A stretch of 64,000 bases of DNA from Dehalococcoidia bacterium (GTDB lineage Bacteria > Chloroflexota > Dehalococcoidia > Plut-88900). Every line of letters starts with the position of its first letter. The first letter of the stretch is position 1. Shown one piece after another: positions 1 through 64,000 of the stretch. The notes beneath the pieces were generated by a model, which had not been told where the DNA came from, ran no database searches, and saw nothing but the letters and a program-made list of their open reading frames with translations. The position numbers were made by a program, and so were the translations under genes. The stretch spans positions 256,001-320,000 of the forward strand of contig CBDFLQ010000007.1 in assembly GCA_965249275.1 (NCBI GenBank), read 5' to 3'.

Positions 1-1
1 C

Positions 2-466
2 ACTCCCATGGAAACCCTCAAGGACCGTGCCGCAACCTATCGCCAGGTTGAGACCGACGCCGGCCTACCCCACAAGCCCGAGTTCATGAAAATTCTCCAG
101 CCCACCTTCGTCTCCGAAACCGTAGCGGAAGCTCAGGAAGCCACCAGGGCCAGCGTCGACCAGTATTTCGACGCTCTGAAAATGAATCTGGACTCTCCTG
201 CAGGCGACAGGATCATAGAAGCCGTCCCCGAGTACAGCCACTTCAAAGAGGCCCGAGACGAGCACTCTCACGAGCAAATCGTGAAAAAGGGCATGGACCT
301 CTACCTCACACCCGACAAGACCACCGAAAGGCTCAACTGGTTCAAGTCGGAGCTCCCCGTCGGCGAGATGCTCCACTGGTTCGAAATGGGCGGCCTCGTC
401 CCCCACGAAAAGATCGTCGACTCCATGAAGCTATTCGCCAGGGAAGTCATCCCCAACTTCCGTTAA
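2..466 (+). CDS. LLM-class (luciferase-like) flavin-dependent oxidoreductase, C-terminal part (5' truncated by window)
   Basis: C-terminal 'GGLVPHEKIVDSMKLFAREVIPNFR' is typical of LLM monooxygenases; frame open from window start. Confidence 0.8.
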   Translation, partial: TPMETLKDRAATYRQVETDAGLPHKPEFMKILQPTFVSETVAEAQEATRASVDQYFDALKMNLDSPAGDRIIEAVPEYSHFKEARDEHSHEQIVKKGMDLYLTPDKTTERLNWFKSELPVGEMLHWFEMGGLVPHEKIVDSMKLFAREVIPNFR

Positions 467-480
467 ATGGAAAGCACCTA

Positions 481-565
481 CCCGCTCGCCCTGTCGCAGA
501 TCCGCCGAGGCGGAAGCCTGCTGAAAGTGCGCCTCTGGAGCATCGAAGGGTTTATCGAACGGGTG
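481..565. repeat. Intergenic REP-like element with nested short hairpins
   Basis: cccgctcgccctg..agcctg..tcgaaggg scaffold interrupted by atccgccgaggcgga (500-514) and gtgcgcctctggagca (527-542). Confidence 0.55.
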
Positions 566-592
566 TCAGCACCTAACGTCCAAAGGCGGTGA

Positions 593-1825
593 TTGACCAT
601 CCTTCAAGACGCCGATAGTTTCAAAGGCAGATGGATCGTCGTCGGCACCCTCACCTCGGGTGTGGCTATGGCCCTATCGTCCATATTCGTCATTGGCCTC
701 CTCCTCCCCGACATAGCCGAGGATCTGGACCTCTCACCGGTCCAGCAAGGCTGGCTCGGTGCCTCCGTAGTTTTCGGAAACCTATTTCTCGCCATTCCTC
801 TTAACCTCTGGCTCTCCAGGTACAGACCTTGGCGCGTGGCCTTCATCACCTTCCTGGGAATCGGCGGCTTCACCCTCCTCCAGGCCTTCGCCCCGAATTT
901 CGCCATCCTGATCATTGGACGCGTTGGCCTTGGCATCAGCTTCATAGCCAATCAGTCCCCAAGAGCCTTGATCATCCAGCAGTGGTCGCCTCCCGGCAAA
1001 GTACAAGTCACCACGGGTGTAGTCTTCGGCGCCATAGATCTCATCATGGGCGTCATCTTCTTCCTGACTCCCGTACTCAACAACGCTCTGGGCGGTTGGC
1101 GTCCCGTTCTTATGGTTTTGGGCGCATTGGGGTTAACCACCGCCGCAGCTTGGACCATCCTTGGAAAAGAAAGAGAGATTGGCGAATACCGAACGAGGCT
1201 GGAGTCCCAGCGGGAAAACCCTTTGCTCTCGGTCCTCAAGTACAAGCAGTTGTGGTTGATGGGTTTGGGCATGTTGGCCGTGTCCGTCGGCGGCTCTGCC
1301 TTCGAACACTTCTGGCCCACCCATGCAGAGGAAGGATTGCTGGTCTCCGATAATGTCCCCGGAGCGGTTTTTGGCATCAGCCTATTCGGCGCTGGCGCGG
1401 CGGTCTACCTCTTCAACGTCATACCCTTCTTCAACAGGTTCCGCACAACTACCCTTGCCCTCTCCGGACTCTCCACCGCCGCCGTCAACGCAGGCCTCCT
1501 GTTCATTACCAACCCAACCTTCCTTATCCTCCTTTCCATCCCCCGAGGCGTGGCAAATCTCTATTTTCCACTGCTAATGATCATGGTCTATCAGCTCCCC
1601 GGCATCCGCCCCCGGGAAGTCGCCGTGGGCATCGCGTTCATGCAGACCTCAATCTGGTTGGGTAATGCCATAGGCCCACTTATCGTGGGATACGTCCAGG
1701 AAGCCTCAGGAGACCTACGCCTCGCCCTATTGTGCATCGCCTTCACTGGCACACTTTTAATGCCCGTCGCCCTAGCCCTCCACGGCCTCCGTGACCCCAG
1801 CGACGAAGACTCTCATAGCAAATGA
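593..1825 (+). CDS. MFS transporter
   Basis: 410 aa with about 12 hydrophobic helices; LLLPDIAEDLDLS..QQGWL N-terminal MFS pattern. Confidence 0.85.
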   Translation: MTILQDADSFKGRWIVVGTLTSGVAMALSSIFVIGLLLPDIAEDLDLSPVQQGWLGASVVFGNLFLAIPLNLWLSRYRPWRVAFITFLGIGGFTLLQAFAPNFAILIIGRVGLGISFIANQSPRALIIQQWSPPGKVQVTTGVVFGAIDLIMGVIFFLTPVLNNALGGWRPVLMVLGALGLTTAAAWTILGKEREIGEYRTRLESQRENPLLSVLKYKQLWLMGLGMLAVSVGGSAFEHFWPTHAEEGLLVSDNVPGAVFGISLFGAGAAVYLFNVIPFFNRFRTTTLALSGLSTAAVNAGLLFITNPTFLILLSIPRGVANLYFPLLMIMVYQLPGIRPREVAVGIAFMQTSIWLGNAIGPLIVGYVQEASGDLRLALLCIAFTGTLLMPVALALHGLRDPSDEDSHSK

Positions 1826-1864
1826 TGCATCGAATGAACACGGAGCCAAATGAGCAGGTCTAGC

Positions 1865-2362
1865 TTACTGCACTGGTCCCTTGCCGATAACTTCCAGGTA
1901 AGCCTCCAGTCGTTCGTGAAGCCACTCCGCCATCGACTCCCAATTTCCACGGGCTCGCGTCTCTACGCGACGATGCGTCACAACCGCGTAATGGTCTGAA
2001 ACTACGCCTACATCAACGCCTAGTTCGCTCCGAATGGGCTCTTCGTAACCCTCAAGATTAGGAAACACATCTTCGAACGGCGCTCCCCAGGGAGACGTGC
2101 AATAGATACCCACTTCCCTTTTAGCAAGATATTGCGACACGACTATTCCGGGGTGCTGCGTGTTGTACCAAGTGTTGCTGCGTGCATAACCTGGGCGTAG
2201 GCCTGCACTGCCCGCATCCTCCGGATAGTTTTCGGCGTAGAATGCCCAGAACTCCCTTCTGAACTCCCCGACCTCGCTGATGGCTTTTGCGGTTCGCCTT
2301 GACAATTGCTTTTCCATGCGCTGGGCTTGGCCCATGTATCCAGCTCGGTGCCAGCGTCCCAC
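1865..2362 (-). CDS. Hypothetical protein, DUF4268-like
   Basis: 'RREFWAFY' N-terminus and 'NWESMAEWLHERLEAY' C-terminus resemble DUF4268; start uncertain. Confidence 0.55.
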   Translation of the reverse strand: MGRWHRAGYMGQAQRMEKQLSRRTAKAISEVGEFRREFWAFYAENYPEDAGSAGLRPGYARSNTWYNTQHPGIVVSQYLAKREVGIYCTSPWGAPFEDVFPNLEGYEEPIRSELGVDVGVVSDHYAVVTHRRVETRARGNWESMAEWLHERLEAYLEVIGKGPVQ

Positions 2363-2385
2363 CCCTCCCCTCCTGGCCCTTTACT

Positions 2386-3993
2386 TCAAACGGCCAAGGC
2401 CATTCCATCGGCGCCCGGGTCCGCCCCGCCCGTCCACACCCCATCGTCTATACGAATCCCGTGCACCCACGCAAAGGCGTAGGACACGGGCCAACGGACC
2501 ACCTCGTACCCCTGCGCCTCCAGTTCCTTGGTTACGAATCTCGGGATCCGGTTGCTCACGTCGATGGGATTGCTCGTCGCAGAGAACCGCGCCGCCGACA
2601 CCGCGTCCGACATCGACATCTCGAAGTCCAGCACGTTCATCAAGACCTGCAATACCCCCATCGTGATCTGCGTGCCGCCCGGCGCTCCTATCACCACGTA
2701 CGGCTCGTCGCCGCGGAAGACTATTGACGGACACATTGACGAAAAGCGGCTTTTGCCTGGCGCTAGACTCCCTGCTCGACCGGGCCGAGGGTCGAACACC
2801 GCCATGCACCCGTTGTACATGAATCCCAGCCCCTCCGTAATTGCGCCTGACGGCATTCCCAGCGAGTGCGTCATGGTGAACAGGTTCCCTTCCTCGTCGG
2901 CCACGCACACCTGTGTCGTGCTCTTGGATTCCACCGCCTCTTTCATCCTCTCCACCACTCCCCTCTCGCCCCTCTCTATCGCCGACGCCAATTCCCGAGC
3001 ATAGTCCTTGGACGTGAGCCGGGACACGGGAACTTCTACAAAGGCAGGGTCCCCGACATGGGCGTCCTTGTCCGCCGTGGCCCGTTTCATCGCCTCGGTT
3101 ACCACCTTCACGTACTCCGCCGAGTTGTGCCCCATTCCCGCAACGTCGAAGTTCTCCAGGATGTTCAGCATCTCCAGCAGCACGACGCCCCCGCCCGGCG
3201 GCTGGTTTGTCGCCACGTCAAAGCCCCGATACGTCCCCCGAAGAGGCTCGCAATGCGTGGTCCGGTATTCAGCCAGGTCTTGCGCCGAAATCAGCCCCCC
3301 ATTTGCATCCATGTCCTCGACTATCCGAGAAGCGATGTCCCCCAAGTAGAAGTCGTCAGGCCCGACCTTGGCCAACTGCTCCAACGTCGCCGTCATGTCC
3401 GGGTTGTCCAGCCGCTCCCCAACCTTCTTCAAAGATCCATCCCCGTTGAAATACACCCGCCTCCCCGTCTCCGTCAGCTTCAGCCGCTCCGAGGGGCTCG
3501 TCCTGCCGAATCGCTCATCGTTCGTCCACCAGTTATACATGTGAGGTCGTACCACAACCCCCTCCTTGGCGTGCGCGATGGCTGGAGCCAGAATCTCCGC
3601 CCATGGCATGCGTCCCCAGGCTTCATGTGCCTCAGCATATGCCTTAAGACTTCCCGGCACCGTGACCGACTGGTATCCGAGGTCATTCGCATTACCCTTA
3701 AGGATGAACCCGAAACCGTCCCGAGCCTCACCCTCGATCAGGTCCTCCCACATGTCGGGTCTCGTGGCCCGTGGCGACTTGCCGTGAAAGTCGATGCACC
3801 TGTGCACCCCCAGGCCCGGCAGATACGCCTGCAGACTCCCGAACCCGGCGATCCCCGTCATCTGAGGGTCCACTACCCCCTGCACGAATGCACACGCTAT
3901 TCCGGCGTCTATGGCGTTGCCGCCCTCTTTCAATACCATGGCCCCGGCTTCTACGGCCTCGGGCTGGGGAGCTACTATCATCCCTCGGGTCAT
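2386..3993 (-). CDS. ggt: Gamma-glutamyltransferase family protein (Ntn hydrolase)
   Basis: GGNAIDAGIA, VTVPG, catalytic Thr in 'STTQVCVAD', SSMCP, GAPGG motifs. Confidence 0.9.
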   Translation of the reverse strand: MTRGMIVAPQPEAVEAGAMVLKEGGNAIDAGIACAFVQGVVDPQMTGIAGFGSLQAYLPGLGVHRCIDFHGKSPRATRPDMWEDLIEGEARDGFGFILKGNANDLGYQSVTVPGSLKAYAEAHEAWGRMPWAEILAPAIAHAKEGVVVRPHMYNWWTNDERFGRTSPSERLKLTETGRRVYFNGDGSLKKVGERLDNPDMTATLEQLAKVGPDDFYLGDIASRIVEDMDANGGLISAQDLAEYRTTHCEPLRGTYRGFDVATNQPPGGGVVLLEMLNILENFDVAGMGHNSAEYVKVVTEAMKRATADKDAHVGDPAFVEVPVSRLTSKDYARELASAIERGERGVVERMKEAVESKSTTQVCVADEEGNLFTMTHSLGMPSGAITEGLGFMYNGCMAVFDPRPGRAGSLAPGKSRFSSMCPSIVFRGDEPYVVIGAPGGTQITMGVLQVLMNVLDFEMSMSDAVSAARFSATSNPIDVSNRIPRFVTKELEAQGYEVVRWPVSYAFAWVHGIRIDDGVWTGGADPGADGMALAV

Positions 3994-4009
3994 TCGAATG
4001 CCTCCATTT

Positions 4010-4468
4010 TCAACTTTGCGCCCACCGAGCTAGGGCCTTCTCCGGCGACGCGATATCTTCTATCGACGTGTAGTAGTAGTCCTGCCACTCTTCTTGCGGG
4101 ATTCCGGTGAACAACATCAGATTTAGGGGATATTCGCCACTGTCGCTCGCGCTCCGGAAGTCGTCTCGGAACAGAAAGGTAGGCTTCTTCAAGGCAATCG
4201 CCATACCCAGTTCCACCATCACTCCCTCATCCGGTGGAACTCCGTTGACCACCGCAAATATCCCATCTGACTCCACAACGTCCAGATAGTCCGCCTGCCC
4301 GATCCTGTACGCCCACCCCGCTGCCGCAAAGTCGACCTGGTTGTTCCGGGCGAAAGGCTCCCAGACGTCCAACCCCAGGCCCTCCAGCACAGCCACCAGC
4401 TCAGGTAATAGCAGCGTCTTCTGCTGTGTTGAAAACCCGTAAGGGTTGGCTAGGTATATCTTCTTCAT
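4010..4468 (-). CDS. Nucleoside 2-deoxyribosyltransferase family protein
   Basis: IYLANP, DYLDVVESDGIFA, PDEGVMVELGMAIAL motifs; ATG at 4468. Confidence 0.85.
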   Translation of the reverse strand: MKKIYLANPYGFSTQQKTLLLPELVAVLEGLGLDVWEPFARNNQVDFAAAGWAYRIGQADYLDVVESDGIFAVVNGVPPDEGVMVELGMAIALKKPTFLFRDDFRSASDSGEYPLNLMLFTGIPQEEWQDYYYTSIEDIASPEKALARWAQS

Positions 4469-4878
4469 CCACGCGCTTCCCGGTCGGCGGCCCTCCATAA
4501 CGAAATCGCCTCGAATATCAGCACTACCAGGACAATGGATATCAGGTAGTCCCACAACGCGAACACAGGGTCCCTGTCCGGGTCCATCTTGGCCATGTAC
4601 TGCAGCAGATATCGGATATCTACCATTGCAACCAGGGCAGTGATCACATCCCTCGGCAATTGGGCCAGGTGGGCTCCACCATTTCTGCGAATCCGCAGGG
4701 AATCGAGCACGTTGGCCAAGACAACCAGCCCGAGCACCGCCATCACCCCCGGGTCGGCAGCGTAGTCGAAGATAACGTGCGCCGCATCCTCATCGAAGAC
4801 AAACACTATCATGGCTGCCAAAAGCAACGCCGCCGCGATAACGCACAGGATCGCCAGTCCCTTTCGCCAAGGCATCAT
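4465..4878 (-). CDS. Hypothetical 4-TM membrane protein
   Basis: Four hydrophobic segments; GGAGG upstream; 4-bp overlap with the next gene. Confidence 0.7.
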   Translation of the reverse strand: MMPWRKGLAILCVIAAALLLAAMIVFVFDEDAAHVIFDYAADPGVMAVLGLVVLANVLDSLRIRRNGGAHLAQLPRDVITALVAMVDIRYLLQYMAKMDPDRDPVFALWDYLISIVLVVLIFEAISLWRAADREARG

Positions 4879-5001
4879 TTCAACCCCTCCTCCCGGGCCC
4901 CCGACACGGGGCCCGTTCTTGAGAATTGAGGCCAGTATAGGGTCTTTACCGCCGCACGAAAAGCAGAAAAGCCTCCCCCTCTCCACCAAACCGCCACAGC
5001 C

Positions 5002-5031
5002 GTGTCATTCCGATGCCCCGCGAGGAATCTA
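5002..5031. repeat. REP-like palindrome (TGTCATTCCG..CGAGGAATCT type)
   Basis: gtgtcattccgatgccccgcgaggaatct; related to gtcattcctgtgaaaacgggaatcca at about 58028. Confidence 0.5.
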
Positions 5032-5277
5032 ACGCGTTGATACCCCACTCTACCTACGCATATCAAAGGCTACGCGACCTTGCGAAGAGACTCGCCCATC
5101 TCCCATATTCGTCATTACTGCGGCATCAAGCTCACGAAGAACAGTCTATCCATTTTCTCAGCAGTCAACTAATATCAATTGTGTCCAGCGCCAACCGTTG
5201 TCAAAACTGAACCCCGCATATCAGGTGCTACACTGTCCCCCGCGTCCCCCCGCCCCACTCCCCAGGAGGTCAAAACT

Positions 5278-7299
5278 TTGCCTGCCCAAGATTCTCTTCA
5301 ACTCCGCCTTCAAATAGACACCCGAGAGACCTTCGGCGAAGGTCTCGAGTTCGGAGATACCGGCTCCTACGAGAAAATTGTCGGCAAAGTCCATTTCGCC
5401 GTAGACCCCGACTCCCCGGCCTACTCCTCTGTCGTAGATATCCAGTACGCCCCCCGCAACCCCGAGGGCCTTGTCGAGTTCTCCACCTCCTTCTTTCTCC
5501 TCAAACCTGCCGACATGTCCCGTGGCAACCGCCGCCTCGTCTACGACGTCAACAACCGCGGTACCAAGCTCCTCGTCCATTTCCTGAATGATGCTCCGCT
5601 TACTGACAACCCGTCCACGCCGGAGCACGCGGGAAACGGCTTTCTAATGAGGCGCGGCTATACAGTCCTCTGGTCGGGCTGGCAGGGAGACATCCTCCCC
5701 AATGAAAACCTCATGTTGATGGACCTGCCGGTCGCCTCCATAAACGGGGCGCCAATCACTGGTCCAGTCCGTGTCGAGTTCTCACCCGGTGACGAAATCA
5801 CCAAGCTGGGTCCCGAGGCAGCCCGCTGTATGCCCCTCAGTGGAAACGCTTATACGAATAGCTACCCCCCTGCCTCCCTGGACACCTCCAATGCCGTCTT
5901 CACTTTTCGAGAGTACGAGACCGACCCCCGAATCCCCTTCCACCCCGACGCCTGGCAATACGCCAAGCTCGATCCATCCGGCAAAATCGTGCCATCCCCC
6001 ACTGACGTCTATCTCCCCCAGGGATTCAAGTCAGGCTGGATATACGAGCTTGTATATATGGCCAAAGACCCACGAGTCATGGGCCTGGGCTTCACCGGCG
6101 TCCGAGACCTGATCTCCTTCTTGATAAACGCCGACACCGATTCGGAAGGCGCTCCGAACCCTGTCCGGGACAACGACGCCGGTATCGAGAAAGCCTACGG
6201 CTGGGGCTGCTCGCAGAGTGCGCGCTTTCTGCGGGAGTTCGTATACCGGGGCTTCAACGAAGACACACACGGCAGGCAGGTCTTCGCCGGTATTTCTCCC
6301 TTCGTGTCGGGCGGAGGCCGGGTATTTGTTAACTATCGATTCTCGCAGCCGGGCCGGTACCCGAGACAGCACTACGACCACCTCTACCCCTCCGACCAGT
6401 TCCCTCACGCCTATCCCGTCACCACCGACCCCCTGACAGGCAGAACCGACGGTATCCTGAAACGTCCTCCCACCGACCCTCTGGTCATTCACACCCAGTC
6501 CGCCTCCGAGTATTGGCAGCGCCGCGGCTCTCTTGTCCACACCGACTCCCTCGGCAACGACTTACCCGACCACGAACGCTCCCGCGTCTACCTCTTCGCC
6601 TCCGCAGAGCACAGCCCCGACCATATCAACGGCCCCATCTACGACCAGTTCAAGCACCCATCCAACCCTCTCAACGTCACTGCCCTACTCCGAGCCATGA
6701 TAGACAACCTTGATGATTGGGTTACGGCTGGCACTCCCCCACCCGACAGCCGTGTCCCCACCCGCGAAGCTGAGACCTGCGTTCCAGCAGAAGTCTCCAA
6801 TTCTCGCTTCCCAGCCATCCCCGGCGTCCAGGCGCCATCTGCCCCAAACCGCCTCTTCGTCCAAGACCATGGCTCCGATTTCGATCAGGGAGTTCTGTCC
6901 GTGGAGCCTCCCATCGAAGACAAGGGCAAAGAATATACGGTGTTGGTCCCACATGTGGATGCCGACGGTAACGACGTCCCCGGTATCAGAGGCCCGGAAC
7001 TCGAGGTCCCGCTTGCAACCTATACCGGCTGGAACTTCAGGCCCCAGGGCGCCGCTGAGAAGGCTATGGCCGCAGTAAACGGCAGCTATCTGCCTTTCGC
7101 CAAGACCCGCGCGGAGCGACTGGAAAAAGGTGATCCCCGCTCTTCCATCGAGGAGCGCTATGGGTCCCGACCCCACTACGTAAAGCTGGTCGCCCTAGCC
7201 TCACAGCGGCTGGTGGAGGAGCGCCTAATCCTGGAAGAGGACGCCGACCGGTTCGTGGAACAGGCGATGGTTGAGCCCGCCTTCGACGAAATAGGCTAG
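5278..7299 (+). CDS. Alpha/beta-hydrolase domain protein (tannase/3HB-oligomer-hydrolase-related)
   Basis: NRG motif, SGWQGD, nucleophile elbow GCSQSARFLR, DADGND..GIR..PLATYTGWN; TTG after AGGAGG at 5278. Confidence 0.8.
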   Translation: MPAQDSLQLRLQIDTRETFGEGLEFGDTGSYEKIVGKVHFAVDPDSPAYSSVVDIQYAPRNPEGLVEFSTSFFLLKPADMSRGNRRLVYDVNNRGTKLLVHFLNDAPLTDNPSTPEHAGNGFLMRRGYTVLWSGWQGDILPNENLMLMDLPVASINGAPITGPVRVEFSPGDEITKLGPEAARCMPLSGNAYTNSYPPASLDTSNAVFTFREYETDPRIPFHPDAWQYAKLDPSGKIVPSPTDVYLPQGFKSGWIYELVYMAKDPRVMGLGFTGVRDLISFLINADTDSEGAPNPVRDNDAGIEKAYGWGCSQSARFLREFVYRGFNEDTHGRQVFAGISPFVSGGGRVFVNYRFSQPGRYPRQHYDHLYPSDQFPHAYPVTTDPLTGRTDGILKRPPTDPLVIHTQSASEYWQRRGSLVHTDSLGNDLPDHERSRVYLFASAEHSPDHINGPIYDQFKHPSNPLNVTALLRAMIDNLDDWVTAGTPPPDSRVPTREAETCVPAEVSNSRFPAIPGVQAPSAPNRLFVQDHGSDFDQGVLSVEPPIEDKGKEYTVLVPHVDADGNDVPGIRGPELEVPLATYTGWNFRPQGAAEKAMAAVNGSYLPFAKTRAERLEKGDPRSSIEERYGSRPHYVKLVALASQRLVEERLILEEDADRFVEQAMVEPAFDEIG

Positions 7300-8270
7300 C
7301 CTACGCTTAATCTGTCCAGCGCCTCGAGCACCGGGGCCAGCTCTTCGGTTGTCTTCGGAGTGGTCGGGTCCAGGCAAATCTGTATGTGAGATATGCCCTC
7401 GCGCTCGTAACGGAGTAATTCCTCGGCTATAGCCTCAGGAGAGCCCGAAAGGGGTTTCAGAGGAGCCTGCCCCGCCAACTGATCGCTCGGAAGGCGGTCC
7501 CACCAGGGGTCGGCATTAGCGTCGGCCATTAGTACGGCGTGGCTGCGCTCCAAAGTGGCCGGGTCCCGACTCTGCTCTCGGCAAGCTTCATCGACAATCG
7601 GGCGCATTCTTTTCGCCCCCTCGACGCTGTTGAGCGTATCATCGTAGTAGGCGTTCCACATATCGGCGTATTTGGCCGTCAAGGCCATCATCCGGGGCCT
7701 GCTCGCCCCCATCAATATCGGCGGCCCCCCCGCCCGAGGCCCCTGCGGACGAAGCTCGCACGCACGTGCGCTGTAAAACTTGCCTTCAAAGTCTACCTGG
7801 CCGTTCTTAAGCAGGCCGTGGACTATCTGGATCGCCTCTTCGAATCGGCTTACCTTGTTGTCGAATGGGAACCCATAGGAATTGTACTCGAACTTGTGGT
7901 ATCCGGACCCGACACCCAGGATCAGCCTGCCATCGCTGATCTCCTCGACAGTGGAGGCCATCTTGGCAAGCAGGGCCGGGTTACGCCAGCCTATAGCCAG
8001 CACCAATGTCCCTAGCTCCACGCGGTTGGTTGTCGCCGCCAACGCCGAGAGGAGTGACCAGACTTCCCACACACCTCGGGCCTGGTCTTCGCCCTCCAGC
8101 AGGTAAATGAGGTGGTCTACAAGCCAAATCGAGTCGAAGCCAACGTCTTCGGCCAGAGCAGCGATTTCCCTGAGCTCTTGCCAATTGCTCATTCCCGGCC
8201 CTCGGAGGCCCTCCGTCTGGGGTAGCATCAAACCGACCTTCAACGTCCTCGAACCGCTTGCAACCGTCAT
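7296..8270 (-). CDS. LLM-class flavin (possibly F420)-dependent oxidoreductase
   Basis: AEDVGFDSIWLVDH, RVELGTLV, RNPALLAKMASTV, GRLILGVGSG motifs. Confidence 0.9.
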   Translation of the reverse strand: MTVASGSRTLKVGLMLPQTEGLRGPGMSNWQELREIAALAEDVGFDSIWLVDHLIYLLEGEDQARGVWEVWSLLSALAATTNRVELGTLVLAIGWRNPALLAKMASTVEEISDGRLILGVGSGYHKFEYNSYGFPFDNKVSRFEEAIQIVHGLLKNGQVDFEGKFYSARACELRPQGPRAGGPPILMGASRPRMMALTAKYADMWNAYYDDTLNSVEGAKRMRPIVDEACREQSRDPATLERSHAVLMADANADPWWDRLPSDQLAGQAPLKPLSGSPEAIAEELLRYEREGISHIQICLDPTTPKTTEELAPVLEALDRLSVG

Positions 8271-8421
8271 GTTTCACTCCTTGGACTATTTTGGGGATCC
8301 ATTCCCCGTATGGTAGTTCACAACCCCTGGCGTACGAAGAAATTATATACTTGTGCGGGCTCCCGGCCACCAGGGTGTGCGATGTTCGGCGTCCCGCCGT
8401 GGCCTTACGTTCATCGGAACA

Positions 8422-8838
8422 ATGTCTTACAACTTCCTCATACTGACTGTCTGCGCTTCTTTGTTCGCCTTGCGCGTGCTTGGGCAAGTATTGGTGGTGA
8501 CCCGAGCCCCCCGTTGGCTTCCTTCCAACAAGCACTGGTACTCAGGGCTTCTGCCCTACAGATTTCTACTGCCGGCACAGTTGCTCTTGCTGGCAATCAT
8601 GATGGCGATAACTCTGGCAGTCTATCGGGATGAGCCATTTTTTGCGACCGACCGCTGGGACCGGGCAGCGCCAATTCTCGCCGTCATTTCCGGGGTCTAC
8701 TTCGTGTCGATGGCCCTCCGCTACGTCCTGACTATGGCGCTGCGCCCCGAGCGAAGGTGGTTCAAACGCACCATCCCGATCTGGTTCCACATGGTCCTGG
8801 CCATTGCTCTTTGGGCATTCGCCGACTACCTGCGGTAG
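8422..8838 (+). CDS. Small 4-TM membrane protein of unknown function
   Basis: Hydrophobic helices with WYSGLLPY and IPIWFHMVLA motifs; 3' end overlaps the FMO gene by 13 bp. Confidence 0.7.
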   Translation: MSYNFLILTVCASLFALRVLGQVLVVTRAPRWLPSNKHWYSGLLPYRFLLPAQLLLLAIMMAITLAVYRDEPFFATDRWDRAAPILAVISGVYFVSMALRYVLTMALRPERRWFKRTIPIWFHMVLAIALWAFADYLR

Positions 8839-9950
8839 TTGCTCTCCGCAATAACTCGTGCCACCCGTTTTGCATCAATGCGAATATTGTAGAGCCCGCC
8901 TCGTCCATCGTAGTTGTGGCCGATGAAATACAGTCCCGAATAGTTTGCGCTGCACACCCTGTCTCTCCGATCGCCGAATCCACACTCATCTCTGGCCCCG
9001 TAAACACCCATCCATTCAATTGCCGCACGATATCCGGTCGCAAGTATCACCTGGTCCCCGACCCACTCGGAACCATCCGAAAAACGGACGCCGCCCTCGG
9101 TCATTTTAGCCACTCCGGGCCTCAACTTTATGCGCCCCGCTTCAATATGTTCCAGGATCCCGCGGCCGATCACGGGGACGTCCGGGCAGTCATCCTTCAT
9201 CTGTTTTCTCGGTAGCCGGGCCGACCCTGGCCTCAGCAAGCCGCCTATCAGCCCCATCCCACCCACAACGCGCCTTTGTGCAGAATTTGGGACACACGAC
9301 ATCATCCAGCCGAAATACTGGGTCGGGATGCCAGCGATGCTCTTAGGGATAACATTGGCCCCCGACCGAATGGATACTGTTACTTCTATTCCAGCTTCAG
9401 CCATCTCCGATGCAATCTCCGACCCCGAGTTCCCGATCCCGACCACCAATGCTCGCCGCCCTGGCCTATCATCGGGCCGCCGATATTCCGTGCTGTGGAA
9501 TATCACCCCTCCATAAGACGACATCCCATCAAAGTCCGGGACCACAGGCGAAGTCATAATGCCGGTGGCAACGATCACGGATCTCGCCGTATATTCGCCC
9601 CGCGTCGTTTCGACGACCCACGCACCGTTGTCCTGTCTCAGTCCGGTCACTTCCGTGCGCTCCCGTAAGGGCAATGCAAACCTGTCCGCGTATCCTGCAA
9701 CGTATGAGGTGAATTCTGAAAGTGTCGGGAACAGGGAAGTTTGGGGCGGGAAGGACATTCCCGGAAGTGCGCTAAGGTGCTTGCCTGTGTGCAACCTCAG
9801 GCCATCGTAGACGTGCCCCCACATCCAGCCTGCATGGCCTCCTCTTTCAAGCACTACGTTGGAAATGCCCCGCATTCCCAGCTGTTGAGAGGTCGCAAGC
9901 CCGGCCGGCCCTCCTCCCACGACGACAGCGTCGAAGCTCTCAACAGGCAT
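8826..9950 (-). CDS. Class B flavin-containing monooxygenase (FMO/YUCCA-like)
   Basis: GGGPAG FAD motif, YDGLRLH, FMO signature YGGVIFHSTEY, GIGNSG NADPH motif, ATGY. Confidence 0.85.
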   Translation of the reverse strand: MPVESFDAVVVGGGPAGLATSQQLGMRGISNVVLERGGHAGWMWGHVYDGLRLHTGKHLSALPGMSFPPQTSLFPTLSEFTSYVAGYADRFALPLRERTEVTGLRQDNGAWVVETTRGEYTARSVIVATGIMTSPVVPDFDGMSSYGGVIFHSTEYRRPDDRPGRRALVVGIGNSGSEIASEMAEAGIEVTVSIRSGANVIPKSIAGIPTQYFGWMMSCVPNSAQRRVVGGMGLIGGLLRPGSARLPRKQMKDDCPDVPVIGRGILEHIEAGRIKLRPGVAKMTEGGVRFSDGSEWVGDQVILATGYRAAIEWMGVYGARDECGFGDRRDRVCSANYSGLYFIGHNYDGRGGLYNIRIDAKRVARVIAESNYRR

Positions 9951-10003
9951 GGTCTTCCTTTACCTCGACGCTTGTCTTCACCCGACTGGAAGCGTCCACA
10001 GGC

Positions 10004-11662
10004 CTAAATGTTCAACTCCTTCACCACTTCCCCGTTGTCTTCCCCATCCGGCAGACCCAGCAGCTCGTCCTTGAACTGTATGTCCCTCACGGCCCGAGCC
10101 AGCTTGGCTTCGACTCGGCGGGAAGACCAACCTTCCGACATTACCTGAATGAGAGGAGCATGTAGTCGCCCCGACCTCCTCTTCTGCTCGTACTCGATGT
10201 TCAGCCCCGACAACGCTTCATCGATGGCTCTGCCAAGCCTAAGCGCCGCCTCATCGGCAACCGGGTTCTCCTTGAATTCCAGCTGCAACGCGTACCGGGA
10301 CTCCTCGGCCCGACCCACCGCACGGTAATATTCGACCTTAACACCCACAGATGCCTGTGCTTCCGACACAGCCTGGATCAATTGCGACACATGCAGCTTT
10401 TCGCCCTCTAGGTTCACCATGTCCCGGCCCTTTCGCAGGAACTCCAACATCGGCGTCCCGTTGTGGAATCCCGATACCCGCACAACGTCGTTGATGTCGT
10501 ACCGGTATAGGCCGTTGGGCGAGGTGATCAGGACGTAGTAGCTCTCACCGTCCTCCAGTTCCCCGACCGTCAGGACGCTTGGAGCGTCGCTTTCAATCTC
10601 ACCCTCTGTGATGAACTCGTAGAAATTGGCCCCAAGGGTCGGGATGCCCCTGCATCCATCATCCTCGATAGGTAGGGTCACGTACGCCTCACTTGATAGA
10701 TACCCGATGTCCCGGAATGGCGTTCCCTGCTGGAACCATGGCCGCAGCCTATCCACAGTCGATCCCACGCTCCCTCCCTTCCAGCACCCGACCAACGCAA
10801 GCTCGGGCCAATAGCCTTCCGGCCTCAGCGACCCCGAGTTAGCCACCATCCTCTCCAACGTACTAGCCCGCTTCGGGTTCGGCCTAAGCTGGGCCTTCAC
10901 TTCCTCACGCACCCCCTCTGAGATATCAAATTCTCTGGAAAGAGAGCCATCGTGGATGTCCTTTATCAGCCGGTCCCGGTACCTGTCCGCGGTCGTGATA
11001 AGCCGCAGGATAGTGCTGGGGTTGGGCGTAGCCACCAGGGAAACACGTTGCTCTATGGCAAACCGCATGATCGCGTAGTATTTCGCCTCAAAGTCCTTGA
11101 TGGTGAACACGGGGTAGGGGACCGCATAACGCCGGCGTATGACCCAGGATGCTTTCTTGTATATGTTCCCGGAAGCCGACCCGAAGGGAATGCCGCTCTC
11201 CGTATGGCCCTCTACGGCCGGACTCACAATCACCAGCGCCTTGTGATCGAGCACCTTGGGATGGTCCACGAGACATCGATATAGCCAGAGCCGAGACAGC
11301 CGTTTGGACATGCGCCCCGTGGCACGTGTCACGGGGATGGACTTAGGCTGTCCGGACGTACCGCTCGTCAGCGCGAACATATACGGATCTTCGGCGGTCA
11401 GGACGCCGCGCTCTCCCCACTTCACCTTGTCGACCCACGGGCGGAATGACTCATAGTCAGCGATGAGCACGCAGCCCTGGTAATCTTCCACCGACCGCAT
11501 CGACGAAAAACCGTGTTCCCTCCCGTACGCCGTGTCTCGGTTAGTTCTCAGGATACGTCGAAGGAGCTTCCACTGGGCTTCCTCCGGGTGCTTGGTAATA
11601 TTCTCGAACCTGCTCCACGACCACCGCCCCTTCAGCCCCGACAGTTGAGAGACGAAGGACAT
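10004..11662 (-). CDS. GH3-family acyl-adenylate/amido synthetase
   Basis: NRDTAYGREHGF, P-loop TSGTSGQPKSIP, GYLSSEA, GLYRYDINDVV, GEKL motifs. Confidence 0.92.
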   Translation of the reverse strand: MSFVSQLSGLKGRWSWSRFENITKHPEEAQWKLLRRILRTNRDTAYGREHGFSSMRSVEDYQGCVLIADYESFRPWVDKVKWGERGVLTAEDPYMFALTSGTSGQPKSIPVTRATGRMSKRLSRLWLYRCLVDHPKVLDHKALVIVSPAVEGHTESGIPFGSASGNIYKKASWVIRRRYAVPYPVFTIKDFEAKYYAIMRFAIEQRVSLVATPNPSTILRLITTADRYRDRLIKDIHDGSLSREFDISEGVREEVKAQLRPNPKRASTLERMVANSGSLRPEGYWPELALVGCWKGGSVGSTVDRLRPWFQQGTPFRDIGYLSSEAYVTLPIEDDGCRGIPTLGANFYEFITEGEIESDAPSVLTVGELEDGESYYVLITSPNGLYRYDINDVVRVSGFHNGTPMLEFLRKGRDMVNLEGEKLHVSQLIQAVSEAQASVGVKVEYYRAVGRAEESRYALQLEFKENPVADEAALRLGRAIDEALSGLNIEYEQKRRSGRLHAPLIQVMSEGWSSRRVEAKLARAVRDIQFKDELLGLPDGEDNGEVVKELNI

Positions 11663-11664
11663 AT

Positions 11665-13545
11665 CTAGCCTCCGCTTTTCACCTTCACAATGTCGTCCGC
11701 GAGTCTTTCAAGGATGTCGTCGTCAACCTCAACCCCCAGCCCCGTACCCAAGACCAGGCCCCCTCTTCCCTCGTACCCAAACATCACCGGGTCCCGGGTG
11801 AGATCCTCAGTCAGCAGGTGCGTCCCGAACGACCCTTCCACGTACTCAACTGCCGGCAAATGTGCCACGAGATGCCGCCCCGCCGCCGACAACAACGATG
11901 TCTCCCCAACCTGCGCCCCCACCTGCACCTTAACCCCTGCCTCCAATCCAAGTTCCGCTATCCGCAACGAAGAGATTAACCCTCCGCACTTCGATGCCCG
12001 GACGTTGAACACGTCACACGCCTGTTCTCGGATGAGGTTGACAGCATCATCAAAGGTGACCAGCGACTCATCGGCAATGACGTTGAGGCCGGTCTCTTGC
12101 CGGACTCGCCGCATGCCTTCCAAATTCGAGGCGGCCACCGGTTGCTCCACAGCAGTTATGTCAAACATCCGTAGCTGGTTCAAAGCCGAACCAGCCTCGG
12201 GGCCCGACCAGGCGCCGTTAGCATCCACCCTGATATCTACATCTTTTCCGGCAACATCCCTGACCGCCTGCAGCCTCTCAACGTCCTTCTCCACACCCAC
12301 CTTTACTTTAAGATTCGTAAACCCGGCTTGCATATACCGTTCCGCCGTGGCACGCGCTATCTGCGGGTCAGTCGCATCTATCAGGCCGGTGTACGTCACA
12401 TGCCCTCTGACCGGCCCCAGCCACGAGGCAATAGATTCCCCGGAACGCTTGAAAGCCCAGTCCAGCAAGGCCAGCTCCAAGGCGCACATCGTTGCGTTCC
12501 AGGCCACAACACCGGTGCCTTTCGAAAGGCGTTCAGCCCACTCCCCCACAAAAGACCCTATCTGTTCCACAGCCCCCACGCCCGACCCAAACTCCAGCTT
12601 CATCACCTCCGGCCCAATCCTGCTCTTCAGTGCTTCGACCACCCCGGCCACGTCCTCCCCGGTAACATAGGCCCTCGGCAACCCCTCCCCATACCCCCTT
12701 GACCCGTCACTCCCCGTTAGCCGGACAACTACTGAATCGCTGGTCGAGCGGCTCGTCTTGGAGTGCACGAAGGCTCGATTAAACGGGATGTGCAAAGGAA
12801 ATACTTCCAGGCTCACGATCCTGCTCGGCCCCGGCCTCCGACCCAGCTTGGACCCGAGGGGGAAATAACGTTTCAGCACAACGTTACGCACAAACGTCCT
12901 GCTCAGTATCTGTTCCACTTCATCGGGCCGGAACCCGTAGTAAGAAATGTAACCCTGAAGTGTTCGCTTCCCTTCTTCTGCGTGCCGGACATCCACTTCT
13001 CCATGCAGCGTGAACCACTGCACCGCCTCCACTGAAAGCCCGTAGTGCCCGGTCATCGACTCCGCTATCCCGTCGCTCGCCCGAGACAGGAACAGCTCGA
13101 ATGCAACGGTTTCCAGCAGCATCGAGAGTCCCAGGTCTCGGAGACTCTCATACGGCACCCTCCCCGACCCAAACTCCCGTCGAGCCTCGTCCGCCTCGGC
13201 ATTGAGCCGTATTACGTCGGCTTCGGAAAACCCGATACCCCTGGCTAGGTCTATCAGCATCTCCGGGTGCGCCTTTTCTCCCTCGTACAGCCCCATCTCC
13301 TCCATCAGGTTCCCCTTAACCATGTCCGCAGCGTCCCGTGGCGCGACAGCGAACAAAAATGAAAGTATCTGCACAGAGTTCAGGTGCGTGACAATGAAGC
13401 TACGGAAGAACTCGCGCAGGTCTTCTCGGGCCATATCGCCCGACAGTATGGCTAGCACTCGAGAATCGGCTAGAGCCTCGGTGGTAGTCCCTTCCAGGGT
13501 CTTCTTAATTGTGTTCTCAATCGAATTATGTAATGTGTCTGGCAA
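11665..13545 (-). CDS. Fusion: heme-oxygenase-like diiron oxidase (N-term) + MLE-subgroup enolase (C-term)
   Basis: N-term EE..H..E..HxxxDxxH (E83,H93,E150,H181,D185,H188); C-term KVK, RVDANG, EQP, ADES, NVRASKCGG, EGS. Confidence 0.88.
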   Translation of the reverse strand: MPDTLHNSIENTIKKTLEGTTTEALADSRVLAILSGDMAREDLREFFRSFIVTHLNSVQILSFLFAVAPRDAADMVKGNLMEEMGLYEGEKAHPEMLIDLARGIGFSEADVIRLNAEADEARREFGSGRVPYESLRDLGLSMLLETVAFELFLSRASDGIAESMTGHYGLSVEAVQWFTLHGEVDVRHAEEGKRTLQGYISYYGFRPDEVEQILSRTFVRNVVLKRYFPLGSKLGRRPGPSRIVSLEVFPLHIPFNRAFVHSKTSRSTSDSVVVRLTGSDGSRGYGEGLPRAYVTGEDVAGVVEALKSRIGPEVMKLEFGSGVGAVEQIGSFVGEWAERLSKGTGVVAWNATMCALELALLDWAFKRSGESIASWLGPVRGHVTYTGLIDATDPQIARATAERYMQAGFTNLKVKVGVEKDVERLQAVRDVAGKDVDIRVDANGAWSGPEAGSALNQLRMFDITAVEQPVAASNLEGMRRVRQETGLNVIADESLVTFDDAVNLIREQACDVFNVRASKCGGLISSLRIAELGLEAGVKVQVGAQVGETSLLSAAGRHLVAHLPAVEYVEGSFGTHLLTEDLTRDPVMFGYEGRGGLVLGTGLGVEVDDDILERLADDIVKVKSGG

Positions 13546-13568
13546 AAATGTTCACTTTCCTAACCGAC

Positions 13569-15779
13569 TCACGCGTCCGAAAGTCTCCCCTCTTGGCGCA
13601 GGTGTATCCGGGCTAACTTCAACTCCTCGTAATCAAACTCGTCCCCTAAACGCTCCTTCACAGGCCCGAGCAAGGCGCTGCCCGACTCCCGAAACGCTTC
13701 TTCGATAATGCCCAATCTTCCAGGCTCGGGGGCAACATGGGTCAGGTCCAACCGAAATCCCTGGTAGGTAATGCGTTCCATGTGCCCGATAACGGTGTTC
13801 CTGGCCAGACCCCGCTCGTTGGCTATCTGGTCGATTGACAGTCCTTGCGCCAGCATCTCTCTTGTAGTTTCGTGGGTGCCGCTAAGGGGTCCCCCGCGCG
13901 AATATCCGTTACGGTTTGCGCCCCCATTCCGAGGCGCCAGTGCCAGGAGTTCAGCGCCCGTCGGCACTTCCACGTTGTTCGCCTCAACGTACTCCTTGAT
14001 GACGCTGACGAACTCAGGGCCGTACTCCTGCAGCTTCACCTCCCCAACCCCGTGCATCCGAGAAAACTCCTCTTTGCTGCACGGGTAAGCTGCAGCCATG
14101 TGGCGCAGGGAGACGTCGCCGAATACAACGTAAGGCGGGACTCCGCGTTCCTCGGCCAGCCGCTTCCGCAGGGCACGCAGCTCTTGAAAAAGGTCTTCAT
14201 CGTATTTGAACGCATCGCCACCGGGCCTCGACCTCCCAGCTCGTCTGTCCATTGTCGGCTTGACCAATGTTAGCGACTCCCGTTGCTTGAGGAACGCCCA
14301 GCCCTCGGGGGAGAGGGAAAGGGTAGGATAGTCTCCTTCGTTTCGGACCAGCAGTCCCTTCGCCTGAATCTGGCCGAAGACCTCCTTGAGTTGACGCTTG
14401 CTGAAGTCTTTGACAATGCCGTAAACGCTCAATTGGTCGTGCCCCAATGCCAACACCCGCTTGTCCCGGCTCCCGACCAGCACGTCGATCACATGGTTCG
14501 CCCCGAACCTCTCGTCGGTCCGCACTACCGCCGAGAGTACCTTCTGAGCGACTTCCGTGGCGTCGAACCTATTGTCGGTATCGATGCAGATGTCACATGC
14601 CCCGCAGTCTTCCTCCTCCCATTCCTCTCCGAAATATCTGAGCAGGAATCGCCGTCGGCAGGTCGGAAGCTGGGCGTATTCCACCATCTTGTCCAGCTTC
14701 TGCTGGGCGTTGCGCCGCTCCCTCTCATCTTCCATCTGCCCGATGAAATACTCCTGCTTCACCCTGTCCCCGAGAGTGAAGAAGAGGACGCAGTCACTTG
14801 GCAGCCCGTCCCTCCCGGCCCGGCCCGTTTCCTGGTAGTAACCCTCCACCGACTTCGGCAGATTATGATGCACGACGAGCCGCACATCCGGTTTGTCGAT
14901 GCCCATGCCAAAAGCGATAGTCGCAACGATGATGGGAACCCTGTCCCGTATGAAGTCATCCTGGGTCTGCCTCCGGAGTTCGGGCGTCAGTCCCGCATGG
15001 TATGGAAGGGCGGGAAAACCCTGTCCGTTCAGCTTACGAGCCAAGTCCTCAGTCTCCTGGCGCGAGAAGCAATAGATGATGACCGACTGGTCCCGATGCT
15101 TTTCAAGGAGTGAGATCAGCTCACCCCAGGAGTCTGTCTTGGGCCGCACCGAGTAGCTGAGGTTCGCCCTGTTGAAGCTCGACAGGTACACCCGACCCCG
15201 CTCCAGCCCCAGCTGCTGGACGATGTCCTCCCGCACCTTCTCGGTGGCGGTTGCTGTCAGGGCAATCACCGGCACCGACGGAAAGTCCCGCCTCAGGTCC
15301 AGCAGGTTGCGGTAATCCGGCCGAAACTCGTGACCCCACTCGGAGATGCAGTGAGCCTCATCAATGGCGATTAAACTCAGGTCCAACTCTTGAAGAAACC
15401 GTCGAAACAGAGGCGCAGGCAGACGTTCGGGCGCCACGTACAGGAGCTTAACTAATCCGGCCTTTACTTCGCTCTGCACTCGATCTATTTCCTTCCAGGA
15501 CAGGGAGCTGTTGATAAACCGGGCGGCTATCCCGTTGGCATTCAGCGCGTCTACCTGGTCCTTCATCAGGGCAATCAGCGGAGAGACCACCAACGTGACT
15601 CCTTCGAATATCAGTGCAGGCAGTTGATAACAGAGCGACTTACCACCACCCGTTGGCATCAGCGCAAGGCTGTCCCGTCCAGCGAGGACATTGCCGATTA
15701 TCTCGCCCTGCGGTGCCCAGAAGCTGTCATAACCGAAGCGCGACCTCAGGACGGCAAGTGTATCGACAGCGATGTTCAT
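13569..15779 (-). CDS. recQ: ATP-dependent DNA helicase RecQ
   Basis: MPTGGGKSLCYQLP, DEAHCISEWGHEFRP, QETGRAGRDG, Zn-binding, RQC, HRDC and C-terminal HTH regions. Confidence 0.97.
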   Translation of the reverse strand: MNIAVDTLAVLRSRFGYDSFWAPQGEIIGNVLAGRDSLALMPTGGGKSLCYQLPALIFEGVTLVVSPLIALMKDQVDALNANGIAARFINSSLSWKEIDRVQSEVKAGLVKLLYVAPERLPAPLFRRFLQELDLSLIAIDEAHCISEWGHEFRPDYRNLLDLRRDFPSVPVIALTATATEKVREDIVQQLGLERGRVYLSSFNRANLSYSVRPKTDSWGELISLLEKHRDQSVIIYCFSRQETEDLARKLNGQGFPALPYHAGLTPELRRQTQDDFIRDRVPIIVATIAFGMGIDKPDVRLVVHHNLPKSVEGYYQETGRAGRDGLPSDCVLFFTLGDRVKQEYFIGQMEDERERRNAQQKLDKMVEYAQLPTCRRRFLLRYFGEEWEEEDCGACDICIDTDNRFDATEVAQKVLSAVVRTDERFGANHVIDVLVGSRDKRVLALGHDQLSVYGIVKDFSKRQLKEVFGQIQAKGLLVRNEGDYPTLSLSPEGWAFLKQRESLTLVKPTMDRRAGRSRPGGDAFKYDEDLFQELRALRKRLAEERGVPPYVVFGDVSLRHMAAAYPCSKEEFSRMHGVGEVKLQEYGPEFVSVIKEYVEANNVEVPTGAELLALAPRNGGANRNGYSRGGPLSGTHETTREMLAQGLSIDQIANERGLARNTVIGHMERITYQGFRLDLTHVAPEPGRLGIIEEAFRESGSALLGPVKERLGDEFDYEELKLARIHLRQEGRLSDA

Positions 15780-16011
15780 GGAGTGAAAAGCCTAACTCTC
15801 GAGATCGACCAAGGGAACTAATGGAATATTACCCTTAATGCAACTTGGAAAGAAGCTTGGCTGCCGGGATGCACCACGAAGGTTCCGGCGTGATCGAGTA
15901 GTTCGAACCATCTATTGAGTCATCCCAGCCACCCGACCTCCACACACTCACCCCTATATAATACCGACAAGCAAGCATTGTCCCGGCAAATGTTCGTTAA
16001 GGCGTACAACG

Positions 16012-17274
16012 ATGCCCCAAGACCCCCTAGATAAAGGCCCAGGCCCCCTCACCGGCGTAAGAGTCCTCGACTTTACCAGGGCTCTGGCGGGCCCTTTCTG
16101 TACCCGGCTCCTCTGCGACCTGGGAGCCGAGGTGATCAAGATCGAACCCCCGCCCGGCGACCAGTCCCGAGACTTCATGTACGTAACCGAGGAGGGCATC
16201 AGCGGTTACTTCATGCAGCACAATGTCGGGAAAAAAGGCTTGTGTATCGACCTGCGCTTGCCCTCCGGCATCGCGCTTGCGAAGGCGCTGGCAGATCTCT
16301 CCGACGTGGTTGTCGAGAACTACAGGCCCGGTGTCATGGGCCGCCTTGGGCTCGACTACCCCACCCTTACCAAGACTAATCCCGGACTCGTGATGTGCTC
16401 CATATCGGGATACGGGCAGGAAGGCAGCTACGTCCATAGGCCCGCTGCCGATCACACTGCCCAGGCCATGAGCGGCGTAGCACATCTCAACGGAGACCCC
16501 GATGGCCGCCCTCGACTCGTCGGGACCGCTGTAGGCGACACAGTAGGAGGAGCCCATGCCTTCGGGGCCATCTGCGCCGCTCTATACAGGCGGGCCGTAA
16601 CCCAAAAGGGCGAATACATAGACCTCTCCCTGGTCGACAGCCTGATTTGGCAGAACGAGTGGGCCTTCGAGTATCGCCTCCTGAGCGGTGGCCGGGACCT
16701 CCCAAAGAAAAGCCGACCAGTGGTTAACGTACATGGCATCTACAAGGCCCGGGACGGCTACATCACACTCGCCGCTGTTACTCAGGAGGGATGGGAGAAC
16801 CTGACGAGAGTCATGGAAAAGCCTGCATTGGCCTCCGACCCTCGATTCCTCACTCCACGGGACAGAGAGCTTCGCTGGAAAGACGTAGACCGGATCATCG
16901 AAGACTGGGTGATGACCTTCCCCTCGGCCCGAGCCGCCGTCCACGCTTTTACCGACGTCGGAGGTCTGGTAGGCAGCGAAGTGCTCTCCGTCCCGGACGT
17001 CTTGGAAGACCCTCGCATGGAGGAAAGAGGCCTGTTAGCTGATGTGGTAGATCCAGTCCTCGGGCCTGTGAAGGTGCTCAACTCGCCTTTCAAGTTCGCC
17101 GGGTCCATGTCCGGGCCCCGAGCCCACGCGCCCTTACGCGGTGAGCACACCGTCGCCGTCCTCCGCGACCTGTTGGGACTGTCAAGGGAGCGAGTCTTGG
17201 AGTTGATGGGAGAAGGCGCAGTTATCATCGAAGAGCGTGCCGTCGAAGCGGCCTTACGAGACCTGGGCGTTTAA
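16012..17274 (+). CDS. CaiB/BaiF family (class III) CoA-transferase
   Basis: GPLTGVRVLDF..AGPF..DLGAEVIKIEPP, ENYRPG, catalytic Asp in 'VGDTVGG'. Confidence 0.93.
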   Translation: MPQDPLDKGPGPLTGVRVLDFTRALAGPFCTRLLCDLGAEVIKIEPPPGDQSRDFMYVTEEGISGYFMQHNVGKKGLCIDLRLPSGIALAKALADLSDVVVENYRPGVMGRLGLDYPTLTKTNPGLVMCSISGYGQEGSYVHRPAADHTAQAMSGVAHLNGDPDGRPRLVGTAVGDTVGGAHAFGAICAALYRRAVTQKGEYIDLSLVDSLIWQNEWAFEYRLLSGGRDLPKKSRPVVNVHGIYKARDGYITLAAVTQEGWENLTRVMEKPALASDPRFLTPRDRELRWKDVDRIIEDWVMTFPSARAAVHAFTDVGGLVGSEVLSVPDVLEDPRMEERGLLADVVDPVLGPVKVLNSPFKFAGSMSGPRAHAPLRGEHTVAVLRDLLGLSRERVLELMGEGAVIIEERAVEAALRDLGV

Positions 17275-17294
17275 TACCTCGAGCCGGAGGAGCC

Positions 17295-18512
17295 ATGAAA
17301 CAAGAGAGCCTCGTCCAGGACGAAGAACGGGTTATCACCGACGAAATGCTGGCTTTGGCCCGCAGCCGCATCGGTGTCCCGATGAAGGTACACGTTCCTT
17401 TCAATGAGTTCGTTACCGTGGACGCCATTAGGCACTTCGCCCACGGCACCGGCGACGACAACCCCCTTTACTGCGACGGGAACTACGGCGCCAAGACCCG
17501 ATGGGGCAACACGATTGCCCCTCCCCTCTTCTACAGAAGCACAGGCAACCCCGAGCCCCGAGACTGGAGCAAGGAAGACAGTGTCAGGGCCCGGGACCCC
17601 CTCAGTGGCATCCACTCCTGGTACGTGGGCGAGACCATCCACTTGCTCCGGCCCATCTTCCCAGGCGACCAGCTATTCGCCCGACGTTTTCGCCAGGACC
17701 TCCTCGAAAAGCGGAGCTCCTTTACCGGCGGCCGAGCAGTCATAGAGGTAGTTCGACAGGAGTTCAGAAACCAGCGCGGAGAATTGGTGGTCGTGGCAGA
17801 CGAGAAAGAGTTCCGCGGAGGCCGGCAAAAGAAGTGGGGGGAGCGAACGAAATACGCCCACTATGAGCGCCAGAGCTACACTCCGGAGGACCTCGAAACC
17901 CTTGACCGCGCCTACGAGTCGGAAGCGAGAAGAGGCGGCTCTCTGCGATACTGGGAGAACGTAGTCCAAGGTGAGGCATTGCCTTTCCTCGTGAAGGGCC
18001 CCCTCACCGTCACCGACATGGTCAACTGGAAAATGGGTGGTGGCTTGGCCATGCTGTTCCACGGCGCCCACCGCCTAGCCTATCAGTGGCGCAAAGCCCA
18101 CCCCCGAGCCTATGTTACTAACGCCGACGGTATCCCCGACATAGCAGAATCGGTGCACTGGGACGAGCATATAGCCCGTCTCACCGGAAACCCTTACCCC
18201 TACGACTTCGGAGAGCAAAGGGTGGCTTGGCTCACCCACCTCATCACGGAATGGATGGGGGACGACGCTTGGCTCCTCTCTCTTGAAAGCCAAGTCCGCC
18301 GCTTTGTCTACATAGGGGATACTGTCTGGATCAAAGGTGAGGTGACGGATAAAGAGGTCAGAGACGGCGAGCACCGAGTGACGATCAACGTGAAGGCAGA
18401 AGACCACCGGAATGAAGTAACCGCCATCGGCACCGCGACGGTCCTCCTCCCATCCCGAGCCGAAGGCCCCGTGACCCTTCCACCGAAACTGAAGCTGGCC
18501 TCGGCAGGTTAG
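17295..18512 (+). CDS. Double hot-dog (MaoC-like) acyl-CoA dehydratase
   Basis: DAIRHFA.GTGDDNPLY, IAPP, VHWD..A...G.PYPYD, WMGDD motifs. Confidence 0.85.
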   Translation: MKQESLVQDEERVITDEMLALARSRIGVPMKVHVPFNEFVTVDAIRHFAHGTGDDNPLYCDGNYGAKTRWGNTIAPPLFYRSTGNPEPRDWSKEDSVRARDPLSGIHSWYVGETIHLLRPIFPGDQLFARRFRQDLLEKRSSFTGGRAVIEVVRQEFRNQRGELVVVADEKEFRGGRQKKWGERTKYAHYERQSYTPEDLETLDRAYESEARRGGSLRYWENVVQGEALPFLVKGPLTVTDMVNWKMGGGLAMLFHGAHRLAYQWRKAHPRAYVTNADGIPDIAESVHWDEHIARLTGNPYPYDFGEQRVAWLTHLITEWMGDDAWLLSLESQVRRFVYIGDTVWIKGEVTDKEVRDGEHRVTINVKAEDHRNEVTAIGTATVLLPSRAEGPVTLPPKLKLASAG

Positions 18513-18552
18513 TCTCTAACATACCGGCGGTAGAGGATCCTTTGTGATGACA

Positions 18553-20955
18553 TCACGCCAGCACCCCTTCCGCCTGTAACCTTCTGATTTCTTCCTCAGA
18601 CATGTGGAGCAGTCCACCAAAGACATAGTCGTTGTCTTCACCAAAACGGTGGCAGCGCTCTATCTGTGCGGGCGTTTCAGATAAATGGATGAAAGGCCCG
18701 GGGTACTCTACAGAGCCTATCTCCGGGTCATCGACACCGGTGAAAAACCCCCGGGAGCGGAGATTGAGATCTTCGAAAATGCGTTTCCCATCCTGGACTA
18801 CCCCCGCTGGCACACCGGCTTCTTGAAGAAAGTTCATTACTGTCTCGGGTGCGCGCTCCCGGGTCCAATCCTCTATCAGTTGGTCCAACTCATCCTGATT
18901 GGCGTGCCGACCGGCCATATCCCCAAACCTCGCATCCCTACACCATGTGGGACTCCCCAACGCCCGACAAAGGCCTTCCCATTCTTCCTCGCTGCCGACC
19001 GCAATGGCGCACCATACATCGCTGCCCTTGCACCGATATACGCTGTGGGGAGCCATCCACGCATGTCGATTGCCCAAAGGCTGGGATACGGTCCCGTTGA
19101 CGAAATAGTCCAGGTACTCCGTCCCGAGGACCGCCGCCATTGCCTCAGTCTGGGCCAGCTCGATGAGTTGCCCCTCACCGGTTCGGTCCCTGTGGCGCAA
19201 TGCAGCCATAATGGCGACGCTGCCCATCGCCGCGCTCAAATAATCGGGAGTCCAGACCGGAGGGCCTGCGGGTTCCGGGTCGTCCGGGTAAGACCACAGG
19301 TGATAAAGACCGGTGATGCTCATGGCAACCGACGCCATCCCCAGATAATCTCGCTGGAATCCCGAGAGCCCGAATGCCGGGAGCCGAGCCATGAGGATGT
19401 CTTTCCGTAGCGCTTTCAGCTCTTCGTAGCCTAAACCCCACCTCTCCATCACCCGGGGACTGAAGTTCTCCACCACGACATCGCAAAATGGCACAAGCCG
19501 TCGAATAACCTCGCGTCCCTCCTCCGTACCCATGTTGACCGTAACACTTCGCTTGTTCCGGTTGACATCTGCGAAGGTTACCTTTTGCTGGAGAACTACC
19601 TTCGGGTCCAGGTCCGCTCTCGCCCGACCCCTCTGCTGCCTTGCATCCGACTCGACCTTTATAACCTCCGCACCGTTCTCACCCAAGACTTGTGTCAGCA
19701 CCGGCCCCGCTATGGCAAAAGTGAAGTCCAGGACACGAATCCCTTGAAGAGGCAAACTCGTTCCAGGCTTACCTGTCTGTCCCGCTTCAACCGAAGGCCG
19801 CAGCACCGGCGTTTTGGTTGCCGAAAGAACAGTGAGCACGTCTACGTTATGTTCACTTAAGCCGGGGGCGGGAGCGAAGATCGCACCGGGGGTCTCACTC
19901 ATCCTTAAGGGGCTGCACACTAGCCTGCTTCTGCCCGATACCGGGTGCTCCACGTCCACGAACAGGCCCCGTTCCAAAGCATATGGGTCCCGAGTGAATT
20001 CGTCGGGCCGGTTGATCGGGCCAATTGGGATCCGGTATTCCTGTCCTTTTCGGAACAGTTCGTCCTTGGACAACCCCCTCATGAACTGCAGTACTTGGGG
20101 CTCTATGAATTCGAGGTTTGCATTGCGTACGTGTCGGTTCTCCCAAATCGGGTCCATGAGGGCTTCCGGCCTGCCCATCCATTCAAGCAAATTGTGCCAG
20201 TGCCCACGAGGAATGATTACAACGTGGCAGAAACCGTCGCTGCCCGGGTAAACGCCCTCCGGCATTCCTCCACCCAAAGGGCCTCGGTTCCCCTCTCGCA
20301 CCAGGACGGCCCTATTGGCGCTGTAGTTCACCACTATGTGCTGCTGTGATGCACTCACTTCTTGGCACGACACATCCACCCGCTGCCCTAGGCCCGTGCT
20401 CTCCCGGTGTCTTAAAGCCATGAGCAGGCCAAATGCGGCGTAGGTTGACGCCAGCTGGTAGGGCTGACATTCAGGCTCGGCCAAAGGCGCCCGTGCGGGC
20501 GAACCGCACAGGTACATTACACCACCCATGGCCGATACCACGATGCTCGGCGCCTTGAAGCCGCTGTAAGGCCCATCGACCCCAAATCCCGTGATCGACG
20601 CCACCACCAGGGCCGGGTTTTCTTTCCTCAGGCTCTCGTAGTCAAAAGCCCCCTCCACCGGGGTCTCTATTATGGCATCGGCGGTGCGGGCCAGTCCTCG
20701 GAATGTCTCCCTCCCTTGGCCCGTGGTTATGTCGAGCGTGACACTCTTCTTGTTGGTGTTCAGGTGGAGGAAGCGCAGGCTTGCTTCGTCATCAGGCGCC
20801 CCGTGCCTGAACGGGCCTATGCGCCTTGCCGGATCGCCCCCAGGAGGCTCGACCTTTATAACTTCCGCACCGAGATCGGCTAGCAGACGACCACAGAACT
20901 GCCCCTCCACCCCTGCCATATCCAGAATGCGTATCCCGTCTAAAGCCGTCTTCAT
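18553..20955 (-). CDS. Two-domain fused CaiB/BaiF CoA-transferase
   Basis: Two LxGxRVLD..GAEVIKVE modules; Asp of 'TPDYLSA' in the second domain. Confidence 0.92.
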   Translation of the reverse strand: MKTALDGIRILDMAGVEGQFCGRLLADLGAEVIKVEPPGGDPARRIGPFRHGAPDDEASLRFLHLNTNKKSVTLDITTGQGRETFRGLARTADAIIETPVEGAFDYESLRKENPALVVASITGFGVDGPYSGFKAPSIVVSAMGGVMYLCGSPARAPLAEPECQPYQLASTYAAFGLLMALRHRESTGLGQRVDVSCQEVSASQQHIVVNYSANRAVLVREGNRGPLGGGMPEGVYPGSDGFCHVVIIPRGHWHNLLEWMGRPEALMDPIWENRHVRNANLEFIEPQVLQFMRGLSKDELFRKGQEYRIPIGPINRPDEFTRDPYALERGLFVDVEHPVSGRSRLVCSPLRMSETPGAIFAPAPGLSEHNVDVLTVLSATKTPVLRPSVEAGQTGKPGTSLPLQGIRVLDFTFAIAGPVLTQVLGENGAEVIKVESDARQQRGRARADLDPKVVLQQKVTFADVNRNKRSVTVNMGTEEGREVIRRLVPFCDVVVENFSPRVMERWGLGYEELKALRKDILMARLPAFGLSGFQRDYLGMASVAMSITGLYHLWSYPDDPEPAGPPVWTPDYLSAAMGSVAIMAALRHRDRTGEGQLIELAQTEAMAAVLGTEYLDYFVNGTVSQPLGNRHAWMAPHSVYRCKGSDVWCAIAVGSEEEWEGLCRALGSPTWCRDARFGDMAGRHANQDELDQLIEDWTRERAPETVMNFLQEAGVPAGVVQDGKRIFEDLNLRSRGFFTGVDDPEIGSVEYPGPFIHLSETPAQIERCHRFGEDNDYVFGGLLHMSEEEIRRLQAEGVLA

Positions 20956-20977
20956 AGGCGCTTATGAGTTTGTATCC

Positions 20978-21418
20978 TCAGGCCTTCGTCCGATATCCGC
21001 CCGTGTAGTAGTTCCACGAAAACAGTTTGGAAACTTCTACTCGTACAAGGACAGGGTTGATGGACTGCTTGAGCGATTCCGAGTACCTGAGCCCTGCGTC
21101 AGGTCCAAGATACCTTACGCAAATGCGTTCAATATACTCTGCCGCCTTGGACTCGGATTCCTCCACCTCCCCCGAACCGTATATCGTGACCTGTCTGTAG
21201 GGATAGTGATCGTCGTCGATGAGAAACGACATCCTCGCATCATTTTGGAGTGCCTTGGCCCTCGGCGCGGCCCTTCCGCAGAAAAAGAAAAGTTTGTCGT
21301 CTTCATACAGATACCAGGTGGCGACAAGATAAGGAAAACCGTCTGGGCTGTTGGAAGCCGCCCTGACAATTCGCGGTTCCTCCAAAAACCGCCGTACTTC
21401 TTCCTTGGACATTTTCAT
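20978..21418 (-). CDS. Pyridoxamine 5'-phosphate oxidase-like (FDOR/F420-binding split barrel) protein
   Basis: MSKEEVRRFLEEP..DGFPY..WY..LQNDARMSFLID..PYRQV pattern. Confidence 0.8.
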   Translation of the reverse strand: MKMSKEEVRRFLEEPRIVRAASNSPDGFPYLVATWYLYEDDKLFFFCGRAAPRAKALQNDARMSFLIDDDHYPYRQVTIYGSGEVEESESKAAEYIERICVRYLGPDAGLRYSESLKQSINPVLVRVEVSKLFSWNYYTGGYRTKA

Positions 21419-21540
21419 GGCGTAAACCTTCCCTTATTTGTTAATGAGAATACAGGACCATTTTCTCATTCCTTCGGCGCACTACAGTCGGCTAAGGCAA
21501 GAAACTACACATACCAGGCCCTGCATCGATCAGCGTCCGA

Positions 21541-22467
21541 CTAGAATATCGCCAGCGGATTAGCCGGAGACCCGGTGGCATTGTGGAATCTAAGGGGTGC
21601 TACAACCATCATGAACTCCCATCGATTCCGCCGAGCACATTCCACAGCGAGGTCCTCGAGATTGGCGTTGTCAATGAGCCAAAGCCCCAGGTGTGGAATG
21701 CCTATAGCGTGATTCGGCGACCGGATGCCTTCGTAGCCTGAGGGCCAGACCTCGTTGGATTGGTCACCGGCCAGCATGGCTATGTCCCGAGCCCGCCACC
21801 ACGGTATGCACGACGCATGTGGCCCGGGCCTCGGATCATCCGACGCCGAAAGTTCCCCGGAATAGCACCGCGCCAAATGCCCCGTGCGGATTAGCAGCAC
21901 ATCCCCGGATTCCACTCTCACACCCTGGGCCTTCTCTGCCTCTTCCAGTTCTTCGGGGAAGATTGGCTCGGGGTCCATCAGCCACTTCATCCCCCGCAGC
22001 CGGGGAATGTCCAGCAGCACTCCCCTGGTAACGACCCCCTGGGCCAGAAGCTCTATCGATTCCACCTCGGCCCCCGTGCCGCTCTTGACCAGGTTGGCCG
22101 GGAATCCGTTGTACATACGGCCTTCGGTAAAGATGTGGCAGAGAGCATCGACATGCGTGATCGAATTGCCGTGGTAGGCCACACCTATAAAGTCCCCCGA
22201 TTCCTCAGCGTCCGGGCCTGCCTCCCCGGTCTCCGTCATGTAGTGCAGCACCTGTGACATCGTTTCTCCGGGCAGGTCCTTGGATATGGTCCATGCACAG
22301 GAAACGGACGTCCCATCCATTACAAGCTCCGCCGCCTGACGACGCTTCTCATCGGTTACCAGGTTCAGCGTCCCCAGCTGGTCGTCGGCGCCCCATCTGC
22401 CCCAGTTGGAGCAGCTTCCGGCATATCCAAGGACCTCTTCTTCTGTCGGCAATATTCGGCTGTTCAT
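21541..22467 (-). CDS. Cyclase family (kynurenine formamidase-like) metallohydrolase
   Basis: NWGRWGADDQLGTLN, HGNSITHVDALCH, RGVLLDIP, GDVLLIRTG, TGSPANPLAIF. Confidence 0.9.
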   Translation of the reverse strand: MNSRILPTEEEVLGYAGSCSNWGRWGADDQLGTLNLVTDEKRRQAAELVMDGTSVSCAWTISKDLPGETMSQVLHYMTETGEAGPDAEESGDFIGVAYHGNSITHVDALCHIFTEGRMYNGFPANLVKSGTGAEVESIELLAQGVVTRGVLLDIPRLRGMKWLMDPEPIFPEELEEAEKAQGVRVESGDVLLIRTGHLARCYSGELSASDDPRPGPHASCIPWWRARDIAMLAGDQSNEVWPSGYEGIRSPNHAIGIPHLGLWLIDNANLEDLAVECARRNRWEFMMVVAPLRFHNATGSPANPLAIF

Positions 22468-22573
22468 ACTTATTTCCAAGCTCCTGATAACCTATAAGCT
22501 CACTGACGAGTCCCTGCAAGTCTTAACCTTTACGATAGGGCACGTCAATCATTGTCCGTGAAACACACTTGAA

Positions 22574-22603
22574 CAGGCCCGCAACAGTGTGTGTTCGGGC
22601 CTG
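22574..22603 (-). terminator. Probable terminator hairpin downstream of sixA
   Basis: caggcccg-c-aaca/tgtt-cgggcctg inverted repeat. Confidence 0.45.
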
Positions 22604-22617
22604 CTTCTCACCGACCA

Positions 22618-23121
22618 CTAACCGAGCCCGATCATCTGGTCGGGCGTCATTAGCCATTCGAGCCACCCGCACCGGGTACCGCCCAACGATACCAGCCTGA
22701 GCTTACACAACGCGCCCTTCTTTAGACGGATTAACGCGGTCGGGTCTCCGCTCACGACCATCGAGACAAAGCTGCTGAGGTGTGGCTCATGCCCGACTAC
22801 CATCACGTTGTCCATCGATGCGTGCTTTGAAGCCAGCTCTTCCAAGAGCAGATAAGGATGCGCCTCTGGGACAAGGGCATTGGATGTCACTAGCTCGCCG
22901 GGTCTTGCAAGGCCGTCTCTGATTATCTGCGCGGTCTGGGCGGCGCGTAGCAGTGGACTGCTAATCATCAGGTCAAGTGACAGATCGATGGCATGCAGCC
23001 CCTTAACCTGTTGAGTCAGTTTAGTATTCCCGTGTTGCGTCAGCGGCCGTTCGTCGTCGTTTGGGTACTCGTGCCAATCTCGTTCGGCTGCAACGCCGTG
23101 TCTTAGTACGTACAAATCCAT
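22618..23121 (-). CDS. sixA: Phosphohistidine phosphatase SixA
   Basis: LYVLRHG, RPLT, SSPLLRAAQTA, VGHEP motifs. Confidence 0.92.
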   Translation of the reverse strand: MDLYVLRHGVAAERDWHEYPNDDERPLTQHGNTKLTQQVKGLHAIDLSLDLMISSPLLRAAQTAQIIRDGLARPGELVTSNALVPEAHPYLLLEELASKHASMDNVMVVGHEPHLSSFVSMVVSGDPTALIRLKKGALCKLRLVSLGGTRCGWLEWLMTPDQMIGLG

Positions 23122-23293
23122 GCTAGCTGGAAACCCTCCTAGCCTAGCGGAACAATGTTGCCCGAGTCCGGCGCAAAACGGTGCGGTTAAATCGCACAGC
23201 CTACAGATTATGTCGCCTATCGGCTACATCGCGCAGCATTATGTAACCAAGCCATAGCCGAAAGCAACAGAACCTCGAGACTAACGCCAACCC

Positions 23294-23322
23294 TTGACAC
23301 TTCGCGCCCGTGCCAATATCCT
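23294..23322 (+). promoter_or_regulatory. Sigma70-type promoter of the btu operon
   Basis: TTGACA-17bp-TATCCT. Confidence 0.6.
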
Positions 23323-23350
23323 CATTCCCAAATCATAAACACAAACCACT

Positions 23351-23513
23351 CCCCGTTCAGGTGCCCATCCAGGGAGAATAGGGAAGGCGGTGAAAAACCG
23401 CCGCGGTAGCGCCACTGTAAGCGGGATTTGGAGTCGGAGTCCACTGTCGGTTAACCGATGGGAAGGGCCCGGCACCCGAGATCCACCCGCAAGCCAGGAG
23501 ACCTGCCCGAACA
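23351..23513 (+). ncRNA. Cobalamin riboswitch
   Basis: AATAGGGAAGGCGGTGAAAAACCGCCGCGGTAGCGCCACTGTAA, CCACTG..GGGAAGG and B12 box AAGCCAGGAGACCTGCC upstream of an ABC importer. Confidence 0.95.
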
Positions 23514-23619
23514 GGAGGTGACCACTCTCCGCATAAGAGAGGGTCCCTAGCGCGTTGGGCAAGAGTCCCGGGCAGAGCGCAACAAGACCTCCAGCGGAGA
23601 ACCGCAGGAGGTCGTTTTT

Positions 23620-24696
23620 TTGAGGGTTGTCAGCCTCAATACTCTGCGAATCTACCGTCAATCGGGCGTCGCCACCCGGCTCGCGGTCGGCTCCTCAGTT
23701 CTCCTTCTCCTCGTCTTGGCAACCGCCCTTGCTTCACTCAGTCTCGGGCCCGTCAACATACCCGTAGACCACGTCGCTTCAATTGTCCTGTCATATCTCG
23801 GACTCGATTTCGCGACGTTTGGACGCACCGAACAGCTCGTCATCGAGCAGATCAGGATTCCAAGGATTCTGGTCGGGGCCCTTGTCGGCATGGCCTTGGG
23901 CGTCGCTGGCGCAACCATGCAAGGCCTCTTCCGTAACCCGATGGCCGACCCCGGTATCATCGGCATCTCCGCAGGCGGCGCGGTGGGAGCAGTTGTGGCC
24001 ATCGCCTCTGGGCTGGCCAGTCTCTTCTTCTTGGCCCTGCCCGCATTTGCATTCGTAGGCGCGGTCGCTGCCTCATTCCTGGTCTACGGCATAGCCGCCG
24101 TCGGTGGCCGCTTCTCAATGGCCACGCTGCTTCTTGCGGGAGTGGCAGTTAACGCATTCCTGGGGGCCATTGTCTCCGCAATCATCATCCTCTTGCCCGA
24201 CAATGGAGCCCTCCGGGAGATATTGTTCTGGCTCGCGGGCGGCCTCGACTCCCGCTCCTGGGAGCACGTTCGTATCGCCGCTCCACTGATACTCGGCGGG
24301 ACGGCGGTGATAGTAGTCATGGCACGAGACCTGAATCTGCTAACTCTCGGCGACGATGAAGCTCGCTCCATGGGTGTCCGAGTCGGCCTCACCCGCGTCT
24401 CCCTTCTAACAGCAGCAGCTCTAGCGACGGGCGCCGCCGTGGCCGTGAGCGGGACTATAGCCTTTGTTGGGCTCGTCACGCCCCATATTCTTCGCCTGGT
24501 CCTCGGCCCCGATCACCGGGTGCTGATTCCCATGAGCGCCCTTGGAGGTGCTGTGTTCGTCGTACTGGCCGACACGGTTGCCAGGACCATCATCCAACCC
24601 GCCGAGTTTCGTGTAGGTGTCCTAACGGCATTTGTCGGGGCGCCCTTTTTCATTTTTCTACTCATCAGGAACAACCGACAGGTGTATTCATTGTGA
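23620..24696 (+). CDS. btuC: Cobalamin ABC transporter permease (FecCD/BtuC)
   Basis: IRIPR, QGLFRNPMADPGIIG, LGDDEARSMG, IAFVGLVTPH; behind B12 riboswitch. Confidence 0.9.
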   Translation: MRVVSLNTLRIYRQSGVATRLAVGSSVLLLLVLATALASLSLGPVNIPVDHVASIVLSYLGLDFATFGRTEQLVIEQIRIPRILVGALVGMALGVAGATMQGLFRNPMADPGIIGISAGGAVGAVVAIASGLASLFFLALPAFAFVGAVAASFLVYGIAAVGGRFSMATLLLAGVAVNAFLGAIVSAIIILLPDNGALREILFWLAGGLDSRSWEHVRIAAPLILGGTAVIVVMARDLNLLTLGDDEARSMGVRVGLTRVSLLTAAALATGAAVAVSGTIAFVGLVTPHILRLVLGPDHRVLIPMSALGGAVFVVLADTVARTIIQPAEFRVGVLTAFVGAPFFIFLLIRNNRQVYSL

Positions 24697-24721
24697 AATA
24701 CGGCAACTGAAAGGAGCCATC

Positions 24722-25912
24722 GTGTCCATTAGAAAGCTCAGTGCCCTCTTCGTCGCCCTTGCGGTCTTGCTGGTATTGGTCCTGGCGGCATGTTCATCCG
24801 CAACGCCAACGCCTGCACCAACAATCTCTCCGACCACAAGCCCAGTCTCGACAACCGTTCCACCTACCATCCAAGCCCCAGCCCCGACAGAGGTTCCAAC
24901 CGTGCCCTCGGCTCCGGCCCCGACAACGGCACCATCCCCGGTTCCACCCGCGCAGCTCGACCCCACACCCACTCCCAAACCGGCTGTCAACTACTTCGAA
25001 GGCGTCCCGGGTATCGTTGATCCCACCAACTTCGGATGGCCGCGTGATGTCGAGGGAGTAAACGGCATCGTCAGCATCCCTAGCAAACCTCTCCGTGTCA
25101 TCACGGCCTCCGTCGGCCACGATGAAATAACGCTGGCTCTGGTGCCCAAGGAACGGCTCGTAGGGGTAGGAAGTTCTACCAAGAGTGTCACCTACTCCAA
25201 CGTGGCCCCTTTAGTTCAAGACATAGCCGAGATCACCCGTGACCCCGAGACCATAATCACCCTATCCCCGGACGTCGTCGTCACTAGCCCCTACTTCGCT
25301 GCAGAGGGAATCGATGCCCTTTCAAGGCTTGGCATTCCGGTAGTCCAGACCGACTTGCACCAGGGCCCCGAGGCACGAATAGACAACATTCTGCTCATGG
25401 GTTATATCTTCGGAGAGGAAGACCGTGCCGTAGAGTTCGCTGCAGAGGTTGGGGATAGATATGAATCTCTGGTGTCAGTCACCGGGACAGCCGAACCGAA
25501 GCCTCGGGTGCTGGCGTTGACCCAGTATTCCGACACCATCTGGACCGCTGGCAGAAACTCTACAGAGGGCAGTGTCATTACTGCCGCAGGTGGAATCAAT
25601 GCAGCCGAAGAAGCAGGAATAGAAAGTAACCAGACTACGAGTCTGGAGGGAGTCATCGCCATGTCTCCCGATATCATCGTCATTGCCCAACCCGTGGAAT
25701 TCGGCGCCGCCGAGTTCCGGCAAAGCCTTCTCGACAACGAAGCCCTCGCCGAGGTCCCTGCAATCAAGAACGGCCAGGTTCACTTAGTTGAAGGCAAGCA
25801 CTTCACCACGCTCTCCTACTGGAACATCCGTGGTGCGGAAGATTTGGCCCATTTACTTTGGCCGAACCTATTCCCCGAACCCATAACCACCCCATTCACC
25901 CTCGCCGAATAG
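24722..25912 (+). CDS. btuF: Cobalamin ABC substrate-binding lipoprotein with Pro/Thr linker
   Basis: Lipobox LAAC, PT-rich linker, periplasmic-binding motifs (PLRVITAS, EVPAIKNGQVH); GTG after AGGAG. Confidence 0.85.
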   Translation: MSIRKLSALFVALAVLLVLVLAACSSATPTPAPTISPTTSPVSTTVPPTIQAPAPTEVPTVPSAPAPTTAPSPVPPAQLDPTPTPKPAVNYFEGVPGIVDPTNFGWPRDVEGVNGIVSIPSKPLRVITASVGHDEITLALVPKERLVGVGSSTKSVTYSNVAPLVQDIAEITRDPETIITLSPDVVVTSPYFAAEGIDALSRLGIPVVQTDLHQGPEARIDNILLMGYIFGEEDRAVEFAAEVGDRYESLVSVTGTAEPKPRVLALTQYSDTIWTAGRNSTEGSVITAAGGINAAEEAGIESNQTTSLEGVIAMSPDIIVIAQPVEFGAAEFRQSLLDNEALAEVPAIKNGQVHLVEGKHFTTLSYWNIRGAEDLAHLLWPNLFPEPITTPFTLAE

Positions 25913-25917
25913 AGTAC

Positions 25918-26727
25918 ATGATGAAAAACGGCACATCTCTTGCAATCAACGCGCATGCCCTCTCATACGAGGTAGACGCAAAAGCCCTGCTGTCCAACGT
26001 GGACTTGCACGCCAGGCGTGGTCAATTCGTTGGGCTTATAGGCCCAAACGGGGCGGGCAAGACCACCCTTCTCAGGGCCTTGGCAGGAATACTCCGCTAT
26101 CGGGAAGGCGCCGTTCTGTTGGAGGGCGCCGACTTGAAGGATGCCACGCCCAGGGAAATTGCAAAGACCCTCGGCCTCGTCCCCCAGATTGCTCCTTACA
26201 CCCACGGTTTCACTGCTCTCGAGCTGGTGGTCATGGGACGGTACCCCCACATAGGACGATTTCAGATCGAGGGTAAGGAAGACGGTCAAATCGCCAGGAA
26301 CGCGATGAAGTTAACCGAGACAGAGCAGTTCGCCGACCGGACCCTAGATACCCTTTCCGGCGGAGAGCGTCAACGGGTCTTCGTCGCTCGGGCCCTGGCA
26401 CAGCAACCCCGCATCCTTTTGCTCGACGAACCGACGTCCAACCTCGATGTCCTTCATCAGCTCAAGGTGCTCGGCCTCGTGAGGCGGCTCGTTGACGACG
26501 GCCTGACGGCAGTCGCCGCCATCCACGACCTCCACATGGCTGCACGTTATTGCGATCAGCTCGTACTGATGAAAGATGGCCGGGTCCTCGCCCAGGGCTC
26601 CCCCGAGGAAGTCCTGACTCCCGAGATAATCGAATCTGCCTTTGGTGTGAAAGCTTCCGTGTACCGAGACCCGATAACAGACTCTCTTACCATGACCTTG
26701 ATCGGCCCAGCGGACGAGCGTCCATAA
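25918..26727 (+). CDS. btuD: Cobalamin/iron-chelate ABC ATPase
   Basis: GPNGAGKTT, LSGGERQR, LLLDEPT, IHDL. Confidence 0.9.
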   Translation: MMKNGTSLAINAHALSYEVDAKALLSNVDLHARRGQFVGLIGPNGAGKTTLLRALAGILRYREGAVLLEGADLKDATPREIAKTLGLVPQIAPYTHGFTALELVVMGRYPHIGRFQIEGKEDGQIARNAMKLTETEQFADRTLDTLSGGERQRVFVARALAQQPRILLLDEPTSNLDVLHQLKVLGLVRRLVDDGLTAVAAIHDLHMAARYCDQLVLMKDGRVLAQGSPEEVLTPEIIESAFGVKASVYRDPITDSLTMTLIGPADERP

Positions 26728-26889
26728 GTTGGGATAGCGGTTAAGCTCGACGTAGTACCGCCCACCGAGCTAGGCCGCATCTACGCCGACGAACTTGGCC
26801 GTGCCAACCAACTCGTCGCGGCCGAGGCTGACGAAGTCTTCTTCATGGCCGCTGGGCTGTCGCTTACTCTAAAGAGCCCAAATCAATAG
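26728..26889 (+). pseudogene. cobU: C-terminal remnant of adenosylcobinamide kinase/guanylyltransferase (CobU/CobP)
   Basis: In btuD frame after its TAA: ..DVVPPTELGRIYADELGRANQLVAAEADEVFFMAAGLSLTLK*, matching the CobU C-terminus; no N-terminal P-loop part. Confidence 0.8.
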
Positions 26890-26959
26890 GGCAGTACAGG
26901 TGTCCGGCAGGCTTTCAATATTAGCGAAGTCCGATGGCGCCGAAGACGAGTTGGTAGAG

Positions 26960-27409
26960 TCAGCTGCCCGTGCCTGTCATCATCGCTGTGAAACGTCTCT
27001 GCATCTCTTCCGGCGTTACCTCTTCGAGAAAATGCCCGACATTCCAGCGATGCCCGGAAGGGTCTCGAAACCAGCCCGACCGCTCGCCGTAGAACTGGTC
27101 CTCCGGTTCGCTCTCGATCTCGGTCACCGCCTCGACCGCTCGACGAAACACCGCGTCGGCATCATCGACTTGCAGGTGCATCGTGACTGAGGTGCCACCC
27201 AACGTCAGCGGTCCTACAATGCCGTATTCAGGGAACTCTTCGGCCAGCATGAGCGTCGTTCCACCGAAATCGAGCACGGCGTGCCCAATGCGCCCATTGG
27301 GATCCGTCAGTCGAAACTTCTCAGTCGCCCCGAATACCGACTTATAGAACTCAATCGCCCTGGCGGCATCATTGACCTGCAGATATGCGAGCAGGTGATG
27401 GATCTTCAT
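26960..27409 (-). CDS. VOC family (glyoxalase/PhnB-like) protein
   Basis: YLQVNDAARAIEFY..VFGA, DQFYGERSGWFRDPSGHRW. Confidence 0.9.
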   Translation of the reverse strand: MKIHHLLAYLQVNDAARAIEFYKSVFGATEKFRLTDPNGRIGHAVLDFGGTTLMLAEEFPEYGIVGPLTLGGTSVTMHLQVDDADAVFRRAVEAVTEIESEPEDQFYGERSGWFRDPSGHRWNVGHFLEEVTPEEMQRRFTAMMTGTGS

Positions 27410-27502
27410 TCAGCAGCACACTACTTTCTACGGGGAGTTGATCTTGCGGTCGCCATCGCGGCATCCAAAGACCACTAGAAGTTCTTGATTATGTGAAGGA
27501 GT

Positions 27503-27577
27503 TGGTGGGCCCGCCTGGATTCGAACCAGGGACCAATCGGTTATGAGCCGACCGCTCTGCCGCTGAGCTACGAGCCC
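27503..27577 (-). tRNA. tRNA-Ile2 (CAT anticodon, lysidine-modified), CCA encoded
   Basis: GGGCTCGTAGCTCAGCGGCAGAGCGGTCGGCTCATAACCGATTGGTCCCTGGTTCGAATCCAGGCGGGCCCACCA; paired 1:72 and no GGG:CCC anticodon stem (not initiator); overall sequence Ile2-like rather than elongator Met. Confidence 0.85.
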
Positions 27578-27681
27578 CGGGAACTCAATTCTATCCCACC
27601 CCTCCCCACCCCGCAACACGGCTTTGCCGTGATATCCTCCCCTCCCACACCCTATCTAAACCCCTGAGAAACTATACCCAC

Positions 27682-28425
27682 ATGCACACTCAAACTGTCG
27701 AATTTACATCCGAAAGCCAGACCGTACGCGGCGACCTCATCGTCCCCGCTCCCGGGTCTCCCTGCATCCTCATGTCACATGGCTTCGAGGCCAGCAAGGA
27801 CGGCACCAAGTGGTCGTTCCTGACCCCGAGGCTCGTTGATCGCAGTTATACCGTGCTCAAATTCAACTATCGGGGCTGCGGTTACGGCTCGGAAGCCAGC
27901 GACGGCCTCTTCGAGGACACTACCCTATCAGCCCGCATCGCCGACTACCGCGCCGCCCTCGACTTCCTCCAGGCCGCCGATGTCGACCCGAACCGAATCG
28001 CCGTCATTGGCTCAAGCTTCGGTGGTGAAATTCCCGTCGCCGCCCAAGACCCTCGGGTCAAAGCCTACGTCCTTCTCGCCACCCCCTCCCGACCCCAAAC
28101 ACCCACCGAAGAACAGCTCGCCGAGTGCCAGGCCACCGGTTATTTCTCTCTCCCCTCGGGAAAGAGGCTCACACAAGCGTATTTCGAGGATGGGGAACGA
28201 TACGACCTGTGCAGTGCCGCCGCTCAACTGGACCGACCTACCTTGATCATCCACGGCGGTCTCGATGACGACGTCCCGGTTGAGCAGGCTAGGGAACTCT
28301 ACGCCCACGCCCGAGAACCCAAGAGGCTCGAAATCTTCGAAGGCGCCGAGCACGCCCTGCGCAGGACGGAGGACATGCAACGCATCCTCGAACTGAGCCT
28401 CGGCTGGCTAGGAACTTACCTGTAG
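27682..28425 (+). CDS. Alpha/beta hydrolase
   Basis: HGF, GSSFGG nucleophile, IHGGLDDDVP, GAEH. Confidence 0.9.
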   Translation: MHTQTVEFTSESQTVRGDLIVPAPGSPCILMSHGFEASKDGTKWSFLTPRLVDRSYTVLKFNYRGCGYGSEASDGLFEDTTLSARIADYRAALDFLQAADVDPNRIAVIGSSFGGEIPVAAQDPRVKAYVLLATPSRPQTPTEEQLAECQATGYFSLPSGKRLTQAYFEDGERYDLCSAAAQLDRPTLIIHGGLDDDVPVEQARELYAHAREPKRLEIFEGAEHALRRTEDMQRILELSLGWLGTYL

Positions 28426-28439
28426 AAGACTAAGCAGCT

Positions 28440-29582
28440 CTAGTTCATCTTGTAGAGGTCCAGCGCGTTCTCACCCATCACCTTGCGCTGGTCCTCTTCC
28501 GGCAACTTGGAAAGCGTTTCCCTGAGCGTCTTCACCGGCCCGGTCCACGAGTCCGAGTGCGGATAGTCGTAAGCCCACAGCACCCTGTCGGCCCCTAGGA
28601 GTTCTGCCGTAAGCGCTCCATATTCGTCTTCCGGCTCCATGGAGATCCAACCTCGGGTCTTGAAATAGGTGCTCGGCTCCTCTTTCGACTCCATCGAGAA
28701 TCCGATGACCTCGAACTTCTCATCCATCCTGTCCAAGATGTAGGGCATCCACAAAGTCCCCGACTCCAGCACTACCAACCGGAACGTCGGGAACCGGTCG
28801 AAAACGCCGCCCTGGAAGAAGCTCATGAAACTGAGCTGAATATCCTGTGAAGTGCTGAAGATCCACCAGGAAGGCTTGTCAATCTCGGGGTGCAGGAGAC
28901 TGCCGGTCGGAGTTCCGCCTGCGCTCACATGCAACGCGGGCGGGAGGTCTTGCTCCTGGAATTCCGCCCACAACGGGTCCCAATACCGTGACCCGTAAGA
29001 CCTGTCGTGGGGGGGCGTAGCCGGGCACATGACCGCTCTCGGCCCGACCCCCGCAGTCCTTTTCAATTCCTTCACGGCTTCATTCACGTCCGTCCACGGG
29101 AGCGTGATGGCTGGATAAAGCCGGTCGGGATGTGCACTGCAAAAGTCGACCAGCCAATCGTTATATACGCGGCAATAGGCAGCAGCAAGCGCGGGGTCCT
29201 TGGTTCCCCCTGCCCAACTCAACCCCAGGGATGGATATAGAATGCTTTTGTCGATCCCTTCCATGTCCATCAATTCGACCCGGGCATCGGGATTACAGGC
29301 CCCGGGATTCATCTCGCGGCCCTGCTCCCAGGTAACCGACGGGTTTTCGAAAATATTCTTCTGGCGCCACTCGCGAGTCCTACTAACGGTGGCCATGTTG
29401 GCGCTGGTGCCCTTGCTGAGGAATCTGTCGCCTTTGCCTTCGGAGAACCACTGCTCCAGCCCGTCCTCCCCGACTCCCATGTGCATCGCCATGTCCCGGT
29501 ATTCCGGCTCGATATTCCTAGTCCAAAGGTCTGACGGCTCCAGGATGTGACCATCGACATCTATAACGAGTGACTTCTTCAC
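28440..29582 (-). CDS. Amidohydrolase_2 family protein
   Basis: DVDGHILEP, MDMEGID..LYPS, LH, LESG, YDYPHSD. Confidence 0.9.
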   Translation of the reverse strand: MKKSLVIDVDGHILEPSDLWTRNIEPEYRDMAMHMGVGEDGLEQWFSEGKGDRFLSKGTSANMATVSRTREWRQKNIFENPSVTWEQGREMNPGACNPDARVELMDMEGIDKSILYPSLGLSWAGGTKDPALAAAYCRVYNDWLVDFCSAHPDRLYPAITLPWTDVNEAVKELKRTAGVGPRAVMCPATPPHDRSYGSRYWDPLWAEFQEQDLPPALHVSAGGTPTGSLLHPEIDKPSWWIFSTSQDIQLSFMSFFQGGVFDRFPTFRLVVLESGTLWMPYILDRMDEKFEVIGFSMESKEEPSTYFKTRGWISMEPEDEYGALTAELLGADRVLWAYDYPHSDSWTGPVKTLRETLSKLPEEDQRKVMGENALDLYKMN

Positions 29583-29665
29583 GCCTTCTTACCTCCTGGC
29601 TCAATACCGGCTATTGGTGCCCCTATTATATAGTCCCCGCTCGTCTCTTTCCTACGACTACGTCT

Positions 29666-30808
29666 CTATTGCAACCTATATAGCTCAACCGCATTGTTCC
29701 CCGCCACGAGACAGCGTTCTTCCGGCGATAGACCTTCCAGCAGCTTCGTAAGGTGCTTTATAGGTTCCGTCGCCGAATCGGAATGCGGATAGTCGTACGC
29801 CCACAATACCCTATCCGCTCCCAGTTTCTCAATTGCAAACGGCCCGAATTCGTCGTTCGGCTCCAGCGATATCCAGCACTGAGTCTTAAAGTACTCGCTC
29901 GGCCGCATCACCGACCCCGCCGTAAAGCCAATCACCGCCTGCATCTCATCCATTCTGTCGAGAATCCAAGGCATCCACGCGCACCCCGCCTCCAGTACCA
30001 CCAGCCGAAGCTCCGGGAACCGGTCGAACACGCCGCCTTGGAAGAAGCTAACGAAACCCAGGATCGTGTCCAGGGACCCGGTGACGAAGTCCCACCAGCT
30101 CGGCTGAGTGAACTCCGGATACAGGATGCTGCCCACAGTCGTTCCCGCATTGCCCACGTGGAGCGATACGGGTACGCCTTGATAAACAAACTCCGCCCAC
30201 ACCGGGTCCCATCGGGGGCGCCCGTAGGACATGTCTCCCGGCGGCGTGTTCGGCGCCTTCACCGCCCTGGCCCCGAAACCCGACGTACGCTTCAACTCCT
30301 GCACGGTAAGTTGCACGTCCCCCCAGGGCAGCGTGACGGCAGGAAACAGTCGGCCCGGGACATGGGAGCAAAAATCCCGGATCCACTTGTTGTAGGCACG
30401 GCAGTGCGCCGCACTCAACTCGGTATCCTCAATCCTCGGTAGGGTGAGCCCTATTGAGGGATAGAGGATACTTATGTCAATTCCCTCCTCGTCCATCATC
30501 CCCGCGCGGCGGTCCGGTTGCCATGCCGGAGGATTCATCTCCAGACCTTCAGCCCAACCAACGCGATGGTTGTCGAAGATGTTTTCCTTCCGCCATTCCA
30601 AGCTTTTGCCAATGGAGGCTGCATCAGCCGCCGTCCCACCGGAGAAGAAGGCGATGGGCTGCCGATCGACACTCCAGCACTCCAACCCAGCCCGGTCCTC
30701 CTCCACGCGCATGGCCCGATCCCGGAACGCGGGTTCGATGTATTCCAGCCACAGGTCGGCAGGCTCAAGAATGTGCCCGTCCACGTCCACGAAGCGCATT
30801 CCGGTCAC
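29666..30808 (-). CDS. Amidohydrolase_2 family protein (tandem paralog)
   Basis: DVDGHILEP, MDEEGID, FFQGGVFDRFP, VLWAYDYPHSD; similar to neighbour. Confidence 0.9.
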   Translation of the reverse strand: MTGMRFVDVDGHILEPADLWLEYIEPAFRDRAMRVEEDRAGLECWSVDRQPIAFFSGGTAADAASIGKSLEWRKENIFDNHRVGWAEGLEMNPPAWQPDRRAGMMDEEGIDISILYPSIGLTLPRIEDTELSAAHCRAYNKWIRDFCSHVPGRLFPAVTLPWGDVQLTVQELKRTSGFGARAVKAPNTPPGDMSYGRPRWDPVWAEFVYQGVPVSLHVGNAGTTVGSILYPEFTQPSWWDFVTGSLDTILGFVSFFQGGVFDRFPELRLVVLEAGCAWMPWILDRMDEMQAVIGFTAGSVMRPSEYFKTQCWISLEPNDEFGPFAIEKLGADRVLWAYDYPHSDSATEPIKHLTKLLEGLSPEERCLVAGNNAVELYRLQ

Positions 30809-30865
30809 TATTGCCCTCTAGCTATCACTCTAACTCTACGACCGACAACCCTATGCGACCACAAA

Positions 30866-32050
30866 CTAGGTGTCGAAAATCGATATGTAAGGTTCGTAGA
30901 AGAACACCCGGTTGCGTCTGCGTCCCGTGACATCACTAAGAATCCCGATGTCAACTAGACGAGACACCAAATCGTTGGCCGATGGATAACTAACCCCCAG
31001 GGTCTTCTGGACATCTTTGACCATTATGTACGGCTGGCGAAACAAGTCCCCTAACAAGCGATGCCCGTTGCCCGCCAATCGTCCCATCCGATTGCTTATC
31101 ATCGAGCGGTGTTCATCTGCTAGTGATACGATCCTCCTCACAGTAGCAGTTGCCTCTACACTAACCTCTGCAATGCCTTGCAGGAAAAAGGCCAGCCAGC
31201 TCTCCCAGTCGCCTTTGTCTCTGACACCCTGTAGCAAAGCGTAGTATTGGGAGCGATGCACTTTGAAGAAGTAGGAGAGATACAGCACCGGTTTCAACAG
31301 TATCTCACGCTCGCATAGAAGAAAGGTGATGAGTAGCCTTCCTATGCGGCCGTTACCGTCCAGGAACGGGTGGATCGTTTCGAAATGGGCATGGATCAGA
31401 CCGAGTCGGATCAGGAAAGGGAGACCGTTCTGATGGTGCAGAAACTGCTCCCACTCCCCTAGCAGGCTTAGGACTTGAGCGGGGGGTGGAGGGACGAACT
31501 CGGTGGTGCTAATAGTAGAATTTTGCGAACCTATCCAATTCTGTTCCGTGCGCAATTCACCAGGCGTCAATTTTGAGCCGCGCACCCCGGCGAGTAGCCT
31601 CTGGTGTATCTCCCTTACTAACCTGATTGAAACTGGGAGCTCGGAAAGCCGCTCAAGCCCGTATTTCATGGCTTGGATATAGTTTATGACTTCGAAGGCA
31701 TCGTCCGGTCTATGGGGCGATGCTATTCGAGCCTCAGCGGAGAGGACATCCTGTAATGAGCTTTGTGTTCCCTCGATTTGGCTGGAAAGAACAGCCTCCT
31801 TGCGTACATACATGAACACAAACAGGTCCGCGGCCGGCAAGGACTGAATAGAGCCATCCAGCCTGCCTAGTGCGAGATCCGCATCAGACAAACGCTGCTG
31901 CAGCACGCCCGATATGTCAAGTGGTGGATCCGGGGGCAGAGGGGCAGGTATGAAGGCGGAGTATCCGGTGGGCTGAAGCTGATAATATCCTGCCCTTTGT
32001 TGTACATACTGTTGGGAAACCCCGTCACGCGAATCTTGCTCTTCTCCCAA
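30866..32050 (-). CDS. Fic family protein with C-terminal winged HTH
   Basis: EAVLSSQIEGTQ inhibitory motif, HPFLDGNGRIGR Fic motif, TGRRRNRVF wHTH; TTG after AGGGAG (start could be up to 32092). Confidence 0.92.
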   Translation of the reverse strand: MGEEQDSRDGVSQQYVQQRAGYYQLQPTGYSAFIPAPLPPDPPLDISGVLQQRLSDADLALGRLDGSIQSLPAADLFVFMYVRKEAVLSSQIEGTQSSLQDVLSAEARIASPHRPDDAFEVINYIQAMKYGLERLSELPVSIRLVREIHQRLLAGVRGSKLTPGELRTEQNWIGSQNSTISTTEFVPPPPAQVLSLLGEWEQFLHHQNGLPFLIRLGLIHAHFETIHPFLDGNGRIGRLLITFLLCEREILLKPVLYLSYFFKVHRSQYYALLQGVRDKGDWESWLAFFLQGIAEVSVEATATVRRIVSLADEHRSMISNRMGRLAGNGHRLLGDLFRQPYIMVKDVQKTLGVSYPSANDLVSRLVDIGILSDVTGRRRNRVFFYEPYISIFDT

Positions 32051-32096
32051 TGTCTCCCTACCTGCCTCAACGTTCAGCATGGATAGTATCAATCAT

Positions 32097-32294
32097 CCCT
32101 TATTAAAGATATCAGGCTAATATTTTAACAAAAGGCAACTCAGCATTCTATATCAAAGTCTACCTTTAATATGGATCCTGCCCTGCCGCTTTTATTAAAG
32201 GATAGGCTTGCCATACTTTAATATGCAACCAGCAAATCTCCCATGTTAAACGCTACCTTTAACATGGCCCATCACCACAGCCCTTATTAAAGGA
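32097..32294. repeat. AT-rich array of alternating TATTAAAG / CTTTAATA half-sites, 92-bp period
   Basis: TATTAAAG at 32101, 32193, 32285; CTACCTTTAAYATGG at 32160 and 32253. Confidence 0.75.
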
Positions 32295-32332
32295 ACCGGC
32301 CCCTGAACGTTACCGTGTGGAGGCAACCGCCC

Positions 32333-33385
32333 CTAGTAGGAAAACCCCCCACCCCCCGTCGGCTGACCGGTCTTCATGTCTATGGTCTCGAACAACCGGG
32401 GCCCGAGAGCCGCCAGCAACCCCAGCGCCGCTAGGTGCATTGTCCTGTCCGTCGGGTCCAGGGGTGGGGCCACCTCACACAGGTCTATCCCCTTCACGAT
32501 GTCGTACTGGCCGAGAGCCGTCATCAGCGAAAGAAATTCACGGGCTCGGATACCCTGGTAAACGCACGCCGTCGTCCCCGGAGACTCGGAGCCGTCCACC
32601 ACGTCAATGTCCACGCTCACGTACACCGCGTCCACGCTCGCCGCAGCGACTTCCAACACTTCCTTGAGAGCTTCCTCGATTCCCTTGTCCAGCATCTGGC
32701 GCGCCGTCACCATCTTGAGACTGTGGTCGGTGTACATACGGTACTGCTCGGCATCCAGGACAGCGCCGTTCAGCCCCAGCCATGCCATGTTCTTGTAGGA
32801 AATCGTCGCGTTCTCGCTAATGCGCCTAGCCGAGGTGCCGTGATTGAACCGGCTGCCTGCCTGCAGTTCATCCCAGAAATCAGGATGGCTGTCGATGTGC
32901 AGATATCCGATGCGCGGGCTCGAATGCCTCTCCAACATCCCCCTGGCAAACCCGAGAAAGCCCGGGTAGCAGACATAGTGGTCGCCCCCAAGGATTACCG
33001 GCGAGCCCCCCCGACGCACGATATCGCTCACTCCCGAGGCCACGCCCTCGGTGGTCACCATGATGTCCTGGGGGGAAATATCCAGGTCACCGATGTCGGC
33101 CAGGAGCCCGTCACCCTTGAACCGGAACCCCATGTGCGAGTCCAGGTCGACCGTCGTGCGGTCCTCGGCCATCTCCTGCACCATCCGGTACTTGTAGGTC
33201 CCTTCTCTTATGCCCCGAGGCCCGAACCGCGCCCCCTTCCTCCCGATGTTGATTCCCTCGTCGATCGGCACCCCCGCCACCACCGTCATCCCTTCCTGCA
33301 CTTCCTCCCTCCCGATGATCGGCGCCCCGAAGAAGGACGGAAATCCTACGTATGAGTTGATGTAGCCCGGCTTGGTTACTGCCAT
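32333..33385 (-). CDS. Ureohydrolase (agmatinase/arginase family)
   Basis: GARFGPRGIR, GGDH, DSHPD, DIDVVD, EVAPPLD. Confidence 0.88.
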   Translation of the reverse strand: MAVTKPGYINSYVGFPSFFGAPIIGREEVQEGMTVVAGVPIDEGINIGRKGARFGPRGIREGTYKYRMVQEMAEDRTTVDLDSHMGFRFKGDGLLADIGDLDISPQDIMVTTEGVASGVSDIVRRGGSPVILGGDHYVCYPGFLGFARGMLERHSSPRIGYLHIDSHPDFWDELQAGSRFNHGTSARRISENATISYKNMAWLGLNGAVLDAEQYRMYTDHSLKMVTARQMLDKGIEEALKEVLEVAAASVDAVYVSVDIDVVDGSESPGTTACVYQGIRAREFLSLMTALGQYDIVKGIDLCEVAPPLDPTDRTMHLAALGLLAALGPRLFETIDMKTGQPTGGGGFSY

Positions 33386-33492
33386 ATTGCACCTCCGGTT
33401 AGTGGGAACCGCGCTAATTTAAACCCCTCCCCCGAGACAGGTCAACAAACCACTTGCTGATCCCGTTCACATAGAGGGGTGTCATATCCCTC

Positions 33493-33521
33493 TTGACTTT
33501 ATAAGACATGTGTTCTATTAT
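33493..33521 (+). promoter_or_regulatory. Sigma70-type promoter with a degenerate LexA-like box in the spacer
   Basis: TTGACT-17bp-TATTAT; spacer holds AGACATGTGTTCTA; AAGGAGGT follows at 33551. Confidence 0.55.
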
Positions 33522-34267
33522 TGGGCCAGTCTAGACCCGACACTCACCTTAAGGAGGTACCGGACAACCTAGGGAAGCCCACCCGACCCACCCGAGGACT
33601 CAACGTCTAAGCCCATCCCAAAGGGCGGCCCACAAGCCGTCCCTCGGCACAAGCGAACGCCGCCATCTCCTCTACCAAGGGCCCGGCTATCCCTTACCCT
33701 GACCATCAGGCGATGGAAGACGCACTGGACCGTACTTAAAAGTCTCCTCACGGAGCAACCCGACCTATGGAGCGGAACGGGGCAGCCCGTAGCCGAGGCC
33801 CGCTCGGCTCTCCGTCCGCTTCCTCAAATAAACTGGGCTGCCGCCGTCTCCCGGCTCCGGGACATCGTCGGCTAACTGGATACCCCGTACTCCTGCGAGG
33901 GGAACTGACCCTGGACTTTCCCCTTCCTGCATCCGCCTCCGGCGGACAGCGCAGCCAACCCTGCATCGGAGCCTATGACGGACGACGGACCCGTACGTCC
34001 GACCATACTTCCAGGTCTAGGCGGCGGCGGAGTCCCGTCCCAACGCTTCCCGGGACGCCTCCATGCCCGCATTATCTAAATGTAGGGAGCCTAATCCAGC
34101 AAGCGTCTTTCATCGCCTTCCCAAAACCTGACAGACAGAACTGAAACCGAAACCCCACAATCGAAGATCCGCCTCTGGAGGACTGAAGAAAAACCCGGTG
34201 TGTCACTAACCTGTCAAACGAATGCAATTGCTTGTACGAACCGCATGGGCAGACTAGAATTGCCCCC

Positions 34268-35263
34268 ATGACTACCCAACCCACTCCCGAGGCAGAACCC
34301 TCCTTCATCGGCCTACCCTCCTTCCTCAAGCTCCCCTACGTCACCGACTCCGCTGAACTCAAACGCCTCGCCCCCGACGTGGCGATCATGGGTGCCCCCT
34401 TCGACATGGGGACTACCATTCGACCGGGAACGAGGTTCGGGCCCCGGGCGATTCGCCAGGCTGCAGGCTACGTCGGGGGCAGTCCCGTCGAGCCCATGTA
34501 CCACGTCTCCCTCAAGGTGGCGCCTTTTGCCATTCTGAAGGTCGTGGACTTCGGCGATGCCAACTGCTCCCCCCATTCCCTTGAGCTAGCCCACGCCGCC
34601 ATCAATCGCAAAGTCTCCGACGCCCTGGCCGCCAACACCCTGCCCATAGTCCTCGGCGGAGACCACTCTATAACCCTTCCAGCCGCTACGGCCGTCGCCG
34701 ACGCCTGGGGTCGGGGAAAGGTCGGCATCATCCACTTCGACTCCCACGCCGACACCGCCCCAGACAGCTTCGGAGGCAGCCTGATCGCCCACGGCAGCCC
34801 CATGCGCAGGCTCATCGAAAGCGGCGCGGTCCTACCCAGAAACTTCGTCCAGATCGGCCTCCGGGGCTACTGGCCCCCCGCCGAGGTCTGGCAATGGATG
34901 GAAGAGCAAGGAATGCGCTGGCACCTCATGACCGAGCTCGAAGAGCGTGGCTTTGACACCGTAATGGACGAGGCCATCGATGAGGCCTTGGACGGCCCCG
35001 AGTTTATCTACCTATCAGTTGACATCGATGTCCTTGACCCGGGCTTCGCGCCCGGCACCGGCACCCCGGAACCCGGCGGCATGACCCCCAGCCAGCTTCT
35101 CCGTGCCGTGCGGAACATCGTTTCCCGGGTCAACCTAGTCGCCATGGACGTGGTGGAAGTCTCTCCACCCTACGACGGCCCCGGCGCTGTCACCGCCGAG
35201 CACGCCCACCGGGTGGTCGTCGAAGCCATAGCCGCCCTGGCCCACAAACGCACCTCGTCCTAG
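34268..35263 (+). CDS. Agmatinase/guanidinobutyrase family ureohydrolase
   Basis: RPGTRFGPRAIR, GGDHS, FDSHAD, DIDVLDP..APGTGTPEPGG, EVSPPYD. Confidence 0.92.
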   Translation: MTTQPTPEAEPSFIGLPSFLKLPYVTDSAELKRLAPDVAIMGAPFDMGTTIRPGTRFGPRAIRQAAGYVGGSPVEPMYHVSLKVAPFAILKVVDFGDANCSPHSLELAHAAINRKVSDALAANTLPIVLGGDHSITLPAATAVADAWGRGKVGIIHFDSHADTAPDSFGGSLIAHGSPMRRLIESGAVLPRNFVQIGLRGYWPPAEVWQWMEEQGMRWHLMTELEERGFDTVMDEAIDEALDGPEFIYLSVDIDVLDPGFAPGTGTPEPGGMTPSQLLRAVRNIVSRVNLVAMDVVEVSPPYDGPGAVTAEHAHRVVVEAIAALAHKRTSS

Positions 35264-35310
35264 CGGTCCATCCGCACTCGGCGTCTCCGAGTCCCCCTAT
35301 GGTACTATCC
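35180..35310 (+). repeat. Direct repeat copy 1 (ureohydrolase 3' end + downstream promoter-like DNA)
   Basis: Matches 35981-36110 at an offset of 801 bp. Confidence 0.85.
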
Positions 35311-35417
35311 CGCGAATCTCACACAGTAGATGGTCAGTTTTTTGAAAATCTCCAGCGAAGCCCGCCTCCGGGCCAGTGCTCCCAGGGTTGTAAGGAAGTC
35401 TAGAAAAGAGAGAGGCT

Positions 35418-35933
35418 GTGAATACTCACCTAAAACTGGTTGTTTTGGCACTGGTATCGCTGGTTCTTGCTTTATCGTGTAGTCAGAATCCAGAGTCGGC
35501 TTATCGGGAAAAGTCCGCGGAGTTAGGAATCGAGTTCTATCAGACCGCACGGGCGGTTCCGGAAGCCCTGCAAGGGTTGTCCTTGTCGAACCCGCTCGGC
35601 GGCGATGTCACCAGGACGGAGGCACGTCGCCGGTTTGCCGCTCTTGATGAGGCGCATGGACGGCTTTATGAAGTCCTCAAAGAGTTTCGAGACATCAAGG
35701 ACGCAGAGAGATTCAAAGAGCATTATCAGCTCCAGATAAACGAGTTCGAATCTCTTATAACGGCAACATGGGCGCTGCGTTCATTTTATGGGACATGGCT
35801 GGACAGGTGGGGGTCTTCTGACTTAGAAACCGAGGTCTTGTTGCGCAAGGCCTTAGATATAGCTCTTGTTCAGATGGATGAAGTCGAGTACTTCAACGAA
35901 CAGATTCAGGTTTTGTTGCTGCCTCTTCCTTAG
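35418..35933 (+). CDS. Hypothetical lipoprotein
   Basis: Signal peptide with lipobox LALSC; helical; lower GC than neighbours; GTG after GAGG. Confidence 0.75.
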   Translation: MNTHLKLVVLALVSLVLALSCSQNPESAYREKSAELGIEFYQTARAVPEALQGLSLSNPLGGDVTRTEARRRFAALDEAHGRLYEVLKEFRDIKDAERFKEHYQLQINEFESLITATWALRSFYGTWLDRWGSSDLETEVLLRKALDIALVQMDEVEYFNEQIQVLLLPLP

Positions 35934-35980
35934 CAGTGAAATGCCAGGCTGGCATAGACAATCTAAAAGCCTGCGCTGAA

Positions 35981-36110
35981 CCCGGCGCAGTCACCGCCGA
36001 GCACGCCCACCGGGTCGTCGTTGAAGCCATAGCCGCACTAGCCCACAAACGCACATTCTCCTAAGGGTTTGCTTGCGCTTGGCGTGGCTAAGGCCCCTTA
36101 TGGTAATATC
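35981..36110 (+). repeat. Direct repeat copy 2 (orphan duplicate of ureohydrolase 3' end)
   Basis: Encodes PGAVTAEHAHRVVVEAIAALAHKRTFS* versus ..HKRTSS* in the gene. Confidence 0.85.
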
Positions 36111-36187
36111 TGCCCATCGGATTCCCACGTCGAACCCCCAAATAAGCCCCTCAGCGGGCCTGTTTAATGAGAGAGGTAGGCTAAGCA

Positions 36188-37321
36188 GTGGTCCTTGAGC
36201 AGCTAATCTCCGCCGACTCCCACGTAGTAGAACCCCCCGACCTCTGGCAGACCCGCACCGACGCCCGATTCCGAGACAAGGCTCCTAGGGTCGTCAGGAA
36301 TGGCAATGTCGACAACTGGGTTGTCGGCGACGACATACTCATTGGCTCCATCGGAGGCCCGACCCAGGCCGGGCGCCGGTACACCGACCTCGATTCGCTC
36401 TCCATAGAAGGTAACTACGAGGAGTCCCCGCTGGCGGCCTACGACCCCGACGAACGCCTCAAGGCCATGGAAGTCGACGGCGTAGTAGGCGAGGTGGTCT
36501 ACTCGACCATCGGCACCCGCCTCTACACCGTAGACGTTCGCGGCGACCTCCTTGCCGCCTGCTTCCGGGCCCTCAACGACTGGTCCGCCGACTTCGGCGC
36601 CGCCCACCCCGACAAGTTAAAAGGCACCGCCGCCATCAGCTTCGACAACGTCCCCGAAGCTGTGGTAGAGATCCAGAGATGCGCCAAACTCGGCCTCTCC
36701 GGTTTCGTCATCCCCGCCTACCAGTCCGAAGACGAGCATTATGACAACCCCGAGTTCGCCCCTATATGGAGCGCCTTCGAGGATACCGGCATTCCCGTCG
36801 GCATTCACTCCGGCTCCGTACGGCCGGGCCCCGCACGTATCGGCGCATTCGCCAACAACGCGTCCGTGGCAGGCACCGCAGCCTTCAGGGCCACCCAAGA
36901 CTACTGGGTCCGCAGGTCCGTAGCGCAGATGATGTTTGGGGGCATATTCGAACGGCACCCGAAGCTAAAGGTCGGCGTCGTCGAATACGAGCTTTCTTGG
37001 GCGCCCTATTTCATCAAGATGATGGACATGGCCTATGAAAAGCACCGCTATGTCACCGAGATCCGATTCAAGGACGACCGGCTCCCCAGCGACGTCTTCC
37101 ACCAGAACATGTTCGTCTCCTTCCAGGAGGATGAGCTGGGTATCGCCCTACGTCACGTGATTGGGGTAGAGAACATTATGTTCGGTTCCGACTACCCCCA
37201 CCGGGAGTCGACCTGGCCCCGCTCCCGGCAGGTCCTCACCGAAGTCCTCTCCGATTGCACCGAAGAAGAGAAGCATAAGATCAGCTACCTGAACGCAGCT
37301 CGCCTCTACGGCTTCAACTAG
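36188..37321 (+). CDS. Amidohydrolase_2 family protein
   Basis: ISADSHVVEPPDLW, GIFERHPKL, GSDYPHREST. Confidence 0.9.
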   Translation: MVLEQLISADSHVVEPPDLWQTRTDARFRDKAPRVVRNGNVDNWVVGDDILIGSIGGPTQAGRRYTDLDSLSIEGNYEESPLAAYDPDERLKAMEVDGVVGEVVYSTIGTRLYTVDVRGDLLAACFRALNDWSADFGAAHPDKLKGTAAISFDNVPEAVVEIQRCAKLGLSGFVIPAYQSEDEHYDNPEFAPIWSAFEDTGIPVGIHSGSVRPGPARIGAFANNASVAGTAAFRATQDYWVRRSVAQMMFGGIFERHPKLKVGVVEYELSWAPYFIKMMDMAYEKHRYVTEIRFKDDRLPSDVFHQNMFVSFQEDELGIALRHVIGVENIMFGSDYPHRESTWPRSRQVLTEVLSDCTEEEKHKISYLNAARLYGFN

Positions 37322-37339
37322 CTTACCTGCTTTGAAACC

Positions 37340-39754
37340 ATGATTCCTGAAATCTGCTCCGGTCTCAGGGTTCTTGACCTCAGCCGCACTTGGACGGGCG
37401 CCCTCGCTACCGTGCTCCTCGCCGACGCAGGCGCCGAGGTCATCAAGATCGAGGCCCCCGGTGGCGACCCCACCTGGTCCCACTACGCCTCCCCCATGTG
37501 GCATCGAGGCAAGAAGAGCGCCTTCCTGGACCTCAAGTCCCCCGACGGACAGGACACCCTCAAACGTCTCGCCGCCAACAGTGACGTTCTCCTCCACACC
37601 CTAATGCCCGGCGCTGCCGAACGTCTCGGCGCAGACTACGAGACCCTGAGGGTAGTCAACCCGGCCCTCGTCTATTGCTCCGTCTCGGGGTTCGGCCCGC
37701 TCAAAGGCCTGGAACACGTCAAGGGATACGACGCCATTGTCGCAGCCCACACCGGCCGTTTTCATGTTTTCGACAAGCAGATAGATCGCGATGGGCCAAA
37801 GTTCGCTGCCCTGCCCGTCGCCAGTTTCGGTGCGGGTATGCTGGCCCTGCAGGGCATCTTTTCCGCCCTCCTGGTCCGGGAGCAGACGGGCCGAGGCCAG
37901 AAAGTCGAAACCAGTCTCCTCCAGTCTCTTATAGCCTACGACTGGTTATGGCTCCTCTGGCAGCTCAAGAACCGCGGAGACAACCCCACCCTCGGATGGT
38001 CTGAGACCGAGCCCACACCTCAATATTTCGTAAGCCCCACCAAGGACGGTCAGTGGCTCCAGATGGCCAACGCTATGGAGCACCTATTCTTCAACTGGAT
38101 TATTGGCATCGGCTTGGGCGATTACCTTGCCGACTCCCGCTTTTCCCACTTCCCCAACACCGAGTCCAAAGAGGCCGAAGAAGAGCTCTACCAGCGCATG
38201 TTCGCACGGATGAAGGAGCGCCCCTTAGACGATTGGACCCGCACCTTTATGACGGAGGTCGACGCCGCATCAGAGCCATTCAGGCAAACGGCCAGCGCCT
38301 TCACCCATCCCCAGGTCGTCGCCAACGCCCACACCATGACCGTTGAAACCACGGACGGTCGTCTAATCAAGCAAGCAAGCCGGATAGCCACGTTTACCGA
38401 GACCCCCGTCGGCGTCACCCGACCCGCCCCCACCCTCGGCCAGCACACCGCTGACGTAATCGCCCTCTCCCGAAACGGCAGCCGGCCTTCGGCCATCACG
38501 GGAAACGGAGCAAGCCCGAAAAAGCCCCTCGAAGGCATCACCATCGTTGACTTTGCCTCCTGGATTGCCACGCCTCTCGGCCCGTCCATCCTCGCCGACC
38601 TCGGCTTGCGTGTGATCAAAGTCGAACCTCTGGGTGGCGAGCCGTGGCGCGGCTTCGGGCTCATGGGCCTCAGGACCCACCAGAGCAAGGAGTCCGTGGC
38701 TGTCGACCTGAAGACAGACGAGGGCCGTGAGATAATCCATCGTCTTATCAAACACTCCGACGCCCTAGTCCACAACCTCAGACCCGGCGTCCCCGATCGC
38801 CTTGGCATCGACTACGCCACCCTGAGCAAAATAAACCCCGGCCTCGTCTATCTGTATGGCGCGGGCTACGGGTCAACCGGCCCCTACTCACCCCGCTCAG
38901 TCATGCACCCCATACCCGGGGCTGTGGCGGGGGGTGCCCTGTACCAGGCGGGATTCGGGACTCCGCCCCCACCCGACTCTGATCTCTCATATGAGGACAC
39001 CCGCCGCATCGCCAAAGCCCTCTCCGTCTCCAACGAAGCCAACCCCGACGTCAGTGCCTCCATGGTAGTTGCCGTCTCTCTGCTGATGGCGCTCTACGTC
39101 AAGAAAAAAACCGGAAAGGGCCAGTACGTAGAACCCACCATGGTGGGCACGGGTTTGTTCGTCAACTCAGACGACTACGTCCAGTTCCCAGGCAAGCCCT
39201 CCCGCCGCCTCCCCGACCCCGACCTCTTCGGCATTCACGCCCTCTACCGCATGTATGAATCAAATGAAGGCTGGCTCTTCCTCGCCTGCGACACTGATGA
39301 CGAATGGAAAACCTTGTGCCGCTCCCTCGCCCGAGAGGATTTGATCACTGACCCACGCTTCTCCACCCCCGACTCCCGCCTCGAAAACGATGATGCCCTC
39401 GCAGCCATCCTGGACTCGATATTCAAGACCTGGCCCGCCTCCGAGTGGCAGGAATACCTGACCCCCAAGGCCGTCGCCTGCGTGACCGTCTACCCCGAGG
39501 ACTTCAGCGACTTCGTCAACACTGACTCGCGCATGAAGGATAGCGGCCTGATGGTCGACCAGAAGCACCCGGCAATCGGAAAATACCTTCGCTACGGCCC
39601 GATGATCAACTTCTCCGAGACCACCGGCACCAACCTCGGCCCCATCACCGTCGTCGGAGAGCACACCGCCAGTGTCCTTAGCGAACTAGGCTACACCCCC
39701 GACCAGATTGAGGACTTTGCTTCCCGTAAGATAGTCGTCTGCGGAGAGACCTAG
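37340..39754 (+). CDS. Two-domain fused CaiB/BaiF CoA-transferase
   Basis: GLRVLDL..DAGAEVIKIEAP and LEGITIVDF..VIKVEP modules; NPD in second domain. Confidence 0.9.
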   Translation: MIPEICSGLRVLDLSRTWTGALATVLLADAGAEVIKIEAPGGDPTWSHYASPMWHRGKKSAFLDLKSPDGQDTLKRLAANSDVLLHTLMPGAAERLGADYETLRVVNPALVYCSVSGFGPLKGLEHVKGYDAIVAAHTGRFHVFDKQIDRDGPKFAALPVASFGAGMLALQGIFSALLVREQTGRGQKVETSLLQSLIAYDWLWLLWQLKNRGDNPTLGWSETEPTPQYFVSPTKDGQWLQMANAMEHLFFNWIIGIGLGDYLADSRFSHFPNTESKEAEEELYQRMFARMKERPLDDWTRTFMTEVDAASEPFRQTASAFTHPQVVANAHTMTVETTDGRLIKQASRIATFTETPVGVTRPAPTLGQHTADVIALSRNGSRPSAITGNGASPKKPLEGITIVDFASWIATPLGPSILADLGLRVIKVEPLGGEPWRGFGLMGLRTHQSKESVAVDLKTDEGREIIHRLIKHSDALVHNLRPGVPDRLGIDYATLSKINPGLVYLYGAGYGSTGPYSPRSVMHPIPGAVAGGALYQAGFGTPPPPDSDLSYEDTRRIAKALSVSNEANPDVSASMVVAVSLLMALYVKKKTGKGQYVEPTMVGTGLFVNSDDYVQFPGKPSRRLPDPDLFGIHALYRMYESNEGWLFLACDTDDEWKTLCRSLAREDLITDPRFSTPDSRLENDDALAAILDSIFKTWPASEWQEYLTPKAVACVTVYPEDFSDFVNTDSRMKDSGLMVDQKHPAIGKYLRYGPMINFSETTGTNLGPITVVGEHTASVLSELGYTPDQIEDFASRKIVVCGET

Positions 39755-39759
39755 GCCAC

Positions 39760-40815
39760 CTACACAAACGGCAGCACCCGCTTCGGGTTCTCCACAAAGA
39801 TCGCGTCTATTTGCTCCCTGGTCATCCCCTTGCCCCGCATAATCGGGACCACAGTTTCCAACAGGTGAGCGTATCCGTGCCCCCCGAAACTGTGCAGCCT
39901 CGTCTTCCACGCCGTGTCGTGCGCCACGACGATCTGTCCCAGGTGCCCATCCTCGATTAGACGCATGATGAAGTCGACCCTCGTGCCGTCATTCGGCATG
40001 GTGAACGACGGGGCCAGGGGATAGAAAGCCTGCTCAGCCCCGAACAGGTCGTATTCGATGTAGCAGCCCGTATCCGCCAGCTCCTTCAACGTTCCGTAGT
40101 CTGATATCGTCCGGCAGACGTGGCTCATTATCGTCCGGGACACGTCCCCTCCCGCCGCATCGATAGCCCGGACGATCTCCAGCGGCGCTGAGGGATGGCG
40201 CCCGGGGTGGATCGATAGCGGCGCCCCCGTCTTTACCTGCGCCCGAGCCCCCGCCTTCACAGACCTCCGCTCCGTCTCCGTCCACGGCCACGAACACCCC
40301 AACTCCCCGATTATCCCGGCCTTGATACCCGTGTCCCCGACTCCCTCCGTCACATCCTCCACTATCTCCTCCATCATCTGGTCCTCGTCTATCTCAGTCC
40401 ATCCCGCCGGTTGGAATGGCTCTATGTAGTACCCGGACCCCATGACAATATTCAGGCCCGTCGCCCTCGATACCCGCGCCAGTGCCAACGAGTCTCGGCC
40501 TATCCCCCGATTTGTGGCGTCCACGAGGCTCTGTCCCCCGGCCCTGTAGAACCGGCTTACCTCCTTGATCATCAATTCCTCGTCGTAAAGGCCAAGATTT
40601 TCGTAGTTACTGGCCCAGTTTCCCCTTATCCACCCAACGTCGTCGATTGTCACGGGCTTCATCGCGAGTCCCTTGCGACTCCCTTCCTGTGGCTCCAGGT
40701 ACAGGGGCTTGAAGTGGATGAATACGTGCTCGTGGGTAAGGGTTACTCCCAAGTCCTCGGGAGATATGGGCCCGAGGACCGTCTGGACCATGCCGGTTGC
40801 GTCTGAAGTTGCCAT
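39760..40815 (-). CDS. Phosphotriesterase-family (PTE/PLL) amidohydrolase
   Basis: TVLGPI..LGVTLTHEH, GIIGELG, SIHPG, MSH, AHD, ENPKR. Confidence 0.92.
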   Translation of the reverse strand: MATSDATGMVQTVLGPISPEDLGVTLTHEHVFIHFKPLYLEPQEGSRKGLAMKPVTIDDVGWIRGNWASNYENLGLYDEELMIKEVSRFYRAGGQSLVDATNRGIGRDSLALARVSRATGLNIVMGSGYYIEPFQPAGWTEIDEDQMMEEIVEDVTEGVGDTGIKAGIIGELGCSWPWTETERRSVKAGARAQVKTGAPLSIHPGRHPSAPLEIVRAIDAAGGDVSRTIMSHVCRTISDYGTLKELADTGCYIEYDLFGAEQAFYPLAPSFTMPNDGTRVDFIMRLIEDGHLGQIVVAHDTAWKTRLHSFGGHGYAHLLETVVPIMRGKGMTREQIDAIFVENPKRVLPFV

Positions 40816-40865
40816 AAGTTGTCTCCGATTCGGCTTTGTTACGAATTGGGCCGGTGGTACCCCGA

Positions 40866-40938
40866 ATCATAGGGTCGCCCAAAACGGCATGTCAACGAGT
40901 CTGGTTTCATTGACACGCCCCATTTCCTCTCCTAAGAT
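40866..40938. promoter_or_regulatory. Back-to-back divergent sigma70-type promoters
   Basis: Plus: TTGACA(40910)-17bp-TAAGAT; minus: TTGACA(40895-40890)-18bp-TATGAT. Confidence 0.6.
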
Positions 40939-40969
40939 TCCACCATTCTCTCTATGGAAGGCGAATGCT

Positions 40970-42103
40970 ATGCCAAACTTGGAAGTTCTATCCTCCGATT
41001 CTCACATAGTCGAACCCCCTGACCTCTGGATCTCGCGTATAGATCCCGCCTTCCGAGACCGCGCCCCCCACATGGTCATCGGCGATGATGGAATGGCCAA
41101 TTGGCTGGTGGAAGGCGACCAGCCCCTTGGCTCCGTTGGCGCTCCCTCCCAGGCGGGCCTCCGCTACGAAACTCCGGAGGCCATAACCTTCGAGGGTGCC
41201 CTTGATGATGTCCGGCCCGGTGCCTTCGACCCCGGCCCGCGCACAGAGGACATGCGAATCGACGGCGTAGACGGAGAGGTCATCTACCCCACCATCGGGG
41301 CCCGACTTTACACCATACTTGAACCGGACCTCCTCGCCGCCTGTTTTCGAGCCAGCAACGACTGGCTCGCCGACTTCTGTTCGGCAAACCCCGGCCTCTT
41401 CAAGGGAAATGCCCTCATATCCCTGGACGATGTCGAAGACGGTACCCGAGAGCTCGAAAGGTGCGCCAAGCTCGGATATCGCGGGGCCATGATCACCACC
41501 TACCCAGGCGATGACAAGCAGTACGAGCATCCCGACTACGAACCCTTCTGGTCCGCCGCCGAGTCCCTCGGCGTGGTACTCAGCATGCACATAGCCTCGA
41601 ACAGGCCGGGCCCCGGGCAGGTCAGCGTCTTCACCGTCAACGGCGACGAAGAAGGAGCGGCCGCCTTCAGCGTCAACCAGGACCACTGGGTCAGGAAATC
41701 CGTGGCTTCCATGATCTTTTCAGGCGTATTCGAAAGACACCCGGACCTGAACGTAGCGATCGTAGAGCACGAGCTTGCCTGGGCCCCATACTTCCTCCGG
41801 ACCATGGATTGGCTCTATTCCGAGCTAAGCCAAACGGCGCCCCATCGCTTCAAGGAGGGAGTCCTCCCCAGTGACTACTTCCGAAGCAATGTCACCATGA
41901 GCTTTCAGCAGGACGACATCGGGATTCAGCTGCGAGACCTCATCGGTGTCCAGTGCCTCACCTGGGGCTCAGACTATCCCCACGCCGAGTCCACTTGGCC
42001 CAAGTCCCGTGAGGTCCTCGCCAAAGTCCTTGCAGACGTCCCAGCCGACGAACAACGCAAGATAGTCTGCGACAACGTTGCGGGCCTCTTCGGCTTCGCC
42101 TAG
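40970..42103 (+). CDS. Amidohydrolase_2 family protein
   Basis: SSDSHIVEPPDLW, GVFERHP, WGSDYPHAESTWP; paralog of 36188-37321. Confidence 0.9.
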   Translation: MPNLEVLSSDSHIVEPPDLWISRIDPAFRDRAPHMVIGDDGMANWLVEGDQPLGSVGAPSQAGLRYETPEAITFEGALDDVRPGAFDPGPRTEDMRIDGVDGEVIYPTIGARLYTILEPDLLAACFRASNDWLADFCSANPGLFKGNALISLDDVEDGTRELERCAKLGYRGAMITTYPGDDKQYEHPDYEPFWSAAESLGVVLSMHIASNRPGPGQVSVFTVNGDEEGAAAFSVNQDHWVRKSVASMIFSGVFERHPDLNVAIVEHELAWAPYFLRTMDWLYSELSQTAPHRFKEGVLPSDYFRSNVTMSFQQDDIGIQLRDLIGVQCLTWGSDYPHAESTWPKSREVLAKVLADVPADEQRKIVCDNVAGLFGFA

Positions 42104-42825
42104 GCCCCTATCGGTCTGCCCATCAGTATCGACCTGGGCACATCCGCCGCCATCGCCCGCGCCCTTTGCAACCCCACAATCTTCCCCGCTTCCACCACTG
42201 CTTGCGCCATCACCGGGGCCCGGGGCCCGGTCGGCCTGTGACAATCGGTGCTGACTACGTGAACCCAGCCCTTCCTCAGTAGAATCTCCGCCGTGTCCCG
42301 CGCCTTCGATCCAAACCTCCCCAATATGCACGTCGAAGTCACCTGCCCGAGCATCCCCCTCCCCACCAGGTCCCCCATTATCGATGTGTCTCTCATGATG
42401 TCCGCCTGCCGTTCAGGGTGAGCAATCAGGGGCGTCAGTCCTTGCTCCTGAAGACGAGTCAGCACATCATCGGTGTAGTCGGGAAGGGAGTCGAAAGGAA
42501 GCTCAACCAGGATGTAAGGGCCCCCGCTGATCGGGAATCCCGCACCGTTCGCGACGAGTTCAGGAAGGTCCGGCGTCAGGTGGTTCTCCATCCCGACATA
42601 TATCTTTATGTCGAGCGTTTCTTCCTGCGACAGCCGGTTCAGCGTCCCGACGTACTCGGACACCAGGCCTAGAACCCCGGCCTCACGCACGTCCTTGCCG
42701 TGCGGAGTTGCCGCCATCCCTTTAATCCCGTCCCCCGACGCAGCCCTCAGCATCTTCATCGACTCTTCAATGGTCTTTGCACCATCGTCGAGGCCCGGCA
42801 GGATGTGGCTATGAAGGTCGAACAA
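42100..42825 (-). CDS. PHP-family metallophosphatase (CpsB/CapC/YwqE-like)
   Basis: DLHSHILPGLDDGA, ATPH, LVELP, AHPER, STDCH. Confidence 0.9.
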   Translation of the reverse strand: MFDLHSHILPGLDDGAKTIEESMKMLRAASGDGIKGMAATPHGKDVREAGVLGLVSEYVGTLNRLSQEETLDIKIYVGMENHLTPDLPELVANGAGFPISGGPYILVELPFDSLPDYTDDVLTRLQEQGLTPLIAHPERQADIMRDTSIMGDLVGRGMLGQVTSTCILGRFGSKARDTAEILLRKGWVHVVSTDCHRPTGPRAPVMAQAVVEAGKIVGLQRARAMAADVPRSILMGRPIGA

Positions 42826-42833
42826 CCGGCGCC

Positions 42834-43535
42834 CTACCCCCGAAGGTTCATCACCTTGAACGCCTCGGCGTACGGAATGCCCTTGTCCCTGCCCAGGTTC
42901 TCTGCGTGATTCCGCAAGCTGTCAGCCACATTCCAGTCTTCCGTATCGGCCACCTGGCTCTTGTGGCACTTCAGGGCCGCAATCTTCAGGTCGATAGTCT
43001 CGGAGATGTCGAAGTGGGTGTCGGGGTCTTCGCTTCCCCAGAACAATATGTGCTTCACCTTATGGGGTTCCAGCCCCTCGGCGGCGTGTTCGGGGAAGTG
43101 GAGCCTGTCCCGGGCGTATGGAAAAGATGCGTCCAGGGTTACCTGTCCCGCCATGCGATGGTCCCGGTGCAGATAGAAGCTCCGGCGGAGGGGATAGGTC
43201 GTGAATACCGCATCTGGCTTGTGAATCCGAAGGTTCCTGACCAGCTTGCCGCGGAATTCCGTTGTATCTTCCAGGCCACCGTCCGGGTAATCGAGGAAAA
43301 CCACTTCACTCAGCCCCAGCACCCGACCGGCCTCCAGCTGCTCCTCCCGCCTGATCGCCGCGAGTTTCTCGGCAGTCATTTCAGGGTCGTCGGTCCCTTT
43401 GTCCCCGTTGGTGGCTACTACCAGGACGGCCTTGGCCCCTTCTTTGATCCACTTGGCTACTATGCCCGCACACCCGAACTCGAAATCGTCTGGGTGGGGC
43501 GTCACTACAAGGACTGAACTGGGGGTGGGAATCAT
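42834..43535 (-). CDS. PIG-L family deacetylase (MshB/BshB-like)
   Basis: PHPDD, TNGDKG, RREEQ, HRDH, ALKCHKSQ. Confidence 0.9.
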   Translation of the reverse strand: MIPTPSSVLVVTPHPDDFEFGCAGIVAKWIKEGAKAVLVVATNGDKGTDDPEMTAEKLAAIRREEQLEAGRVLGLSEVVFLDYPDGGLEDTTEFRGKLVRNLRIHKPDAVFTTYPLRRSFYLHRDHRMAGQVTLDASFPYARDRLHFPEHAAEGLEPHKVKHILFWGSEDPDTHFDISETIDLKIAALKCHKSQVADTEDWNVADSLRNHAENLGRDKGIPYAEAFKVMNLRG

Positions 43536-43713
43536 CAGATGCGTTGCTCCTGGAGTAAGTTATTAACCCGACCCCAATAACCGGGGTCGGCAAGCTACTT
43601 TCCTACACTCGAGACACCTCTGTCAATCCCGACAATGTCCCTCCCCCTTGCCCCACACCCCTCCAATCTGTAATCTGAGCACATAAGAGTCCCACCCCCA
43701 GGAGGCCGATACC

Positions 43714-44619
43714 ATAATTACCGTAAAAAGCTACCAGAATTCAGACCTAGACCGGCTCTGGGCCCTCACCAACTCCATCCACGGCGACAAAGGCTGGTGG
43801 GCCGCCCGATCCCCGGCCAACATGTCCGTGTGGCTGGGACAGCCCACCATCGACCCCGAGCGGGACGTCTTCCTCGCCTTGGACGGCGACCAACCCATCG
43901 CCTATCTAATAGCCAATATGGAGCCTCCCCTCAAGCGCGTAGTCCTCGAAGGCGCCGTCCACCCCGACCACCTTCACCGTGGAGCTGGCACCCGACTCGT
44001 CCAAGCCTCGGTTGACAGGGCGTCAGGCCTCGGCTACGAGATAGTCCAGATGGCTTTCCCCTTCGGCGCACTCAACACCCGCAGGCTCGCCAAGGGTTGC
44101 GGCTTTCGCTTCATCCGTAAGTTCTGGGAGATGAAGCTCGACGACCCCTCCACCGTCCCCGACCCCGGCCTGTCATCAGAATTCCAGCTCCGCCCCTTCA
44201 GAGACGGCGACGAAGACCGGCTCCGCTTTATCCAGAACCTGTCTTTTGCAAAGCACTGGGGCTACAGCCCCAATAGACTCGAAGACGTCCACTACAAGGT
44301 CCGCATGGGCCTCTTCAGCTTCGACGACATCCTCCTGGTCCTGGACAGCGACACACCCGTCGGATTCAACTGGACTCGGCTAGAGCGCGGAGATAAAAGC
44401 ACCCAAGGCTGGATCGGGATGATGGGCGCCCACCCCGAATACCGAGGCAAGGGCCTGGGCACGTCCATAATGAGGGCCGGCGTTCAATATCTGAGAGAAT
44501 CAGGCGCATCCCGCATCGACCTCACTGTCGACAGCCAGAACCCGAGCGCCCACAGGATATATCAAGCCGGGGGGTTCAGAAGACAGGCCGTGACGGTTTG
44601 GTACGAACGGGCCTTGTAA
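43714..44619 (+). CDS. Tandem-GNAT acetyltransferase, mycothiol synthase MshD-like; probable ATA/ATT start
   Basis: Two GNAT domains (VHPDHLHRGAG; GFNWT..GAHPEYRGKGLG..LTVDSQN..Y...GF); frame open from ATA 43714 behind AGGAGG; first ATG at 43822. Confidence 0.8.
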   Translation: MITVKSYQNSDLDRLWALTNSIHGDKGWWAARSPANMSVWLGQPTIDPERDVFLALDGDQPIAYLIANMEPPLKRVVLEGAVHPDHLHRGAGTRLVQASVDRASGLGYEIVQMAFPFGALNTRRLAKGCGFRFIRKFWEMKLDDPSTVPDPGLSSEFQLRPFRDGDEDRLRFIQNLSFAKHWGYSPNRLEDVHYKVRMGLFSFDDILLVLDSDTPVGFNWTRLERGDKSTQGWIGMMGAHPEYRGKGLGTSIMRAGVQYLRESGASRIDLTVDSQNPSAHRIYQAGGFRRQAVTVWYERAL

Positions 44620-44625
44620 ACGGTC

Positions 44626-45849
44626 TTAGTTAACCGCCCGGTACACCGATTCGTACAGACCCGCTACTCGACCGGCCACCGTAGGCCAGTCCAGCGCAGC
44701 CACCGACTCCCGCGCCTGCGACGCCAACAGTCCACGCAGCCGCACGTCATTTAGCAGCAGGCTGATCTTCTCGGCCAAAGCCTCGGGGTTCCGGTCCCGG
44801 ATCAGGCTGCCGTTCAGCCCGTCCTTCACAGTCTCAGGCAACCCCCCGACCGCCGTGGCTACCACGGGAGTGCCGCAGGCCATCGCCTCCGCCGCTACCA
44901 GCCCGAAGCTTTCGTAGAAAGAGGGGACCACACAGAGATCGGCCGCGTTGTAGTAGTGGACCAGCCGTTTGTGGGGTACCGTCCCTTCGAATGAAACCAG
45001 GTGATCTATCCCCAGTTCCCCTGCCAGCCGACGCACCTTCGTAACCTCTTCATCCCCCGTCACGTCCCCGCCCACGATCAACACCTTCACTTCCTCATCT
45101 AGCCCCAGCCTAGCCACCGATTCCAGCAAGAGCTCAGGCCCCTTGAGTGGCTGGACTCGGCCCACGTAGAGTAGGACATTCTCGTCGCCAAGCCCAAGTT
45201 CCCGTCGCGCTTCATCTTTGGGCATCGGCTTGAAGACATCCATGTCAACGCCGCAGGGGATGACCTGAATCCGGTCTCCCGGCGCCTCGTAGAAGTCGAT
45301 CATGTTGCCCCGCTCGTGTTCGCTCACGGCGACAATTCGGTCCGCCCGATGCAGAGTGTCCCTCTCCGACCGGATCCGCACTATGCTCTCGTTCTCCTCG
45401 GGCCGGGCGCGTATCTTCGCCTCTCCCAACGTGTGGAAGCTGGCGACGTGGGGAAGCCTTACGTGTTGATTAAGCCTCGACACCACCTCCCCCGACAACC
45501 AGTAGTGGCTGTGATACAGATCGTAGGCCAGCCCGCGCTCCCTTTGGAAGCTGATCATGTTTTCCACGAATTCCGGGAGTAGGGAATAGATGCCCTCTTT
45601 GGATTCGTACCAGGGCCCCGCCTTGATATGTATCACCCGAGATCCGGGCCCCAGGTCGACTATCTCGGGATCGTTCGGGTCGTGGAAGCGGGTGAAAACG
45701 TCGGCGCTGATCCCCAGGCTGCCCAGTTCCTTGGCCAGTTGAAGCAGATATACATTCATGCCCCCGGTGTCTTTCTCACCCAAACGAGCGAGGGGGCAAC
45801 CGTGGACGCTGACTAGCGCTATCCGCAAATTATCCTTGGACATGGACAC
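44626..45849 (-). CDS. mshA: GT4 glycosyltransferase, MshA-like
   Basis: SVHGCPLARLGEKDTGGMNVY, HSHYWLSG, FHTL, VGRVQPLKG, PSFYESFGLVAAEAMACGTP. Confidence 0.8.
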   Translation of the reverse strand: MSMSKDNLRIALVSVHGCPLARLGEKDTGGMNVYLLQLAKELGSLGISADVFTRFHDPNDPEIVDLGPGSRVIHIKAGPWYESKEGIYSLLPEFVENMISFQRERGLAYDLYHSHYWLSGEVVSRLNQHVRLPHVASFHTLGEAKIRARPEENESIVRIRSERDTLHRADRIVAVSEHERGNMIDFYEAPGDRIQVIPCGVDMDVFKPMPKDEARRELGLGDENVLLYVGRVQPLKGPELLLESVARLGLDEEVKVLIVGGDVTGDEEVTKVRRLAGELGIDHLVSFEGTVPHKRLVHYYNAADLCVVPSFYESFGLVAAEAMACGTPVVATAVGGLPETVKDGLNGSLIRDRNPEALAEKISLLLNDVRLRGLLASQARESVAALDWPTVAGRVAGLYESVYRAVN

Positions 45850-45885
45850 AGTGAACTGGTGTGTGTGCGCACTGAAAAGGACGCC

Positions 45886-46866
45886 CTAGCGGTTGGCCGA
45901 TATGGTGTAAACAACTTCGTCGACGGCCCCTAGGTGATATTTGTACGGCTCGGCGCCCCTCAGGAAATTGAATTCCGTTTTGCCATTCTCAATGGCTTGC
46001 TTAAGGCACAATGCCTTTAGTAGCAGCCCGACGCTAAGGTGTGAATACTCCGTATCGTACCCGCTGTTATAGAGGAAATATCGGTTGTCGTAGTCGAAGC
46101 AGATGGTCGAAGAAACCCGCTTGCCGTCCACTTCCAGAAAGCTGAGCCGCACGGCCCCGATCTTCGCAAGCCCCGAAAGTGTGTTCCTGAAGAACCCTCT
46201 CATCTTCGGGGTCATGAACGCCGCTTTGTCGACTCGGCTGCCCTCCAGCAACCCTAGAAACTCCTCCAAATCTTTGGGAAATCCGTCACATTGGGCAGCG
46301 ACATGATATCTCACGTCTCCAGCACTGTAAAGGCGGCGCAGCTTCCTGCGAAGCTCGTGGCGGTCTTTCTTGCTCAGCCCAGCTAGGTACTCGTCCCAGC
46401 TTCCCGGCAGCTTGACGGTCGGGCACACTTCCTCTGGCCGGATTGTCACCCCGACCCCACACTCCCGAAGGGAGTCCACGAGACTCGTCATGGTCGGAGA
46501 CTGACCATGGACCCCGTTCAGCGCCAATTCCTTCCACTCCATCCCAAGCACGTGCTCCGTGATCGCAGCATAAACCTCCTCCTCACGACCCTCCGCCACC
46601 ACGAAGTCCATGTAGTCGCAAACGTTGGCGCTGCCGATAAACGAAAGCTCGTTTGCTGCCCTCTTCAAGGGAAGCACTCCAACCAGTTCGTCACCATCCA
46701 TGCAGGCGTAAAGAAGCAATTCGTGGCCGTCAGCAAGAGAGTCCCACCACAGCTTATACCATTGGGGACTCAGGAAGATGTTGTTCTCCCCCGCCCTACC
46801 CAACAGCCCTTCCCATCGCGGCTCAAGCCCCGAGAAGGTCTCCCGCACCATTTGCAGACCCGTCAT
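45886..46866 (-). CDS. GNAT-superfamily acyltransferase of CelD/BcsL (FemAB-like) type
   Basis: IFLSPQW, CDYMDF, LPGSWDEYLAGLSKKDRHELRRK, YNSGYD, FNFLRGAEPYK. Confidence 0.85.
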   Translation of the reverse strand: MTGLQMVRETFSGLEPRWEGLLGRAGENNIFLSPQWYKLWWDSLADGHELLLYACMDGDELVGVLPLKRAANELSFIGSANVCDYMDFVVAEGREEEVYAAITEHVLGMEWKELALNGVHGQSPTMTSLVDSLRECGVGVTIRPEEVCPTVKLPGSWDEYLAGLSKKDRHELRRKLRRLYSAGDVRYHVAAQCDGFPKDLEEFLGLLEGSRVDKAAFMTPKMRGFFRNTLSGLAKIGAVRLSFLEVDGKRVSSTICFDYDNRYFLYNSGYDTEYSHLSVGLLLKALCLKQAIENGKTEFNFLRGAEPYKYHLGAVDEVVYTISANR

Positions 46867-47426
46867 TAACTCCCCTGCAGAATCGAAATAAGCTGTTCTT
46901 TGGTATATCGGCCCCGCTCGAAGTCACCCCTTGTCGCCAGTGTGACGATGCGAGTCCCGGGCTTCTGAATCCCCCGCATGGTCATGCACAGGTGCTCGGC
47001 GTTTAACATCACCACCAACCCGTCCGGCGATACTGCTTCGAATATCGTATCAGCCGCCTGCTGCGTCAACCGCTCCTGCATCTGCGGCCTCCGAGACAGT
47101 ATCTCCACGACTCGGGCCAGTTTGCTCACCCCCGCTACCTTCCCGCTCGGAATGTAGCCTATGTCCGCAGACCCAAAGAAGGGAAGCAGGTGGTGCTCAC
47201 ACATCGAGTAAAAAGGCATGTGCCGCACCATGACCAGGTCGTCATGGTCTGCTTCGAAACTCGCAGCCAGCTCCTTGGAGGGGTCCTGGTCGATTCCCGA
47301 AAACAGCTCTTCATACGCCACCGCCACCCGAGTCGGCGTGTCCAGCAACCCGTTGCTCGGGCTCAGCGCCCCGAGCCCGGCTATTATCTCTCCGACCGCC
47401 TTTTCTATGGCTTCTTTGTCTACCAA
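46866..47426 (-). CDS. folE: GTP cyclohydrolase I
   Basis: TPTRVA, SMCEHHLLPFFG, GVSKLAR, QERLT, EHLCMTMRG. Confidence 0.96.
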   Translation of the reverse strand: MVDKEAIEKAVGEIIAGLGALSPSNGLLDTPTRVAVAYEELFSGIDQDPSKELAASFEADHDDLVMVRHMPFYSMCEHHLLPFFGSADIGYIPSGKVAGVSKLARVVEILSRRPQMQERLTQQAADTIFEAVSPDGLVVMLNAEHLCMTMRGIQKPGTRIVTLATRGDFERGRYTKEQLISILQGS

Positions 47427-47435
47427 CTGTCCATC

Positions 47436-48506
47436 CTAAGTCGCAGACCGGACCCGGCTAAGTCCAAGGACGGACTCAACTCCCTCCACTGTTGGAGGAG
47501 CCTCCAGGAACGTACCTCTGCTCTGCAGGGCAATCTCCTGGTCTTTGAGTCCCGTACCCGTGATCACGCACACCGCCGAGGCCTCGCGAAAATCTTTCCC
47601 GTCCCGCACCATTTTATACAGCCCCGCCACCGAGGCGGCAGAGGCCGGTTCTCCAAATATCCCCTCTTTTTCCGCAATCGTTCGGTAGGCAGCCAGAATC
47701 TCATCGTCAGTGACCTTGTCTATTACCCCACCCGACTCCCTCTCCGCCGCCAGCGCCCCGCTCCAGCTCGCCGGGTTCCCTATTCTGATCGCCGAGGCCA
47801 CAGTTTCGGGGTTCTCTATTGGCTTCCCTTCGACTATTGGAGCAGCCCCGGCAGCCTGAAAACCCATCATCCGCGGCCTGTTCCCCGCCTTCCCCAAATC
47901 TGCATATTCTTTGAAACCCTTCCAGTACGCCGTGATGTTCCCTGCGTTGCCCACGGGCACGAAAAGGTAGTTCGGGGCCTCTCCCAGATCGTCCACTATC
48001 TCGAAGGCTGCCGTCTTCTGTCCTTCTATTCTGTTGGGGTTCAGAGAATTCACGAAGGCCACTTCATAAGTGTCGGTGAGAGTCTGGGCAATGCGTAATA
48101 TCTCGTCGAAACTGCCGTCTACACTGACCAGCTTGGCCCCGTGGACCAGTGCCTGGGAAAGTTTGCCTCTGGCTATCCGACCCTTGGGCGCCAGCACGTA
48201 GGTCGCCAGCCCGAATCGTGCCCCGAACGCCGATGCCGAGGCGCTCGTGTTCCCTGTGGAGGCGCACATGATGGCCTCCGCATTCGCTTCCAGGGCCTTC
48301 GCCACCGCAACTACCATTCCCCGGTCCTTGAAAGAACCCGTGGGGTTGCATCCCTCCAGTTTGAAATAGAGCCTCCCGACACCCAATTCCTTCTCAATCG
48401 TCCTCGAACGCACTAGGGGAGTGCTGCCTTCGCCAATGGTGATCATCGGCGTTGAGCGTGTGAGCGGGAGATATTCGCCGTACCTGCTGAGAACTCCCTG
48501 TCCCAT
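47436..48506 (-). CDS. thrC: Threonine synthase
   Basis: NPTGSFKDRG, CASTGNTSAS, EGQKT, PVGNAGN, TGTGLKD. Confidence 0.96.
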   Translation of the reverse strand: MGQGVLSRYGEYLPLTRSTPMITIGEGSTPLVRSRTIEKELGVGRLYFKLEGCNPTGSFKDRGMVVAVAKALEANAEAIMCASTGNTSASASAFGARFGLATYVLAPKGRIARGKLSQALVHGAKLVSVDGSFDEILRIAQTLTDTYEVAFVNSLNPNRIEGQKTAAFEIVDDLGEAPNYLFVPVGNAGNITAYWKGFKEYADLGKAGNRPRMMGFQAAGAAPIVEGKPIENPETVASAIRIGNPASWSGALAAERESGGVIDKVTDDEILAAYRTIAEKEGIFGEPASAASVAGLYKMVRDGKDFREASAVCVITGTGLKDQEIALQSRGTFLEAPPTVEGVESVLGLSRVRSAT

Positions 48507-48519
48507 CAGTCCCTCTCCC

Positions 48520-49833
48520 TCAACCTTCAACCCGAATCACGTTCCCGATCTCCCTCACGGCCTCGAGCCCCTCCATCCTCCCAACCGAACCCCGCATCGA
48601 CTTCTCCGATGCGGGGTGTGTCATCAATACAATTTCGGCGGTATTGTTCTCGGGGTCCGACCTCTTCTGGATCACCGAGGCCAGGCTTATCTGCATCTCG
48701 TTAAATATCTGCGTTATCTGCGCCAGGACACCATAGGTGTCCTCCACCGTCATCCGCACGTAGAACTGGCTCTCGCTCTCTACCATCGGCCTTATCGCCT
48801 TCGGCACGGCCGACGATACCAGCCACCCGTTGGCCTGGCCCATCGACATCGCCTTGGCGATTCTCAAGACGTCGGAGATAACGGCGCTGGCGGTGGGCTC
48901 GGGGCCCGCACCCCGGCCATATAGCAGTATCCTGCCCGCCACGTCAGTGTCTATCTGGATGGCATTGAAAACACCGTCCACCTTGGCTAACAGCAGGTCT
49001 TCGGGCAGAAGCGTGGGATGCACCCCTACTTGAATCGACTTCCCATCATTCTTGCCTATGGCCAGCAGCTTGATCGCGTACCCCAGCTCCTGGGCGTACT
49101 GAAAGTCCCGCGCCGTTAGCCCAGATATGCCCTCACAATACACGTCCGAGGTTCGTACCTCCGAATGGAAGGCCAGGCTGGCGATTAGGGCCAGCTTGTG
49201 GGCCGAATCCGTCCCTTCTATGTCGGCAGAGGGGTCGGGCTCTGCATAACCCAGCTCCGAGGCCTCCTTCAAGGCCTCCCCAAACTCAATACCCTCTTGC
49301 GACATCCGGGTCAGGATGTAGTTGGTTGTCCCGTTAATGATGGCTGTGATGCCGGTAACTTCGTTGGCAGATAGGTCGTGGTGGAGGGTGCTTATAAGGG
49401 GAATCCCGCCACCTGCGCTGGCCTCATACAGAAGCGCAACGCCTTGACGCTGTGCCAGCCCCGAAAGATCAGGCCCGTGCTTGCCCATCACCTCTTTGTT
49501 GGCCGTCACCACGTGCTTGCCCCTCGACAAGGCGTCACAGATATACTCTCGTGCTGGCTCTTCTCCACCCATCAATTCGACTATTATGTCGACTTCCGGG
49601 TCTTGGAGCAGGTCAGCCGCGTCGGTAGTGAACAGTTCAGGTGCTAGGGAAGCAGGTCTGGGTTTGGACGTGTCTCTTACCAGCGCTCGCCGGATTTCGA
49701 TATAGGCCCCGGGGCCCGCATCCAGGACCCCCGCTTTCTCTTCCAGTACTGCCGCCACCCCACTCCCCACTACCCCAACTCCCATAAGTCCAATCCCGAT
49801 CTTCTTCGATGGGGAAGCTGGTTGGGTGTTCAT
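48520..49833 (-). CDS. hom: Homoserine dehydrogenase with ACT domain
   Basis: GVGVVG, VVTANK, EASAGGGIP, NGTTNYIL, GYAEPDP, GRGAG. Confidence 0.95.
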   Translation of the reverse strand: MNTQPASPSKKIGIGLMGVGVVGSGVAAVLEEKAGVLDAGPGAYIEIRRALVRDTSKPRPASLAPELFTTDAADLLQDPEVDIIVELMGGEEPAREYICDALSRGKHVVTANKEVMGKHGPDLSGLAQRQGVALLYEASAGGGIPLISTLHHDLSANEVTGITAIINGTTNYILTRMSQEGIEFGEALKEASELGYAEPDPSADIEGTDSAHKLALIASLAFHSEVRTSDVYCEGISGLTARDFQYAQELGYAIKLLAIGKNDGKSIQVGVHPTLLPEDLLLAKVDGVFNAIQIDTDVAGRILLYGRGAGPEPTASAVISDVLRIAKAMSMGQANGWLVSSAVPKAIRPMVESESQFYVRMTVEDTYGVLAQITQIFNEMQISLASVIQKRSDPENNTAEIVLMTHPASEKSMRGSVGRMEGLEAVREIGNVIRVEG

Positions 49834-49922
49834 ACTTGGGGATATGCTAAAACGCTGCGGGAATATCCGGCCCTGCTCTCCAGGCGCCGAGGCACGGACC
49901 GTTGTCAAAGTCCTTCGACGCC

Positions 49923-50231
49923 TTACGCAGAGACGACTATTGGGCCGGTGTCCATCGTGTGGGTCGGGGCAATGGGCAGTAAAGCTATGGTCCGGGCCCT
50001 CTTTATGGCCGTGGTCAGCCTGCGCTGGTGCTTTGCGCAGGTGCCGGTCTTCCGCCGGGGCTCGATCTTCGCCCTGTCGGAAATGAAACGTTTCAGTTTC
50101 GTCGGGTCTTTGTATTCTATGGTCTTTACCTTGTCTACGCAGAACGAGCAGACCTTACGCCTGCGTGCGAACCACGTTTTGCCTCCCCGCCGCTCCCTTG
50201 GTGGACCCGATCTCGACCTTGACTGGACCAA
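49923..50231 (-). CDS. rpsR: 30S ribosomal protein S18 (Zn-binding type)
   Basis: [31 protein letters not shown]. Confidence 0.97.
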
Positions 50232-50307
50232 TTTAGACCATCCCTTTCTCGAACTCGCTCAGAGGCGTGACGTTAGAACTCAGTATGTCTTGACTTGATT
50301 GGGCGCG

Positions 50308-50712
50308 CTAGAAGGGCAGGTCCTCATCCCCGACTCCGGTATTCTCCCCGTACGCCTCGTCCCCAGGGACGGTTACCACGGGTTGCCGGTCCAGGAACAG
50401 GACTCGGTCGGCTATGATCTCGTTCGTGAATCTGGTCTGGCCGTCGCGGCCCTCCCAGGTATCGCTCTTCAGCCTGCCTTCTACGTAGACCCGCTTGCCC
50501 TTTTGTAAGAATTGATTGCAGGACTCGGCCTGCTGGTTCCAGGCGACTACCCTGAACCACTCGGTCTCCTGCCGCCGCTCACCACCTTTTGGTGTGTAGG
50601 ACCTGCTCACCGCAATTCGAAATGAAGTTACGGCGTTGCCGTTGGGGGTGTACCGCATCTCGGGGTCCGTCCCCAGGTTGCCGATCACCATCATCTTGTT
50701 CAAGCCAACCAT
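50308..50712 (-). CDS. ssb: Single-stranded DNA-binding protein
   Basis: IGNLGTDPEMRYTP, VEGRL, C-terminal DLPF. Confidence 0.97.
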   Translation of the reverse strand: MVGLNKMMVIGNLGTDPEMRYTPNGNAVTSFRIAVSRSYTPKGGERRQETEWFRVVAWNQQAESCNQFLQKGKRVYVEGRLKSDTWEGRDGQTRFTNEIIADRVLFLDRQPVVTVPGDEAYGENTGVGDEDLPF

Positions 50713-50714
50713 GA

Positions 50715-51233
50715 TTACGGCTCTCCTTTAACCTCCGCCTCCGGCTGCTCTGCAGCCTCGGCAGTCGGCTTCTCAGCGCCTCCCGACTCTTCCGCCGTTG
50801 CCGGCTCTGACGCCTCTTCTGCAGGCGGCTCAGCCGCGGGCGCCTCAGCTACGGGGGCTTCTGCAGGTGCCGCGGACTCAGCGGGTTTCGCTGGGGTCAC
50901 CACCGCAACCGGCTTGGGTGGCTCTTGGGCAGCCTTCTGAAACTCCGCCTCATCCACCTTGATTACCATGTGTTTAAGCACTTCCTGGGCAAGAACGAGG
51001 TCCGCCTCCAATTCGGAAGCGTGCTGCGGTTCCAGGGCAAAAGTCGTGAGCAGGTAGTGGGCCTCAGTGTGTCTCTGGAGAGGGTAGGCCAGTCGGCGTC
51101 TTCCCCATCTCTGGACCCGAGCTATCGAGCCGCCCCTGGAGGTGATGAACTCATTGATCTTTTCCGACGTTTTCGGCACATCCTCGTCCGCAATCTGCGG
51201 ATCGACGATGGTTACTATCTCATAGCCTTGCAA
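50715..51233 (-). CDS. rpsF: 30S ribosomal protein S6 with long Ala/Glu/Pro-rich tail
   Basis: YEIVTIVDP, WGRRRLAYP; rpsF-ssb-rpsR order. Confidence 0.95.
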   Translation of the reverse strand: MQGYEIVTIVDPQIADEDVPKTSEKINEFITSRGGSIARVQRWGRRRLAYPLQRHTEAHYLLTTFALEPQHASELEADLVLAQEVLKHMVIKVDEAEFQKAAQEPPKPVAVVTPAKPAESAAPAEAPVAEAPAAEPPAEEASEPATAEESGGAEKPTAEAAEQPEAEVKGEP

Positions 51234-51278
51234 GGGCGAACTCCCACTACTATAAAATCTGGTTTTTGGCCGAAAGGC

Positions 51279-51287
51279 ATTATAGCA
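51279..51287 (-). promoter_or_regulatory. Extended -10 promoter for rpsF operon
   Basis: TGCTATAAT on the minus strand about 45 bp upstream of rpsF. Confidence 0.5.
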
Positions 51288-51314
51288 TAGGCCCCACAGC
51301 CCCTAGTCCCGCGC

Positions 51315-52559
51315 CTAGTAGTCAATCCCCGGCACCGGGAACCGAGACGTCAACTCTCCAACGGCGTCCGTGACCTCTGCCTTTACCCTCTCGTCGTCTA
51401 TGTTTGTAACCACCCGATACATCAGCCGAGCGATTTCGGCCATTTCGTTGGGTCCGAAACCTCTGCTGGTCACCGCCGGAGTCCCGACCCGCAACCCGCT
51501 CGTGATCCGGGGCGGACGTGGATCGTTGGGTATCGCGTTCTTGTTGGCCGTGATGTTCACGGCGTCCAACGCTTCTTCGGCCTCTTTCCCAGTGAGCCCC
51601 AACGCCGACACGTCCACCAGCATCAAGTGCGTGTCCGTTCCCCCCGACACAATTCTGAACCCCAACTCTTGAAGCTGGTTCGCCAGAATTCGGGCATTGT
51701 CCACCACGGACTGCTGATACTGCTTGAACTCGGGCCTCAGGGCCTCCCCGAAGGCCACCGCCTTGGCCGCAATTGCGTGCATGAACGGGCCGCCCTGCAT
51801 TCGGGGAAATACCCCCTTGTCTATGGAACTCGCCAGGTCCTTGTTGCACATGATCATCGCCCCACGCGGGCCCCGCAGGGTCTTGTGGGTGGTCGTAGTG
51901 ACTACCTGGGCATGAGGTACGCACGAAGGGTGCACACCAGCAGCCACCAGCCCTGCGATGTGGGCCATGTCTACCATCAGCAGCGCCCCGACTTCGTCGG
52001 CTATCTGACGAAAACGTGCAAAGTCAATTATCCGCGGGTATGCCGTGGCCCCAGTCACAATGATTTTGGGCCGGTGCTCCCGTGCCAGCCTGTCCACCTC
52101 GTCGTAGTCAATTAGCTCGGTATCGGGATCGAGACCATAGGAGACGAAGTTGTAATAGCGTCCGGAGAAGTTTACGGGGCTTCCGTGAGTTAGGTGTCCC
52201 CCTTGGTCCAGACGCAGTCCCATGACCGTGTCCCCCGGCTCGAGAAGGGAGAAATAGACGCCCATGTTGGCCTGGGCCCCTGCATGGGGCTGGACATTGA
52301 CGTGCTCGGCCCCGAATAGCTCCTTGGCCCTTTCGATGGCGAGGGTCTCGGCCTGGTCCACGAACTCACAGCCACCGTAGTACCTTTTGCCAGGATAGCC
52401 CTCGGCATACTTGTTGGTCAGGATGGAGCCCTGGGCTTCCATTACCGCCCGGCTCGCGTAGTTCTCCGAGGCGATCAGCACGATCTTTCGCTTCTGCCTC
52501 TCCGCCTCCGCATCTATTATTCGCTTAATCTCGGCGTCTTGTTCCAATAGAGTAGTCAT
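51315..52559 (-). CDS. glyA: Serine hydroxymethyltransferase
   Basis: [40 protein letters not shown]. Confidence 0.98.
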
Positions 52560-52754
52560 GTCGCCTCTGTTCTAGGGCTTGCAGCAAGTGGCCGCTCCCA
52601 TGAAATAAGGCACTTCCTGAAGAGAGTGCCTGCCTGAATCGGGAGCTATGGCCCGGCCCACGCCGCAGGGCCCGTGGTCTCTTTTCCTTGGCTAAAAATT
52701 CTATCTCACGCTAGTTAGGAGAGTCAATGAAAATGACTGTCCTACCCTCACTCC

Positions 52755-52825
52755 GTAGGGGCTGCCGGCCGGTCACCCTCCCAGGCTCCCTATGTAGGGG
52801 CTACCGGCCGGTAGCCCTCCCAGGC
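52755..52825. repeat. Tandem pair of GTAG-type REP-like palindromes
   Basis: gtaggggctgccggccggtcaccctcccaggc (52755-52786) and gtaggggctaccggccggtagccctcccaggc (52794-52825). Confidence 0.7.
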
Positions 52826-53893
52826 CGCATCAATAAGCGCCAGCATCCCCCCCGACACCAGAGAATGCCCCCCCAAAACCACCGGAATCGCCGCCTCCCT
52901 TGCCCCGAGCGTGAACTCCCGCAGCCACGGGTCAGCCACCGACTCTGCTTCCAACATGTCCGAATAAAACCTGTCGGAGGCCGAGAAGCTCTTTCCTGCG
53001 TGATTGAATATCACCCTCGTATCAAGAAACGCCGTATCCCCCATTTCTGATAGCTTGTCGAAAAAACCACTCACACCTGACGAGTCAAGCAAATAGCCCA
53101 GCATCGACTTTCCACCCCACCCGTCGGACCGCATCCCTCTCCCCTCCGACACCACCCGGCACCGGCACGCCGTGTCCGTCTCCAGCCTCGACCACACGAA
53201 GCTCCCCACCCGACCCGCCACCGTGACTCGTGCCTCCTTGTCCGTGAAACAGGCTATCGCCCTCTTGAGTTGCCTTGTTTGCAATTCAGTGGCAACTAGG
53301 GCCCGTCTCAAATTTTCTGGCAATCGAGGGTATAGTGACAGCACGGCCAAGTCGGTTGGCGTGTCCACGTCCATGAGCGTCTCGATGCCCTTGTCCAGGG
53401 CCACGGCATCGAGACCCGCGTGGTCCCTCAGTAAACGCGGCAGGGGATTGTCGATTTCCGGCAAGAGTATCCTGTCCAGGGCATCCACAGGTGTAAACGC
53501 CGTCATGTCCCCCGAATACAGGTTGTTGGATATCACGATATCCGAGCCTTCCACGAGCCGCTTCGCCACCTCCCCGAACAGCGACTCTGACGCCAAGGGC
53601 ATCGACCCACCCCCGAGGCAGCAGGCCCGGTCCGCGCCCTGCTTCCGCAGCACGTCTCTCAAACACCGCCCGAAATGGAACGGCTCCGGCGACCTCTCAA
53701 CTTCCACATTTGGAAGCTTTATGTCGAGCAGCTCGGGCTCATTCGTGACTAGAACGTGCCTGTCGAATCCCCCACACCCCACCGCCTTCCTCAGGTTCTC
53801 AACCGCTATCGCCCTCTGCGCCGAGGCCAGCGCCCGCTCCGGAGCGCTCTCTCCCCACCCCCCAACAAACGTCACGAAAACCGAGTTTCCCAT
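52790..53893 (-). CDS. Hypothetical protein with CofC/GT-A-like nucleotidyltransferase N-domain
   Basis: FHFG, GGGSMPL, SNNLYSGD, DVDTPTDL motif; C-terminal GGHSLVSGG. Confidence 0.65.
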   Translation of the reverse strand: MGNSVFVTFVGGWGESAPERALASAQRAIAVENLRKAVGCGGFDRHVLVTNEPELLDIKLPNVEVERSPEPFHFGRCLRDVLRKQGADRACCLGGGSMPLASESLFGEVAKRLVEGSDIVISNNLYSGDMTAFTPVDALDRILLPEIDNPLPRLLRDHAGLDAVALDKGIETLMDVDTPTDLAVLSLYPRLPENLRRALVATELQTRQLKRAIACFTDKEARVTVAGRVGSFVWSRLETDTACRCRVVSEGRGMRSDGWGGKSMLGYLLDSSGVSGFFDKLSEMGDTAFLDTRVIFNHAGKSFSASDRFYSDMLEAESVADPWLREFTLGAREAAIPVVLGGHSLVSGGMLALIDAAWEGYRPVAPT

Positions 53894-53904
53894 CTCCGCC
53901 TTTC

Positions 53905-54612
53905 TTACAGCTCCCTCGCCACCGTAACACCCCACACCTCCGTTGCACCGGCCCTTTTCAGCGCGGCCGCACAGGCCCGAAGCGTTGCCCCCGTGGTGGT
54001 GACGTCATCGATCACTGCGATCTTCCGGCCCTCGAGACCGCCCGGCTCGCACTGGAACGCCCGAGCCACGTTCGCCCGCCTTTCGTCGGCTGTCGAGGCC
54101 CGTGCCTGGGGCCCGGCATATGTGACTCGCCTCAGCCGTCGCTCATCCACATCTACTCCCAACGCCTCTCCCAAATGCTTAGCGATTATCTGGGCTTGAT
54201 TGTAGCCCCGCTTCCGCAGCCTCCGCTTGTGGAGTGGGACCGGAGCCAACAAATCAAACTCCAACCCATCCTGGCTCACCATGTCCGCAACGTATCCCGA
54301 TAACGTGCCCGCAACCGACCGCAGATTGGCATATTTGAGCGCCAGTACCGCCTCCCTTACCGGGCTCTCGAACTCAAACGCCGACCTCATCCCGTCCAGC
54401 GGCCACACGCGCGTCGCCTCAGCGATGCAGAGACACGGGTTCGGGCCAGGATTCCCGCACCTGTGGCACCGCGGCGCCCTGATGGTCGGCAACTTCGATT
54501 CGCATTCCGCACATATAAACGCCCCCGACCTGTCGCACGCCACACAGCGTCGCGGGAATACCAAGTCCAGGAACGAGTCCTTAGCGTCTGAGATTACGTT
54601 CGAAAGGCTGAT
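53905..54612 (-). CDS. comF: ComF family protein (zinc ribbon + PRTase); probable ATC start
   Basis: LDLVFPRRCVAC, PVPLH..RGYNQA, IDDVTTTGATL; ATC at 54612 after GAGGT (TTG 54564 alternative). Confidence 0.9.
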   Translation of the reverse strand: MSLSNVISDAKDSFLDLVFPRRCVACDRSGAFICAECESKLPTIRAPRCHRCGNPGPNPCLCIAEATRVWPLDGMRSAFEFESPVREAVLALKYANLRSVAGTLSGYVADMVSQDGLEFDLLAPVPLHKRRLRKRGYNQAQIIAKHLGEALGVDVDERRLRRVTYAGPQARASTADERRANVARAFQCEPGGLEGRKIAVIDDVTTTGATLRACAAALKRAGATEVWGVTVAREL

Positions 54613-54734
54613 GTGCTACCTCAACTGGTAAACGTTGAACCAAATTGGCTTGAAGCTCAATTATAGCCACCGTTGTATACTCCCCATTACATTTTCTGCC
54701 ATCGTCCCCCCCACAGGAGGCACGCGAGTCCCCA

Positions 54735-55445
54735 ATGTTCAAGGCCGTCTTCTTCGACCTCTACAACACCCTCGCCAAGTTTGACCCCGCCCGAGAAGAG
54801 CTCCAGCAGCAGGTCTGCGCAGAATACGGTATCCAGATCACCCAGGACGGCATCATCAAGGGCTACGCTACCGCCGACGACTTCATGGCGCGGGAGAATG
54901 GCAAGCATCACCTCGCCAAGCGCACCGAGGAAGCACGCAAGGAATTCTTCGCCGAATACGAACGTCTAATCCTCCTCGGCGCGGGCATCGACGTTCCTGC
55001 TCCCCTTGCCGGCGACATCTTTCAGAAAATCCAGACAATCCCCTACCACCTCGCCCTTTATGACGACGCCCTCCCCTGCATTCAAGCCCTCAAGTCGCGG
55101 GGAGCGATAGTTGGCATGATCACCAACATATATGCTGACCTGCACCGCACCTGCGCCCGACTCGGCCTGACGGACTGCCTCGATTTCTGGGTCACGTCCA
55201 AAGAGGCCGGCTCCGAAAAGCCCCACCCTGCAATCTTCGAAATGGCCCTCTCCAAGGCCGGCGTCCCCGCTCCCCAGGCCGTACACGTCGGTGACCAGTA
55301 CTACTCGGATGTCACCGGGGCACGGGGCGTGGGCATTACGCCTGTCCTCATTGATAGGGCTGGACTGTCCAGCAACATGGACTGCACCGTGGTCCAAGGG
55401 CTGTGCGAGGTTCCCGACCTGCTTCTGTCCACTCCCACTTCCTAG
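54735..55445 (+). CDS. HAD-superfamily hydrolase
   Basis: FDLYNTL, ITN, EKPHPAIF, HVGDQYYSD. Confidence 0.9.
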   Translation: MFKAVFFDLYNTLAKFDPAREELQQQVCAEYGIQITQDGIIKGYATADDFMARENGKHHLAKRTEEARKEFFAEYERLILLGAGIDVPAPLAGDIFQKIQTIPYHLALYDDALPCIQALKSRGAIVGMITNIYADLHRTCARLGLTDCLDFWVTSKEAGSEKPHPAIFEMALSKAGVPAPQAVHVGDQYYSDVTGARGVGITPVLIDRAGLSSNMDCTVVQGLCEVPDLLLSTPTS

Positions 55446-55560
55446 AGCCTTGCGCCTCGTCCTCTCCTGACCTACAGTATTGTCAGGAGTAAGGCCCGGA
55501 CATCGGCTTCCCTCCGGTCTCTATCTAAGATTGCTGACGAGCCGGGCCGGATGGGCAGTT

Positions 55561-56958
55561 ATGGGCGGCCAAGGCCGGTTAGTAGTAGTCTCCAACAGGG
55601 CCCCTTCCGTATCGACGCCCTCCACCACGGAAGAGCGGCGAAACCTCCCCGTCGGTGGGCTGGTCAGCGCCCTCCGTCCTGCCCTCGAAAGCCGAGACGG
55701 CCTCTGGATGGGCTGGAGCGGGGAGACCGAGGTCGCAAATAGCGATGCCCGACTCTCAATCTCGGAAGTAGAGGGCATCAGCCTCGCCTCCTTATCCCTT
55801 TCCCGGGATGAAGTCGAGCACTTCTACGACATCTTCTCGAACCAAACCCTCTGGCCTCTCCTCCACTCCTTCCCCGGCAAGGCAACCATCCGCCACGACA
55901 GCTACCAAGTCTACCGCAGCGTTAACCGCAAATACGCCGCCGCCCTAATCGACCTCCTGAAGCCCGGCGACCTGGTCTGGGTCCACGACTACCACCTTTT
56001 CCCCCTGGGCCGAGAACTTAGGAAGCTCGGATGGACGGGTAAAATCGGCTTCTTCCTCCACAGCCCCTTTCCACCGTCTGAAATCTTCGGCATCCTCCCC
56101 TGGGCCCGAAAGCTCCTCACCCGCCTCTTCGACTACGACATCGTCGGCCTGCAGACCCGTAAGTATGCCCACAACCTTCAGGAGTCGATGGGCGACGAGA
56201 TCAGAGCAGTGCTAATCGGAGATACCCTTCACTATCGGGACCGTACCCTCAAAGTCCGCTCCTACCCCGTCAGCACCGACGTAGAATCCTTCCGCTCAAT
56301 GGCCCTGAACAAAGACCCAAGCCCCGTCGTGGAATTCCTCGAAGACTACTCAAAGGACAGGAAAATCCTTCTTGGAGTCGACCGTCTTGACTACACCAAA
56401 GGAATCGCCCTGCGGATGCAGGCCATGGAACGTCTGCTGGACACCCACCCCAAACTTCGTGGGAAAGTCACTCTAATCCAGATTTCGGCGCCCAGCCGAG
56501 TCAACGTCCCTGAATACGCCCAGGAACGCGCCCAACTCGACTCCCTTGTCGGCCAAATCAACGGCAAGTTCGGAGAGGCCCACTGGATGCCCATTCACCC
56601 CCTCCACCGTTCCTATTCGCAGCAAGACTTGGCCCACTTCTACCGGGAAGCCGACGCCTGTCTCGTCACCCCTCTTCGAGATGGGATGAACCTGGTGGCC
56701 AAGGAGTTTGTCGCCTCCCAGACATCCGACCCCGGAGTCCTCGTCCTCTCCCGCTTCTGCGGCGCCGCAGAAACGATGCAGGACGCCTTGATGGTCAATC
56801 CCTACGACGTTCAGCGCACTTCAGCCATGATTCACCGCTCCCTGACTATGAAAAAGGAAGAACGTCAGCGCCGCTGGCAAGCTCTTTTCCAGGGCATAAG
56901 CAGGCACACCGCCGAAGACTGGTGCTACGGTTTCCTCTCCGACCTCGGAGACGAATAG
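55561..56958 (+). CDS. otsA: Trehalose-6-phosphate synthase (GT20)
   Basis: [38 protein letters not shown]. Confidence 0.92.
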
Positions 56959-57746
56959 GCCATCCAGCGCAGGAACTCTTCCACTTCCCCTTGCCCCTCC
57001 AGCCGGTAGTCGGCCTTTTGCAACACTGCTTTCGGCGTCTCATCGTCCACCACGGCCACCGCTAGCCCCCTGAAGTCCCTCCCCAGACCTGCATCGTGCA
57101 CCGCATCAAAAGCGTCACAATCCGTAACGTCGTCCCCGAGGACTATCGCCCCCGTCAGCCCAAACTCTCGCACCAACCGACCCACTGCCGTTCCCTTGTT
57201 CACCTCTGCTGTTGGCCCCACCTCCACCACCATCTTCCCCTCTTTGATCGCCATATCACGGGTTTCAGCTAAAGCGTGCATCAGTTTCAGCACCGAGAGC
57301 CGTGCGTTCTCAGGGTCAGGAGCGTTGCGGTAGTGCACAGCCACGTTCACTCCCTTATCCTCCACGTATAACCCCCTGGTCCCGAGCCCCTCAACCTCCC
57401 TCTGCACCTCCCCCAAGAGTCCCTTGTCCAACTCTCCATTCGCCTCCGGTTCCAGTCTCCCCACCCCCCACACCTCCATCCCGTGATTCCCTAGGTAAGT
57501 GATTCCTCCCAGCCCCACCACCCCCCGCAGGAACCCCACCCCCCTCCCCGACACCACCGCCACCAAATCCAACTTCCCCGCCAATACCGCTAATAGGGCC
57601 CTGATGTTCGATTCAAGCATCGTATCCCGGGGATCATCGAAAATTGGCGTAAGCGTCCCATCAAAATCACTGAACACCCCGACCCTCTCGGCGCTCAAGA
57701 TGTGAGACAGCTCGTCCAGATGGTCCAAGGCACGCGGCGGACACAT
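56925..57746 (-). CDS. otsB: Trehalose-6-phosphate phosphatase
   Basis: DFDGTL, VSGR, GNHG, EDK..VHYR, NKG, GDDVTD. Confidence 0.9.
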   Translation of the reverse strand: MCPPRALDHLDELSHILSAERVGVFSDFDGTLTPIFDDPRDTMLESNIRALLAVLAGKLDLVAVVSGRGVGFLRGVVGLGGITYLGNHGMEVWGVGRLEPEANGELDKGLLGEVQREVEGLGTRGLYVEDKGVNVAVHYRNAPDPENARLSVLKLMHALAETRDMAIKEGKMVVEVGPTAEVNKGTAVGRLVREFGLTGAIVLGDDVTDCDAFDAVHDAGLGRDFRGLAVAVVDDETPKAVLQKADYRLEGQGEVEEFLRWMAYSSPRSERKP

Positions 57747-57819
57747 ACCCTCTTCGTCACGCCCTTCCCTATTCAAGAGACTTTTCCGCAACCCTGATTT
57801 CGAGTGGCGGATGGGTGGA

Positions 57820-58160
57820 CAAGTCCCCTCTTCCTTGATGGGAGAGGGCTAGGGTGAGGGTGTTCCGGACTCCGCAGAGTAGTTACGCAAAAGCCCCTTG
57901 ATTGCCCGAATGTCCCCTTTTTGAGGATTGTAAATGCTGCAAGTGGAACATCCGCCTTTGGAGGATGCGCCTTTAGCGTGCGCCAAGCTGAAAGCCCGCC
58001 GAGGCGGGGCGTGACCCCTGCATACCCGTCATTCCTGTGAAAACGGGAATCCAGGGCTGGCAATTCACCATTGATTAGTATGACTGAAATGCTCAATACG
58101 GCCCTGTTCCAGGTGTCATGCAAATGTCTTTCGCCGAGGAGAGCGAAGGTGATCCCAACA
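57820..58160. repeat. Cluster of REP-like/short palindromic elements
   Basis: cccctcttcc..gggagagggctagggtgagggtg; atccgcctttggagga; ctgaaagcccgccgaggcggg; gtcattcctgtgaaaacgggaatcca. Confidence 0.6.
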
Positions 58161-58165
58161 CATAT

Positions 58166-61100
58166 TCAACGCTGAGCCACCACAGCCTCGCGCCTTCCTC
58201 CATGAGCTTGCACTTCACCCTCCGGCACATCTATCTGCTCTACAACCTTCTCCAGCATCCGCTGCCACCCCTTCATCGTCATGTCCATGTCAATCCTCAC
58301 CTGCCTGCTCCCGACCCTCACCCGCCTCCCCACCCCCTGCATCCCCCGTCCGTCGACGCGCGCCTTCGGCCCCAGAAACACGACTACCTGCTTCCCTTCC
58401 CGCGCTATCCTCATTATCCCACGCTGAGACGCCATGAGCTTCAGCTTGAGCAGATACAAAAGGTTCTCTACCTCCGTGGGCCGGGCCCCGAACCTGTCCT
58501 GCATCTCCCCCGCAAGGTCGTCTACACCTGTTGTCTCCCTCATTCTGGCCAATCTCTGGTACAGGGCGAGTCTCACCTCCAGGCCCGGGACGTAGTCCTC
58601 AGGCAGATAGGCTGGGACCGGAATGTCCACGGACGTCGCGTTGTCCAGGGGCAGCACAAGGTTCGTGGCCCCGTTCGCGTCCATGCCCGCAAACCCGAGC
58701 TCCTTCAGTTCTTCTATTGCCCTGGCAAGCATCGCGCAGTACAGGTCGAACCCAACCGCTGCGATATGGCCGCTCTGCTCGACTCCCAGCAGGTTCCCCG
58801 CCCCCCTGATCTCCAGGTCCTTCATAGCAATCCTGAATCCTGCCCCAAGCTCCGTGGCCGCCTGGATCGCTTTCAACCGCTTCTCCGCCACCTCGCTCAT
58901 CGCCCTGTACCGCTCGAAGAAGAAATAGGCGTAGGCCCGGTCCGCCCCCCTTCCCACCCGTCCCCGCAGCTGGTATAGCTGAGACAACCCCATCCTCTCC
59001 GCCTGGTGCACGATAATCGTGTTCACGTTGGGCATGTCTAGCCCCGACTCGATGATCGTTGTGCAGACCAGGACGTCGTAGTCCTTAGCCGCGAAGTCGA
59101 GCATCACCTTTTCCAGCTGTCTCTCGTGCATCTGTCCGTGTCCCACGGCCACCCGCGCCTCCGGCACGAGCTTGCGCAGCCTCTGGGCCAGCGCCTCGAT
59201 GCTCTGCACCCGGTTGTGCACGAAGAATATCTGCCCGCCCCGATCGATCTCCCTGATCACCGCTTCCCGCACGACTTCGTCGTCGTATTCCTGCACATAG
59301 GTCCTGATTGGCAGCCGCTCCTCGGGGGGAGTCTCCATCGTGCTCATGTCCCGCACCCCGACCAACGACATATGCAGAGTGCGAGGTATCGGCGTCGCGC
59401 TCAGCGTTAGCACGTCCACCTCTTCCCTCATCTTCTTCAGTTTCTCCTTGTGCGCCACCCCAAACCGCTGCTCCTCGTCGATGACCACCAGCCCCAAGTC
59501 CTTGAATTCAACATCCTTCTGCAGCAGCCTGTGAGTCCCGATACACACATCCACCGTCCCCTCTTCCAACCTCGCCAGAACCGACTTCTGTTCTTTCACC
59601 GACCGGAACCGGCTCAGTACCTCTATCTCCACCGGAAAGGCCTTTAGCCTCTGCCGAAAAGTCTGGAGGTGCTGCTGTGCCAGCACGGTAGTAGGCACCA
59701 GCACCGCGACCTGCCTCCCGTCCAGCACCGCCTTGAACGCCGCCCTAATCGCCACCTCCGTCTTGCCATAGCCCACGTCACCACAGACTAGTCTGTCCAT
59801 GGGTCTCGGCTGCTCCATGTCCCGCTTTACGTCCCGGATCGTATCCATCTGGTCCAGGGTCTCGACATACGGGAACGAGGCCTCCATCTCCTGCAGCCAA
59901 GAGTTGTCCTGTGAATATGCGAACCCCTTCTTCATCTCCCGCTTGGCGTACAGGGACAACAGTTCTCGGGCTATCTTCTCCGCAGACTCCTTGACCTTCC
60001 TCTTCGCCCGACCCCACTCCTGCGTCCCGAGCCGGCTCATCGCCGGAGGCCCTTCCCCCGACCCTATGTAAGGCGTCACCCGGTCCACGCTGTCGTTCGG
60101 CACGTAGAGCCGGGCGCTGTCTGCATATTCGATTGTCAGGTATTCCCGCTCCCCCTCGTCCCGCCTCATCGTCGTGACCCCCACGAACCTCCCTATCCCA
60201 TGGTCGATGTGAACCACGTAGTCCCCAACCGCGATGTCCGAAGCAAAAGCCTCCTTCCGCAAAGGCCTCCGCCTCGACGCTCGTCTCTGCTTCACATACC
60301 CGAATATCTCCTTGTCCGTGAAGAGGACCAGCGGTTGTTTCTTGCTCCCCCCCTTCAGCGTCCATCCCTCTGCCAGGGCCCCCTGCACTAGCTTCGGCGT
60401 GCCGGGAACGGGAGGCTCGGAGATTGCTGTGGTTACAGGTACGAAGATGTCCAACTCTGCGAGAAGTTCTGACAGCCTTTCGGCCTGGTGACTAACTATC
60501 GTTACCCGGTGCCCTTCTTCCAGCATTCCCCTTAGGTCTCGAAGGAAATATCTCAGATGCCCCCCGAAGTTAGGCGTTGGCGCGAACCCCATCATCTCCG
60601 CCCCCGACTCCCCGGCCCGCTCCCAACCCTCCAGCCGAGCTACCCGGCCGGCCCCTTCCAGCGATTCAAGTATCTCGCTCCATTCAGGATAAGCGGGGGG
60701 TACGGTAGGAGGCAGTTCCTCTTTCTCGACCCGCGAGGATCGGACCTCCTCCGCCTGCTCCATCAATTCCGTGTATGCGTTCTCCAGCGAGACCCCGCCG
60801 TCCAGCAGAACAACCGCATTTTTAGGGAGATATTCCAGGAAGCTGCCCTTCAGGAACAGCTGCGCGTATGCTTCTCTACCCTCCACCCCCACCCCCAACG
60901 CGAAGCCCTCCAACTCCTCCTTGAACCTCGCCGCCACCTCTGCTGGACACCCTGACAGGTCTATCGATGCCCCCACCTCTTCAACCGTCGGCCCCGACTC
61001 ACCACCGTACAACGACTCCTTCGCAGGCCCGATCCGCACGGAGTTCAGGTTCTCCACCGAGGCTTGCGTTCCCGGATCAAATCCGCGCAGGCTTTCAACC

Positions 61101-61726
61101 TCATCCCCAAAGAAGTCCAGGCGTATCGGCCGGTCCTCCGTCGGGGGATACACGTCGATTATGCCGCCGCGACGAGTGTAAGTCCCAGGCACTTCAACCG
61201 CGGCGTCGTGCTCGTACCCCGCGGCCATCAGCCGCTCAATCAGATCCCGCGGGGCTATGCGTCCACCCGCCCGCACCTTAAATCCCAATTCCGCGTAGCG
61301 TTGTGGTGACAGGGTTTTCAATGCCAGTGCAGGGACACTGGTCACTATCACAGGCGCGGTGCTGCGCGTGCCCTTGAGCAGCAAGTCAAGCACCCGGATA
61401 CGATCCAGCGCGATGGACGGGTCCCACCCCCGACCCTCGTACGGCAACGTGTCGGGTTCCGGAAACAGATGGACGTTTTCAGGGGTAGACGACCAGAGGG
61501 AGACCTGTTCGTAGAGAGCGGTTGCACTGGCGTCCCGGGGCGTTACCACCACTATGGGCCGACCCAGCTTACTTCTTAGCGCTGCAACCAGGCACGGCTT
61601 GGCCGAGTCCAGCGCCACCCCCGACCACACCACCCCGGGTACTTTCGCCTTGGACGCGACTGACTTGCCGAGGCCCGCAAAAGAGGGGTCCCGGGTCAAC
61701 TGGTCGATCAGGCCCGTTAGGTCCAT
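58166..61726 (-). CDS. mfd: Transcription-repair coupling factor
   Basis: [70 protein letters not shown]. Confidence 0.98.
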
Positions 61727-61876
61727 ACGATGGGAGTCCAAAAGCCGCGCAAAGGATTCTAACAAATGTGCGCAAGAAAGTAAGGAACGTAATGGTCGTG
61801 ATTTCTTTGGGGCAGGCGTACGCCCGGCTATAATGTGTCTGCACGCCGCTTCACAGCACCCTATAGGAGACCATCG

Positions 61877-63133
61877 ATGAGCACCGAGGCCACAATTATT
61901 AGCATCTCGCTTATTGCGTTCTTTATGGTGCTGTCAGCCTTCTTCTCCAGCTCCGAGACCGCATTCATGTCTCTCCAGCGGGTGAGGATACTCCACCTTG
62001 CCAACATAGGCCGGGCCGGAGCCAAGAAGATGCTGGACAGGATGGACCAGCCCGAGCGGACCCTATCCACCGTCCTCCTGGGTAACAATCTGGTCAACAT
62101 CGCCGCCGCGGCAGTCGGTACAGCCCTCGCAGTGGCGTGGCTTGGGGAAAACCTGGGGATCGCAGTGGCTACTTTGGGCATAGCGTTCCTCCTTCTCGTC
62201 TTCAGCGAAGTCATTCCCAAGACCTTTGCAACTCGCCACGCCGAGTGGCTTGCCTTCCGTTACCTTAGACCCTTCGCCTTGGTGGAAGTCTTACTCTTGC
62301 CTGTCTCCGTCTTCCTGGAGCTCATCGGACGCGGCATTATCAGTCTGAGCGGCGGGCGGATTGGCGCTAGAAATCTGGTCAGCGCCGAGGTCCTCCGCTC
62401 CGTCATCTCCGTAGGTCGGGAGCACGGCGCAGTCGACCGCGAAGAAGCCAAAATGCTCCAGAACGTTCTTGTTTTCAGGGACCGACTCGTCAAAGAGGTG
62501 ATGACCCCGCGCACCGAGATGGTGTGGCTCGACGAGGACACCACCCTTAACACTTTCCTTGACGAATACGACACCGCCCCCCTCTCCCGATTCCCGGTCT
62601 ACAAAGAGGCCTACGACAACGTAGTCGGTATCCTGCACACCCGGGACGTCATCAGGGCCCTGCACGGCGGCCAGGTGCAGTCCGACAGCCAGCTCATCGA
62701 GCTAGTCCGCCCGATCCAGTTCGTCCCCGAAACCAAGCGCCTCGGCGACCTCTTTTTCGAAATGCGCTCCTCCGGTCAACAGATGTACCTCGTCGTCGAC
62801 GAATACGGCGGAGTCTCAGGACTCGTAACCAATCAGCAGCTTGTAGCCGCCATCATGGGTCGAGTCGCGGACGACGAGGCCGGTCGGGACGAAGTCGAAG
62901 AGCTGGAGTCCGGTGCTTTCCAGGTCGACGGCGGAATGCCTATTCAGGAAGCCAACGAGACCCTCGGCTTCAATATCCCCGACGGTGACTACGAGACCAT
63001 TGCAGGCTTCGCCCTCGATATCCTCGCCCACATCCCCACCGAGGGCGAAGCCTTCCGCTTCCAGGGACGCCGCATCACCATCTCCGAGATGAAGGGTGTT
63101 AAAATCGAAAAGTTGCTGGTCTCCAAACGCTAG
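61877..63133 (+). CDS. Hemolysin/CorC (CNNM: DUF21-CBS-CorC) family protein
   Basis: SAFFSSSETA, LGNNLVN, EVIPK, VMTPR, SRFPVY, VDEYGG, YETIAG. Confidence 0.92.
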   Translation: MSTEATIISISLIAFFMVLSAFFSSSETAFMSLQRVRILHLANIGRAGAKKMLDRMDQPERTLSTVLLGNNLVNIAAAAVGTALAVAWLGENLGIAVATLGIAFLLLVFSEVIPKTFATRHAEWLAFRYLRPFALVEVLLLPVSVFLELIGRGIISLSGGRIGARNLVSAEVLRSVISVGREHGAVDREEAKMLQNVLVFRDRLVKEVMTPRTEMVWLDEDTTLNTFLDEYDTAPLSRFPVYKEAYDNVVGILHTRDVIRALHGGQVQSDSQLIELVRPIQFVPETKRLGDLFFEMRSSGQQMYLVVDEYGGVSGLVTNQQLVAAIMGRVADDEAGRDEVEELESGAFQVDGGMPIQEANETLGFNIPDGDYETIAGFALDILAHIPTEGEAFRFQGRRITISEMKGVKIEKLLVSKR

Positions 63134-63169
63134 TCCCTCCTCTCTCGAATCCCATCACCAATCACCAAT

Positions 63170-63784
63170 ATGCGAATAATCCTCGTTAGACACGGCGAAA
63201 CCGACGCCAACAAGCAGGGGCGATTCCAGGGCGCCAGCGACGCCCGGCTCAATGACACCGGTCTCTCCCAGGCCGCGGCCCTCGGACGCCGACTTGCGTC
63301 CGAGAAGCTCGTTGCCGTCTACTGCAGCCCCCAGACCCGTGCCATCCAGACCGCAACCCCCATCGCCGAGGCCCTCGGCCTCCCCATCGAGACCTTGGAC
63401 GGACTTCGTGAGCTGGATATCGGCGAGCTCGACGGCCTCCAGGCCAACGACCTCCGGGAACGTTATTCCCACATCCTCGATCAGTGGCGCACAGACGTCG
63501 GCACCCTCACAATGCCCGGCGGGGAGTCCATTGTCGGTCTGCAGCTGCGCACGTGGGAAGCCATCCAGAAGATTCGCGAACGCCATGAGGAAGACATCAC
63601 CGTTGCCGCCATCAGCCACAATTTCGCCATACAGAGCATCCTGATCAAGGCCTTGGGTATGGATCTGCGAAACTTCCAGCGTATTAGGCAGGACCTGGCC
63701 GCAATCAGCGAGGTCGACTTCAGGAACGGCGAGCCCTCCCTCAAGTCCCTCAATGATCGGTGCCACCTTTCGGGGCTGGCTTAA
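63170..63784 (+). CDS. Histidine phosphatase family protein (CobC/PspA/GpmB-like)
   Basis: LVRHGET, QG..D..LN, SP..RA.QTA, PGGES, SH, LNDRCHL. Confidence 0.9.
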   Translation: MRIILVRHGETDANKQGRFQGASDARLNDTGLSQAAALGRRLASEKLVAVYCSPQTRAIQTATPIAEALGLPIETLDGLRELDIGELDGLQANDLRERYSHILDQWRTDVGTLTMPGGESIVGLQLRTWEAIQKIRERHEEDITVAAISHNFAIQSILIKALGMDLRNFQRIRQDLAAISEVDFRNGEPSLKSLNDRCHLSGLA

Positions 63785-63808
63785 CCGAACCCCGAGGAGG
63801 CTCCTGTC

Positions 63809-64000
63809 ATCACTGGAAGTAAGAAATCCATCAGTGCGCTAGAATCGCCCGTCCGCGCGTTCATCCTCGACCACGGCCTCGCCCACGACCCACGACCTCT
63901 TGTCCTTGGCGTCTCCGGAGGCCCCGACTCCCTATCTCTCCTCCACGCCCTACACCACCTCTCTCCCGAGCTAGGTCTCTCCCTCCACGTCGCCCACTTC
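63809..64000 (+). CDS. tilS: tRNA(Ile)-lysidine synthetase, N-terminal part (3' truncated); probable ATC start
   Basis: LVLGVSGGPDSLSLLHAL..LHVAHF PP-loop; no ATG/GTG/TTG in frame after TAA 63782; AGGAGG 8 nt before ATC. Confidence 0.85.
   Translation, partial: MTGSKKSISALESPVRAFILDHGLAHDPRPLVLGVSGGPDSLSLLHALHHLSPELGLSLHVAHF

What the first reader, a model, noticed from the sequence alone, without database searches (positions are those of the whole stretch)
8826..13545. Candidate undescribed biosynthetic operon: HO-like diiron oxidase-enolase fusion + GH3 synthetase + YUCCA-like FMO
Seen: three co-oriented genes with 2-bp and 53-bp gaps directly downstream of recQ, each with intact catalytic motifs. 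Known: HO-like diiron oxidases (UndA, BesC, SznF, CADD) do O2-dependent decarboxylation, desaturation or N-oxygenation. GH3 enzymes adenylate carboxylic acids and conjugate them (plant IAA and jasmonate conjugation). YUCCA-type FMOs oxidise indole-pyruvate. Inference: a compact pathway oxidises a carboxylic acid, isomerises or cyclises it, activates and amidates it, then oxygenates it, giving a small signal-like or lipid-like product. I know of no characterised cluster with this combination; the GH3+YUCCA pairing echoes plant hormone metabolism.
Basis: partly seen in the sequence, partly recalled or inferred. Interest (0 to 1): 0.85.

Follow-up and report, generated by a model that had tools for sequence, protein, structure and literature searches.

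The report
Diiron oxidase–enolase–GH3 lipoamino-acid module
These genes are one version of an unstudied bacterial gene module, found here in several distant lineages, that most likely joins a fatty acid to an amino acid and then chemically edits the product; the flavin enzyme is an optional extra, and nothing points to plant-hormone chemistry.

Summary
The three genes, their gaps (2 and 53 bp) and their domains are real. One correction: the enolase-superfamily domain has Arg516 where two-base racemases have their second catalytic Lys, as do 138 of 145 aligned subfamily rows. It is the Arg-type enolase + GH3, preceded by an interchangeable enzyme: the HDO here, an unrelated OlsE-like membrane hydroxylase, or an α/β-hydrolase. 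GH3 follows the fusion in 52 of 53 metagenome loci; the FMO does so in only 2 of 23, but its close orthologs occurred only in genomes carrying the fusion (9 of 9). Best reading: GH3 makes an N-acyl amino acid (as OlsH does), the HDO oxidises it, and the one-base enolase eliminates or rearranges it. All substrates are inferred. Ten literature searches found no description of the cluster. This scan had already noted the same trio and sister versions on other DNA. Verdict: a real, uncharacterised variant of GH3 aminolipid biosynthesis with a probable new enolase-superfamily reaction; the auxin/YUCCA analogy is unsupported.

The parts
12850..13545 (-). N-terminal HDO domain (about aa 1-232) of the fusion protein: heme-oxygenase-like fold with a CADD-type 3His/3carboxylate dimetal site (E83, H93, E150, H181, D185, H188); core
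   Evidence: pLDDT 92.8; best Foldseek hit CtCADD, TMq 0.70
11665..12825 (-). C-terminal MLE-subgroup enolase-superfamily domain of the same ORF (about aa 241-626): K413/K415, D441/E467/D492, Arg516 in place of the strand-6 Lys, E570; conserved cap residues H261, R266, R291, Y293; core
10004..11662 (-). GH3-family acyl-acid amido synthetase, 552 aa; its GGAGG ribosome-binding site lies inside the end of the fusion gene; core
8826..9950 (-). Short class B flavin-dependent monooxygenase, 374 aa; accessory
8422..8838 (+).
13569..15779 (-). recQ; upstream neighbour in this genus only, not part of the system
   Evidence: TIGR01389 above cut-off; recQ in 3 of 22 loci with room

Best explanation
A biosynthetic module for a modified N-acyl amino acid (lipoamino acid: a membrane lipid or a lipid signal). 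Step 1 (family chemistry known; substrates inferred): GH3 adenylates a fatty acid with ATP and amidates it with an amino acid. Step 2 (inferred): the O2-dependent HDO hydroxylates or desaturates the conjugate, most likely on the amino-acid head group. Step 3 (inferred from anatomy): the fused Mg2+ enolase removes the alpha-proton with the strand-2 Lys. With Arg516 in place of a second base, it performs a one-base reaction (elimination of a beta leaving group giving an N-acyl dehydroamino acid, or an MLE-like rearrangement) rather than racemisation. The membrane protein is a partner of the oxidase step (substrate presentation, export or electron supply; unknown). The FMO adds an optional oxygenation in some Dehalococcoidia. 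About 0.65 for the umbrella claim 'modified N-acyl amino acid'; 0.4 for this specific order and chemistry.
For: The only characterised bacterial GH3 I found in print, OlsH, makes N-acyl ornithine from fatty acid + ATP (PMC12493201). Closest folds to the enolase domain are N-succinyl-Arg/Lys racemase and dipeptide epimerases, which act at C-alpha of N-acylated amino acids. The strand-6 Lys is an acid/base only in racemases and is electrostatic in OSBS and MLE (10.1101/2022.03.03.481873, PMC12006748); here it is Arg in 138 of 145 rows. Partner swap: in 3 other Dehalococcoidia loci the HDO slot holds a membrane FA_hydroxylase-family gene, for one of which the only NCBIfam match is OlsE (172 bits, cut-off 475). 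OlsE hydroxylates the ornithine head group (PMC12971839) and is unrelated to the HDO. The same enolase active site occurs beside LpxL-like acyltransferases and FadL where GH3 is missing, so it is regularly paired with an acyl-transfer enzyme. Aas sits upstream in many Binatia-type loci. Enolase and GH3 trees both put the 20 HDO-type loci on one side of a branch (99/99; 96).
Against: No substrate is shown for any of the enzymes. The GH3 is far from OlsH (83 bits vs cut-off 620), and there is no OlsG or OlsI beside it. OlsE hydroxylates C4, which would not give a beta leaving group. E570 aligns with the MLE acid Glu in one alignment but is one residue off in others. Arg can act as a base in other enzyme families (recalled), so racemisation is not excluded; 5 of 145 rows keep Lys. 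The hydrolase versions have no oxidase at all. The tree clustering is partly built in, because the HDO loci were collected by similarity to the query. Co-transcription was not shown.
Confidence: 0.4

Rival explanations
1. Same N-acyl amino acid scaffold, but the enolase is an epimerase that makes the D-amino-acid conjugate, using Arg516 or another residue as the second base; the HDO decorates independently.
For: Top structural hits are racemases and epimerases of N-acyl amino acids and dipeptides. K519, homologous to NSAR R266, is kept in 143 of 145 rows. Hydrolase versions lack an oxidase that could install a leaving group.
Against: The defining second Lys is Arg in 138 of 145 rows. The papers read tie racemase activity to that Lys acting as acid/base. 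MLEs also keep a basic residue at the K519 position without racemising.
Confidence: 0.2
2. Acid-first route: the HDO (or a thioesterase acting on 3-hydroxyacyl-ACP) supplies a free 3-hydroxy fatty acid, the enolase dehydrates it to a 2-enoic acid (DSF-like signal; recalled analogy), and GH3 then conjugates it.
For: Gene order fusion then GH3. UndA binds fatty acids with C3 near the cluster (PMC13108848). Hydrolase_4 directly upstream in 5 of 7 other Chloroflexota loci. FadL (5 of 8) and sensor kinases (6 of 8) flank the GH3-less versions.
Against: Conserved cap residues H261/R266/R291/Y293 suggest a polar or anionic pocket rather than an alkyl channel (positional inference, not modelled). The HDO is closer to CADD than to UndA (TMq 0.70 vs 0.58). 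An OlsE-like substitute points to a head-group substrate.
Confidence: 0.2
3. Two-step amidation like PurC/PurB (recalled analogy): GH3 forms an N-acyl-aspartate and the enolase eliminates fumarate, leaving a primary amide of an acid first modified by the HDO.
For: Very tight GH3-enolase coupling (52 of 53; 7 of 7), a one-base active site, and two conserved cap arginines that could hold a second carboxylate.
Against: No direct evidence for Asp as the amine. It does not readily explain the LpxL-like versions.
Confidence: 0.1
4. Plant-hormone-like (auxin/jasmonate) or catabolic unit: a YUCCA-like FMO makes or degrades an aromatic acid that GH3 conjugates.
For: The FMO has class B motifs shared with YUCCA (YUCCA motifs recalled). 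SAR202-type genomes expand catabolic enolases and monooxygenases (PMC6946804). cNMP-binding genes flank the hydrolase versions, which hints at signalling.
Against: The FMO is absent from most loci. The recurring partners are lipid enzymes. An ATP-consuming amide ligase at the core fits synthesis. SAR202's expanded enolases are mostly mandelate-racemase type, not this subfamily.
Confidence: 0.1

Closest known systems
OlsH/OlsI (with OlsG) ornithine-lipid pathway of Singulisphaera acidiphila (PMC12493201; abstract, opening of text, section 8 and passages read)
   Same: A bacterial GH3 with the three nucleotide-binding motifs; expected fatty acid + ATP + amino acid chemistry; sister versions of the module carry an alpha/beta-hydrolase, as the olsH operon does.
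   Different: 83 bits against a cut-off of 620; no OlsG/OlsI here; paired instead with an HDO-enolase fusion. 'Enolase' and 'cycloisomerase' do not occur in that paper's main text.
HDO superfamily: CtCADD, UndA, BesC, SznF, HrmI, AetD, FlcD (review PMC13108848, parts 1-2 of 6 read)
   Same: Alpha-7 fold and the 3His/3carboxylate ligand set; CADD is the best sequence and structure match.
   Different: At most 19% identity to any solved HDO listed; TIGR04305 32 bits against 200; fused to an enolase domain. None of the examples in the parts I read is such a fusion or works with a GH3.
[quoted passage not shown]
   Same: Fold (target TM 0.92 to 2p88), KxK, D/E/D metal ligands, probable strand-8 Glu.
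   Different: Strand-6 Lys replaced by Arg; own motifs (H261, R266, PRxYVTGE, GxQVGE, EGSxG); about 27% identity at best; below every NCBIfam cut-off.
OlsE ornithine-lipid head-group hydroxylase (PMC12971839; passages read)
   Same: Its family fills the HDO's slot in sister clusters.
   Different: Not in this window; an unrelated membrane fold; hydroxylates C4 of ornithine.
N-acyl dehydrotyrosines (stieleriacines, thalassotalic acids; PMC12479983, passages read)
   Same: The product class (N-acyl dehydroamino acid) that my best reading predicts exists in bacteria.
   Different: Proposed to be made by NAS + nitroreductase; GH3, enolase and dehydratase are not mentioned in that paper's main text.
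Plant GH3/JAR1 and YUCCA
   Same: GH3 fold and motifs; class B FMO motifs.
   Different: No evidence for indole or jasmonate substrates; the FMO is optional.

Membership tests
HDO superfamily | 3His/3carboxylate ligands on core helices | tested here: met
   E83/H93/E150/H181/D185/H188 align to CADD and are invariant in 31 of 31 rows
HDO superfamily | Heme-oxygenase-like helical fold | tested here: met
   Model pLDDT 92.8; CtCADD E 6e-7, TMq 0.70
HDO superfamily | Dimetal cofactor and O2-dependent turnover | not testable with these tools
   needs protein work
CADD-type self-sacrificing pABA synthase | TIGR04305 cut-off; sacrificial Tyr near the N-terminus (residue number recalled) | tested here: not met
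   32 vs 200 bits; CADD Tyr27 aligns to a Leu in the profile consensus
Enolase superfamily, MLE subgroup | Two-domain fold, KxK on strand 2, Asp/Glu/Asp metal ligands | tested here: met
   K413 145/145, K415 143, D441 144, E467 145, D492 145; fold
N-acylamino-acid racemase / dipeptide epimerase | Second catalytic Lys at the end of strand 6 | tested here: not met
   Arg516; Arg in 138 of 145 rows, Lys in 5
Muconate cycloisomerase / OSBS | NCBIfam cut-offs; catechol or menaquinone gene context | tested here: not met
   TIGR02534 148 vs 335; OSBS models at most 96 bits vs 288; no such neighbours among the ORFs scanned
GH3 acyl-acid amido synthetases | Three Pfam domains and three nucleotide-binding motifs | tested here: met
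   motifs as given in PMC12493201
OlsH pathway | NF052613 cut-off; olsI/olsG in the operon | tested here: not met
   83.4 vs 620 bits; neighbours differ
OlsH pathway | Ornithine as the amine substrate | not testable with these tools
   needs an assay
Class B flavin monooxygenase | Two GxGxxG motifs, FxGxxxHxxxY/F, ATGY (motif definitions recalled) | tested here: met
YUCCA | Grouping with YUCCA sequences; indole-3-pyruvate decarboxylating oxygenation | not testable with these tools
   No YUCCA-named model or chain among the listed hits; best NCBIfam match ArsO 162 vs 425

The most novel reading that the evidence does not exclude
The Arg-type enolase is a new enolase-superfamily activity: a one-base eliminase on N-acyl amino acids. 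It anchors a modular pathway, present in several phyla and possibly in archaea, in which two unrelated diiron oxidases (a soluble HDO and a membrane OlsE-like enzyme) or a hydrolase, and two unrelated acyl-transfer enzymes (GH3, LpxL-like), are swapped in. The product would be an unrecognised class of dehydro- or rearranged lipoamino acids acting as membrane lipids or as signals read by adjacent cNMP-domain proteins and sensor kinases.
Probability: 0.35. Interest if true: 0.8.

Novelty: new variant of a known kind. Interest (0 to 1): 0.58.

Why it matters
Bacterial GH3 enzymes are widespread, but I found only one (OlsH) characterised, and only about a dozen HDOs are validated (PMC13108848). 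This compact, soluble two-protein core gives direct tests of a new GH3 clade, a new HDO branch and a large unassigned enolase subfamily with an unusual Arg active site; public records mostly label these muconate cycloisomerase or Ala-Glu epimerase. If the product is a new lipoamino acid, it would be a candidate lipid or signal for uncultured Dehalococcoidia and Binatia-type bacteria. Against a higher score: no substrate can be fixed from sequence, the product class has a precedent, and the scan has already flagged this module several times.

Tried and rejected
Expression: two metatranscriptome assemblies hold relatives of the region at a small share (0.07). Their contigs (mostly 85-95% alike) cover 29-30 of 30 bins and bridge the FMO/GH3 and GH3/fusion junctions, but they also bridge the divergent intergenic region near 8300, so DNA carry-over cannot be excluded; inconclusive. 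Promoter/terminator scan of 8200-16100: 2 promoter-like sites against 2.4 expected, 1 terminator against 6.0; uninformative. Plasmids: no close enolase (listed best rows about 30% identity) or GH3 (best 28-31%). Viral contigs: no GH3 relative. ESM Atlas: only unnamed clusters for the membrane protein and nothing above 0.81 for a 253-aa neighbour in L026. Apparent 880-aa GH3 fusions in L202/L204 were shadow-frame extensions; the real upstream gene is an FA_hydroxylase in another frame. Three of the 15 rows in the membrane-protein alignment were wrong-frame ORFs, so it shows no invariant columns. A biotin link (BioB follows the cluster in many Binatia-type loci; BioE precedent seen only as a search listing) was set aside: BioB is absent from the Dehalococcoidia loci and replaced by a class IV aminotransferase in others. 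CADD-like pABA synthesis rejected (see membership). The IQ-TREE run for GH3 did not finish and was replaced by FastTree. The identity of PDB 8z12, the FMO's top hit, was not found in the library. No complex prediction was run. Literature searches found no paper describing a GH3 + enolase or HDO + enolase cluster; the library lacks most subscription journals, and I read no supplements.
Full report
Observation. The window holds three co-oriented minus-strand ORFs: 11665-13545 (626 aa), 10004-11662 (552 aa) and 8826-9950 (374 aa), with gaps of 2 and 53 bp, 23 bp downstream of recQ. Pfam gives an HDO domain plus an MR/MLE enolase domain, a three-domain GH3, and a class B FMO. None of the three reaches an NCBIfam cut-off; recQ does. 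The host is a Dehalococcoidia by the titles of records with 93-95% identical GH3. A fourth gene, 8422-8838 (+), encodes a 138-aa hydrophobic protein of no known family that overlaps the FMO end.

Anatomy. The HDO model is confident (pLDDT 92.8) and closest to CtCADD (TMq 0.70). E83, H93, E150, H181, D185 and H188 match CADD's ligands and are invariant in 31 of 31 rows; it is not a CADD ortholog (32 vs 200 bits). The enolase domain is closest to N-succinyl-Arg/Lys racemase and dipeptide epimerases, but the strand-6 Lys is Arg516. I aligned 145 rows: the window protein, P0080 and 143 of the other 149 listed representatives, with 6 fragments dropped. Arg stands at this position in 138 and Lys in 5; K413, E467 and D492 are invariant; H261 (129), R266 (122), R291 (135), Y293 (129) and E570 (141) are conserved. 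Two papers (passages read) state that this Lys is an acid/base in racemases but only electrostatic in OSBS and MLE, so the anatomy favours a one-base reaction. That step is inference. GH3 carries the three motifs listed in PMC12493201.

What is conserved. In four of eight same-genus genomes the order recQ-fusion-GH3-FMO-membrane gene is intact; G010 and G016 keep only fusion + GH3 within 20 kb. Of 28 genome loci found with GH3, I tallied 26, leaving out two archaeal ones: HDO and enolase upstream in 24 of 24 with room, membrane gene in 14 of 25, FMO in 6 of 25 (one a stub), recQ in 3 of 22. Of the best 80 of 136 metagenome loci, GH3 follows the fusion in 52 of 53 with room (the miss has a truncated enolase), the membrane gene in 22 of 31 and the FMO in 2 of 23. 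These loci are related to one another and are not independent counts.

The FMO is optional but not random. Among 401 Dehalococcoidia genomes, 17 have the fusion-type enolase and 9 have a close FMO ortholog; all 9 are among the 17. It is adjacent to GH3 in 6 and lies 64-445 kb away in 3, where it is still paired with the membrane gene. Only four candidates per genome were scored, and five of the nine are one genus.

Sister versions show the logic. (i) Among 401 Chloroflexota genomes, 7 further genomes have the enolase, each with GH3 directly downstream. Five have a Hydrolase_4 directly upstream, one is an HDO fusion, and one has a second GH3 and a hydrolase nearby; the six non-HDO loci all have cNMP-binding-domain genes close by. 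(ii) Three Dehalococcoidia loci read membrane gene-FA_hydroxylase-GH3-enolase; a fourth is cut by a contig end. The one hydroxylase I scanned matches OlsE below cut-off and is unrelated to the HDO. I looked for this version after earlier scan notes mentioned it. (iii) G1022 has the unfused form, membrane gene-HDO-enolase-GH3, with Aas upstream. (iv) Among 121 genomes of G432's phylum, 8 have the enolase without GH3 in the fetched stretch; an LpxL-like acyltransferase lies directly upstream in 5 and about 3.6 kb upstream in 1, FadL is adjacent in 5 and a sensor kinase is near in 6. The enolase motifs are the same in all contexts. Trees place the 20 HDO-type loci on one side of a branch for both the enolase (99/99) and GH3 (96), partly by how they were collected. 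The converse does not hold fully: three more distant GH3 loci had no enolase in the stretch fetched.

How it most likely works. Established family chemistry: GH3 adenylates an acid and amidates it with an amino acid; OlsH does so with fatty acids and ornithine. Inferred: the product is an N-acyl amino acid whose free carboxylate binds the enolase Mg2+; a diiron oxidase oxidises the head group; the Arg-type enolase eliminates or rearranges it; the membrane protein assists the oxidase versions; the FMO tailors in some lineages. I give 0.65 to 'modified N-acyl amino acid' and 0.4 to this order and chemistry. Rivals: epimerase 0.2, acid-first desaturation 0.2, N-acyl-Asp lyase 0.1, hormone-like or catabolic 0.1. 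Points against the best reading: OlsE acts at C4 rather than C3, the hydrolase versions have no oxidase, the register of E570 is ambiguous, and no substrate or co-transcription is shown (RNA contigs inconclusive).

Comparison and novelty. It works like the OlsH route in its first step but fails membership (83 vs 620 bits, no OlsG/OlsI). It is an HDO and an MLE-subgroup enzyme by fold and ligands, but not a member of any named family I could test. YUCCA membership could not be tested and has no contextual support. Ten literature searches found no description of the cluster; subscription journals are largely missing and no supplements were read. The scan's own notes already record this trio and several sister versions in other genomes; these are unchecked AI notes and I count only what I tested. 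Verdict: real, uncharacterised, a new variant of GH3-dependent aminolipid biosynthesis with a probable new enolase-superfamily reaction; interest 0.58.

Noticed in passing
L144:8376-11118 (G000:C7 about 913.4-916.1 kb): The window's own genome has a second, degraded copy of the 3' part of the region (FMO residues 164-374, a frameshifted membrane gene, luciferase-like gene, pieces of the hydrolase), 82% identical to window 6766-9426 and joined to a CoA-transferase remnant; fusion and GH3 are missing.
   Followed up: partly
L014 and L015 (G005): G005 carries two copies of the cluster about 380 kb apart; the second has lost HDO residues 1-114 and has a frameshift in the FMO.
   Followed up: partly
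L045:1554-9626, L046: Two archaeal loci (one titled Nanoarchaeota) have a divergent Arg-type enolase and a GH3 in one co-oriented run with an HD-domain gene and two poorly annotated genes; 2OG-Fe(II) oxygenase genes lie divergently.
   Followed up: partly
L158-L166: A GH3-less version: LpxL-like acyltransferase + Arg-type enolase with FadL and PAS/GAF sensor kinases; looks like a fatty-acid-derived signal locus.
   Followed up: partly
L138-L143: Hydrolase-enolase-GH3 versions are flanked by stand-alone cNMP-binding proteins and, in two loci, cNMP-patatin fusions; some of these hydrolases have GxCxG in place of GxSxG.
   Followed up: partly
L018:11413-12318: A cNMP-binding + TIR (CAP12/Pycsar-effector-like) gene lies 1 kb downstream of GH3 in G010; probably an unrelated island.
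   Followed up: no
L029, L031, L032, L035 and many of L058-L127: In Binatia-type loci the module sits between an Aas (MFS-acyltransferase-acyl-ACP synthetase) gene and bioB.
   Followed up: partly
window:23342-23524 (+): Cobalamin riboswitch (RF00174, 106.5 bits) upstream of ABC-transporter-like genes at 23620 onward.
   Followed up: yes
window:5179-7299 and 16012-20955: Neighbours are an Abhydrolase_10 protein, a luciferase-like oxidoreductase and CoA-transferase III genes; syntenic within the genus only.
   Followed up: no
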